A DNA stretch of 64,000 nucleotides, from the NCBI GenBank assembly GCA_964234715.1, contig OZ174278.1. The stretch is one strand, 5' to 3'. Origin of the DNA: Podarcis melisellensis. Its lineage: Eukaryota. Numbering within the stretch: the first letter of the stretch is position 1; every line of letters begins with the position of its first letter. A program made the position numbers and the translations under genes. The notes under the pieces are model-generated. The model searched no databases and was not told the DNA's origin. It was given only the letters and a program-made list of their open reading frames with translations. Shown piece by piece: positions 1 through 64,000 of this stretch.

Positions 1-182
1 AGGTGTTGGAATGGATGTTGATACTTTGGAAGGTTTGTATTCCTCCTTGTAAAGATTTTTATTTATTTTTTACACAGAAGGTGAATGCCTTGTAGAAAGA
101 CTTTGCCTGACGGTGGATGTCCTTTCAATTATATCTGGTAAACTGAGGGACCACCTTTCCTCATCTTCTTCTGCCTGAACAT

Positions 183-778
183 TGAGATAATAAATTATAA
201 TTATATATTATATATAATAATAAATATAAATAAAAATAAAAAATTATTATATATTTAGATCCCACCCATCTGGCTGGGTTTCCCCAGCCTCTCTGGGTGG
301 CTTCCAGCAGAATATTAAAAACACGATAAAACATCAAACATTAAAAACTCCCCTAAACAGGGCTGCCTTCAGATGTCTTCTAAAAGTCATATAGTTTTTT
401 ATTTCCTTGACATCTGATGGGAAGGTGTTCCACAGGGAGGATGCCAAAACCGAAAAGGTCCTCCGTCTGGTTGTCTGCAACCTCACTTCTCACAGGGATT
501 GAACTGCCAGAAGCCCCTTGGCACTGGACCTCAGTGTCCAGGTAGAAAGATGGGGGTGGAGACACTCCTTCAGGTATACTGGGCAGAGGCCGTTTAGGGC
601 TTTAAAGGTCAGCATCAACACTTTGAATTGTGCTTGGAAACGTACTGGGAGCCAGTGTAGGTCTTTCAAGACCAGTGTTATGTGGTCTCGACGGCAACTC
701 ACAGTCACCAGTCTAGCTGCTGCATTCTGGATTAGTTGTAGTTTCTGGGTCACCTTCAAAGGTAGCCCCACATAGAGC
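183..778 (-). mobile_element. L2-clade LINE, 5'-truncated 3' end (ORF2 C-terminus, 3' UTR, AT-rich tail)
   Basis: ORF 490..771(-) LQLIQNAAARLV..HIT.VLKDLHWLPV...FKVL.LTFKAL.GL.P.YL matches the post-RT C-terminal motif of L2 ORF2. (TAA)-rich tail at ~185-255. Confidence 0.85.
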
Positions 779-1106
779 TACCTATTCCCCATTCTTACAT
801 TCCTAACTGTTCTCAGATGAAGTTCTCTTAGTGCTGTCTCCACCAGATTTGTTTTCTTCAGTGCATCCTTGCTGGTACAGCAGCTTCTCAACGAGTCCCT
901 CCCCCTCCTGCAAAATGGCAGGAGTTCCATCTTCTCTGACAATATGGATTGACTAGTACCTACACTGCTAATGAGGATTTGCTGACAAGTGTGTTAGAGT
1001 TAAAATCCTTTCAGTTCACGGACAGCAGAGCTAGTGCTACAATATTTGGAAGTCAAAGCAGGAGATTCCCCCAAAGTAATATTGGAGCAAACATGCCATC
1101 TTATAC

Positions 1107-1220
1107 TTTTCATTATTTAACATTTTATTATGTTTTAATATGTGCTGGAAACCACCCAGAATGGAAAGGAAACCCAGCCAGATGGGCGGGGTATAACTAA
1201 ATTTTAAATTATTATTATTA
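1107..1220 (+). mobile_element. L2 LINE 3' terminal fragment
   Basis: Reverse complement of 255-340 (CCACCCAGA..GGAAACCCAGCCAGATGGGCGGG) followed by a (TTA)n tail. Confidence 0.7.
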
Positions 1221-3470
1221 CCTCTGCTATCTATACCTGTGTGCTGTACAATTACGCTTCCAGTGCACTTGCCTTCATCAGAAGCAAAATGTGCCTCTAA
1301 AAATTAGTAAGGACTCTTCGTAAGTAAGCGTTTTTGCATGTCTTGCGCCTATGGTTCTCTTGCTTGAATACAGTATTCAGCTTTCCAATTAAAGCAAAAT
1401 CTCTAATTTCTAATGCTCCTTCTTTTATTTCATTCAAATCAGGTAAGCCTGCAACTTCTGCCTCCCTCTCAGCTGCTCTCTCACATTCACTCACGCTCCG
1501 TCTCACTGCCTCTCTTTATTTTCTTGACACAAATAGCAGTCATTGCTCAGAGAATGTGCTGGGTTAGCCTGCTTTGTAATTCAAACCTTTTATTCGGGTT
1601 ACCATTATGTACTAAAGAGGGAAATATGTATTGGCTAAATGGCCTTGTTATGGATGTTCCCATTGTGGAGAGGAAGGCTGGGCTTATGCACACACACTCA
1701 TAAGGGCCTTTCCAAATCACTGCTCTATTTATCACATACAATGGAATCTTGCTAATACTTAGTTCCACTTCTCTCTTTCTCTCTCCTGCTGGGGAAAAAA
1801 GTCCTGACATTCAGAGATTGCACAGATTACTTACAATTCTTGCTGTTCAAAACAAAAAGAAGCCCTAACCACCAGCCCCCACAAAGTAATCTAACCACTT
1901 CCCATAGATGAAAACCCCGAAAGCAGCCAGAAATGAGGTTTCAGGGTTCTTTCTGCACAGGGCTGGCTTCAGGTGACATGGAGTGCCTGGCAAATTGTCC
2001 TAGGGTGATGCCAGTGATCTCTTTTCTTTGCTTACATGCCTGACTACCCTGCCCACTTCCCTGGCTGGGGGGAAGAAGGTATAGGAAGCGCACCTGTCAT
2101 TCTACTTTAATACAAATTCTGTTGTTGACTGGTAACTTACACTGTTTGTAAAACTTGCTTTAAGTAGCCTAGGTTTCAAAAGACCACTGGCACCATTGTT
2201 TTGTGATGCTGTGAGCCAGTTTGTGTGGACCAGAAGGGCAGCATTCAAATACTTTTATAAATATACAGTATTCCATGTAGTGCTTGAGAACACCACCACA
2301 TTGGACGCTCTGTGGAGCCACTGTGGTGGGGAAAGCAAAATGGTGGGTAGCTTCCTCATTGATGATGATTACTTGAATTTACTAGTTGCCAAAACTAGAC
2401 CAAAAGATTCCCAAGCAACTCACAGCATATTTAAAAGCAGATGCATAAGTAAATATACACAAAAAGTTTCACTGAAGTACATGCCATTCATAAAAAATAC
2501 GCCAAGTGACCCTGAGTAACACCAACAAAAAGCTTCAGCAGCACAGTTGATAGCAAACAGGGAACAGGTAGGTTGGGGGGCCAAACAGCAACACTTTTGG
2601 CCCTGCTGAGTATCTGAGCTCCAGGAGCTACACAGGCATGTTGGATGTTGCCACAAACTCTAATCATGAATGTAGATTAAAGTCAATTCACACAATGACG
2701 AAAGACTGGTTCAGGGGTGAAGTGAGGTGAGGTTGGGAAAGGCTGAGTTCACTGCAGGCTGAGTTTTCAGCATCTTGCAAAGCAGTGATGTGATTGCTTC
2801 AGCCGAACATCCACATTTTCAGTTTCTCTCTGCTGTCTAGCATTTGTTTTTATTGTTATCAATGTTTTTTTATCGAGTTTCCCATAAAGTTTTTAACAGA
2901 AGATTTATGACAATGTACGGTGTGTAGTCATTCAGCTATCAATAACAGTTTATATCTGCAGGCTGGCAATTTACACTTCGGAGAGTTAGCCAGCAGTGAT
3001 GCAGTGAAATATTGACTCAGTCCCACTGAAAATCTTGGACCAGGTCTTGGGTGCGTGGCAAAGTATTCACCTGAAAGTCTCAATCTGCATGAGCAAACTC
3101 GACCCATTTTCACTCCATTCACTGTTTATTCCCCTTGAAGGTTGACTCTTCTGTTTCTGCTGGTTGTCACAAATTATTGAGGTGACTCTGGGCTCCTGGA
3201 AACAGCATTGCCTTGTTAGAGGTCTGTCAAAGGCAACCTGCATTCTATGCTTATCAAACAAAAATGCACATCTGCATGAATGATAACTTTCCCCTGACAC
3301 TGCTGTAATGTGAGCACCGGTGAGCATATTCTACTTCCTTATTGCCTAGGATGTATCCAGTGCAATGTCAGTGCTCTTCAGGAACATGCTGTTCTGATGG
3401 AAACAAGGGGCATATCCTTGGCTTGCTAGATGTCAGTAAGAGGATGATTACTTCATCGCTTGACCCTAAG

Positions 3471-3883
3471 TGTTATGGGATTAGGGGGGCTACTCGTGCG
3501 TAAGCGTTTAAGCCCTCCAGGCTCTGCAAATCAGTTTCTAAACTCTCCCAGTCCGCGGAGCCATGGGTGCATGGCTACCTCAATCGCTGGCAGAATCCGT
3601 CAGTTGGCGCTTCCGGAATTTACGCCAACATAAGAGTTCCTTAACGGAAACTCTCCGTCTGGATTCTCTGCGTGACAGTTTCCTGCGCGGAGTAGGCGTC
3701 CCCAGTGGAGGTCCTGAGCCCTCCCCACTGTTCTCACTGGAAGCATTTTGGAGCCATTCCTCCGCCTGAGTTTCTGCAGGAACTCTCCCTCTCCCCCTGC
3801 TGGTTCCTTCCTCAGCATCTGAGGGTCTCCTAGCCTCCTTGAGCCCTTCCACCACCTGACTCTCCAATGGCAGTTCCCTGACA
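3471..3883 (-). mobile_element. Solo LTR (Gypsy-like), 413 bp, with internal open frame
   Basis: TGT...ACA ends and a perfect 5-bp TSD CTAAG (3466-3470, 3884-3888). Its 5' end TGTCAGGGAACTGCCATTGGA is shared with 7074-7506. Confidence 0.85.
3580..3882 (-). CDS. LTR-encoded 100-codon frame (acidic N-half, basic RR-rich C-half, ends LCW..RK..LTDSASD); no internal ATG, probably the tail of an element ORF
   Basis: Open from LTR nt 2 to TGA at 3582-3580. Protein-level similarity to 7247-7387 with many synonymous differences. Confidence 0.55.
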   Translation of the reverse strand, partial: VRELPLESQVVEGLKEARRPSDAEEGTSRGRGRVPAETQAEEWLQNASSENSGEGSGPPLGTPTPRRKLSRRESRRRVSVKELLCWRKFRKRQLTDSASD

Positions 3884-4039
3884 CTAAGCAAATCACATTC
3901 ACTCACTACTAGAAAGATTTCACCATATCCTTGGCCTTATGACAAAGGGATATGACTGAGAGCTTTTTCAGACCATCTACAATCATCCCCTCTTCTTCAT
4001 GCAGTTGCCAGATTTCCCTTTTATAGGTCACTGATAGTA

Positions 4040-4175
4040 CAACCTGTAGCATCTGCTCTCCATAGAGAAGCTCCCAGGTTCAATCCCAAGCATATGCAGG
4101 TAGGGTTGGAAATGTCTCCTGCCTGAAACCCAGGTGAGGTGCTGGCAGTCAGTGCATGTAAGGCAGCTTCCTTTG
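4040..4175 (+). mobile_element. tRNA-derived SINE fragment
   Basis: GCATCTGCT..AGAAGCTCCCAGGTTCAATCCC (B-box)..GCCTGAAACCC; same family as 29322 and 44392. Confidence 0.65.
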
Positions 4176-5070
4176 TTCCTAGACCCTGCATTTCTCCTCA
4201 TCAATCCAGTTTCTCTCAGGGATTTCCAAGTGGTCTTCATTTCTTCTCATTAATGGATAAGGACTATCAGCAAAGCTTGGCTATGCCCCACCTGCTTGCT
4301 CAAGGGCTCAGAACAAGCTTTTGACAGCTCCTGTTTCCTCCTGCCAACTCCTTAAGTGAGCTTCCCAACCAGGAATTCCGCCCCTCAGTTCTCACTCTTG
4401 TAACCTGCTCAGTACCACCAAAGTACTCCAGTTCAACCATGATTTGTTTGCAGTCCCCTGATACCATCCAATAATAAAAAAAAACAATGCTAAATTGTGT
4501 TGGAATACACTGGCCTATAAGGGTGTTATCTTCTTTTATTTTTCAAGATGACTCTGCTACCATCGTCATTTCAGGCACCATTATAATCTGACTAATAAAT
4601 AACATTGTTATTTATAACCTTTGGGGCATTTCAGATTAATATTTCAATTTATAATGACACCAGATTAAAAGCGACTCATTCCCTGCGAGATACAGAACAG
4701 ATGATGCTGAAGGCTTGTAGTTAGGTCACAGTGGACACACTCTTCCTTTTCTGCAAGATCGTAAATGAGATAAACATTTACAAGTGAGAAGGCATATTAG
4801 AGATCCCGTTATGAGGCTGGAGTTTTCTTTTGATGAGGGAGACTGAAATTTAATAAGGTATTACAGAAGCAGGAAGCTTTTTAAAAATAAAATAAAATAA
4901 AATGCTATGGACGACCCATGTAAGCAAGCTTGGGGATTAAAGTATGAGAACAGTTTAACATGTGTCTAGCTCTGCAAGGTTCAGTTGTAAATGAAAATCA
5001 ACCCCACAATCTTATAACTACAATTGGATGTAGGTGAAAAAGCTGACAAGATTGAATCTAGAAAAGATGT

Positions 5071-5321
5071 GAGGAAGAAGAAGAGGAGTTTGGATTTGAT
5101 ATCCCGCTTTATCACTACCCTACGGAGTCTCAAAGTGACTAACAATCTCATTTCCCTTCCTCCCCCACAACAAACACTCTGTGAGGTGAGTGAGGCTGAG
5201 AGACTTCAGAGAAGTGTGACTGGCCCAAGGTCACCCAGCAGCTGCATGTGGAGGAGCGGGGACGTGAACCCAGTTCACCAGATTACAAGACTACCGCTCT
5301 TAACCACTACACCACACCGGC
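5071..5321 (-). mobile_element. MIR/CORE-like tRNA SINE (Squam3-like)
   Basis: Minus strand starts GTGTGGTGTAGTGGTTAAGAGC (A-box), has GGTTCAC (B-box) and the core GGGTGACCTTGGGCCAGTCAC, and ends in a (CTT)n tail. Confidence 0.75.
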
Positions 5322-5554
5322 TTTGGTCCTCTAGATGTTGCTGAACTACAACTTCCAACAGCTCCAGAAAGCATGGTAAAGGGATGGTGGGAAATGTTAT
5401 TCCGCAATGTTTGGAGGGCCCAATATTCCCCATGCCTGATCTAGGGAAGTTGGAACAGGGATAGAAAACATCGTTTCCTCTGTTGGCTGTGGGCCCTGTT
5501 GATCCTGGTCCATCTAGTCCGGTCCTGGATGGGGTTGCACCTTAAGAAACAAGT

Positions 5555-6155
5555 TGTGATGGCCTGGGATTTGGACTTGGATGCTGAACCTGAGGGATCC
5601 CAGCCTGCACAGGATTCCCCGCCTCCAGAACCAGCTGAGCATGAGCCTGAAGGGTCCTCACCTGTGCTGGATCCTCAGGTGCAGACATCAGCTGAGTCTG
5701 CTCTGGCTCCTGAGGTGATGGAGGACCCATTGCCTGCAGGTGCTCCACTCTCAGCCCCGGCAGAGGAAGCTGAGGTTGCCTCTGGGTCCAGTAACCCTCC
5801 AGCCTCTCCTGAGCTACAGAGGCTCAGGGCAGAGAGGCGGAGGAAACTAAGTTCCCGCAGGAGGAGTGGTCGCCTCCAGGCCAGGAGAGACAAGTCACCA
5901 GAGGATCGGGGCTGCCCTATGCCTCGAGGCAGATAAAAGTCAGCCAGCCCCAGTCCCAAGTTGCAGGAGCAATATTGTTGGTTGCTAGTTCCTGCCTGAG
6001 CCGCCCTGGCTCCCTGCTTGCAAACCTGTTCCTGACTTCACCCAACTCCCTGCCCAGCATCCAGTTTCAGCTGCTACGGACTGCCTCCATGTTGCACCTT
6101 TGACCATGGACCGGACTTGGACTTTGCCTCTCGGGAAAACCATGGGACCAGCACA
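5555..6155 (+). mobile_element. Solo LTR (Gypsy-like), 601 bp, inserted into an old L2 fragment
   Basis: Imperfect inverted ends TGTGATGG...CCAGCACA. Perfect 5-bp TSD CAAGT (5550-5554, 6156-6160). TATA-like GATAAAAG at ~5932. Confidence 0.8.
5556..5936 (+). CDS. LTR-encoded 126-codon frame: Pro/Glu-rich acidic region then SP..RRRKLSSRRRSGRLQAR
   Basis: Open from LTR nt 2 (GTG ATG...) to TAA, which overlaps the TATA-like box. Same acidic-then-basic architecture as the two neighbouring LTR frames. Confidence 0.45.
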   Translation: MMAWDLDLDAEPEGSQPAQDSPPPEPAEHEPEGSSPVLDPQVQTSAESALAPEVMEDPLPAGAPLSAPAEEAEVASGSSNPPASPELQRLRAERRRKLSSRRRSGRLQARRDKSPEDRGCPMPRGR

Positions 6156-6618
6156 CAAGTGTACAATTTGAGATTGTTACTGGAGCCAGTGCTGCTTCTG
6201 AATATCCATGTTGAAGTGGTGGCCAGGAAACCCCTTCTTCCAGCAAGCATTTTATCTGATTATTTATTTAGAAATTCAAATCCCACCTTAACAGCAATGG
6301 GGAGAAAAGCCCTTCAGGTCAGCTTACAATTTAAAAAAAATAAAAAATGCAAGCAGCAATAAAAAGCAAGGGAAAAGATTAAAAAGTGGCTGACTCCTCC
6401 ACAGTATCCCTGATATCAGGCCTCGAGTGCAGTTTAGTACCAGGGACATGCTAACACTCCACTGATCAAAATGCCCAAGGAAATACTGAGATAGGGAATG
6501 AAATCAAGAAGGAATCCAAAAAAGGGGAAGTTGCAGTAATAGGTGACTTCATTTGCCATCACATAACTTGGCACATGTGTGTTCAAGTCACAACAAGGTA
6601 AAATTTCAGCTCCTCCAA

Positions 6619-6870
6619 GGTAAAAGGTAAAGGATCCCTGGACAGTTAAGTCCAATCAAAGGCGACTATGGGGTGCGGTGCTCATCTTGCTTCAGGCCGA
6701 GGGAGCCAGCGTCTGTCCACAGACAGCTTTTTGGGTCATGTGGCCAGCATGACTAAATCGCTTCTGGTACAAGGGAACACTGTGACAGAAACCAGAGTGC
6801 ACAGAAACACCATTTATCTTCCCACCACAGCAGTACCTATTTATCTTCTTGCACTGGTGTGCTTTCGAAC
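6619..6870 (-). mobile_element. Sauria SINE, 5'-truncated
   Basis: AAAGGTAAAGG (reverse of the ACCTTT tail), GGGTCATGTGGCCAGCATGAC and GTACCTATTTATCT..TTGCAC body. Confidence 0.85.
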
Positions 6871-7073
6871 CATCTGTACCACCCATTCAGACTGAGAGCG
6901 ATGCTTTCTGTTTGATCCTGAATTGGCTTCATGACATAATGACATAGTCAAATCTCACTAGCCTCACACAATTGATACCCTCATTCTGAACTGATTTTTG
7001 TCATAGCTGTGTAGCTGAGTGTGACTGGCTGTTTTGACATCAAGATGTTGACTACATGATTCCAATTGGTTAT

Positions 7074-7506
7074 TGTCAGGGAACTGCCATTGGAACAGGG
7101 AAGGGAGGTAGAGGGGCCATTGGGATACAGGGATCCTCCGAAAGTCTTGCGAAGCAGTTCCTCTTCCTGCGGTGGGGAAAGCCACACCTCCAGTGGGGAA
7201 GAGGGAAAGGGATTAGGGGATCCTGCCGGGAGGTCAAGCCGGCCAGGAGGGAAGCACGCCTCTTCCGTTGCCCACCTTGCGCAGAGGGGTAAAGCGCAAA
7301 GAAGGAAGCAAAAGACTGGGGGTGACGAAGTTCTTATGTTGGGGACAAAACCGGAAAAAGCCACTCCCGGATTCTGCTAGTGATTGAGGCAGACATGAAC
7401 TTTGGGGTTCCGCACTGTAAATAGTTTTTGCACCAAATAAAACCTGTGAAAGACAGGTCGGAGTCCTGCCTGGTTACTTGAGAGCAACCAGCCCAGCCAC
7501 CTGACA
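7074..7506 (+). mobile_element. Solo LTR (Gypsy-like), 433 bp, related to 3471-3883
   Basis: 7-bp inverted ends TGTCAGG...CCTGACA. TSD GTTAT/GCTAT (1 mismatch). AATAAA at ~7436. Confidence 0.85.
7075..7387 (+). pseudogene. Frameshifted homologue of the LTR frame at 3580-3882
   Basis: Starts VRELPLE from LTR nt 2. After a frameshift between 7217 and 7247 it reads EGSTPLPLPTLRRGVKRKEGSKRLGVTKFLCWGQNRKKPLPDSASD*. Confidence 0.6.
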
Positions 7507-10500
7507 GCTATGTTCAGGTCATGAGGAAGAACAAAGTTCAAAAATGGTTATTGGTTTGAAAAGTAGACTAGAAAAATGAAAATAATGTGGGCTATAGAAA
7601 CCGTTCACAGAAACAGAACTGACCCTGAGAGCTATACTTTCATGTTGAAAATGCTCTCGTATGAAAATTCAGTGGAGCCCTTGTTTGTGTGGATGCATGT
7701 GTGTGTGTGTAAAATGGTCAGTGTCTGGGGCATCATCCCAAATCCAGCACGTTTGTAAAATTGAGATTAGATATACCATTACAATCTAAGTTGTGATGGA
7801 CTTTTAAGATTCTTTCCCTGTTAAAGTGAGTATTTTGCTAGTCTCAGGGTCAAGAACAGGAATTATAATGAAGAGTTTCTGAGCTGCAACTCCTTCCTCT
7901 TTCAGTTGGTGAGCAGAGGGTCAAGAAACTCTTGGATATTTGCTATAGAAAATAGATTTCAAAGCACCTGTAGGCTTATTAACACATTTTTTTTAAAAAA
8001 AATAAAATAAAATCTTAAACTTTCATTAGTGAGAAAGAAAGAAAGCTCTATTAATAGACCAAGCAAATTGATGCTTTTAATAGCACTGATTATTCTATGA
8101 AAGTGATGGGCTTTTTTAAAAAAAGACCATAATGCTTAACTTGATTTAAAGAAATCATGTTGTATGTGGACCATTTGCAACTTACATCAATCCTGCATTT
8201 ACCTTTGGATATACTTGGGTGTGGCTGCTAGGAATCATACCTGAAAAACAATCCTGCAATAAAGAAAGCAATATTAAGAGTGGTTACCATGCTTGAGACT
8301 TGAAGTGGTTGAAAATATATAAACGATATGAACAACATTTTGGGGCAATTTGGCACACTAGGAAACACTTAAAGAACTAGAGGGTGTCTTAAGCATCAAA
8401 GAACACTTGGGCAATTAAGTACATTGAAGAAATGGAAGCACTTCAGACAACTGAAATCAGTTTCAGCTGTTGAGATAAGCAACTGAAAACAATGCCTTTG
8501 TGGGCATACACAACTTGCAGAAAGAATACACTTTTCAGGAGGTAAAAGTTTATATATGAGCATAAATGCAAAACCCTGCATAGGAATATTCTAGCTCTTT
8601 CCAACAGCCAAAGTACACAATTTAACTTGCTAATGTTCATCTGTTGAAAAGGAGCAAAAAAGCATGGTGAGTTCCAACATAATAAGTTGTTGTTTGATAC
8701 TGAACAACACATGAAGATTTGCAAGTGTAAAGTGTAAAACCAAGTATAAAACACTGCAGGAATGTTATTCATATCCTACACACATGCACACAAATCTCCT
8801 TTGCCCTAATAATTGCAGTGGCAGAAACCACAATAAGCAAGGTTTGCTGATTTGGAGACTTCAATGGCTTTATGACATAGCAACAGTTAACAGACCAATC
8901 CCCCTCACCTCCCCACATCTATTTGCATGATTATCTAAAATTGGGCCATAACAGAGGGTTATAGGCGAGTCCAACAGAAGAGGAAGGGGAAGGAAGTGGT
9001 GATGAGAGGTAAAATCACGGGGAAGCAACTAGTAGAAGTAAGGGGGCCAAGAGTCAGAGATTAAGGAAAAGGATGGCCTCCGACAACAAAGTAAAGAAGT
9101 AGTAAAATAATGATAATAAAGAGCACTGAGGTGGCAAGTCAGAAGCACCACAATAGCACAAGATAAATGGCAAAACATGCTGGGTGAGGTGCTTTTATTG
9201 AACAGGATGTTAAAATGAACAACACAATCAATGGTGTAATATTTAATTCAATTCAGCCCTATGTACTCTCTCTATTTCATGCTGTCATGAACATTTTCAT
9301 TTGCAATAGGATCATATGTTGTACCTGTGCACAGCTATCAAGGGGCTTTTGCTTCACAGGGACAGAACATCTGGGCATCTGGGATTCTGACATTGCTGGG
9401 TAAAGTACCTATAGAAAGATGTCAGAATAAGACTTTAGGGTGGTTTGGGGGACCTACCCCAGTATGGAAGGGTGATCTGGGTTTTATTTATTTATTTCTT
9501 ACATAAATTGTATCCTATCCAGATGGCTATATCAAAGTGACTGACAGCCATATAACTATATAAAACATTCAGATAAAAGCAGACAAACATGTAAACTTTT
9601 AACATCCAAGGAGTATAGTACATGGAAAGCACTTGGAGTCTCTTACAACACTCTGAAAGTCTGGGTTCCTAGTAAAAGCCAGCCAAACATCAGTGGTATG
9701 CGGAACCACAGTACGTTCCCCATCAGAGGGTCTCTTCTGCATGCCATGGTAGCCTCCAGGCCGGATTACTGGAATATACTGCATTTGGAGGTGCTATCAA
9801 ATGCTGTCTAAAAGCTGCAATTCATTCAGATTGCATTCCAGTCAATTTTCAGTCAGGAATGAGCCGCATGCAGCATATTTCACCCATGCTGAAGGAACTG
9901 TCCTGTGCAATTAAAGTGCAATTTAAAGTGTTGATCTCAACACTTATATCCCTAAATGTTCTGGGCGCAGTGTAGCTACATGACACTCACCACGGGCAAA
10001 AGTCATCTTTTGCATCCCACCTTTAAAGTTCGGTAAGATGGCTGCCACATCTGGAAGACAACAGGTTCCCCATCTCCAGTGCAACCTCTGCAGGGTTCCC
10101 CTTTCACTACTCCACAGCCCTGACACTTTACATGCCATGTAGGCAATCACAGCCAACGGCAGCACATTGCTTCTATGCTCTTCATGGGGGAAAGGCACCA
10201 TTTTGGAACTGTCTCATAGTACCCAAATCAAGTAATTTTCTCAATAATTAAGAGTTCAGAAGAAGGATTATGAACACCTCCTCATTTTTTCTATCCCTCA
10301 ATTTCTCTCTGAATGAGAACAAAAACAAGTGCTAAAATAACTCAAGAAATGACCTTTGTGTCATAGAAACTTTGTGAGAACATAACTGTAAACCAACTGC
10401 TGGATCTCTGCTTAATCTTGGCTACCTGCATTTCCCCAGGACTCCTGCTTTGTCTCAGGATTTGAAAATTGTTCAGAGCCTGCAGTGTTGACAGAAAACC

Positions 10501-10935
10501 AGCCAGAGAGGCTTCACTCTTTGAACAGGGCTGCTCCCCCCCCCCCATAGAGAGTCACTTAAAGGGAGTCCTGATATTTGGGATATTGATTTCGACACAA
10601 CATGAGGAAAATGTAGTCATTCAAGTCACTTTGAATGCTGTCAGCAGGTATTCTTCAGAGTCAGCTACATTCTTGAACTGATCCCATTGACTTCTGTAGG
10701 CCATCCTCAAAGTCCTCCGGCCTTTCACGTATCTTTCTTCCATCTTCTGCAGATCCTTAATTATTCCTAAGAGTGTTACAAGACTGAAGGTACAGATAAC
10801 TGAGGAATTTGGTTTCTACAAATTCCTATGCAAACTGGCCTGATCTGTTCTCCCTGGACTAATGGGTGGATTGGAACCTAATAATCCTTTGGATTTCAAA
10901 TGTCTGCAAGTTTTGCAGTACACTTATTGGCTCAA

Positions 10936-11410
10936 TTGATGCTTTTGATGCTCAATTGATGCTTTTGAATTATGGTGCTGGAGGAGACTTTTGAGAGTCC
11001 CATGGACTGCAAGAAGATCAAACCTATCCATTCTTAAAGAAATCAGCTCTGAGTGCTCACTGGAAAGACAGATCATGAAGCTGAGGCTCCAATACTTTGG
11101 CCACCTCATGAGAAGAGAAGACTCCCTGGAAAAGACCCTGATGTTGGGAAAGATGGAGGACACAAGAAGAAGGGGACGACAGAGGACGAGATGGTTGGAC
11201 AGTGTTCTCGAAGCATGAGTTTGACCAAACTGCGGGAGGCCATGGAAGACAGGAGTGCCTGGCGTGCTCTGTTCCATGGGGTCACAAAGAGTTGGACACG
11301 GCTAAACAACAAAAATGTTGATGTGTGTAAGACAGGAGTGCCTGGCGTGCTCTGGTCCATGGGGTCACGAAGAGTCGGACATGACTAAACGGCTAAACAA
11401 CAACAACAAC
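10936..11410 (+). mobile_element. BovB (RTE-clade) LINE 3' fragment with duplicated 3' end
   Basis: ORF RVPWTARRSN.SILKEIS.ECSLE.QI.KLRLQYFGHLMRREDSLEKTLMLGK. (CAA)n tail. 11-bp TSD TATTGGCTCAA (10925-10935, 11411-11421). Confidence 0.92.
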
Positions 11411-11443
11411 TATTGGCTCAAGAAATGACCCTGAAATGTGTGG

Positions 11444-11982
11444 TGTTGTGAGTTTTTTTGGGGGGTGATAGTCTCTAGGATGCTTGAGTCCCTTCTAATT
11501 CTTGGGGTCCTGCAGTGGTTAAAATCTAAGAGTCTTCCGTTGCTGTACTAGTTAGGCAAGTCTTGGTGAGTTAATAGTCCTATAAGAAAGTTCCTCCTAT
11601 AAGAAAGAAGAGCAATGGGTGGGCCCACTCCCTCGCCTGGCTGGTAGTGAGAAAGACAGAAAACCAAAAAGCTGAGTTTTTGAGAGCTGAGTAAGAAGCA
11701 GGCAAAAGCCAGTGAGAGAGGGGAGGGAGGGAGGGAGCGCCATGCTTGATTTTTGCCTGATTCCAAGGCTGTGGCTTTGTGAGAAGCAAGACCTTTTGGA
11801 GTGTTAATGCTGTGAGCCCCTGTATCTTACGCTCAGATTGTATATATGTGTACATAAAGCATATATGATAATGATACTACTACAGTCTCCACTGCCCCTC
11901 ATTCCAAGGAAACCAAACTGCGGATAAGCACCTGGAACCCCTAGAATCTCGTATCACTCAGAGATTGGGGTGGTGTGCAATA
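11444..11982 (+). mobile_element. Older LTR-like repeat (same family as 47766-48252)
   Basis: Starts TGTTGTGAG. Shares ATGCTTGATTT..GTGGCT..AAGACCTTTT..TTAATGCTGTGA..AGTCTCCACTG..ATTGGGGTG with the 47.8 kb copy. Confidence 0.6.
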
Positions 11983-14296
11983 GTATTTCATGATAGAATG
12001 CATTAATATGTGTGTAAACATAGGTTGAAATATGTTTTAAAGATCATAATTCTGGAATGTAGTTAGAAATTAATTCCCATCCAGATTTCTTTTTAGAAAA
12101 TGCAGAATGATGCAGAAATGAGATGAAACAGATTTATGAACGGATGTATGTGTAACTGGCATGGAACAGAAAGAGACTGATCTGTCCATCCCTAGAGGAA
12201 GCTGTTGAAACTGTACTTATCTTTAGATTATTTCCTTAGCCTTCTTCTTAAATAATGACAAACCAAAGGGATTCTAGATTCCACTGTTATCCTCTTCACT
12301 TTGCAAAGAAATCAAATCCTGCCAGCCATCTTTCACTTTTACCTGCTTGGTGGGTTCTTAGAAAACCTGCCTGCCTTGCCAACAAAATTCAGATGCTGTA
12401 GGATACTTGGGGGGGACGACTGAACTGAAACTAATTTATTTTTTTAAAAGGAATATGGGACCACTATATTCCTGGTTAGATAGGGCAGGGTGCATGGAGA
12501 TATCTGTCAATGAGGAGACAATGGCAAATGGAAAGAAATGTAAACCGCTCTTTGCTGTTATGCCTTTATCTGTCCATACATCCATCAATCCACATCACCT
12601 TCCCCTGCTCTGCTTCCCTTTTCCAGCATGGCTGCTGAATTAATGTTTCATGCCTGTTTCAAAGGCTTGTGAGTAATGAGACTTTGTTGGCATATATATG
12701 CAGTGTAAACTGTACACAAAAGCAACCACCCACAAGAACAATCACCTCTCTTCTCTCACTGTCAGAAACATAGCAACCGGTGTCCATGGCTTCTGCACAC
12801 AGCTTTGGTTTGCATGTAATTAGCAGAGATGCATCTTAAAAGTCTTTCAGTCTCCAAAACACCATTGAAGGTGTGCTTTAAGAAATGGCTGGACAGGAAT
12901 GGCCGTCAGCTTCCCAACCTCCTCCCCACACAGCCAAATATTGGTATTGGATGCCATATGGTAAATTATAGTGCCAGGATATGACTGCCATTTTCCCTCT
13001 TTCTTCTACTCCACTAACAGGAAAATCTTACAATAAAACATCCTGTGTTTCAAATTGCTTTGTTTTAGACTAGTTACCCAGTTAAATAAAGTGTATTAAC
13101 TGTAGGAGTTCAAGTCAATCTACTGAGTTTCAGACAATTAATCAATCAATTAACCAATTAAATCTGAATACTTTTTAAACTGGTGGGGGAAACACAATAA
13201 TTGTGATGGGAAAATCATATGCTTCTAAATGATACAGACTTTTGTCACAATAAGAATCATCTTAGAATCTCACTTACAGGAGGGAGTGCCTTTTGTTGGG
13301 ATTTGTCATCAGGAATTTTTATTAAGAGAGAGAGTGTGTGAAACATACACATTGATATCTGTTTCTGAACAAACTTCTGTAGTCAGTTAAAATGGTTTGA
13401 AGTCAGTGAGTTGACTAAACATTTGCAACACTGATTTCTTTCAAATAGAAAAGTAGTTAGACCTTTACATTCCCTCTTTTGTGATAATGAAAGTGCAAGG
13501 GCATCAGACTGGCCGACAAAACTCCCCCTGCCCCGACTTCCCCCTTTATTTATGACTTGGCACTAGATTGGTCTATCAGCGGCTGTTAGTCATGACAGTT
13601 AAATGCAACCTCCATATTAAGAGGGAAGCAATGCATTTTTTATTACTAGTTGCCGGGGCGGGGGATGACTGTTTTCACTTGCTGTGTTGGTGAACTTTCC
13701 AAGGGCAGCTAGTTGGTCACTGTGGGTGATAGGTTGGTCCTTGGTCAAATCCAGCCTAGGGAATTTTTACATCTCCATTTCACTAGCCATACACTTTCCC
13801 CTCTCCTTGTCTAGACTGCACACACTGGGTAGCATGTAGGTCTTTCTTGTCCTGCATGGGGACAAAAACTAGATAATGACTTGTCTGCCCTTTTCAGCTC
13901 TGTGATTTTATGAACCTAGTACCTAAGTTAATTACAGATTAATAATAATGCAGTCTAGTGGCTAATCACCCTTGTACAGAATGTCCAGCAACAGCTATAA
14001 ATAGCTTGATGGCAAAATGCACTCATTCCTCCCCCATACCTCCCCCTAGCTAATTATGTTGCCCAAAATCGCCATGTAAAAACTTGCTGGGGGGGTTGCA
14101 TCTTGCTAGCATTAAACACTGTGTCCTATTTCCATTATTGCTTTAGTTTGGCTGCTGTCAAAAAGGGCTCTTCGTGGTATTATGGTCAAGGAGGGCAGCT
14201 ATGGAGTTATCATGGAAGAACAGGGGGCGCGAATTAAACAGGCAGTGTTTTGATAAACTCTCTCCTGCCCACATTCTCCTGACATTCTGATCCTAT

Positions 14297-14352
<56 letters not shown>

Positions 14353-14354
14353 AA
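14297..14354. repeat. (GAAA)n microsatellite
   Basis: Direct reading. Confidence 0.95.
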
Positions 14355-15144
14355 AAACATGCAGCATTTTCAGTCATATTATCATCTCATTTGCTATCTG
14401 ATCTGAAACCAGCCTGCCATGTGGTTGATCAAAGGAGAATGCAAGGAGGAGGTTTGCTGGCTAACCCCTCCCTTCCCATTTCAAGCGAATATATCTCCTT
14501 CTGTTTTTTGTTTTAATAAAGTCTGATTCTTCCCCCTTCCTTGCTTGCATACTATCTCTCATGTTACCTCCCTTGCTTTTCCTTTCATGCCTCTCAGATG
14601 CCTGTTTTTGTGTGGTCTAGCCTTTGTTTTGCCAAATGTCATGTGCTCATCAAAGGTTCCTGTCCCCCAGTTATCCCCTCACCTGCCCCCTACCTTTCCC
14701 CCACTGTATTTCCACTGTTGTCTTGCCTGATTTTCCCCCTAGTACTTTTTGTATTTGGATAATGAATATCCTGTAGCCTTATTCAGGTGGTCATTGTCCC
14801 ACAAAGGGCAAGGTAGATAGAGCAGGTCTGCACCAAGTACCCACACTAACATGACATCTACAGCACAAAGGTCTTCAAGGAATTGGCCTTTGCATTTTAC
14901 AGCTGTACCCAATGAGAGACTTGGTTCCTGCAGATGAACATGTTCTGCACATGAAGAGCCATTCTCCACATTTGGTCCTCCCCCTCCTATGTTGCCCAAC
15001 ATGATACCCTGGTCTCTTTTAGGAGGAAGGGGAGATATTACAGAAATAGATAAATGGGAGCAATTACAGTACTACCAGAACAGGACTTGAATGTGTGTGT
15101 TGTTGGTGCACACATATGGAGAGAAAGCTAGAGGGCTCTTAATG

Positions 15145-15970
15145 TATGGTTACCAGACATCCTAGTTTCCTGGGGACAGTCCCCACATTTACAAATCTGT
15201 TCCTGGACAAAATCCGTCCCTAGAATGTCCCCGGATTTCATTTAATATCCACAGATTTATATTTTAAGTGTTGTAGATTGATGTAGGGAATGAATGTTGC
15301 GTGATTGGTTCAATGGCACAAGACACATCATATGGGGACTTCTGGCGAGGCAAAATGGTGGGCGCCACGGCAGCGAGCAGCCCCTGAAGCCAGCTAAAGC
15401 CAACTGTGCTACCAGGCTGGCTCTGGGCTGCTAAGACTGCCACTGCCGACGCCACTGCCGAGGGGGAACTGGGGATGCCCGATGTATCAACTGGGGGGAA
15501 CCACTGACTGACTCCCCGACCCAAATTGAGCCAGGAGTGAGAGCACCCAGCCACCCACCCAGTGGCGCTCTGGGGCCAGGAAAACCCTGGAGCCGACACA
15601 GGAGGAGGAGGAGGAGGAGGAGGAGGAGAAGAGAAGGAGAAGGAAGAAAGAGAGAGAAAGAGGAAGGAGAAAAAAGAGGGGAGCCCCAACTTTGCCACGC
15701 CACTGCTGCCACTGCCGCTGAGGAGGAGAGGGAGGAGAGTACCAGCTGAGCCCAGGCCCGACCTGAGCCTACTTCCATGGCGGCTAGTGCTCCAAGAGAG
15801 CAGGCCAGGGCCGAAAGGAAGGTCGTGCGACAGAGGAGGCCACAGAAGAGATTACCGGTACTTCTTTAAAAAACAAACAAACAAAAAACCTTTTTGTTTA
15901 TTAACTTTCCCCCCTCTCTTTTCAGGAAAAAAGTGTCCCCAGATTCTTTGAAAAAAATCTGGTAACCTTC
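15145..15970. mobile_element. Non-autonomous hAT DNA transposon with a GC-rich (GGA)n interior
   Basis: TIRs TATGGTTACCAGA / TCTGGTAACCTTC. Perfect 8-bp TSD TCTTAATG (15137-15144, 15971-15978). Confidence 0.85.
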
Positions 15971-17324
15971 TCTTAATGAAATCCAGAAGTCCCATCTCTG
16001 ACTCCTCCCAATTTTGGCCAAATCTTACCCATCTCCTTCTTAGAAACAGTAGCTATGGTGGACATCACAAAAGGTAAGGGTGCCTTCCAGACACAGACCC
16101 CCCTAACCCCTCTGCACCCCCTGTACTTCAACCATGGAACAAGGTTACCTCTGATCCACAATACTGGATCAATGACAGTAAAAGGCACGGTTTCTTGCTG
16201 TTCTCAAATTAGCCTCACCAACTTGGGGAACAATCAGCAATGCTTCTGCAGGTGGTCTTAGTTGTTATATAGGGGTTCAGGTGGTCCCTAAAGTGCCCCG
16301 GACCTTGTTGTTGTTTATGGCTTTTTATATTAATACTAGGACCTTGTACCTGGCTTGATAGTAGATGGATAGCCAATGCAGATGTTTAAACATCAGCAGT
16401 CAGGCCACCTCATTTTCCCAAACCAGGCCCAAAGGCAGCTTCACATAGAAGGCATTGCAGCAAACAGTGCATGGACTACAGTGGTCAGGCCACAAAGAGA
16501 TTGTGGTAGGTGGATGAAGTCATATTGTATCTCCTTGGAGCCTTCTGAAACAGCAGCGAAGGCAGCACATCCAAAAACATTAAGGAGTGCTCCTTCCCCC
16601 TACAATTCAATCGTTGTGTGTTCCTTTTTTCACGGGTGTGGGAGCTCACAGAACGTATCATTTTCTTCAGAAATGGTTGCCTCTGTCATCTAAGAATCAA
16701 TTCACTGGAACAGCCTTTTGCTATATATCCCCAGTGGCCTGCAGGCATTTCACTTCTAAATCCCAGGGTGGCCATCAGAGCAGCTGAAACGGCACTGTCC
16801 ATTTGTGTAGTCATCCGAAATCATTAGTCTCCTTTTGTTTTGACAAATAACAAATATGAATCATTAAATGAGACAACAAAGTTGTGCAAAATCCATGCTT
16901 TTCTTTATTTTTGCACTGTGTAAAAATCAATCCCATTTATCATCCCTCACTGACAATTCTTTTGCATATCTTATGGCAATTATTTCTTCGTCAGTCATAT
17001 TTTAAAACTAATCAGTTTGCTTAGGCTGCATTCTATGCAATTAAATGCCTACTTCAGGGACACAGAAGCCACTCGGCAGAATCTTCAGGGGAATGGCCAA
17101 AATTAACATGTGATGGCAGTGAAAAGAGAACCGTGATAGATTTGAGAATTCCTACTCACCCTCTCACTGTGATAGACTTAGTACACAGGGGTGCGAGAGA
17201 ACTCAGCCAAACTTCCCTGGACTTCAGGGGCACTTTGGCTCATGTAAAGACTTTGGAAATATTCTCTGCTTAAAATTCTATTGATACCATCCATTATGTG
17301 AGCTACTTTATTAAACAAGATAGA

Positions 17325-17455
17325 ATTTAGAGTGTGTTGCTGACAACACCAAGGTTGCAGGTTTCATCCCCGTAAGGGACAGCTCCACATTCCTGCACTG
17401 CAGGGGGTTGGACTAGATGATCCTCAAGGTCCCTTCTAACTCTATGATTCAGTGA
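17325..17455 (+). mobile_element. Short tRNA-derived SINE with CR1-type 3' end (Squam2-like)
   Basis: AAGGTTGCAGGTTT..CCC head remnant, then GGGTTGGACTAGATGATCCTCAAGGTCCCTTC..CTCTATGATTC. Confidence 0.65.
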
Positions 17456-17511
17456 GATATTGATGAGATTTCTGAAATAAATCCTTGCATCCTGTTCGCA
17501 CTACCTTCAAC

Positions 17512-18660
17512 TGTAGCACCCTGCTTGTGGTTAACGCTTAGCTGGAATGAAATATTCAACGCAGCAATAGAGAAATTAAAATAATAATTTATTTGTCAGA
17601 CAAATAAATGAGAGGCACAGTGGTATATGGTTACCAAGCTCTGGCCTGGGCTCCTGCCATTATGGCCAGCACTTATATTCCCTCAGCCCAGCCTCCTTGC
17701 TCCTCCTTTGGCTGCCTCTGTCCAATCAGCCTGGTTGAAATTCCCATTGGCTGTTTGCTAGAACCAATCACAAAAGATACACCCATTTCATATTACCTTT
17801 TATGGGAGACAAAAGCTATATATTCTTCTATCTATAAATGACAAATAAGTAGTCATATATCTTACATTTATCTCAACAAGGAACCTTAATTACCAGCTCA
17901 CCTCTTGCCCTCCTTGCCCTCCTTGCCCTCCAAAACAGATCGTTAATAGTTTTAAATTTTTATCTTAAACAGATGTCAAGGATCTTGAGTTCACATTCTC
18001 ATGCATCATCAATGAAAGATCTCCTTTTGGAGGTCTTTAAACAAAGGCCTGACAACTATATATCAGGAGTGCTCAATGGCGTCTCCTGTCTGGCAGGGGG
18101 CTGGACTCAATGGCCCCTGTGGTCTCTTATAACCATGATTCTATGAAATAAGAATCTAGCATAAGGTTTTAACATTTCTTAGTTTCTAAATCCTTTGCAT
18201 AATTACATTTAAGCTAATATATTTAATACATAACATAAATAACCTTTTAAAAGGAAAAGAAATCTTAAAAGGATCTCAGTTTAAGAAAGAAACAACTTTA
18301 GAAAAAGATTTCCCAAAATACTCCCTCCCTTTCTGCCAGCCAGATGCTTTTCCATTGCTCTTGACCTTTTTAACCTTAGGAATAAGATATGGCTCATTTT
18401 ACTATTTACCAAGCTTAATTTGTAGGGTCAGTGTAACCTTGCTCTTAGCCTGTAATTCCCTTTTTACGACTTTGAGAATTGTTTTCTGCTATAAATCAAG
18501 GGGCCCCTTGTCCAGGAGAATAAACATCTTGCCAAGGTTCTTAGGCAGCTGGTCTTCTGCCTGGCATGAAACATTTGAAAATCTTTAAGCTCATTTTAAA
18601 ATACAGATCCTGATTAATATATAGCCTGGATAAAAATGCAGGCTATGATTAGATGCCTCA
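17512..18660 (-). mobile_element. ERV-like solo LTR (~1.1 kb), copy 1
   Basis: Minus strand TGAGG...GCTACA with 4-bp TSD CAAC (17508-17511, 18661-18664). Reverse complement of 32178-33203. Confidence 0.85.
18018..18142 (+). mobile_element. CR1-type 3' end inserted in LTR copy 1
   Basis: Absent from copy 2. Flanked by an ATGAAA duplication. Contains GGCAGGGGGCTGGACT..ATGATTCT. Confidence 0.75.
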
Positions 18661-18986
18661 CAACCCCTTTGCCGGGTGTGGCCCATGGAAAAAACAGAAC
18701 ATCATCACCATCATCATCAAACCTTTTATTGGCATCACATACAAACATCCAAAACAAATCGATACAGAATTACCACTTCCCCAGTGGCACAAAACATTTG
18801 CTAAAAGAAAAGAGGCAGACCAGTCTATTGTCACATCTCTAGGTCTCGAGCGAGATCAGACATCTGCAGTGTATTATGGCTCCTCTGATGTGCCACCTTT
18901 TGCCAGGGGTGTGTGAGGATCACTGTTTTGATGCTCTATTCCTTCTTATAAAATTAATCCCCTCTGTCTTTTGAAGAGGTTGTTCT

Positions 18987-19196
18987 CAGAGGCGTAGCAA
19001 GGTCAGGTGGTACCCGGTGTGAGTTGTTGAGCTTTTTTAGGGAAGGTTGCCCAGAGTTGTTGGGCTTTTTTTAGGGAGGGTTGGACACCAATTGTGGAAA
19101 TCCACCTGCTGGGGTATGAGCACCGCCATGCCAATCCACCCAGGGTGATTTTGTCACCCCCCCCTTGGCATGACAACCCCCCTTGCAATGCCCCTG
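18987..19196. mobile_element. hAT-like MITE
   Basis: Ends CAGAGGCGTAGCAAGG / CCTTGCAATGCCCCTG, degenerate 8-bp TSD, internal ~33-bp tandem duplication. Confidence 0.6.
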
Positions 19197-20712
19197 GTTC
19201 TTTTAAGCAGCAAAGTTCACTGAAAAATCAAATGTTCAGTTTATAAGGGGGAAAATGAAACCTAAACACAAACAGAAGATGGGGAGAATTTTTTTAAAAA
19301 AACAGGGCACTGGAGTCTTATCCAGAGCTGTCTGCCCCTTCTGACTAGCCATGAGGTTGAGAGGGGGAGTTGAAATAATGCAAATAAAGAGGAGCTAAAA
19401 AGCGTTAGAGAAAGACAAAGCTCAGACACAGGAGAGAAACTGCTGAATCTTCATTAAGTGAAAGGTCCCTATTATGTGTGTGCACTTCACTGGGATCCTA
19501 TGGCCTGAGAGGCAGTTTATAAAGTACATTGACTGTTTGCAATTGCTGCATTTTGAGAATCAAGTGGAGCCAGTTCTTCCTATAAAGTCTAAGGTAAGTT
19601 GAGCTGTGAAAAGCTGTCCAATGAGCATTGGTTGGAGATGCAGTGAAATTGGGTAAGACAAGGTAGGCCCACTTGTTTTCCTTTTAAAAAATTATAATAA
19701 TAAGTTTTATTAGGGAATATAGAGAGGAAAATACAAAGCTTAATATCAAATATCTTTTCTCCTTTTTAAATCTTGAACTAAGACTTTAAGGAGAAAAGGA
19801 GTAGGAAAGGAAAAAGAGAGAAATAAAGAAAAGAGTAGAAAAAGGTTAAAAGGAAGAGAAAAATAAAAATTTATAAAAATATAGTGGACAGATAAATAAC
19901 TTCCCATTCTTCATCGGCCCACTATATATAAACACTTCTTTTCCAATGCAAAGAGACGGGGGGATGGGAATCAATGCACACTGAAGAAGAGCCGTTTATC
20001 TGAATGTACCCAGAGAGTCTATGGCCGAGAGCTGCTACTCACTTTCCATTCTGCACTTGGTTGCATATGCTACATCAACAGAGGACAATGCAAGGGCTAG
20101 ATAGAGCATTCTGCAGCCTTCACCCAAAAGGCTCCATCCCCTGGAGTCTTCTCTTGCTGTCGCTGTCAGTCAACCTCCCTCTGTTCTGCTCTCATGTTCA
20201 TTTGAGGCAGAGACAAGCAAAGTGGTGCAATTCTTTCGTTGCTGCTGCTTCAGGGGAAGAAAATACATTTACATTACTAAATGTGGCTTCCCAGCGAGCG
20301 CGTGCCCAAGTGAAAGCAACCAGCAGTCTTTGATAAGGCAGGAAAAGACTATAGAAGGGGAAAAACAAATAACCCTCATTCACCCAACGTGAATTGAGAT
20401 AAAGGCAAGAGGAACAAGTGGTTAAAAAAGCAACCGCCTCTGACATTTCCGCTTCAAGCAAGCTTTATCACAGAATAGGAGGCTTTTATTTTCTTACCTT
20501 TCCTTTTGATAGTCTCTCGTGACGCACTTATCAAAGGATGCCGCCTGACTTCCTTTTGCACTCTGCTGTGTTCAGATCTGTCATTTCATTGGGTTTTGAT
20601 TGCTTTGCTCATTATTCTCCATTAGGGATGGGCTTGGCAATCCTTTACTTCCAGAAAGATGTGTTATATCTAGAGCAGAAATTTTGCAGTCAAGAAGGCT
20701 TCTAAAGCCTAG

Positions 20713-21077
20713 GTAAAGGTAAAGGTACCCCTGCCCGTACAGGCCAGTCGTGTCCGACTCTAGGGTTGTGCGCTCATCTCACTTAAGAGGCCGGGAGCCA
20801 GCGCTGTCCGCAGACACTTCCGGGTCACGTGGCCAGCATGACAAAGCTGCTCTGGCGAGCCAGCACCAGCGCAGCACACGGAAACGCTGTTTACCTTCCC
20901 GCTATAAAGCGGTACCTATTTATCTACTTGCACTTAGGGGTGCTTTCGAACTGCTAGGTGGGCAGGAGCTGGGACCGAAAGACAGGAGCTCACCCCGCCG
21001 CGGGGATTCGAACTGCTAACTATGCGATTGGCAAGTCCTAGACACTGAGGTTTTACCCACAGCGCCACCCGCGTCCC
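20713..21077 (-). mobile_element. Sauria SINE, full length
   Basis: Minus strand head GGGACGCGGGTGGCGCTGTGGG, B-box GTTCGAATCCC and (ACCTTT)n tail. Same subfamily as 46108. Confidence 0.92.
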
Positions 21078-21168
21078 AGACTAGCCAGATACAAATTCTA
21101 TAGTTTGCAAGAAGTCCAGGAGTTGTTGTTTTCCAGCACTATCACCTGAAAGTTACACACCCACCCAC

Positions 21169-21170
<2 letters not shown>

Positions 21171-21214
<44 letters not shown>
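21171..21214. repeat. (AT)n microsatellite
   Basis: Direct reading. Confidence 0.95.
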
Positions 21215-21218
<4 letters not shown>

Positions 21219-21857
21219 AATATCAAGCATTTACCGAAAGCGACATGAAGGAATCCACAACCTGTAAAATTAATTTCCCTTGTGCTGTTTTATTTTCCTA
21301 TAAATTTCAACATGCTTTACGCCGCCTCCTGTTAATTCAATGCATCACAGATTTTCACACCCCGACATAGATTCAGCAAGCAGAGAAGCTGGAAAACAGA
21401 AGGATGGGTACAATAAAAGGACATTTTGCATAATCACTGAACATATGACCAGGCATTTATATTTTCGCTCACATTGTAGGTTGTTTTTTTCCATGAGAAA
21501 TCAGTTCAGTGAAGATGCTACAAAACTACCAGGTTATACTTTGATAGGAAAGCACAAGTGCTTTCATTTATGATGCACTATCTGTTAGAGCTGTGCAGTG
21601 GATTCCAATGAGTCCCAAATGGAATCGGGTTGATTTGGAGAAATTCAGGCCTTGGTCAAGTAGGATTGAGATAGCCCCTGGTCACCAAAGGTCAGTCTGC
21701 ATAGCCCAGAGCAATCTAGGGCTGCCTTGGGGTAGCACATAGGAAGGATAGGCAGGTGTGGTGCAAAGGAGGAGAAAATGCAAGAAGGAGGGACCAACCA
21801 AGCAGCTGCATCGGCTGAGGAAAGGTTCAGGTGAGCAGATGTCTCTACAGAGGAATA

Positions 21858-22209
21858 AAGGTAAAGGGACCCCTGACCATTAGGTCCAGTCGTGGCTGAC
21901 TCTGGGGCTGTGGTGCTCATCTCGCTTTATTGGCTGAGGGAGCCAGCATACAGCTTCCGGGTCATGTGGCCAGCATGACTAAGCCGCTTCTGGCGAACCA
22001 GAGCAGCGCACGGAAATGCCGTTTACCTTCCCGCCAGAGTGGTACCTATTTATCTACTTGCACTTTGACGTGCTTTCGAACTGCTAGGTTGGGAGGAGCA
22101 GGGACCAAGCAACGGGAGCTCACCCCATCGCAGGGATTCGAACCGCCAACCTTCTGATCAGCAAGTCCTAGGCTCTGTGGTTTAACCCACAGAGCCACCC
22201 GTGTCCCTC
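21858..22209 (-). mobile_element. Sauria SINE, full length
   Basis: 13-bp TSD CTACAGAGGAATA (21845-21857, 22210-22222), tRNA-like head and ACCTTT tail. Confidence 0.93.
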
Positions 22210-24049
22210 CTACAGAGGAATACATGCTCCTAAAAAGGAGTATTTTTCCTTATTCGAGTAAAATTGTTTGGATCACTTGGATTCACGGGGCTTTTTTTCT
22301 TTTCACCCAACTGCTTCCTCTGCAAAGAAAGAAACGCTCCCTTTTTAAAGGAAGCTTCTCTCTCCCCCCACCCCAATTTGGATTCAAAATCCTAGAGGAC
22401 TTTATGCTCTAGATTTTAGAGGAAGGTCAGAATTAAAATTTCAGATTTCTATATGAACCATGCAATTTCTTGTATATAAACAAATCCAGAATGTACAACT
22501 ATAGGGATTTCAGAAGCTGATCACAAAACCCATTATGCGGTGCAACTACAAGAAACATTACAAAACCTTTATTTGCTAAAGTTACCATACTATGTGTACG
22601 TGATACACAACTGGAATTCTTCAAAAATTGAGTCTTTGGATAGTCCATAAAAATCAGGAAATGAAACACCAAAGAAAAGACATTTATTGATTTTTGCATA
22701 TGCATAATTATATGGAAAATCTTATACATTGGCATTATCAGTGTTACAATTTATTACCTGCCCTTCACCTTACCCCCCTATGTTCTTCACATAAGTATCA
22801 TTAAATAAGGTATTGACCTGCCATAGTCACCGCTGGTTAAATGGAAAGAAATCTGCCTATATTTGAGATACCTAAGCACCCAGCTCATTTTCTGCAGCCC
22901 TCAGAATGAAATTTGTTCCTTTTAGCAAAAGTGAATACTAAAGACCTTAACATCTGCCCTGATACCAACTCAGTTCATTTGGGACTCAGTCCTTCATGTG
23001 TTTGCTTCTACTTCACCGAGTCTTGATAGCAAACCCATTTTCCCATGAAATATGCACACTGCATAACACTGAACCGTTCCTTTATTAAGCAGACTAAGAC
23101 TTCCTTCAAAAAAAAGCCTCCGCTACAAAAAAATTCCTTTATTTTCACACAGCCCAACCTAGGTGATATTTTCCGTACTTCCCGCACAAACCAAGTGAAG
23201 GTATCTATGTTTTTCGGAGCCAGACATATATTCTTTAAGAAGCTGTTTCACAGAGAGCAACCAAACGCCTTCAGAATTCCTCAGCCAAATGTGCCGCAAT
23301 AATTCCACTGACAGTCTTATATATGAAGTGACTAACCATATTCGGCCACAACAAGGAGACACCTAGCTCTGCTGAACAAAAACAAAAGCTACCAACCAGA
23401 AGGAAAGAGAAATTAAACAAAAACAACTCATTTGTCTCTAAGGGGGTGTCTCAGAATTCATACACTCTTTAGCAGGGAAACATCATCAAACTCACAATTG
23501 CTTACAAGACCTCTGTCCAGCAGTTATGTCTGAACAGGGAGTTGTGGAGTTGTGTGCACATACCCTACACCAGGTTCCATATCCCCACTTGCTCCACCCC
23601 GATGTTCACACACTCTGAAGGGGGCTTCCAAGCACATTCGGCTGGATGCACTTTGAAACCTCGCTGTAATGGGGAACCCTGTGTCAACATAAGGAAGCTT
23701 CTAAGTATGTTCTTCAAAGCCCAGTCATAAGAGGTTGGAAGGCCATCTGCCCATGAAAGCTTCAGCTGAATTTCCTGCACTGCAAGGGGTTGGACTAGAT
23801 GACTCTACGATTCTATGATTCTGTGATCTAGACTTTCCATTGTAGGTGGAGCCAATGAGGCTTCCTTCAGTTGGGGATGTTGGGGGTTGGGCCTCCACAT
23901 GTGATCATATCTCCCCATCTCATGTCAGCATTCCTTTTCAAGGATAACACTTAAACAGAAATATGGACTCTATGACAAGAATGAGGAGTATGTGGCCTTC
24001 CAGATGTTGATGGATTCCAGTTCCCATTATCCCCAGCAAACACAAAGCC

Positions 24050-24640
24050 ACTCCCGACATAAGGAGGGGGAGTTGCGGGCTCACGCCCCACCTACATCCT
24101 CGCGGGACTGGCTGCAGCCCCACGGGACTTGGGGAATCCCGGAAATCATTAGTATTCATTATTCACCAAGCCAGCCAATCGGTTGGCAGCGGGGGCAGGA
24201 TTAGTAGGGTTCATTTAAGGTCGGGACAGCCTGTGCTCGCGCCTTTTCCCTCTTACAGCCAGCAGGGGTATTATTATGCAAATGAGTTGGGGGGAGGAGC
24301 GCCATCACCTCCCCCAAATATTAAAGGGTAGTTTTTTAAAGGACTCTGGGGGGCGTCGCCTTGTCCGAAACCTATGGAGGCTAGGGCCTAAAGTGCGCTC
24401 CCGAGCGGTAACCCCTCGCGGAGCACCTAGGGATGTGCATCTTGAGGGCTCCCCCTGTTGGTGCTTAACCCTTCCCGGTTCTATGCCGGTTAGTCTGATA
24501 GGGCCAATGCCTAAAGCCAATACCACTCTTACCTGTAATCAATAAAGTTGTGGCCATTTTTCGCCCATTAACCTAAATTCTGGAGTCCAGTGTCTTTATT
24601 TATTCCATCTGTGGGAGGGGGCAGGAATCGCCATGCAATC
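24050..24640 (+). mobile_element. GC-rich LTR/DIRS-like terminal repeat fragment splitting a MITE
   Basis: CCAAT, TATA-like TTTAA, octamer ATGCAAAT and TGTAATCAATAAAGTTGTGGCC, the last shared (reverse) with 48482-48504. No TSD. Flanks are the two arms of a MITE. Confidence 0.5.
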
Positions 24641-25199
24641 AATAACACCTGGAGGGCCACAGGTTCCCAATCCCTACCCTGTGATTCTCCAATCTATCGC
24701 TTGAAACTCAAACTCCTGCTCATGACGGTAAGCTGGAATTGATGGTCTCTGTTCGGCTCTTTCCACTGCTCACACATCTATTCAGTACTACATGGCATTC
24801 TATCCTAAGGGCTTAAAGTGTGTTTAAAAAACAGATGTGAAATATAAACTACATTCAGTTAAAATGGCCTCACATTTCAGGTCTGTAGCCATAGAAACAG
24901 ATTTTATCAAATAGCTGGCAAGCTGCAATACTTAAATAACATACTACATATGACCCATGACCATAAACTTGCCAAGCCAAAGCTATGGGGCACCAGTAAC
25001 CAGATCACAATCCAGTTCAAAAGCCTTGTATCACTTCTAGAGAAATCTCAGGAGAAGATTTTATAAACTTGAAGAGCAGAGAAGGGAAACCTCTGGATGT
25101 TGTTGGATTCCCATCAGCCTCAGCCAGCATGACCAATGATCAGGAATTAAAGGAGTTGTAATCCAGTAACGTCTGACCACAAGTTCCCCATCCCTGTCT

Positions 25200-25663
25200 T
25201 CTATACAAGATCTCAAAGTAGCTGTTTTACTACAAAGGAATTTCAGAAATAGACTGGAAAGAGAAGCTGCTGAATTGCAACTTATCACCAAACTTAAAAC
25301 CATGGAGAGTCCTGGTCTGAACAAAGACCTTGGATTCTTATCTCATTATACATGACAAAGCCATTTTTCACCTTCTCACCCCTTGCTTTTTCCTGTAAGA
25401 CCTATTGCAGTTGTTAAGAGTCGTCAACAGGCTCATCACAGCTATCTGCCAATCACCCATTCCCACCACCCTTCTGAGTAATACCCCTCCCCACCTTCTC
25501 ACTATATAGAAGGGTCTGGAAACTTCTGTTTCAGTGTATCTGAAGAAGTGTGCATGCACACGAAAGCTCATACCAAGAACTTAGTTGGTCTTTAAGGTGC
25601 TACTGGAAGGATTTTTTTGTTTGTTTTGACTATGGCAGACCAACACGGCTACCTATCTGTAAC
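25200..25663 (+). mobile_element. Penelope-like element 3' end (GIY-YIG endonuclease C-terminus plus pseudo-LTR)
   Basis: 25200-25355 translates SIQDLKVAVLLQRNFRNRLEREAAELQLITKLKTMESPGLNKDLGFLSHYT*, with the R...E...I..L.T..PGLN signature. A hammerhead core follows. Confidence 0.88.
25536..25573 (+). ncRNA. Minimal type I hammerhead ribozyme (Penelope-associated)
   Basis: GTAT-CTGAAGA-A-GTGTG(CATG)CACAC-GAAA-GCTC-ATAC: CUGANGA and GAAA core, stem II, 4-bp stem I (GTAT/ATAC), predicted cleavage after C25569. Confidence 0.75.
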
Positions 25664-26039
25664 TGTTAGAGGAAAGAAATGCACAGAAATGGGCTACTAC
25701 CAAACCTTCCAGGCTCTGTTATTTTGAAACTTTGGGAACAGAATATAGATTTAAAAAGTGTGTTAGTAGCCACTTTGGTGGCCAATTTGGCCAAAAGGTA
25801 GGATATAAAGTTAAAGGAAAATAATTTGCCAATGTGCATTCTGATGGTCAGGAACTGGATCAAGTCTAAGACATTTTTCTTTGTGTTCAAAAGCTTTAAG
25901 ATGTACTTCTTGTCAGTATATGGAAACATCACCGCTGCAGACAGCCAGATTGTTGACATCACATGATGCGCCTATCTGTGGGAAAGAAGAATTTCCCCGG
26001 ACGTTGACAGGCTGGATAAGTCTATGTGAAGAGTGTAAC

Positions 26040-26277
26040 TTGAAACCTTCTGACTGCGCATGCTCAGGAAGTTTGCTAGAAGAACTGAACTGAAAGGACG
26101 TGTTTTTCTCTAGTGCTGTAATGTCAGAAATAAACATCATGTAAATAGATTTCTGACTTATTTTCTTTCCCCTGCGGAAGCAGGAGGGAGGGGTTGTGCA
26201 TTTTACCCACTCTTGGGAAAATGTCGCCTATCAAAATTTCCGTGGTCTGTCTGGATATCAGCCAGAGGAGGTTACCG
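26040..26277 (+). promoter_or_regulatory. Candidate promoter / first exon
   Basis: NRF1-like TGCGCATGCTCA (26055-26066) overlapping ETS CAGGAAGT. Locally retained CpGs, ATG at 26221 with A at -3, donor-like CCG|GTATGC at 26277/8. Confidence 0.35.
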
Positions 26278-27950
26278 GTATGCAAGCTCCGAGGACAGTG
26301 AGAGGGGCCAGCCTCTATGGAGGGGGCTTGCAAATCGACACTTCTTCCTGTTCCCCTTTCCCACATATCAAATTCAGATCTTTATTTAACCCAAGACATC
26401 CAATCTATTATGCAATAACTCATTCCTTTTACATGTCAGATCTTCACCTTGCCTTGCAAACTTTGAATGACCCAGATTAATTTATGCTCGTTTTGAGCTG
26501 CTCCATAGCACATGACTCTACTATGTTATACTTAACAATCTCTACTTCTGTAATAATAATAAATAAAGCCTTTCCACTTGAAACCAGTTTCTCACAATTT
26601 GTCTGAAAATGGTTGAAGTTCACCCATCTCATATTGGACAACATTGTAAGTGCATAAATAAACTGAGTGACGTTTCAAAGACACCTCTTCTCATGTTAGG
26701 TTTATTTTAGGAACATAAGAAACTGCCTTATATATGGAGTCAGACCATTGGTCCATCTGGCAATTGCTCTTCTGGATTTCAGACGGGACTTTTCCCTAGG
26801 CCTTTTGAGATACTGGAGCATTAAAATGCAAATCATTTTCTGCCATTGACCTACAGCCCTACCCCATCCTTAATACTTTATGAATTGCATACCACAGCTC
26901 ACCACTTCAGACTTGCACAATCCCTGAAAGCTTTTGCTAGATGATCTACCCTTGAGGGGTTTTGCTGTTGTTATTATTTATATATGGTACAGATGCAACA
27001 GCAGACATAGATCAGGATGGTGCAAACATCTTGTATTGGAATTTGCATCCATGAGCTACATTTTAAATGGTATGCTAATGTATTATCAGACTATTCAGTT
27101 TTCATGTCTCTAACAAAAAAAAAAAGGCTGAAGACATTATTTTTAAAAAGGTCAAGTGACACACACAGAGAGACTATGGCTAAACTGATGCCTTAAATTA
27201 CCAAATGCCATCTCTCCCCCACCCCCGACCAAAAAAAAATGCAAAATGTCATCTTCCTGCAAATAATAAACCTAGATAGAAAATCTTGTTGAATGAGTTT
27301 TTGGTTCAGATCCTTTATGGTAAATACAATTGGATCCACTGTGTCATTGAACATTCCATTAGACATCCTTAAGCTTGAACAAAGGAAAACCTTAACAATC
27401 CATTTACTAACACACTCAGCTTCAGCAGCCAGGTCAGAACAAGATAATGCAGAGTAAATGAATAGATTGAACGAAAGTTCTTACTTGAACTTTTCCTGGT
27501 TTTTGTTTGGAGGGGGTTGTTATCATGTAGCATGGTCATGAAGCCAAATGAGAGAGAGAGGACAACGCTAACTTGCCCTCAGTCTAGGAAACCTGAGAGG
27601 AAAACAGTGGTGTCTGTTATTCACTGATAAACTGCCCAATTCATACTTCTCAAACCAGTACACAAACTGAAACACAGCTATCCTTCAAACTTCACACTTC
27701 TCTGAAATTTGTGATGCATATTGCGGAAATGCTCTTAAAACACATCTGTTAGTGGAAATAACATATAAAAAATACATTATATTACGGGAAATTGCTTGCA
27801 AAATGTGTATGTTAGTCAAAACTATATACAAAAACGTGTTCATTAGTAGAAATTTGTACTAATAGGCTGACGAGGATTTCACAAATCGCTGCAGAAATGT
27901 GAAGAATTGAATTTAAGATTGGACAAACGAGAAACCCAAAGAACTGAAAC

Positions 27951-28009
27951 TGGGAATCTGAGGTAAGATACCCACAATCTTGATGGGAATCTGAGGTAAG
28001 ATACCCACA
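27951..28009. repeat. 26-bp direct duplication (period 33)
   Basis: TGGGAATCTGAGGTAAGATACCCACA occurs twice. Confidence 0.9.
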
Positions 28010-28285
28010 TAGCAGATGTTGTCCCCCAATTCCATGTAAAGGCAGCATAAGGTCCAAAACAGTTTACTGCTGCAGAAGATAAGGCTTCAGTACGACAGTT
28101 CTGGACAGTGATACATAGATACAGCTTGCGGGCTTTTGCAGATGCAGATATGTACAAATAGAAAGTATTCCTGTTACTGCAGCCATTTAGGACATAACAC
28201 AGACTACAACTTACTCACTGACTGACCCTGACACCCTGACAATTAGCAGATGTGCCTTAATCACTTATATAGCCAGCATTGGACC

Positions 28286-28299
28286 ATTGCCATAGCAAC
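28286..28299. promoter_or_regulatory. RFX X-box-like motif
   Basis: ATTGCCATAGCAAC, 13/14 match to GTTGCCATAGCAAC. Confidence 0.5.
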
Positions 28300-28382
28300 T
28301 GCCTTGGCTGATCATGCACCTGTTGGCTTATATCATACATGATTTTTGCTCATGAAGCAAATTAATTCTTTCCCCCACGCAG

Positions 28383-28422
28383 ATCCTCCAACACATCCAT
28401 AGTGGATGTGTTGTGTTGTCTG
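28383..28422 (+). other. Candidate 40-nt exon of an unidentified transcript
   Basis: Acceptor ttaattctttcccccacgcag| and donor CTG|gtaagt, in unique sequence. Confidence 0.55.
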
Positions 28423-29321
28423 GTAAGTCATTCCAGCATCAGCTCAGGTTGCTAATGTCAGCAGAAGTGAACAACTAACCAGCCTCCATGTCCTTGTACA
28501 GTGCTGACTGCATAATCCTGGTGCCCAAAGGTAAAGGTGATAATTACCGCCTGCCCACCACCACTGCCACTTTTTCCTTCCTGCCATACAGAAGCCATCA
28601 GCACTTTTGCCTAGCAAATGGCTTCATTAGCTGCACTGTATTCTAAGAAACATGAAATAAAATTGTTTCATTTTTTAGGATTAGATCACTTCTCAGCCTT
28701 TGGGTTTAATTTTTATCACAGCTGGTGAATCTGACCAGTGACAGTCAAATTTTGAAGTGACAACCTTCACAAGGCTCCTCTGATACATTTTTTGAACCAT
28801 TGTTTTCTTTTCAATCTATAGTAAGCAAGTGCCATTCCATCTCTGGAATTATAGTGTGTATGATAACTACAACATGTTTTGCACGTTATGCAAAGTATTG
28901 AAAACAAATGTCAATCCTGTTATGTAAAGAAAAGAAACTTAAAATTATAGTGCTATGATGTCATTTTTTAAAAAAGTGATATTAGAACAAAGAAGGTTCA
29001 TGCTGCCAAAGTTAAGAGCTATCCTTCTATAAAAATAACTTGTGTGTTTAATTTGTTGAGAATATAATTTTGAATTTTCACTTTTTTCACCTGAGGATTG
29101 AATATGAAATATTTGCATCTTCAACATATCGTCATCTTAGCCGGGTGCTATAAGAATGAGCACACATTTGTATGTAATTAACATAATGTAACATAATAAT
29201 TTTTCAAAATGAATATGATTACATGCCTTCAGGCTTGGTTTTCTTACAGAACATGTTCCCTCCACCATCACACTGAGAGTGCTTGCAGAGGTAGTTTGTG
29301 GTGGTAGAAATGTGACCAGTG

Positions 29322-29497
29322 GGGGCTGTAGCTCAACAGTAGAGCATGCAGAAGGACCCAGGTTTGATACCTGTGATCTCCACTTAAGGGTGTGAAGAAC
29401 ATGAGTCTGATACCATGGAAAGCTACTGCCATGCATTACAGTGTTACAATACTGAACTAGATGGACCAATGGTCTGACTAGGCAGCTTCCTATAATG
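29322..29497 (+). mobile_element. tRNA-derived SINE
   Basis: Head GGGGCTGTAGCTCA..GTAGAGCATGCAGAAGG.CCCAGGTT; tail CTAGATGGACCAATGGTCTGACT..GGCAGCTTCCTAT. Related copies at ~26710-26860(-), 39895-40035(+), 45340-45495(-), 55730-55910(-). Confidence 0.7.
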
Positions 29498-31031
29498 CCA
29501 AACCACAGAGAGCATCTTTTGTGGAGATGCTTATTTGTGACTTTGCATTGGTCCTTAGTCACTGTATTTCTTGTAAAATGCCCTGTGCAACACAGAGAGC
29601 ATATTTTAAGAGTTTGTGGGAGCAGCCAATTTTCAAGGTAATTAAAGTGCAAGCCAGCATTGGAAGGCAGCTGTTGGAAAGGTATTTCAGCAGCAAGGAA
29701 AGCATATTGTATGATATCATGTACCCTCCTGGAGCTTATGTTCAAATCTACTCTCATTCCATGAGCACTGCATCTCTATAGTGCAGAAATGCATGTTCTG
29801 GTCCAGGAGGGGCCCTGCCAACAAAGTCAATCCCTGGAAGCTGAGAGAGACAACTGGGTGAGTGATCTGAATATGAGGCTCAGTATTCAGGCTCCAATCA
29901 GATGCAAAGGAAAGGGCTATTAGTCCCCAAAATGCAAAAATTCTATGGGAGAGTTTTCTGCTTTTCCTACTGGTACTGACAAAGGAAAGCCCCATTGTTC
30001 CATGATGAAATCTCGCAAAGACTAGGCAAGAATTAGGTCCCTGTGAGTTGGCTGAAAAGTGAGCTGAGGAGGCTCTGAACATTGTGGTTTTCTGTGGGAG
30101 TTGGTGGAAAATATGGGGAAAGCTCTTATCTTTCTTCTAGGAGGAAACTGCACCCAGTTAAAAATGTACCAGGGCCACACAAAAATCACATAAATGGGTC
30201 AAAGAGGAAACAAGGAAGTGGGGGTGACAACAGGGGGGAAGCCGGAATTTCAAAGCTACTAAACTCAGCAACAACCAAACTCTCTCATCCATGGATAATC
30301 ATTTTTCTCTCTGAACATGTGTAGCATCAGGATAGGCAGCTGTCAAGTGATAAAGGAGCAAGTGTATGTTGGCAGCTATCAAAATAGCCATTGTATGTAA
30401 AAAGGATGATGCTTCAAAAAATAAGAAGTCCCAGGAACAGAAAAAGGCAGACACCAATTGCTTCAGTGCCTCAGGAGAGTTAAGTAAAGTTGGTGTCTCC
30501 CATCATCCAAAATACAAGAACACAAATACAAATAGATAAGCTGCTAGAAATCCATTGGGGTTTGTGGGCATTTTAGTGTATTACACAGCTCATCATGCAT
30601 ACAGCTAATCTGCCTGCTGGACAGAAGTCTTAAAGCAGAATGGAGCTAGATGACTGATGAATAAAAGAAAAGAAAAAGGTGGAAGAGCAGACTGCAGAGG
30701 GAAAGCTGACAGGAGCTGAGGAGGGTCCAGTCTGGAACAATTCTTTCTCCTGGGATGAAGATGGTGGTGAAAATAAAATAAAAATAATTTTAATTGTCGG
30801 AGGGGGTGGAACTAGGGAATAAGAGCACAAGGTTACATGATATAGCAATTCAGAGTGGCCAAAGCATCATAGGCTAAAATACATTTGGACAGCAACACTT
30901 TAAGTGTTTACATGCTGATGCTAGAAGCCTAGTGAGCTGCAGTGTTTGGACTTAGAGGACAGCATTGATACATTAGGACAGCAGGTAACTACTGGAATGG
31001 AGAGAACAGAATACTCACAGCACATAGCTCC

Positions 31032-31077
<46 letters not shown>

Positions 31078-31348
31078 TTATTTATACCCCAGCCACTCTG
31101 GGCAGCTTCCAACAAAATATTAAAATACAGTAATGCATCAAACATTAAAAGCTTCCCTAAACAGGGCTGCCTTTAGATGTCTTCTAAAAGTCTGGTAGTT
31201 GTTGTTCTCTTTGATGTCTGGTGGGAGGGCGTTCCACAGGGCGGGTGCCACTGCTAAGAAGGCCCTCTGCCTGCTTCCCTGTAACTTGGCTTCTCACAGC
31301 AAGGGAACCGCCAGAAGGCCCTCGGCACTAGACCTCAGTGTCTGGGTA
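31032..31348 (-). mobile_element. L2 LINE 3' end with (TAA)n tail
   Basis: Closely similar to 260-550. (TAA)n at 31032-31077. Confidence 0.85.
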
Positions 31349-32177
31349 GAGTAATTCATAGACAGTAAGGCTATTGAAAACTAGTAGCTATACTGACTGT
31401 GATCTCTGCTGCTGGAGGCAGCATGCTTTAGAATACCCAGTCCTGAGAACTGCAGGTGGAGAGAATGCTGTTGTACCCAGCTTCTGCTTGTGGGCTTCCC
31501 ATGGGCATCTGGTTGGCCACTGTGAGAAGAGGATAGTAGACTTAATGGGCCTTCGGCCTGATCCAGCAGGCTCTTCTTATGTTCTTAAATTATTAACATC
31601 AGTGCGCAGACCGACTTGGCCTCATCAGTGACCTCTTTGGTCGTTAATTGTTGCATGTTGTTGCTGTCAATGAGCACTGTTGATCTTCCTCCTCTGTTGA
31701 TAACCTGATCAGTACTAGCTGACATCTGATGTGAAGGGTCAGAGAGCAAGACCTGTACTGATTAGAGAGCTCCAAAAATAAAGTGGCATGTCCACAACAT
31801 TTCATGTATCTGGGGATGAAGGAGGCAGAACTGTATATGCAGCCCAGGCAGCTGGGTTCAGGAGAGCCATCCTATTCCCATAGCAACATCAATTTGTGGG
31901 GTGTATAAACTATCCTCTCTTTATCTCCATCTCTCTTTGTGTGTGTGCTTGATGACACCCAACTCTAAAGCTATGAATAATCTCCATTCACAGCTCCATG
32001 GGGATGTTGAACAATATTAGTGGAAACATGAGCCCAGGGAGCTGATATTGCCTCTCCAATGACCACCTTCTAAACCCTGTCAGATAGAAAAGAGCAACTC
32101 CATTGGAATGAAGTTTGCAAGATACCTGCCAGATAGAGCAGTCATTGACAACCAGGGGCTTTCTAGATGTTTTACAG

Positions 32178-33203
32178 TGAGGCATCTGATCAAGGCCTGT
32201 ATTTTAAAATGAGCTTAAAGATTTGCAAATATTTTTATGCCAGGCAGAAAACCAGCTGGCTAAGGACTTTGGCAGATGTTTATCCTCCTGGACAGGCCCC
32301 CCCCCCCTGATTTATAGCAGGAGCCAAAATTCTCAAAGTTGTAAAAGGGAATTACAGGCTGGGAGCAAAGGTTACTGACCCTACAGAATACAATCAAGCT
32401 GCAAAAACACTAATTAAGAGTTGGTAAATAGTAGGATTTATTGTTTAACAGAAAATAATACCATGTGCCTCCCATTAGAGACTTTAGCCACATTTTCCTA
32501 AGGTTAAAGGGCAAGAGCTAATGGGAAAAGCAGCTGGCCAGGAAAGGGGGGTGTAAACTGAAGAAGTTTTACTTTGAAAATGTCTTTTCTTCTAAAAAGC
32601 TATCTATGTTAATGTATGAGATTTGTTGGCTTAAATGTAATTATGCAAAGGATTTAGAAAGTAAGAAATGTTAGATTCTTATGTTAGATTCTTATTTCAT
32701 TAATGGTGTGTGAGAATATGAACCCAAGATCTCTGTTTAAGACAAAATGTAAGACAGAATGAGCCATCTGTTTTAGCCATCTATTTTGGAATGGAGGGGC
32801 AACAAGGGCAAAAGGTGATCTGGTAATTAAGGTGCCTTGTTGAGCCAAATGTAAGATATATGACTATTTATTTGCCATTTATAGATAAAAGGAAATATAG
32901 CTCTTTGTCTCCCATAAAAGGTAATAGGAAATGGGTGTATCTTTTATGATTGGTTCTAGCAAACAGCCAATAGGAATTTCAACCAGGCTGATTGGACAGA
33001 GGCAGCCAAAGGAGGAGCAAGGGGGCTGGGCTGAGGAAATATAAGTGCTGACCATCAGGGCTGGAAGGGGCAGAGCTTTGGTAACCATATACCACTGTGC
33101 CTATCATTTATTTGTCTGACAAATAAATTATTATTTTAATTTCTCTATTGCTGCATTGAATATTTCATTCCAGCTAAGCGTTAACCACAAGCAGGGTGCT
33201 ACA
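32178..33203 (+). mobile_element. ERV-like solo LTR (~1.0 kb), copy 2
   Basis: TGAGG...GCTACA with 4-bp TSD ACAG. Three CCAAT/ATTGG boxes (32949-32995), ATATAAG (~33040) and AATAAA (33122). Confidence 0.85.
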
Positions 33204-33948
33204 ACAGTACAACTCCCATCAGCCCCAACCAACACAGCACAACAACTGGAAGGCCCCAAGGATGTTGAACACTGGCCTAGAGCACTGAAAGCCACCAACA
33301 AGTCCAGCAGATTCAACAAGGAAATAGGTACTAATCTCCAAATAGAGAGATCATCCACCTGGACTATTAAAGCCATCTTCTGTTATGGGCATTGTCAGTT
33401 AAGTATATACCAAATTTCAGATTCATATTTATTATCTAAGTACCTTAACAGATCCATAAGTTATGCCAAACCATATTAATATATATTCTGTGCTAGTAAA
33501 TAAATATTGCATCCTACAAATATAGATACATTCTTGGATGCCAGTCAAAGTCTCCCCTCTGCCAATTCATGTATCATCAAAATGTGTGCCTCCAAACTGT
33601 CACTCGTCACATGTTCTCCCCCCCCTTCTTTTTCTTTTTAAAATATGTTCACAGTTGCCACTAGAGCTCCCTTTTCCAAATCTGAGGATTCTTTTTTAAG
33701 GTATAACCCACATTCCTGCATACAATATCCTAGAGTCAGCTTACATTCTGTTTGCATTCTGGCTAATACCATGAAAGAAAATGCACACTCCAAAATCCAC
33801 CGTTGTATATGCCCATGGCCAAAATACAAGAGAGGCATGTTTTGTTGCAGTTGAGGCATCTAGTTGTGCTGATGTAGGTGTACCATGATGTTTCTTCTTT
33901 CTGTGCTCCACCCAGCTGTCATTCCTCCTCTGCTTACTGGTTACTGTC

Positions 33949-34348
33949 TGTCGGGATTCACAGAATGCTGTGTGGGATAGTAAGTCTGCAGGCTTGAGTT
34001 TGCTAGCTGATGCAACTGGCCACAATACTTTCTCTGGAAGTTCTGGATCAGAATGACTCAGCAGTAATGTACTGCCAATTGATTGGCTGTCATCAGTTTA
34101 AAAGGGAAACCTGTCCAGCAGTAAGTGGGGTGGTGTAGAGGAGTATGGTCAGAGAGAGAGAGAGAGAGAGAGTTAGAGGTCTTCCTATTTGCCTTAAGGT
34201 GCAGCCAGGTACTCTGTTTGACTGTATGAACTGCTCGTGTATTATAGCCTGTAGATATTTGTATATATAGCTCACAATAAATATACTGCACTGAAGAACC
34301 TGGAACTCTGAGCATTTATGCTAAAAGCGCCATGGAGAATTCGCGACA
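33949..34348 (+). mobile_element. Solo LTR, 400 bp
   Basis: TGTCG...CGACA ends with perfect 5-bp TSD CTGTC. CCAAT/ATTGG, TTTAAAAG, (GA)n and AATAAA in order. Confidence 0.85.
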
Positions 34349-37300
34349 CTGTCTGTACACATATAGAAATTAATGGCCATAGCTTAGTCATGTGTATTCT
34401 TTGGTTCTATTATAATTTAGCTGAGACTCCTGCCTCACAGGAGGTTGGACTAAATGATCCTTAGGATCCCTTCCAACTCTACAGTTCTATTATTTAAATG
34501 AGTCTACTTGAGTAACAGTTAAACAAGATGTTGTAGACTTAGCTACTATTAAGTGAGTTTCACCACTCCATATGAAGGTGCAACATTTGGTAATAATAAT
34601 GATCAACTGGGTGCATTTCCTGCTTGCGGGGTCCCCATGGACTTTGGCAGGGATTTCCTTGTGTCCTTGCAGGTTGCTGGTACTGCAAGTCCTTGATGTT
34701 AGTAAAATAAGAAAAACTCATTTGATGGTAGTTTTAAGAAATCTTAAATGGGGTTGGAAATTGCTTAAAATCTTATACATTTCTTACACAAAAGCCAAAA
34801 GACTGAAAGTCAAAATGTAAGTTTTGTTTGCTATGTTTTTATCCCAGCCTTCATTGAAGTAGGAATGCTTGAGGATTTCATTCAATCCACATTTTTAAGC
34901 AAAGTGATCTGATTCACACTTCCTGAATGAATATGTTTGTTGGAGTGCAGTTATGCTTTTGTATGTTGCCAACAGCAACAGTTCTTTTAGTGGATCTAAA
35001 TGCAATAGCCAAACCATGAGTGAAGGATAGCAAATGTTTATTATAACTTGATTACAGACAGAATAAGGAATGCTTGTACCCCTTCAGTCACTCAGAACAT
35101 CAGTGGAAGGACTCTATAGCAGCTGGTATGCAGCACTTTCACAGGTATTGGTCTACGCTGAGGTTCATGGAGGAGAACTTCCTTTTAGATCTTGCAAACA
35201 TAAGAATTTTCAGAGACTACATGAAAAGAAACCTTTGTTGGCATACATCTGTGTCTAGAGACAATGGAAGAATGTGCCATCGGCGGTAAAGTCAAACCAT
35301 TGGAGAGTTACAGCACCTACTACTTTGGCTGTAGAAACTAATACAGGAGAGACATGTTTTATTGCAGCTTGGGCAGATGGAGTCTGATTTTGCTGCTACA
35401 GGTGCACCACTGCATTTCTCCTCCTTGTGGTTCACCTTAATAGGGAAGGCATTTGAGGATGAACAATCATACTGCATATGTTCTCATGAAAGGACACAAT
35501 CATCTTGTGGAGCTTAGGTGGGCATCTTATCTTGCAGCTAAGCAGTGTGAAGAGTTATTTTCAGCTGATGAAAGTCCTATTTCGGGTCTATGAAGGTGAT
35601 GTACAGGGGGGCACCTCTGCTCTAGGCCTTGCTCCGTTAACAGTTGGTCATGAAACTCTGCCAAGAGCTGCCTGTGACTAAGCAGTAGGTAAGAAATTAG
35701 CCACCCCATTAGCAGGTGACTGGACATGAGATAAGAAATGTGACTGGCTAATTGAAGGGTTCTAGACCCCCAAATGAATGTCTTGACACTAGAAGAGTAA
35801 TCACTGTACACTACTAATTCCTCAGAATACAAAGGCACTCCCATTCCCATTACACTTATAAGAAATTTGAGGAACAATTGTTGTCTCAAAAAATGTATTA
35901 AAATCCATGTTTTAGGGAGAAATTCATGGACATGATGCATACAAGAAGTAATGCATTTTTTCGCATGGACTTAAAAGGAAAAGAATTCACAAACTGACGA
36001 AGGATGGAATGATGCTATGAATGAACACATGTGAAACCGGCATGGACCAAAAACACACTTCTCTGTCAATCTCTAACTCTAAGGATGTCAGGGCAGTGTA
36101 TGTGGTTCCCCTCCCCATTTTATCCTCACAATACCCTGTGTGTGGGGGGGGGGGTGGAGATGTCTGGTCCTATGTCACTCAGTGAGCATCATATCTGAGC
36201 TGGAATTTAAACCAGGTCTTCTCAGTGTTAGTCCAGGGACATAATCCAGTAGATGCCTATTTGGAACAATGTACCAGTGTGTTCATTGAGGGTACCTCTC
36301 AGGTGGCTATTTATACACAATTGCACCTTGCCACCACATCACACTGGCTTTGATGCAGTATACATGCGCAGGGATAATGTTTTTGTTGCTGAACATGGAA
36401 TATGTTTTATTGAAACAGCATGTTTAGGAGTTCTTCTCTTATTACCTGTGTTGAGTAACCAAAAACACTTGAAATTATGACACATCAAAAAACAAAAACA
36501 CCTGGAAAAAAATTCTTTCATGTTGTTGTTCTTGTGTTGTTTTCTTTAAGTGTAAAGATTTCAAAGAATGTTTGAGTGGTTCTGCTCCAGGAAGCATTGC
36601 CTTGGAAACTGTTGCCTGCTTGCTTGCTCACTGAGTAGCAAAGACAATGAAACAAAAGCAATATCATAAGAGATGAAGCCAAGCAAATTCTGTTACATAA
36701 ACATCGTAAAAGGTGAAGCCAAGGTCTGGGCTGCACCCCTTCCCCCTCTTCAAAACTAAGCAATACATTTCACATAACATTTCAAATGGATGTGGTAATT
36801 GCACAGAATAAATGTGTTAATTTAGCATGCCTGATTTGTGCAATTTCCAACAGGTGTTTCCATCCTTGATCCTGCCAAGAACCAATGGAAGCGAAGCAAG
36901 GGGCAGTCAAAGGGGTTTTTACTTAACATATTGCTTATTTAATTTGTGACAGTAGTAGTAGGGATGGAAGAGAACTGCCATTTGGTTTCCCTTTAAAGGT
37001 GAGTCTGATTAAATTAGCCCTTTCCAGAACAATAAGAGAACCAGAACATGGGAATCCTGTGAAATTCTCAGTTATCTTATTTCTGATGCCATTCTCCAAC
37101 TGGCCAGTGCTTACAAAAATGCATGTATTATGGAAAAATTTGAATAGAAATGAGCATACTAGTGAAAATAACATACAAAAATAGATTTTTAAATACACTT
37201 ACTTGTAAAAATGTGCAAAATAGTAAAAAAAAAAACCTGTGTGGAAATATTTGTTTGTTGGGAGAAATTTGTGCTAATATGTTCATGAATTGTCATGATG

Positions 37301-38629
37301 ATTAAGATAATAAAAATATTTCCTCTTTTTGCACTCAAGTAAAATGTGTACTCACTTTCTGATTCCACTGCTGGTTTAATTTTTAGTTTCCCTCTCCCCA
37401 GCTTGGTTATCCATGTAGTTAATGTTTTTTTCCTATTTAAATAATCTAAGTTACTGTGTTGGTAGGAAAAGTATTGTTTGTAAGATGCTAAATACAGTTC
37501 ACTTGACACCTTATCTGAAGGGAGAAAAACATTTTCTTAAAAAAAATGGAAAAACTACTCTAGGAAGAACTGGCAGTGACATCATGAAAATTCCTTGGTG
37601 ACATCACACTCATAGCTATGCATGTGTCTCAAAACGCTGGGAGTGATGAAGGAAACTTGAGCTATCTGATTAGCAAGGAGGCTGGGAAAACTAAAGATGT
37701 GCTAAAAACTAGAAGATGTAGCGGGAATGCTGATTTTAAAGGAAATCAATCCCTGGTTTGCTGCGGAATCATGCAAGAGGCATGGAAAACTTCTTGATCC
37801 AAATTTGAAGATTCTAGTGGAAATGATTTGCATCACATTAAAATTCTTAAAATTTCAGTTGCACTGCAGTAAACAATGTTCATTTCCAGCATCTGTCCAT
37901 TGTTGTTGTTGTTGTTAGATTTGTTAGCCACTAGTCACCAAAAGGTCACCAGCTGATTTACAATACATTTAAAAAGATAAATTGCATAATTAAACATAAT
38001 TACATTGTACCATGAACAGAGTCATACAAAACAAAAGGCATGCAATTCCATCATTCATTCACACACAAACACACACACACCTCCATAACAACAGTGGGAA
38101 ACTTTGATAGCACACTAACAGCATCATCTCAGTTCCTTAAAAACCAAAGGAAATCTTTACCTGGCAGGCAAGTGGTACCTGCACTAAAATGTTGCCTTGT
38201 GGAATGTGTACAGTTCCATTCAGTCACACCCTGCTACTTCTCTGTGATGCTCTAATTCTATCCCCCCCCCCTTCCACCTGCTTTTGCATTTCTCTCTGTC
38301 CTCAACAGTCATCATTCTGTGGCCATTGAGCATGTCTATTCTCAGTCAGTTGTTTCTGAGGTTCCTTCATCCTTGCGTTCTCCCCCCCCCCCAAAAAAAA
38401 ATATATATATGATGATGGTGATGAAAATACAAACATGCAAGTTATTTTTATTTTTGCATGTCTTTCTTCAATCCTTGAGGTTCTCACAAACGTGCTGATA
38501 ACCCCAGTGCATGGATGAATCCATTTCGGCAATGTAAGGAACTACACTCACCTCTGAATGTTGGAAATAGAGGGAAATGTTTTATTCTGTTCTGCTGCAT
38601 TATATAAAAGTTGGCATATGGAAATGAGA

Positions 38630-38631
<2 letters not shown>

Positions 38632-38671
<40 letters not shown>
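38632..38671. repeat. (GT)20 microsatellite
   Basis: Direct reading; 52 nt upstream of a strong splice acceptor. Confidence 0.95.
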
Positions 38672-38674
<3 letters not shown>

Positions 38675-38723
38675 GGAGGGTGTTCTTTTCTCTTTTCCCC
38701 TCTGTCCTTTTTGTAATCCCCAG

Positions 38724-38793
38724 GTCTGAAGCTCAAGGGAAGGCATGTTTCTCTGGGATTTCTGGGAAATCGTCTCTTTATTTTGCAGCGCAG
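38724..38793 (+). other. Candidate 70-nt exon; ATG 38745 gives a hydrophobic leader-like MFLWDFWEIVSLFCSA + phase-1 intron
   Basis: Long pyrimidine tract ending ...gtaatccccag| and donor CAG|gtaagc. Confidence 0.6.
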
Positions 38794-40544
38794 GTAAGCT
38801 GAGAAGTTAACAGATGGCCAGAGAGTGATGGGGACTGCTGAATGGAACTGCCTACAGATGGTGCACTAGCTCCCTTTGAAGCTGTCCGTGGGTTGCATGA
38901 CAGCCCAATATGGTTGTGGACTTCGAAATACGTGTATTCCCACACAACCCTGATGTCATTATGACATTTCTCTTCTCAAGGAAGAAGGGGTGTATATGTG
39001 TGTGTGTGCGTGTTGCGTGTGTATTCAGGATGGGAGGAAGGATGGCCAGATGGATAAACATAAATAGAAATAGGAAAAACACAGAACACACAAAAGAAAA
39101 TAGCTTGATATCTGTAGCTGGGATTCCATCCGCAGACAAACTTTCTCACATTGTTCAGCTGCACCATTTCAGAGACTGGAGAGAGGAATCACAGCAAGAG
39201 TCAAGGACCTATATTTGAGTTGCAAAAAAGCAGCACATTTTTAAAAGCACTTGTTGTTCTTGTTGCTGAATTGTCATAATCTTCAGAAGTAGATATGCTC
39301 CTCAGGAATAATTGGATGTCATCTGAAACATGGCTGAGGTGATTTCCTTCCACCCTTTCTTTCAGGTCTTTGGTCTCATCCTGAACAATGGACTGTTTTT
39401 AAAAGAAAAACCCACTGCATTTTCCTTGGAGTGGTTCTCTCTGTTTTTCTTCAATGTCAAACTAGACTAGTTTTAACACGTACAGGGTTGTTGTTTTCAA
39501 TAGTCACTACAGAGGGATGGCAATCTAGAGAGGGACGATGATGATGAATGACTGAATGAATGATGATGACTTATTAGTAACTTTCTACCCAAGCTTTGCA
39601 GTGTGGGCATTTGAGGCTTCGATTCTAAATCCAGATTCAAAGCTTTAGAAATAGTGCAGAAAAAAATTCTTCAGAAACTTTATTCCATCCCTTTGGGAAT
39701 CTCTGAAGCTCTCTTATGCACAGAATTGAGGGGGCCAACAATCAAGGCAACAGGGGACTGCACCCTGCTAAATTACATCAGATGAACTGCAGCTCTGTAA
39801 ACTGCACATTTTCCTGCTTTGTCTTATTTGGAATGGGGGTAATAACCAATATTGGAAGTCTATACAACAAAACCTATAAGTCAGTCCTTGGTTCAGGGCC
39901 CAATATATCCAGGTAGGGCTGGGAATGTCCCCTGCCTGTAAGCCCTGAGACCCCTACCAGTCAACAGTGTGTGGACAACACACTGGGCTAGATTGGCAGG
40001 TGAGCTGCCTCAGTATAAGGCAACCGCCTATATTCATACAAAGCTGAGGGGGGGGGGAAGTATTCAAAAAATTAAATACCATGTGCGACAAAAAAACACC
40101 ACCATTTAAAAAATCAAAATCAACAAAGATACATGAAAACAAGACCTGCAATCCCAAAGTTGAAACTGAGAGGTCCAGACTTCCTGAGTGATGCTGCCAA
40201 CTCTTCAGGTGCTGCATAAGTAGTGGCATCCTAAAGGTAAGAAGAAAAACACTGGTACAAATCAGACTTAAATACGAGTATTCTTTTCCCAGCAATATCC
40301 AAAGCAAATGTAGATATAGCAAAGGAAGTAGTGAAGCAAACCAACCCCCCACCAACCTTTCTTTCTGACACAGCAGTGAAAGTGTGAGATTTAAATAGAT
40401 AAGTCTAGGAGCTGTGGGGAAGGGAAAGATTCAGGGAGTAAAATGAATTGCTGTATCTGCGGGAAGAGAAAAGATGTATCAGACGGTATGTGTATTTTAT
40501 GCATAATATTATTCTTCACACTGGCTTTTGTTCTCTCCCTCCAG

Positions 40545-40667
40545 GCTCCATGGGCTTCTCGGTTCATCCATCTAGCTTCAATAGGGAGATACATCTCTCA
40601 GCTCTTTTCTCCATGACACAGTTAACCTGGTATAGCAGGAGATTCTTCTTTGCTCAGAAGCTTATGT
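40545..40667 (+). other. Candidate 123-nt exon (only the phase 1-1 frame is open)
   Basis: Acceptor cttttgttctctccctccag| and donor TGT|gtaagt. Confidence 0.4.
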
Positions 40668-42993
40668 GTAAGTTGGTTGATAGGCTAGGGACATTCAGAG
40701 CTCTCTGTCCTGGAGGAAAAATTCTTATCCAGTTATTTCAGGGGCACAATTCAAGGTGCAGATGTTAAAATTTGGAAGTTCAAAACCAGGGATGGGGAAC
40801 CTGCAGCCTCCAAGGTGTGGCTGGACTACAGTTCCGATCATCCCTGACGACTGGCCATGCTGGTTGGGGCTCATAGGAGTTGGAGTCCAGCAGCATCCAA
40901 TCTAATAAAGGAAATGAATGGAATGACATTTCTCAGGAGTATGAATGAACCATGGAAGATTGTTCTTTTGCAGGATTAGAAGTGTATAGAACTTTTGGAG
41001 GGGTCCTGCACAAGAAGCAAAACACTACCAGGTTCCCCATCCCTATCATCAGACTGGGGCAACCCAGTAGATATTGGGGTACAAATAATAGCATCATCAT
41101 TGTCATCATCATCATCATCCTAAACAGAGTACCCATGGAATTATGGGGGCAGATGGATGACAGCATGCAACACCTCGGCTAACACTGACTCCCCATATGC
41201 AACCTGGCCAGGCTCAAGCGGGGGTGGGGGTGGGAGGCTGTGTGTTAATATGCAACTGGACAACTTGGGCCCAGGATACTGTAAGTACCACCTGAGCCCT
41301 TATATCCTAGCTCAATCACTAAGATCATCCGTAGGAGTGCTGTTCATTGCTCGCTCGCTCTCCCCCCTCCAAAAGTCTGTCTGGCCTCAGCTAGAAGACA
41401 GGCATTTATCACCATCCTACTGCCTCCAAGACAGCAGGTAGAATATGGCCATTGAGAATACTCCATTAATGTGCACAATCCTCTTTTCGATGTTAAAGGG
41501 AGTAAAGTCTGCAGTGTTTGCATTAAGACTCTGTTCAGTGTAAGAATTCATTTGGCACTGATATTTTGCTCCATCTTCTAGTTATTTATTCTGCATGTTA
41601 CTCCTTCTACAAATACAGGGTGGTATCCAACTAAACAGCTACGCTAGCTCAACAACATATAATTCAATGTTCTAGCATAAATTCATCAGCATTTGAGTGT
41701 GAATGTCTTCTAATAAACGCAAGTTTATGTGTTCTTTTGACTAATGTACACATTTGCAAGCAATATTCTCTAATAATAATTTGTGTGTGTAATTTTCACT
41801 AACATTTTCATTTCTATGCACACTTGCCCCCAGTACATTGATTTCTGAAAACATTTGATGTGAGAACAAAATGTGGATAAATGTGAGTTTCGAAGGATAG
41901 CTCTGTTTAGGTTTGCATTCTGATTCAGAAAGCACAAATTTGATAAGATTCACCTTTAAATCCATTGAATTCTCCTCTGCCCCACCTCAAAATGAAGCAA
42001 ACCACCCTGTGCCACCCACTTGCTCATTCTGCTGTTTAGGGTCCTGGACGTCTATCCCCAAGTTCCTTTCCTGACAGCACCACTGGCCTTCTCTGCTTTA
42101 AAGGAAAGGAGGAGTTTGAAGTTTCTGCAGAAAAGCAAACAGCGGCATTTTTATGCTGTTCACAAGAAAACATTGATTTTCCTTAATCTGGTTGGGGAGA
42201 AAAAGATATTCACATGCTTGAAAGAATGATGTTTCCCTCAAGAGCCAAGTGTATGTGCTATGAAGGCTTGATTGAAGCACATAAAAGGTATCATGTACCC
42301 CAAGCAAACTTCACACCTGAGCTGAAAGTGATCAATTTTGCTTAAGGTTGCACACACACACAGAAAGAGCAAAGTATATCAGCGTCGCCACCAGAGCTGC
42401 AACAAAACTACCATCAAGCTGTTATTTTAGTATCCATCTGCAAAGAGATTTCATCTGACGTGGCTTTGGATGTGAGATCAGAAAACCCAAGTTATGCCTG
42501 CTGAATACCCTTCTGAAGAAAAGATGGTCAGCTGAAAGGAGAGGTAACTGGAGTCCATAAACTTTCAGTGGTGTGATAATTTACCTCTAGGCATATACAC
42601 CCCAAAGAGAATGCAAAAGGTATTTTTCAGGCTGAGACAAAAATGAGAAATGCTTCCAGGGTTAGGGAACAAAGAAAAACGGGTCAGCCACGACAGAATT
42701 CATGGATCTGAATTGTGCTTTTCAACTTTAAAAAAGTTTCCTCCCCTTCTTTAAAAATATGCATAATCCATCAAAGAACCTTTAGCTGACCGCTATTGAA
42801 AGGCACAACAGATGATAGCCTAATGGTAAAGCCCAATTCATGCATGTTATGCTAGCTAGTTGAAATTGGAAGTGTGCAAGAGAGCTTTTCAACATCAGTA
42901 GCTGTTGTGTGTTGTGGCACAGTCAACTTCAGCCAGCATTTTTGCCTGGCTCCAAAGTGCCCCTGAATTCCTCATCACTAGCCACTTTTCAGT

Positions 42994-43650
42994 CAGTGGT
43001 GGCTGGTGCCTATTGGAACAGGTAGGGTTGAAGATAGGACAGCCAGTGTAGGTGGAGCCAGAGCCAATGACAGGTAAGGTAAAGGGTAAAGGGACCATTA
43101 AGTCCAGTTGTGACCGACTCTGGAGTTGTGGCACTCATCTCACTTTACTGGCCGAGGGAGCCAGCGTACAGCTTCCAGGTCATGTGGCCAGCATGACTAA
43201 GCTGCTTCTGGCGAACCAGAACAGCGCACGGAAACGCCGTTTACCTTCCCGCTGGAGCGGTACCTATTAATCTACTTGCACTTTGACATGCTTTCGAACT
43301 GCTAGGTTGGCAGGAGCAGGGACTGAGCAACGGGAGCTCACCCCGTCACGGGGATTTGAACCGCCAACCTTCTGATCAGCAAGTCCTAGGCTCTGTGGTT
43401 TAACCCACAGCGCCACCCACGTCCCTCCAATGACAGGTGGAACCAACTAATTATACTTTCCTCCTCATCTTCTCTCTGCTGAATTATGCAAGGGAAATCA
43501 CTGAGACTAAGGAGGAGGATGCTGACAAGCAGTGTCACCCCCAGGACTGGTTGTGAATAAGAAGGCAGGCAGGTGGGGGCTGGTTAAGAACAGACTGAGG
43601 TTGGTGGGGCAGTGTCCCATTTGTCCCCAGTGGAGAACCAGCCTCTACTG
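42994..43650. mobile_element. Old hAT-like non-autonomous element hosting a Sauria SINE
   Basis: Inverted ends CAGTGGTGGCTGGT / ACCAGCCTCTACTG; TSD degenerate. Confidence 0.5.
43076..43426 (-). mobile_element. Sauria SINE, full length
   Basis: 12-bp TSD CCAATGACAGGT (43064-43075, 43427-43438). Confidence 0.93.
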
Positions 43651-44391
43651 CAATCAGTGGCCTCCTTAACCACTGAAATTAGAGTTTGAACTTGCTTGTA
43701 TGGAACTTGCTTGTCTTTTTAAAAAAATCATAAAAGCGCTCTTTATGATGTGCTGCTCTCAGTATATTAGAGGGAAACAGTGACGCACTAGCTATGTTTC
43801 AGTGAGGAGTAGACACCTCTGTATTTGTGATAAGAGGGTTGAAAAGGGAATGGGCTGGCTGCTCCTTCTGTAGCTTCTCTTTGGAAGCTCATAAGATCCT
43901 CTCTTCTCTGATTGCATTCCAAGAGCCTGGGTTGGCTGGCTTGACTGTCTGCCAAGAAAATCCATCTTCTGCGTCTTTGAGATTTCAGAGCTTTGGGGCA
44001 AAGAAGAGAGAACAATGAGCAAAATGGGAGGGGCCTGAAAGGGGGGGAGGGGAGTTGCAGACTGAATTCTGTAAGATACCACAAGGCTGAACATGGTGAG
44101 TTGCCAACAATAATACTGGGGGACCATTTTAATTAAATTCTCTCCTGACAGAGGCATGCAGCTCCTGTGAAGCAGATGAGAGAGAACTGCTTGCTGTTGA
44201 AAAGTTCACACCTGTCAGCAGCCGGTTAATTCAACATGTATCTGATTAGCCAAGTTAATCATGGGTGGGGACTGCATTAACCCTTGAGCCATGTATGCTG
44301 TAGAGCAAGAGCCCAGTCGAAGTGGCAAGCTTACTTTACAATGCAGTCTTAAGTAGCATTACTCAGCAGTGAACAGTCTTGAGAAGTATGG

Positions 44392-44722
44392 GGAAGAGCC
44401 ATTGCTCAGGGGTGGAGCATCTGCCTTGCAAGCAGAAGCTCCCAGGTTCAATCCCTGGCATCTCAGGGTAGGCTTGGGAGAGGCTACTGCCTGAAATCCT
44501 GGACAATTAATGCCAGTCAGTGTAGATCAGGATTTCTCAAACTTGGGTCTCCATCTGCTTTTGGACTACAATTCCCATCATCCCTGACCTGCTAGCTAGG
44601 GATGATGGGAGTTGTAGTCCAACAACAGCTGGAGACCCAAGTTTGGGAAACCCTGGTGTAGACAAGACTGAGCAAGATGTACCAATCGTACTGACTCGGT
44701 ATAAGGCAGCTTCCAATGTCCC
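44392..44722 (+). mobile_element. tRNA-derived SINE interrupted by a MITE
   Basis: Head GCTCAG..GGAGCATCTG..CCCAGGTTCAATCCCTGG. Sequence resumes after 44655 with the GGCAGCTTCC tail. Confidence 0.8.
44528..44655. mobile_element. Palindromic 128-bp hAT-type MITE
   Basis: Nearly fully self-complementary, with 8-bp TSD GTGTAGAT/GTGTAGAC. Degenerate relatives at ~5325-5440, 25085-25195, 40787-40897, 44900-45000, 46540-46603, 50537-50675. Confidence 0.88.
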
Positions 44723-45165
44723 TAAGTACCTGATAAGTAAGTTTGGGATTGGACTGTACAGTTGCCAGATAGCAACCTTGTACAGATTATGTACGTACTG
44801 GGCCCCTACAAAATCCCATACAGTTCAGACCCTGCAAAAGAAGAGTTTCCAAGACTCATTTGTAAGTAGCGGAAGTTTCCCGCACCCCATTGCTTTATTA
44901 CAGCGATGGGGAACCTGCAGCCCTCCAGACATTGTGGGACTTCAGTTCCCATCAGCACCTGAACATATAAAAGCTGTGGGGCAGGTGGGCCCCACCCCTG
45001 CTCTAGAGTCCCTACAGGAGAGCAGAGGACCAGGGGAGAGCCTCCACAAATTAACTAGATACAAACATTAGTCATCTCCACATTGCCTCTCCTTCTAGCC
45101 TCTAAATAATTACCAGTACCTTGGGTATATACTTCAGCTACTAGGCAAGAAATCATTCATACAAC

Positions 45166-45304
45166 CAGGGCCTTTTTTGCCAACTGACACTCACTGAAAC
45201 TCAGTTCTGGCACCTCTCTGGTGGGAAACCATTGCCAATATAAGAGAACAATAGAGGTGTTTGTGGTGAGTTCCAGCACCTCTTTTTCTAGAAAAATAGC
45301 ACTG
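45166..45304. mobile_element. hAT MITE, 139 bp
   Basis: Ends CAGGGCCTTTTTT / AAAAATAGCACTG with perfect 8-bp TSD CATACAAC. Confidence 0.8.
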
Positions 45305-46107
45305 CATACAACCACATTGTTGTCTTATCCCAACTCAAATCACTAGGCCATCTAGCTTTGTCCTGTCTATTGATTGACATAGACTCTCCAGGGTTTCATA
45401 AAGTAGTCTTTGTCAGCCCTGCCCTGAGATGTCCTGGATTTTACCTGGGACCATCTGTGTACAAAGGATGTGATCTACACTGAGTTATAACCCTTCCATT
45501 ATATTATCCCCACACATAACATTGCTCTCAGCAGCGTCAATGCAGGTAAAGGTTTGTGTGTGATCACGTACACATGCACTGTCAATCCATGTCCATATTG
45601 CCCTGGAGGGACTATATTTAGGAATGAATGAGAAGCTCACTCATTAACATTTCTGTTAAAAGAGCCAACAGATGAGATCATTAGCACTAATTGTGGCTGT
45701 GGTGTGTAAAATCCAGACATTTCCCTTCTCCACTGGGAATGTAACCGCAATTCACAAGCTCCTATTTAGTGTATCATGTCTTATCAGGGACTCAACATTT
45801 TGGAACTTCCACTTGGTTGCTTCTGTCTTCTTAGTTTCCTATGCCATTGGCATAGGAAGGATTAATAAAGTATGGGGCAGCTCTAGGGTGAAGAACAGTA
45901 GCAGGCAATAGCATAGGGGGGTGTTGGTTACCTGGCTTCCCAATGCTGGTAAATGAGAAGAGAAACAGGGAGGTGATGGGAAGGTCAGCATGGTACTGGG
46001 TTAGCTCTGATGCTGTATACACACCACACTGACCTCTCCACCCCCTCAGTTACTGGCAGCAACCTCTACCTTGGGAAACCAGGTTAATAATACTGTCCTA
46101 CCAAATG

Positions 46108-46468
46108 GGACGCAGGTGGCGCTGTGGGTTAAAGCCTCAGCGCCTAGGACTTGCCGATCGAAAGGTCGGCGGTTCGAATCCCTGCGGCGGGGTGCGCTCC
46201 CGCTGCTCGGTCCCAGCGCCTGCCAACCTAGCAGTTCGAAAGCACCTCCGGGTGCAAGTAGATAAATAGGGACCGCTTACCAGCGGGAAGGTAAACGGCG
46301 TTTCCGTGTGCAGCTCTGGCTCGCCAGATGCAGCTTTGTCACGCTGGCCATGTGACCCGGAAGTGTCTTCGGACAGCGCTGGCCCCTGGCCTCTTAAGTG
46401 AGATGGGCGCACAACCACAGAGTCTGTCAAGACTGGCCCGTACGGGCAGGGGTACCTTTACCTTTACT
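46108..46468 (+). mobile_element. Sauria SINE, full length, CpG-rich (young)
   Basis: Head GGACGCAGGTGGCGCTGTGGGTTAAA, B-box GGTTCGAATCCC, tail ACCTTTACCTTTAC, TSD TACCAAAT(GG). Confidence 0.93.
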
Positions 46469-47765
46469 TACCAAATGGTACTGGTGGAAAATATCCAGAA
46501 TGCATGAAACAAAATATAGAAAGCACAACATGCAGCAACCATGGCCAATGGGATGATGGAAGTGTAGTTCAGCAGCATCTGAAGGACCAGACGTTCTCCA
46601 TGCTTGGGGTGAAGGAAGAGGACTAAGTCCTAAGGGGCTTGACAGGAGTGGGGAAAGAAAAGGGGACGGGAAGGGATAGGAAACAATACGGAGGAAGAAT
46701 CAAAAGAGTGATAATGGTGAACAGGGCTGGACTAAGGATAGTTTGTTCCCTGCCTTCCACAGCAATCAAATCAGCAGGGGAAGAAACTTGGAGAAAAGCA
46801 TTATTGCCTGCTAACATCTGTAGATCCAGCTGCTGATAAAGGCACAGCCTCTAAAAATGCCGACAACCTTAGCTGAAAGTAAGCAAATGCAGCTACACAC
46901 ATTCTTAGAGTACATTTAAATAAGTGAGATTCTTTCAAGACTGTTGGGCGGAGGGGGTGGTGAATCCCACTTGCTAGGAAATCTTCTGAGAAACGTAAGG
47001 TGCCTATTTTCCCCTCTTCAATCCCCAGGTGGGTGTCGGCATTAATTAGAGATGGTGTTAAAGTAATGCTCCGGAGCTAAAGGAACCTGGCAGAGTCTGG
47101 ATTTCACACTGTCACTTTGACTCCTGATTAAAACGGAGACATTTCCATTGAAGGACCTGTAGCTGGCAATAGAGGGCGGTGGTTGTTCTTCAGAAGACTG
47201 CTAAAGAAGCTAGTGGAAATTTTATTATCTTGGTGAGTGGAAGAGACTTTAAAGGAATCATTAGATTTCAAAACTGAGTAGGATGGTAGGAGCTTCAGCA
47301 GCAAACACATTCTCCTGTGATAAAATGAAAAGAGAATCGTAATGCACTTTGTACACTGAGAAGCAATTTCAAATAGCTCTTTCCAGATGTTCTTTGAATG
47401 TGGGGAGACAAGAGTGGGAGGGGAATCATATGTGGCATCCCCATTCCCAGCCTCTACACCAGGGGTGGGGAAGTGGATGCAGCAGGCTGGCCAGATTATC
47501 TCCCTTATCACCAGAAGACAAAGTTTGACAGGTTGATGTGACCATAAACTATTAAGTGGATTATCAAAGACAGAGGGTGGTATTAAACTAGGTTTGTAAG
47601 TAGCATTATTAATATGATCTCCCCTTGTAGGTTTGAATAAAGTTCACAGTTACCGGGAACTGGGCCAAAATCCGTAAACAGAAAGGGTACACAGCAAGAA
47701 GAATTGAACAGACAGACAGAAAAGGAAGCCACAAACGCCTCTAAATGAAACTGTTATCTCTATAT

Positions 47766-48252
47766 TGTTATGAGTTTGGGGTGTTTAGCTGGATGCAAGG
47801 TCCCTCTAATCCTTGGATCCAGTAACTATTATAATTTAATCAAGGCTTCTAATTCTTGGAATAGCCAGGCTAGTTTCTTGGTGAGATGATAGCCTGGGTG
47901 GTGAACCATTAAGGTGAATTAAAGTAAGATGGTAAATGGGTGGGGGCTCTCCCTCAACAGATAAACTCAGAGGACAGTCATGTGACCTAGAAAGAAAGCA
48001 GGAAGCTTGGGAGAGTCAGAGAAATGTTGGAGAGCAATGCTTGATTTCTGTTTTAATCCAAGTCTGTGGCTACGGGAGAAATAAGACCTTTTAGAGGTAT
48101 TAATGCTGTGAACTCCTCCATCATAGGCTCAGGTTGTACACATGTGTAAATAAACCATATATCATATAAACACCAGAGTCTCCACTGTGCCTCATTTCAA
48201 AAAGGAAACACAAACCCTTACACTGGTTGGAAATTGGGGTGAAATGCAAAAA
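47766..48252 (+). mobile_element. Older LTR-like repeat (same family as 11444-11982)
   Basis: Starts TGTTATGAG, AATAAA at ~48149, internal blocks shared with the 11.4 kb copy. Confidence 0.6.
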
Positions 48253-48399
48253 ATATCAGTCAGGAACTGAACTGAACTGTTCCATCTTTTGCATTAATTC
48301 CACTAGTTACATGGTCAGGTGCATATAGGATGTACCGGTAAACTATGTCTTGCCATAATCTATCTGGGAGAGCAAGCCTTGGTCATGTGCACAAAATGA

Positions 48400-49030
48400 A
48401 AGTTGTGGTTCGAGGACCCGACCCCCGAGAAGTAAAATGAAGACACGGGGACACATGATATAAGGTTAATGGGCTAGAAAAGGCCACAACTTTATTGATT
48501 ACAGCAATGAAAAGGTATTGGCTTAGGCATTGGATCGCGAAACAAGTGGGTTTATTCACCAGGGGTTCATCACCTGTTGATGCTAATCCAACTATAGGCT
48601 CGCCCCTGATGTCACCGAGGGCCGTGCCATGGTCTCCCGCCAAGCAGGCTTCGGACGCAATACACAACCGCCAGATTCCATTAACGGAATACCCCTAGAA
48701 ATTGAAGGCATAGGCGATGGCCACACCTAGCACTTCGACACACCACAACACATTATTCCAATGCCTAACCGCCACCCGAGCTAACAAGACGACAAAGAGA
48801 AATGAGGCCGGGGAGAAGCTGGCACTGCAGCATAAAGGCTGTTGGACACGCCCCCCCCCCATGGCACCTGGTTGGACGGCCACCGGGGGGGGGGCGTGAG
48901 TGCCAGCCAGGTGAGCTGGATGCAGGGGGCAACGCTCCCGTCCACAACCACTCCCCTCTCTTTCAGGGAGGAGAGTCGATGGCAGGATCCCCAAGGATCA
49001 GCTCCTCTATGGGGAGCTGATTTCGGGCAC
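48400..49030 (-). mobile_element. GC-rich LTR/DIRS-like repeat
   Basis: GGCCACAACTTTATTGATTACAG is the reverse of the motif at ~24533-24556. CpG-rich. Ends not defined. Confidence 0.5.
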
Positions 49031-52000
49031 TAGGTCCATTGGCAGAACAACTCTGTGAGATGAGGCTGTCAGAACTTTAACAGACATCATGAGTGGCAAA
49101 TTATAACTCTTGAAGAACCTGTCATTATCAGTGGTGTGGTGACATTCCCCACAGCCACGTCCTCAAGGAGGGTCCAAATACAACAGAATGTTGTAAGAAA
49201 ACATCATTAAAAACAAAACACAAGCAACCAACAATAATGTTAAAACATAAGAAGTAGGAAAAACATTACCAGAGACACGGCAATAAAACACTGAGAAAAC
49301 AGCAGCATGATCAATATAGCATATCAATTAAAAGCCATTTGAAACAGGTGGGTTTTTAAAGCCTTAGTAAATCTTGTAGTTGACAGGTCCAGCTGCACAT
49401 GTCTTGGGAAGGAGTTCCATAAGGTAGAGACCACTGCTGAGAAGGTCTATAGCACCTACCAAGCTGATCTTAAAGGCAGGCGATGTGTTGGGGCTCCAGC
49501 ACCAGTCTTAAAGCATAGGCACCTTTGTATGAGTGCAGGTGGTCCCTCAAATAACCTGGCTCCAAAGCAGGTACGCACATCAGCTTCAGTGTGTTAAATA
49601 ATGCCCACTTTGGGCTTATCCACACTTAAAGCTCCATGTCCAAGCGCTCCTCCTACTCCAGAGCTTTCCCTGCAAAATCCCACTCTTTAAAGAGGAAACG
49701 GCAATTCAGGTTTTCCATGGGTTTCAGTTTGCTCCAATTCAGATTCAAAGAGCAGGTTTTCGCAGGGAAACCTCAGGAGAAGAAGAAGAAAAAGGCGGGG
49801 GGACTTGGACATGGAGCTCTAAAATGTTCGGAAAGGTAAGTGTGGATAAGTCCTTCGTTAGGATCAGCATGACTGCAATCCAATGCATAGTTTCTAGGGA
49901 GTGAGCTCCAGAGAATTCTTCTTGACAGGACAGCTTCAGCCTGGGAAGCATATTGAGCTTTAGCAAAAGATCTTCAGCCAGCTGAAATTCAACCTTTTTC
50001 ATCTTCCTTTAGAAGTGCAAACAATTTTGCAGATTTTAAGCTGCTAGCATGAAGTAGGCACTGCCTCAAAGAAAACAAGTGTTTGACCTCTGCTTGATTG
50101 TTTTCCTCATTATCTAACTTCTTCTGTATTAATCTACCACAAACTTGAGAGCCTCATTGTTACTTCACTAACTTGTCAAATCAAGTAAGCTTCATCAGCT
50201 ACCCTCGTTGACTATTAAACTTAAACATGTTCATGAATATGAACAAAAGCTTTCTGATTTGAAGCTTATTGTAACTGTGCATGTTTTTTAAAATTTAATC
50301 TCTGCCAAGTTTATTTGGTATCAGGTTTGGAGAAACAGCACAGCTTATCTATTACGTTACTGCAATTCATCCTTCTGTTCCCACTGCATAAGGTAACAAG
50401 TAGCTTCACTAAACATTGGGAAGACTTACTTAAATTTACCACTGAAATCAATAGGATTTTAAAGCAGTTTGGTTGGATCATGCCCCTGCCCACTCAAATA
50501 GACATTGCATGTTTAGGACTGTCAGATATACTAGATTGGGGATAGCAAATGGGGTGCCCTCCAGATAATGTTGGACTACAACTTCCATCAGCACCAACCA
50601 GTATGGCCAGTGGTCAGGGGTGATGGGAATTTTAGTCCAAAAGCATATGGGGATGGCAGAGGTTTCCTATTCCTAATCTAGAGAGATGTGAAGTGTTCTC
50701 TACTTTTCTATGGACCAAAGCATATCACAAACCATCAGACATCACATTTTAATCCATGAAGGTAAGGCTGAGATCGAGGGGGAAGCTTCCTTTTACTATT
50801 TTGATATGAAATAAGGGGAAATTGATATAGAGGAAGGGAGAAAGCAGATGTGGCATCAGCGCATACCTAAACATAGACAATTCCAATGCAATCAACTTTG
50901 TTCCCATGCCACCAACTCCTTTTGGTTGTTGTGAGCATGGCATGCAAGTTGGCTTAATGAGGTTCTGCAATAAGACCCAACATCCCATGCCATGGATTAT
51001 ATTGGCATAAAATACCAGTTTTTTTTAGCAAATGTTTTATCTAGTGCATTGCCCATTTGTTCATTCAGCCTATAACAATATGGATCCCTGGAGTCTTTTT
51101 CGGGGACCAGTATGGACAATTCCTCTTCCATAACTCATGTTTTGGATCTTATCCATCTATAAGAGGGAAGCTCCTTTGATGGTATGTTGGAACTTGTGAG
51201 CTAGTTTCTGTTGGGTTCCCTCCCTGTCCTGATTGCTTGCCTGGAACTCACAAAATTTGTTCTCCTACAGAAACATCCTACATGTATTTGGTCTTAGCCA
51301 TGCTTGTCTGTAAAGCTACCAAACTGCTGGAGTGAAAGAGAACTATTCGGTGACATTGTCTAGGCCCCCTATTTATATCTACGACAAGCCCAAAACAGGA
51401 AGGACACACAAGGCTTTTTTTTTTTTTTGGCTTGGAAGGAATCCACATCTATGAGCAACCACAGGGTTCTCTTTGTCTCCTTTCTCCTTCTGCTCTCTGA
51501 TTCATCCTTCCTGGCCACATACAGCTCTCATCTGCGCTACCCCAATCACATGATTTGCCATCTGGGCTTTTTTCCCAGCATGTAGAGGCAATTTTGCAAG
51601 AGTCTCATTTCCCTGATTTTTGGGAGAAGCGTCTTAACAGGGAAAAGGCTACAGAAATGACCGTCCTTACAGTCATACCACACTGCCCTGTGGCGAAGGG
51701 ATTAATGTTAACATCCAAAGGATTGTTTTTGACTTTTCTCTCTGTACTTCCCATCTGGAATGAAAAGATGTTAGTGACTTTGTGACTGACAGGCTGAACA
51801 ACAGTTTGCTGAATATATGCATCCTGATTCAGCTGCTTTTTATTCTTCATCTATCCCAAATTATTAAAAAAATGGATTTTGGATTGGATTAAAATTGACT
51901 TTGGAAGTTGGCTGTTTAAAAGATCTGGTTTTAGAAGACCTTGAACTTGATTAGAAATCTATTAATCTCCACTAGACAAACCATTGTTGTTCACTGGAAG

Positions 52001-52936
52001 TCAGTAAGAAGAACTCCTATTTCAGATTGCTATGTGTGTTTTTGGATGCTGGCCTGTTAAGGTCAACTCATGAATCATAGTAGAACTAAGGAAACACAAT
52101 ACGCAAATATTTTGTGGAGAAATGGAATCTGTTGTTCAGTCATTGGAATAACAAATGTCACAATCATGTGTATCCATATAATTTTTTCTCTCTTATTTTA
52201 AGCATTTTTTTCTCGGCTTTTCAACAGAAAAAAAGCTTGCACAGCAGTTTAGAATAAGCAATAGTAAGATAGTGTCTGGCCCTAGGGTTACAGTCTAAAA
52301 ATACACAACACAAAAGGAAAGGCGATTGGGAGGGAGAAAGAAAACAAAATCAGGCACAAGCTCTTATCCACAAAAGTTCTATAAGTGTTCTGTTTGGCGG
52401 GGGAGGAACCTGGCAATGGTCATTTGACCCCTAACCAATGGCAGAAGGCAGGGTACGCTATTCTACAACTCTATAGTCCCTGGGCATCTGCTGGAGCCAA
52501 GTTCTTTCTGGCGGGAAGGTAAAAGCAAACTCTTTGCAGCCCATCCCCCCCTAACCTGGCAGATGGGGCCTGGGTTGGTCTCCCCTTGCCATGATGTTCT
52601 TAAATTAATTACATTAATTCTTTTAAAATAACCTAATCTTTCCAAACAAATTTCCTTGTTCAGTACTTCTGCACTTGAATATTGTCGCTGGTACTCACCA
52701 ATGGCATTTTTACATTTGCAATCCTCCAGGACTCATAGCCAAACTCTTCTGAGCTTGGCTAAATCTCCATGCATCTTACTGGAGTTTCAGCCAGCAGTGC
52801 TATATCTCACTTCATATCCTTTTTGTGGGTTAAGTAAGGTTGTGCACACAGAACATTTTATTCTACAATCAATGGAGATGGAGTGCTTGGTGTGTTTTTT
52901 CTTCATTGTTCACACACAATCTAGATCTATTGCATA

Positions 52937-53140
52937 TACCTTGGGTTACAGACTCCACTAACCCAGAAATAGTACCTCAAGTTAAGAACTTTGCTTCAGG
53001 ATGAGAACAGAAATCGTGCTCTGGCGGCACGGCAGCAGCAGGAGGCCCCATTAGCTGAAGTGGTACTTCAGATTAAGAACAGTTTCAGGTTAAGAACGGA
53101 CCTCCGGAATGAATTAAGTACTTAACCCGAGGTACCACTG
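52937..53140. mobile_element. Tc1/mariner (Tigger-like) MITE
   Basis: Right TIR TTAACCCGAGGTACCACTG followed by TA; partial left TIR TACCTTGGGTTA. Confidence 0.75.
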
Positions 53141-54844
53141 TATATATTTGTTCCTAAAAAGCCCTTCCTGAGAAACTGCCCATTTGAAAACAGAGGCAGG
53201 GGGTCCTGGCAATGTGTGTCTGTGTGGAGGGGTGTATTTTCACCTGTCCAATGACATTGTGGGTATATACAAAGGTCACAATCATCACTTACATCTTCAC
53301 TCATCTAGACTATGTGCAGGGAGGAAAAAGTATGGACGACCTAACCAAGCGGATGGTTTTCAAATGCAGATCAAATAGCTACACCCATTGATGTAGACAG
53401 CAGGACCTAACCTCAGTCAAGATTGAGGGCAAGCATGAACAAATCCAGATTAAGGAAAACTTCATGTTTGTGCTATGAATGTGGTTAGTGTGTACACAAC
53501 CTATCTTTAGCATCTAATATATCCTTGCAAAGGAAAGTACTCTTTAAGTGGGGAATTATCCTGGCTTAGGTTCTTCTTTCTCGTTGTCAAAGTGTTGCGT
53601 ATTTTTGTATCACTTCCATTTCTCTTTGACAATGTTCAGCAGTTGGAAAGAGTTTTCATTTGGCCTCCCTGGGGGATATTCATGCACAGCTGGAAGTGCC
53701 CAGAAGGGCGAAACAGAGAGACAGCCAAGATAGTTATGATGTCCAAAATAGAAAGCAATTTACATGGACAATTAAGATGGAATCACCAGGGACCTGGGAG
53801 GAGGAGAACTTGGAAATTCTAAGTCTTTTTTTTTATTTGATAGGGTTTTTTTTTAAGGATGGTTTCACCTGAGACCAGGAAAAAAAAGAATGGGAAAATT
53901 GTAAAATGAAATTGTTTCTCTGTTTCGTTCATCAGAGCATTAGCCTACAACATAGTCAATGTGGTTACCTTCAAAACGACCCCACTTAGATCTCATGAGA
54001 GAGATAAAACTAGGTCATAACACACACCAGCTTTCAAACTACAGGTTCCCCCAAAGCACCATGGGCCCCTATACCATAGTTTACATTGTTAAAATAAGGC
54101 GTAATGGCTGTTTTTAAAGTGACATAATGCCTGCCCATCACACGGCATCTTCATTTTTAAAACTAAACGAACCCATTTCTTTTTCTCCACTCCTTATCCC
54201 CCCTTGTTGCTTGCCTCTCAAGTTTTCAAAAGTCTAGAAGAAGAAAAAACTGGGCCCAAAGCTGAATTAATTGATCCCCCTGAATCTTCTGAGGAATGTT
54301 CAGTTATATTTGATTATTTTTATTATTATTTAATTTATTATTATTTAAAGAGCTGAATAGTTTTAAACTGAAGTAACTGCGCCTCTGTTGGGAATTCATA
54401 TTGTAAATTAAATTTTATATCAATTTTGTAAAAGACAAAGATTAAAAATCATAAATAACAAACAGATGACAAAAATCACTGGAAAGGAAAGGAAAAGTAA
54501 ATAAAATATATAACATGAGCCTGAGTTTAGCCTGATCGTCCTGTCTCTGTTTGACAATTCCTTAGTATGCAGCATAAAGTTCCCAAGATACTAGCCATTC
54601 ATATAAAGTGTTTTAGCTATTAAGAGTTCCATAACTTACATAATTTGCTTAATTTCCATAAATTTACATAATTTGCTGAGTTATCTGGAGCATCACTTCC
54701 CACATTTATATATTTCTTGAAGTCAATCCAGACTGGATAAAAGGTGTGTTTACTTGATATCTTTCTGTGTAAGTAGCTTTTCTGACATGGCCAGAAACCA
54801 GAGTGGTATTCAACTTACTTAGAGCAGACCCATTGTCTCAGGTT

Positions 54845-55195
54845 AAGAACTTCTTAAGAGCTTTCTGGTCCAGCATCTCATCCTCACATTGGGCAATCAG
54901 ATGCCCTATGGGAAACCCACAAGAAGGACCCAAACACAGAGCACACACCCCCTCCCCGGTTTCCAGCAACTGATATCATTCCGTCTCTGAGCATGAAGGC
55001 AGAGAATAGCCGTCATGGCTAGCAGCCAATGATAGCCTTATCCTCTGTTAGTTTGTCTAATCATCTCCTTCCAAACTGATGGCCATCACTGCTTCCTTTG
55101 GGATTGAGTTCCACAGTCTTACTCTGCGCTGTGTTAAGAAGTACCATTCAACTTCATTGGATGCCCGCAGGTTCTAGTGTTATGCAAGAGGGAGA
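54845..55195 (-). mobile_element. Old CR1-like LINE 3' fragment
   Basis: GGTCCAGCATCT..GATGCC..GGGAAACCCAC..CATGGCTAGCAGCC..TTATCCTC..GTTCCACAG..AAGAAGTAC..GTTCTAGTGTTATG. Related pieces at ~13560-13760 and 31355-31590. Confidence 0.55.
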
Positions 55196-57443
55196 GAATT
55201 TACATCTGATAACCTCCCATCATTTCACTTCTTACTCACCTTTTCAGTCATTTCATTGGGCCTACTCAGAGTAAAACTTAGTTGAATATCACCCTTTGCC
55301 ATCTTAAAATAGCCACACAAGCAGCACGAACAGGTGTTCCCTCTTGCATCATGGCTTCTCTTTTCTCTCCTTCCCCTTATGCCCCCCAAATCTGCTCTTC
55401 AAAGTAGGGTATCCTGCAGAGTAGATGGGGGGGGGGTTAAAAGAGTCTGGAAAACTGATATGGAGAAACCAGAGGCCCTCAAGCAGGTGGACATAATTGG
55501 ATGTCGCCCAGTGTAATTAAAAATTAATTGCATTAATAAAACCTAATAACATTGTTGTGATATTGCCAGTAATCCCTATTGAAAACCCTTTTGGTATATA
55601 CAGTGGGTATTATTTTTATGTCTACAATAGAGCTGCATTATTTCTACTAGCTTGATATTTTTTATAATCATAGTTTCCACAATGTTCACATTTTGTGTTT
55701 TTATAGTATAGTGTCTTTTGCAATAGGAATACAGGAAGCTGCCTTCGACCATTCTTCCATTTAGCTCAGAATTGTTTACACTGACTGGCATGGGCTCTCC
55801 AGAATTTCAAACCAGGATAGCTCACAGCCCTTCCTGGGAATGCGGGATTTGAACCTGGAACCTGCTATGGTGACATCCAACTGATGCTCTACCACCAAGC
55901 TATGGCCTTTTCCTATGTAACTTGTTGGTGAATTTTAAGCCAGTAATGTCAAGAATCCTGTTGCTAAAGTTAGTATTTTAACAGCTTTTTAATTCTAAAA
56001 CAAACCCAGAAATACAGCAGAATTCAGGGTGTGGGAGAGTCAAATGTGAGGAAATGCGGTTGGATTTTCCCAAGCAAATCTGAGCTGTGAAAACTGCTTG
56101 AGAATGTCACCTCGTCCAAATTTCTGTGGCTTGGTTAACCGGCAATTTCTGACACGATGCATCTCCCAACCCTTCCATAACTTCTAATGCAGATTGTAGC
56201 CCTAACCATTCCTTTATAGTGAATGTGTGCAGGTTCAAAGCAAGAGGGGCACATCTCCAATGTGCTAGCTCCACTTACAACCATTGCATCTAGATGCAAA
56301 GGTCTGAAGGAAGGCTGAAACTGCAACCTGCTAAACTCACTTAGAAACCTTACTAGGATGAGGGAGTTCCATTGGGCAGCAAAAACTTTCTGCATTAACA
56401 GAACTGCTTAGCAGGATACAGCCCAATGTACATACACTTTGGTTTATCCCTCCTCTAATTTTCAACTAAATCAATTTTGTTGCATTCCTGAGGCTCCATA
56501 CAGTCCCAGACATGTACCTTGACTGTTTTTTGGCCCTTTCCACTTCCAACCAAATCAATAGCATCACTGCTGCATGTACAGTCCACGTTTTTATGACTCC
56601 CATTCATTTTTGTAAAGCTTCTACAGGAGACATTCTCAATGGATGCATCAGCCCTAAGTAATGTCACATTTTGTACAATAAATGCTCAAGTGTCTGCCTC
56701 TCACTGCCTTCCCTGCGACACGGATGCCCAGGAGGGAACGGCCAGTTATTCATGTAAACATAAAGTTGTTCAGTTCCCTTTGTTTTAATTGCCAGTGTTT
56801 GACAAAAAGCTTTTAGGTTACCTGTTTCCTGGTTATAGAAGGCGGCCTGATATGTTGTTTATAAGCTGAAGTGAGGAAAGTGAGTTAAACTGCATTAACC
56901 TTTAAAGCTTCCATTAAGGAATAGCCACTTTAGGAAGGCACAATACTGTACATTTTTTATCATGACTTATTTTTATCCTTGCTTCACAACCATAGCTCAG
57001 TGGTAGAGCTCTGGGGATGAACAAATTGGTCTGTTTTGAATGTATTCACTTTTAAGTCAGTTCCCTTCCTGTTTCCACATTCATCTGTGTTTTTTTTTAT
57101 TTTAAAAAATCTGAAGAAAATGTGCATGTAAATATGTTCTCAAGCATGAATGCCTAAACGTATTTCCTCTCAAAATACTCATTTGATAAGCATGTTAATA
57201 TGGTTTTGAGCAAAGCACACAGACACACACGCACACAACAAGCTCTGCATCGCAGCATTCAGCAAATGTTTTTTATACTGTAAATTGACCTGTGATCTTC
57301 AGGTGAAGGGCACTATACAAATTAAATAAACAAATAAAAATAAAATGTGAAATCTAATGGAGACCGTATTCCCCTCATAAAGCTGTAATTCCAAGAGTTC
57401 CCTCTGAAGAGGACTTGGTTGTTAAGCTCTGAGATGGGAATAG

Positions 57444-57805
57444 CATACCCTACAACATTTCTCTGATGAAAATAGGGACGTCCCATTCCATAATGATAAT
57501 TTTGCCATTTATATCCCACACATATTACTGGGTTGCCCCAGCCACTCTGTGCATCTTCCAAAATATATGAAAACATAAGTAAACATTAAACATGTTTTTA
57601 AAAAACTTCCCTATACAGGATTGCCTTCAGATGGCTCAGGGGTCAGATAACTTCATACCCTCCAACATTCCACCAATGAAAATAGGGACATCCTAAGGGA
57701 AAATGGTACATTCAGCATTAAATCAGAATTAGGGATGTCCCTGGAAAATAGGGATACTTGGAATGTGACATGCCTATTTTCATCAGAGAAACGTTGGAAG
57801 GTATG
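57444..57805. mobile_element. Composite hAT-like MITE containing an L2 3' fragment
   Basis: CATACCCT.CAACATT..GAAAATAGGGAC at 57444 and 57654, inverted counterpart ending GTTGGAAGGTATG at 57805, L2 3' piece at ~57500-57630. Confidence 0.55.
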
Positions 57806-58321
57806 AAATAAGTATTGTTGCTAAGCTATGAGACTAAAACAGGAAGGCACTCTTGCAGACATTTCTCCATTTGTAGATATAAGCATAATTTGCTCATATC
57901 TCCTCGACAGCAATGCTGTCTGGTGTGTGCTGAATAGAAAGAAGCTGAGCTAATTTGGAGGCATGGCTAGTAGAAATAGGCTTTAGAATTATTCCCTTCC
58001 TTACATGGCCTTCTGCCAGCTGATTCCATTCCATATCCAGGTGCAAGCTTCTAAACAAATCTAGATTTGTCTGGGTTTCAGAGCTTTTGTGTGTGGGTGT
58101 AGGGCTTCCGTTTCCAGACTGTGTAGCCATCCCTTTTTCTGCTCAGGTTAAATGCCTGTAAAATGTGAACATCAGCTCCTAGAAGTACAGATTCTTGGTT
58201 GCCCCATCATCATGAGATATGTCCCATAATTCAACCAACAATTTGTCCATGCATCCAATACACTCAAGAAAACAATGGATATTCAGAATAGAAGAAAATC
58301 TCCACAGTAGAGCCATGAATT

Positions 58322-58876
58322 GTTGTTTAGTCGTCTAGTCGTGTCCGACTCTTCGTGACCCCATGGACCAGAGCACGCCAGGCACTCCTGTCTTCCACTG
58401 CCTCCCGCAGTTTGGTCAAACTCATGCTGGTAGCTTCAAGAACACTATCCAACCATCTTGTCCTCTGTCGTCCCCTTCTCCTTGTGCCCTCCAACCATCT
58501 TGTCCTCTGTCGTCCCCTTCTCCTTGTGCCCTCCATCTTTCCCAACATAGGGTCTTTCCCAGAGAGTCTTCTCTTCTCATGAGGTGGCCAAAGTATTGGA
58601 GTCTCAGCTTCAGGATCTGTCCTTCCAGTGAGCACTCAGGGCTGATTTCCTTAAGAATGGATAGGTTTGATCTTCTTGCAGTCCGTGGGACTCTCAAGAG
58701 TCTCCTCCAGCACCATAATTCAAAAGCATCAATTCTTTGGTGATCAGCCTTCTTTATGGTCCAGCTCTCACTTCCATACATCACTACTGGGAAAATCATA
58801 GCTTTAAATATACGGACCTTTGTTGGCAAGGTGATGCCTCTGCTTTTTAAGATGCTGTCTAGGTTTGTCATTGCTT
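58322..58876 (-). mobile_element. BovB LINE 3' fragment
   Basis: KAMTNLDSILKSR.ITLPTKVRI.KAM.FPVVMYG.ESWTIKKA..RIDAFELWCWRRLLRVP. 14-bp TSD TAGAGCCATGAATT (58308-58321, 58877-58890). Confidence 0.93.
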
Positions 58877-61061
58877 TAGAGCCATGAATTAGGCCACATA
58901 TATTAGGCACAAGATGTCTCTGACTGAATGTCAACTTTGTGTTCTTAAAGGCAATGTCTGTAGTGAATTCTTGGCCAATAAAGGGGTATTTTAAAATGAT
59001 GAGCTTATTAGAGTTTGCAATAAGGGTACATAATACCAAGTTGGACAAAGTGACTGGAGTGTATTTAGATAAAATCTTGCTTTGCAAAGAAATATTCAAA
59101 AGTAGGAAGGTAGCTTTGAATGCAATGTAACCCTTCTATCTGTTCAGGTGTTTCAAAACGGAAGAGAAAAATGGAAGAGATGGAAGACTGAGATCTCACA
59201 GAGGTATTTATTTGAGGAAATGTTCAAATAATGCTGTATGTTAAGCACAGATTTAGTGCAGGTTTTAACCCAAGCTATAAAAGTGCTAACTGAAATCAAT
59301 GGTAGCAGCTTGTCCGTTCACAAAATGCTTATAGAAAAGGCACCCAAACCCCTAGAATTTTCAAAAGGGTTGATAATTCACCGCCTTAAGAACATTTTTA
59401 GAGCATGGATACAATCATTTCACAGACAACTGGTGCTGCCCTTTGCAATGATTTTAGAAATACTCTTTTTTCCTGTCATTCCATAAATTGTATGGAAGGT
59501 TCATAACCAAAATAAAATGAATACAAAGGAGAAGCCCCCACCTACAATCCCAGTTGCATCTTGGCTACACACATAGAGTCATTTTCCAGGGACCTAGGCC
59601 ATATGTAGATTTGGGTACATACACATAGGCTGTGTACACAAATGTCAAGGCCTGAGCCAACCTGATGTCAGCAACAAAAACAAAAACACAAGTTTCTGTG
59701 TTAATGCTTTTTAACTCTGCTATGTTTTTAGCTCTGCTAAACTCGCCACCGATCTTACTCAAAGGATAATAAATAAATACGGTAATATATCCTACCCCAC
59801 CTTCCAAATCAACCCCAACTAATATTGCATTAGGGGCTTCTTTCTGGCCACGAGACAATTTCTGCTGGCATTTTTATTTTCTTCAGAATTCTCCAACATC
59901 TCTATCTGCTACTGAGCTGCAATCTTCACTGGGAGTTCCCTGACCCTATAAAAGATCAATCTTCCTACCCAAGTCTACGCAATATGGTGATCCTTCTTGG
60001 CTGCAGACTGCCCTGCCATGAACTGGCTAGCTCAGCCACAACATGGATGGGCTTCAGATGAATTATATAGGGGAAAGATAGTTTCAATTCATGTATTATC
60101 TTGTGATCTGGTAATGGAATGTGCCTGTTTTGAGGCTGGAAAGAAGTTGGTGCTTGGTTACCTTGGTGATGAGTGATAAAAGACTAGCAAGCTTTAGTTT
60201 ATTTTTTTTAATGAAGTGCTGCAGAGTAAAGGTGAATGTTAATGCTGCATTTTGTGCCAAAAGCAATTATGAATTGTATAAATTGACACTGTTCTTTGGC
60301 ATGAAATGTAAAATATTAGTCTAAAGGATCACACAGTATTTTTCTTACAGGCTAAGCCCTAACTGTGTTACCATTTTCTTGCTCATTGAAAGCAAAAATC
60401 CCCCTGTACCTTGGAGTGTAAATATTCAGAGAGTGCCGTACTTGGCTTTCCGTGAGCCTTTTTTTCCAGCGAGTCTTTCTTTCAGCTTTTTCCAGCTCTA
60501 TATGATGAAGACTTATAGTTGCATTTGGGGGCAGGGAGAGGGAGGCAGGAACACCTATCTGGAAATGTAAGATAGTTTTGTTACAGTGATCAGCCTTGCA
60601 GAGACCAGGAACTGCCTCCTTAATGCCAGAAAGCTGTCAAATCCTTGCATCTCTCATACCACACATAGGGTGCGAAAGGGAGCTCTCATCCATGCCCAAG
60701 GGCATCCTGGGGGCCCCTGTGCTACAGAAAAAGATCTCATAGAAGGACAGAGGAGTCCCTGTGAAATGGCATTTCGTGAAGCCCAGGGGGCTGCGTTCTC
60801 AAAGGTAAATTACATTATTCCTCTCTATTATATGGTCTCATCATTAAGAACAAAAGAAGATCCCTGCTGTCTCAGGCCAAAGGAACATCTACTCCTGCAC
60901 TCTGTTCTCGCTGTGGTCAACCAGATGTCTCTGGGAAGACCACTAGCAGAATGTGAACTCAATGGTGTTCTCCCCACCTGACATTTGGAGCCACTGGTAT
61001 GCAGAGGCATGCAGCTTCTGAAATGGCTAAGGAAAAACAAGATGGAGGCAATGTAGGTAAG

Positions 61062-61350
61062 CAGGGCCGTCTTTACCCAGGGGTGCAAGGGGTGCGGGGT
61101 GCCAAATGTATACCTCTCGATCAGCAGCAGTGAAAAGCGATGGAGCAAAAGTCCCTGCCCCCCCTGTCGCTCTGTTACTCTGTAGCGTCAAATATTTCTG
61201 ACATGTCAGGAAACAAAAGCAGTCCCCCCCCCCCGCTGTGTCATTGATACAGGTGAGCGACTGCCCCCTCCCAAAAAACTCAATAAAAGAATTTGGGGGC
61301 AGCTAAACTAAATTTGGGGGTGCTGGGCGGATCTTTGCACCCTGATGCAC
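61062..61350. mobile_element. hAT-like non-autonomous fragment
   Basis: Starts CAGGGCCGTCTTTACC; internal inverted GGGTGCAA / TTGCACCC. Confidence 0.4.
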
Positions 61351-61659
61351 ATATGCTCAACATAACAAATTATTAATCAATTTAATCAATTACATTATTT
61401 TCTCCCTTCCCCCAATCCCTCCTTCTCCCTCCCACCAAAGACTGCCCTCAGCTCCCCTCTCTGATTTCTTTGCACATATTGCTCTCTGCATATTATAAAA
61501 TTGTACATATCTTTATCAATCATATGTTCACCTAATAAATTTCTGGGTGTTTCTTCAAAACCTGCCAAGGTGTCCAGTCCATTTTGTTGTCTTTTTAGAT
61601 AATTTGTAAAAAAGCTCCCATTCTTCCTTAAAGTCACAGTTGTCCTGAGAAATTGGTCA

Positions 61660-62720
61660 TTTGTCTACCCTGAATGGTGTTGCACTCCTCCTGAAGGGGC
61701 AGGTTCACAGCCTGTACGTGCATCTGGATCCAGCTGTGTCATTGAGGCTTAGGTAGCTTCAATGGCTAGAAGTGCTTTTTACCAACTGCATTGGGCTCAA
61801 CAGGTTTGGGCATTCCTGGACCAGTAAAGCAGTTTATGTGTGGGTTACTTTGAGAATGGATTACTCAAGTCTATGTGGGGCTTCCCTCGCACTTGATCTG
61901 GAAGCGGCAGTTAGTGCAGAATGCTGCGATGCAATTGCTGGCAGGAGGGAGGCCTTGCCCACATAGAACACCTGTGGCCAGAGATCTGTGATGGTTGCCG
62001 GGTTGTTAACAGTCCAAGGTGTTACTAGCAGCATATAAAGAGCCCTTAAAAACTTAGGACCAGTTTACATACAAAATCACCTTACCACAGATGTCCCCAC
62101 TTGACCACTTCGTTCGGTGGAATTAACACAACAACAGGTACCACATAATACCCATTCTGCATCTGTATGAACACCATCATTTTAGTGTGGCAGTGCCTGA
62201 ACTTTGAGTTAAGTTGTGGCCGAACATATCAGACGACACAGCGATTCTTCAAACAGCTCTTGTTTATTCAGAGGCCAGAACAGAACTGAACTGAAGAGCT
62301 CAGTCAGCCTGCTTATATAGAGCTCCAGAACAACGTAACTGTAGCAACTTTCTAAAACTATCCAATCACTGAACGTCACTTTCGATCCTTCATTTGCATA
62401 ACTATCTACAGTATCCCCCTGCTGGCCCAGGGTGAGAACTTCAGTACATAACACTTTGGAACTCCCTTTCTATTGAGATCAAGCAGGCGTCTTCCCTGTG
62501 CTCTTTTTGGTGCCTGCTAAAAACATTCCTGTTTAGATAGCCCTAGCCAGATTAATTTAGAAGGTTAATCTGTTTTAATATTTTAACTTTTGTGTGTTGT
62601 AAGGTACGGCTCTGATTTTTTACTTTATTTTACTGATTCCTCTCTTTTTAAACTGCTTTGAGTTCTGTTTTGTTTTTACAATCAAGCAGCACACAATTTT
62701 TAATGAAATAAATAAATAAT
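61660..62720 (+). mobile_element. Degenerate L2 LINE 3' region, interrupted by a solo LTR
   Basis: GTTGCACTCC..TGAAG..GCAGGTT..; AGTTAGTGCAGAATGCTGC (LVQNAA); CTTTGGAACTCCCT; (AATA)n tail at ~62707-62720. Confidence 0.65.
62207..62453 (-). mobile_element. Short solo LTR, 247 bp
   Basis: 5-bp TSD CTTTG. Minus strand TGTTATGT...TTAACT with octamer, ATTGG, TATATAAG and AATAAA in order. Confidence 0.8.
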
Positions 62721-63682
62721 AACTAACCTAGCCTAGCCTACATATTTGCATTAACTGCTATGCTCACTTTTTTGTTCTCCAGACCCACCCACCAATGACA
62801 AATAGCCCCAGAAAGTTGCCCATAAGGAAATGCAGCCCTTAGGGTATCAGATTGTCAAGTTTTTGAATCAGGGAGATACGTGTGAAAATATGTAGGCTGA
62901 AACTTAAACAGTAAATGTTGAAAGTCTTCTAGTTCTGATTATAAGGATCTGTCTTGTCCTCGTCACAAAATACAAAATGGCAATAACGTACAGTCAGATA
63001 AAGTGTTGATTTTCCTTAATGATAAATGAAATGAAAAAGATTTTAAATTGGGATGATGAATGTGGAAAGTCAGAAATCTTCTTGCTACAGCAGCCAAAGC
63101 CTCTTTTACGCTCCCATCTCATAAAAGTGTCGAGCATATTTAAAAGAGAAATATGCCAAAATTAAAATGGAGTAGAAAAAAGCCATTTTACATCCTTAAT
63201 GGCATAATGAAGTCTTTTTAATGTAATTTTCTTTACTCTTCTGATTACATATTCTAGAAGAGATTCTTAACTTCCCTTTTTATTAGGAGGACTGTTTGTA
63301 ATCATAATGGACTAAGAATTTTCATAAACATTTGATGAATATTAACCATTTAAAATTAAAAATATATATGTAGTTTATGCTCTCCCTAATGATTGCTGGG
63401 CATGGCAAAATTAATATCTAAACAGAAGCAAGATGTAAGTATATAAACTCCACTACGTAGCCAGAATAGAAGCCTGAAGGTTAAAATGTTGAGAGGTTCC
63501 CCATGCCAGAAGGCAGCAGTGAAGTCCTGTTATTGACATCCTATCCTTGAATCTTTGAGCTACCTATTCCTTAGCCCCAGGGGTGTTGTCAGCAGCAAAA
63601 ATCATCCTCATCATCTAGATGTTTTACCATGAGACTTCAGGGTGGACCACAGCAATCCAAAACTGTAACATTGACATCAATT

Positions 63683-64000
63683 TGTTGTTGTTTAGTCATT
63701 TAGTCGTGTCCGACTCTTCGTGACCCCATGGACCAGAGCACGCCAGGCACTCCTGTCCTCCACTGCCTCCCACAGTTTGGTCAAACTCATGCTGGTAGCT
63801 TCGAGAACACAGTCCAACCATCTCATCCTCTGCCGTCCCCTTCTCCTTGTGCCCTCCATCTTTCCCAACATCAGGGTCTTTTCTAGGGAGTCTTCTCTTC
63901 TCATGAGGTGGCCAAAGTATTGGAGCCTCAGCTTCACAATCTGTCCTTCCAATGAGCACTCAGGGCTGATTTCCTTCAGAATGGATAGGTTTGATCTTCT
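63683..64000 (-). mobile_element. BovB LINE 3' end (continues beyond the window)
   Basis: ORF 63692..63952 KLRLQYFGHLMRREDSLEKTLMLGK..GRQRMRWLD..WRALVHGVTKSRTRLND with (CAA)n tail. Confidence 0.93.

Follow-up and report, generated by a model that had tools for sequence, protein, structure and literature searches.

Results

A solo LTR with a long open frame in U3

The window analysed here is a 64,000-nucleotide stretch of Podarcis melisellensis DNA (assembly GCA_964234715.1, contig OZ174278.1). Sequence inspection places an element of 601 bp, TGTGATGG...AGCACA, at 5555-6155, bracketed by CAAGT at 5550-5554 and again at 6156-6160. The features of this element are as follows, all on the plus strand.

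5550..5554 (+), left target-site duplication CAAGT, in the flanking sequence of the LTR
5555..6155 (+), solo LTR of a Tf1/Sushi-type chromovirus (Ty3/gypsy), with TG..CA ends and a 5-bp duplication; LTRs of its subfamily are joined to gag-pol elsewhere
5556..5936 (+), U3 reading frame of 126 codons plus stop (130 in most copies), equivalent to the C-terminal Pol integrase tail of full-length relatives
5556..5810 (+), linker, residues 1-85, acidic and proline-rich in composition, a likely disordered tether
5559..5561 (+), ATG within the LTR terminus TGTGATG, an internal Met of Pol in 3′ LTRs
5811..5933 (+), basic end segment, residues 86-126, defined by composition; between subfamilies the best-kept part after the first 28 columns
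5859..5876 (+), HMGN-like motif RRSGRL (RRSARL in most intact copies), following the motif definition in the accessible text of PMC12487698 and PMC13347269
5932..5939 (+), TATA-like GATAAAAG, overlapping the stop codon, a putative promoter element
5963..5972 (+), predicted R start (RNA 5′ end), complementary to the self-priming site found after 5′ LTRs
6156..6160 (+), right target-site duplication CAAGT, in the flanking sequence of the LTR

The frame that opens at nucleotide 2 of the LTR (5556) comprises 126 codons and closes at a TAA (5934-5936) inside GATAAAAG (5932-5939), just as the initial annotation had read it. Its description of a long E/D/P-rich tract also holds, with 18 D/E, 17 P and no R/K in residues 1-85, followed by a basic, motif-bearing end with 16 R/K in residues 86-126. 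The same is true of the dissimilarity that it noted to the other two LTRs of the window, at 3471-3883 (-) and 7074-7506 (+), which share only words of 11-13 nt with the focal LTR. Pfam searches with two tails returned no family above the cut-off. In first-order Markov simulations of the focal U3, an opening of 126 codons from nucleotide 2 arose in 279 of 20,000 sequences (1.4%). These simulations and the dN/dS tests described below rule out chance openness due to GC-rich composition.

A genome search with the focal LTR yielded 2506 first-look candidates, of which 40 were scored and the best 30 examined. The copies are spread over many contigs. Among the best 30, perfect 5-bp target duplications flank 20, and the frame is intact to the same stop in 17, with 130 codons in 15 of these; none of the 30 is preceded by a long frame. 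The conservation of the frame across copies that the initial annotation had asked for is therefore borne out by the 17 copies that keep the stop and by purifying selection between subfamilies, rather than being mere GC-rich openness.

The focal insertion is old, since contigs from two other organisms (runs X21 and X22) span its 3′ junction. Contigs from two runs, guessed to be RNA, cover the focal LTR only by short multi-copy pieces that are not locus-specific. The focal copy is an ordinary, old solo LTR, likely silent and decaying. Elsewhere in the window, eight repeats (5074-5322, 6617-6870, 10954-11406, 20710-22207, 43074-43425, 46127-46470, 58320-58734 and 63682-64000) are abundant and interspersed; we take them to resemble squamate SINE and LINE pieces.

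Pol extends into the 3′ LTR in full-length relatives

In sister subfamilies, the gag-pol frame runs through integrase, chromodomain, polypurine tract and 3′ LTR as one. A search pattern that combined a purine tract with the LTR start had 313 overlapping matches; the 30 loci taken from these represent 18 distinct places, 17 of them with pol upstream. At 11 of these 17 3′ ends, the chromodomain is followed by the polypurine tract and then by the LTR in the nucleotide-2 phase (...GRGDG/VMAWDS...), and 7 of the 11 are open across all 503-504 codons examined. The other 6 of the 17 are frameshifted in a G run shortly before the polypurine tract. The tail that the initial annotation described as LTR-encoded is indeed so, and in full-length relatives it forms the C terminus of Pol integrase.

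Six elements were examined whole. Two of them, L065 and L066, are intact, with LTRs that are 99.8-100% alike, a 5-bp duplication and a single 1575-codon frame terminating in the 3′ LTR, and the other four are deleted or broken. The L066 product (1545 aa) carries, according to Pfam, capsid, protease, RT, RNase H, integrase, SH3 and a chromodomain (Chromo, PF00385, at 1365-1412). Among the matches listed, 42 of 150 lie within a 1575-codon frame and 7 within frames of 1464-1465 codons. Tails in the sister subfamilies measure 111-120 codons. The nearest named protein, from Podarcis muralis, is 85% identical over the query region, and the nearest proteins overall are chromodomain-bearing Pols of lizard, frog, fish and fungi. 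Proteins of Anolis, Rhineura, Salvator and Naja share the V-M junction at the LTR start.

The frameshift in the G run before the polypurine tract was seen in L165-L172, L032, L048, L052, L055 and L201, and most copies that carry it end Pol at the LTR edge, as ordinary chromoviruses do. These frameshifts are scattered on the tree and reflect either recurrent slips or assembly error. The tree comprises 22 sister copies chosen by trait (14 long, 8 short) and is star-like, weak and of low power; it gives no support to a tail-less lineage, as the 8 short copies need 7 changes against a shuffled mean of 6.8. Many near-identical interrupted copies cluster on contig C19. A truncated element of the window subfamily occupies six places within C4:101.2-101.7 Mb, probably through segmental duplication.

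For the subfamily to which the focal LTR belongs, three loci (L133, L134 and L204) have a 5′ LTR followed by the same primer site and by gag-pol, the latter ~82-85% alike to that of the sisters. Pattern searches behind the polypurine tract recovered no 3′ LTR of the exact window subfamily with pol upstream: one search gave 4 matches, all without a pol-type tract. A pattern with the focal copy's private LTR end gave 0 matches, and one with the common end gave 2. Read-through in this subfamily is therefore deduced rather than seen. L201 is the full-length element nearest to the focal LTR; its U3 is 82-87% alike to the 30 copies, and it has a chromodomain and the same polypurine tract, followed by an open tail of 130 codons, with a frameshift just before the tract. 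We conclude that the window's own subfamily very probably read Pol through into the 3′ LTR likewise.

Predicted RNA start and the ATG of the LTR terminus

The sequence after the 5′ LTRs is complementary to a stretch ~30 nt past the TATA-like box. This complementarity predicts self-priming, a trait ascribed to the Tf1/Sushi group in the accessible text of PMC6317226. From the complementarity and the spacing to the TATA-like box, we infer an RNA start near 5963. Because the stop at 5934-5936 precedes this predicted start, the frame would belong to U3 and would be transcribed only from a 3′ LTR, within genomic RNA. For the same reason, no transcript of it would be expected from a solo LTR.

The ATG at 5559 is kept in most copies, and the accessible text of PMC3059260 describes plant CRM LTRs that likewise start with TGATG. 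The significance that the initial annotation gave to this copy having its own ATG falls away, as the triplet is part of the terminus TGTGATG, the U3 frame precedes the predicted RNA start, and decay among solo copies is close to neutral. In two automatic gene models, P0132 and P0134, the LTR Met is the first residue and the tail is joined to gag; both are likely prediction artefacts.

Selection on the tail

To assess selection, we applied the pairwise NG86 method to natural copies, using only those whose frame is intact, and compared 17 window-subfamily copies with 12 sister copies. Net dN/dS between the subfamilies is 0.41 (bootstrap over codons 0.26-0.63), and shifted frames of the same alignment give 2.11 and 1.13. 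Constraint on pol between sister subfamilies is stronger than on the tail, with a dN/dS of ~0.10. Along the tail, the values are 0.26 (0.08-0.77) for the first 28 columns, 0.43 (0.16-1.03) for the linker and 0.37 (0.09-1.09) for the helix and motif. Within the window subfamily, dN is 0.070 and dS 0.084, and of the 13 private indels that fall in the frame, 11 have a length not divisible by three. Between subfamilies the tail evolves under purifying selection, and among solo copies it undergoes near-neutral decay, so source elements kept the peptide and solo copies do not.

The six motif codons are identical in both subfamilies save for the last position, and they lie ~55-75 nt before the TATA-like box. 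This near-identity and the proximity to the box make a promoter constraint at the DNA level possible.

An HMGN-like motif at the end of the tail

Within the window subfamily, 10 of 17 intact copies carry RRSxRL and 8 carry RRSARL; 5 of the 17 have lost the last motif arginine by CpG-type changes. RRSARL is present in 15 of 17 sister copies. The RRSxRL motif reported in the initial annotation is thus conserved, and it recurs in Anolis. Its RRSGRL wording, with a glycine, is private to the focal copy, and the RRSARL found in 8 of 17 intact copies is closer to HMGN.

Anolis tails are 135-140 residues long and have a barely similar linker, ending in RRSARIAA or RRSLRIAA. These ends occur in all 10 chromodomain-reaching Anolis members among the 14 cluster members listed. 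Two metagenome proteins, P0221 and P0306, end in RRSARLAAAH and RRSLRIQRRMNA (RRSARL and RRSLRI, respectively). P0221 also shares the D-T-V-M junction and has a long tail, and another metagenome protein with a chromodomain, P0308, has a terminal RRSTRR. Across 216 post-chromodomain tails of 21-200 residues, RRSxR[LI] is present in 5, in each case at most 16 residues from the end (shuffle mean 0.12), and absent from 211. The 5 tails represent at most three independent cases because three of them are lizard relatives.

According to the accessible text of PMC12487698, cryo-EM structures show the acidic patch bound by RRSAR in HMGN2 and by RRSSR in Dsup, and the arginine anchor is the fifth residue. 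Yeast Dot5 is described in the accessible part of PMC13347269 as binding the acidic patch in vitro via RRSARIAT. The RRSxR core with its fifth-place anchor arginine is present in the focal tail (RRSGR). The full RRSARLSA is absent, the family reading RRSARL[QK]A, and no HMGN family appears among the Pfam matches up to E 1. A predicted complex of H2A and H2B (from L115) with the last 40 residues of L066 Pol scored 0.02 against a mark of 0.34, which speaks neither for nor against binding. AlphaFold 3 likewise fails on the HMGN2-nucleosome complex, as stated in the accessible text of PMC12487698.

Other chromoviral tails

The window LTR at 3471-3883 (-) is a young solo LTR of a second chromovirus family, with the 5-bp duplication CTAAG; its site is empty in run X22. 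Three of 30 copies of this family are 3′ LTRs (L073, L085 and L096), and in all three Pol enters the LTR in the same phase. The integrase region of the second family is 48% identical to that of L066, and its tail lacks RRSxRL, with RGRG and a basic end instead. The aromatic cage of the L073 chromodomain is altered. The LTR at 7074-7506 (+) is related to that at 3471-3883, has a duplication with one mismatch and contains ~100 open codons from nucleotide 2, without RRSxRL. The coding architecture that the initial annotation saw as common to the window LTRs is shared insofar as the second family also runs Pol into the LTR, but that family is without the motif.

The fish integrases P0031 and P0198 and their relatives (Hemibagrus, Astyanax) bear RGRP repeats after the chromodomain, another chromatin-binding add-on. 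We take these repeats to resemble AT-hooks.

Discussion

The account that we favour, with modest confidence, is that the locus holds a decaying solo LTR whose U3 frame is the end of gag-pol in relatives, and that the RRSARL of the encoded tail tethers the integration complex to the acidic patch of H2A-H2B. In this arrangement, the integrase would carry a chromodomain, then a flexible acidic linker and then the terminal HMGN-like RRSARL, and the tail would stay attached to integrase after proteolysis. The chromodomain and the terminal arginine anchor could then grip the nucleosome at two points. Such a grip may keep integrase on chromatin or present the target, with a possible effect on site choice. 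Binding of the motif to the acidic patch, judged by its likeness to known anchors, we consider slightly more probable than its absence.

The tail could also be a genuine part of integrase whose basic end serves as a nuclear or nucleolar import signal or as a plain DNA-binding patch, the HMGN match being incidental. The 16 R/K of residues 86-126 agree with this reading, as do the different basic ends found elsewhere, namely RRKLSRRESRRR in the second family, RKRGRP in Rhineura P0158 and the RGRP repeats of fish P0031 and P0198. Short arginine-rich motifs also serve as import signals, and titles in the reference list of PMC3605345 attribute a C-terminal import signal to Ty1 integrase. Basic residues alone would suffice for import, yet Podarcis, Anolis and two metagenome proteins all show the S-x-R-[LI]-x-A spacing. 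We regard an incidental match as unlikely, albeit a serious contender, and import and anchor roles are not exclusive. If the tail were instead tolerated read-through, with the peptide idle, the conserved part would be the promoter DNA of U3. The near-identity of the motif codons between subfamilies fits this reading, copies with Pol ending at the LTR start recur, and most chromoviruses end at or near that point. However, dN/dS falls below 1 in the nucleotide-2 frame only, the frame is kept at tail lengths of 111, 117, 120 and 130 codons, and in Anolis the motif is found again at the peptide level, with I in place of L and L in place of A. Short copies are, moreover, scattered on the tree, star-like and weak as it is, with no tail-less lineage seen. 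An idle peptide is accordingly improbable.

Retroviral nef and sag are stand-alone LTR genes. A comparable gene starting at the ATG at 5559, expressed from spliced or read-through RNA, or co-option by the host at this locus, would be in keeping with the retention of the ATG in most copies, with the gene models P0132 and P0134 that begin at the LTR Met, and with the presence of the insertion's 3′ junction in runs of two other organisms. Yet the ATG belongs to the terminal TGTGATG, and the predicted start site is located downstream of the frame. Decay of the solo copies is nearly neutral, as the dN of 0.070, the dS of 0.084 and the 11 of 13 indels that are not multiples of three attest, and the focal copy has a private change in the motif itself. 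A stand-alone gene at this locus is very improbable.

For chromovirus integrases, the chromodomain alone has so far been the candidate for choosing or holding target nucleosomes; the anchor reading that we favour adds a second module, encoded by the LTR. If it is true, these elements would possess a bivalent integrase with a chromodomain and an arginine anchor, and this would be the first use of an HMGN motif by a mobile element. A ready nucleosome-binding coding module would then be present in tens of intact young copies and in thousands of solo LTRs. We tentatively raise a broader possibility, which we hold to be somewhat less probable than not, that U3 is a swappable slot for integrase tethers across chromoviruses, with a true HMGN-type anchor in one lizard lineage and perhaps, independently, in some fungal-type elements. 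For annotation, this means that a long frame open from nucleotide 2 in a lizard solo LTR is an integrase tail rather than a gene.

Comparison with known systems

The element fits Tf1/Sushi chromoviruses in every feature tested by sequence (domain order, chromodomain and self-priming site). As in Sushi-ichi and its relatives, there is a single gag-pol in the order gag-PR-RT-RH-IN, with a C-terminal chromodomain in L066 and L201. It likewise has a predicted self-priming site instead of a tRNA primer site, TG..CA ends and a 5-bp duplication. Unlike in that group, the lizard Pol passes the LTR edge and continues into U3 for another 111-130 codons, with an HMGN-like motif at its end. UniRef already contains the tailed proteins as automatic predictions. 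We found no description of a vertebrate chromovirus Pol that enters the LTR, or of an HMGN-like integrase motif, in a search that had closed journals, Repbase reports and supplements outside its scope. PMC3601003 models Sushi LTRs, and 'ORF' and 'open reading frame' are absent from its accessible text; 'retrotransposon' and 'HMGN' are absent from the accessible text of the review PMC9040877.

The closest analogue is found in plants. In CRM group A (Cereba, Beetle), the frame extends into the 3′ LTR and encodes a CR motif behind a tether, according to the accessible texts of PMC3059260, PMC3605345 and PMC11302176. The lizard polyprotein frame likewise enters the 3′ LTR, as seen in the sister subfamilies. 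CRM elements, however, lost the chromodomain and are proposed to bind CENH3, whereas the lizard elements keep the chromodomain and have a motif of the RRSAR type rather than the CR motif TRARAR/K. By analogy, the lizard element appears to work like CRM group A but is not a member of it. If the motif binds nucleosomes, it would provide an animal parallel to the plant CR motif, which is also encoded by the 3′ LTR.

The motif itself resembles those of HMGN, Dsup and Dot5 in having an RRSAR core followed by L or I inside a charged, low-complexity chain, and the Anolis RRSARIAA matches the RRSARIAT of Dot5 in 7 of 8 residues. Unlike HMGN, it continues with Q/K-A instead of S-A and is carried by a retrotransposon integrase, and the likeness is one of sequence alone; judged on that sequence, the tail is not an HMGN protein. 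In KSHV LANA, foamy virus Gag and MLV p12, too, a short arginine motif is proposed to keep a mobile genome or an integration complex attached to nucleosomes (PMC9040877, accessible text). Those motifs reside on Gag products or latency proteins, in contrast to the lizard motif, which is encoded by U3 and sits on integrase. Provided that it binds as proposed, arginine-anchor tethering would extend from LANA and foamy Gag to the integrase of a retrotransposon.
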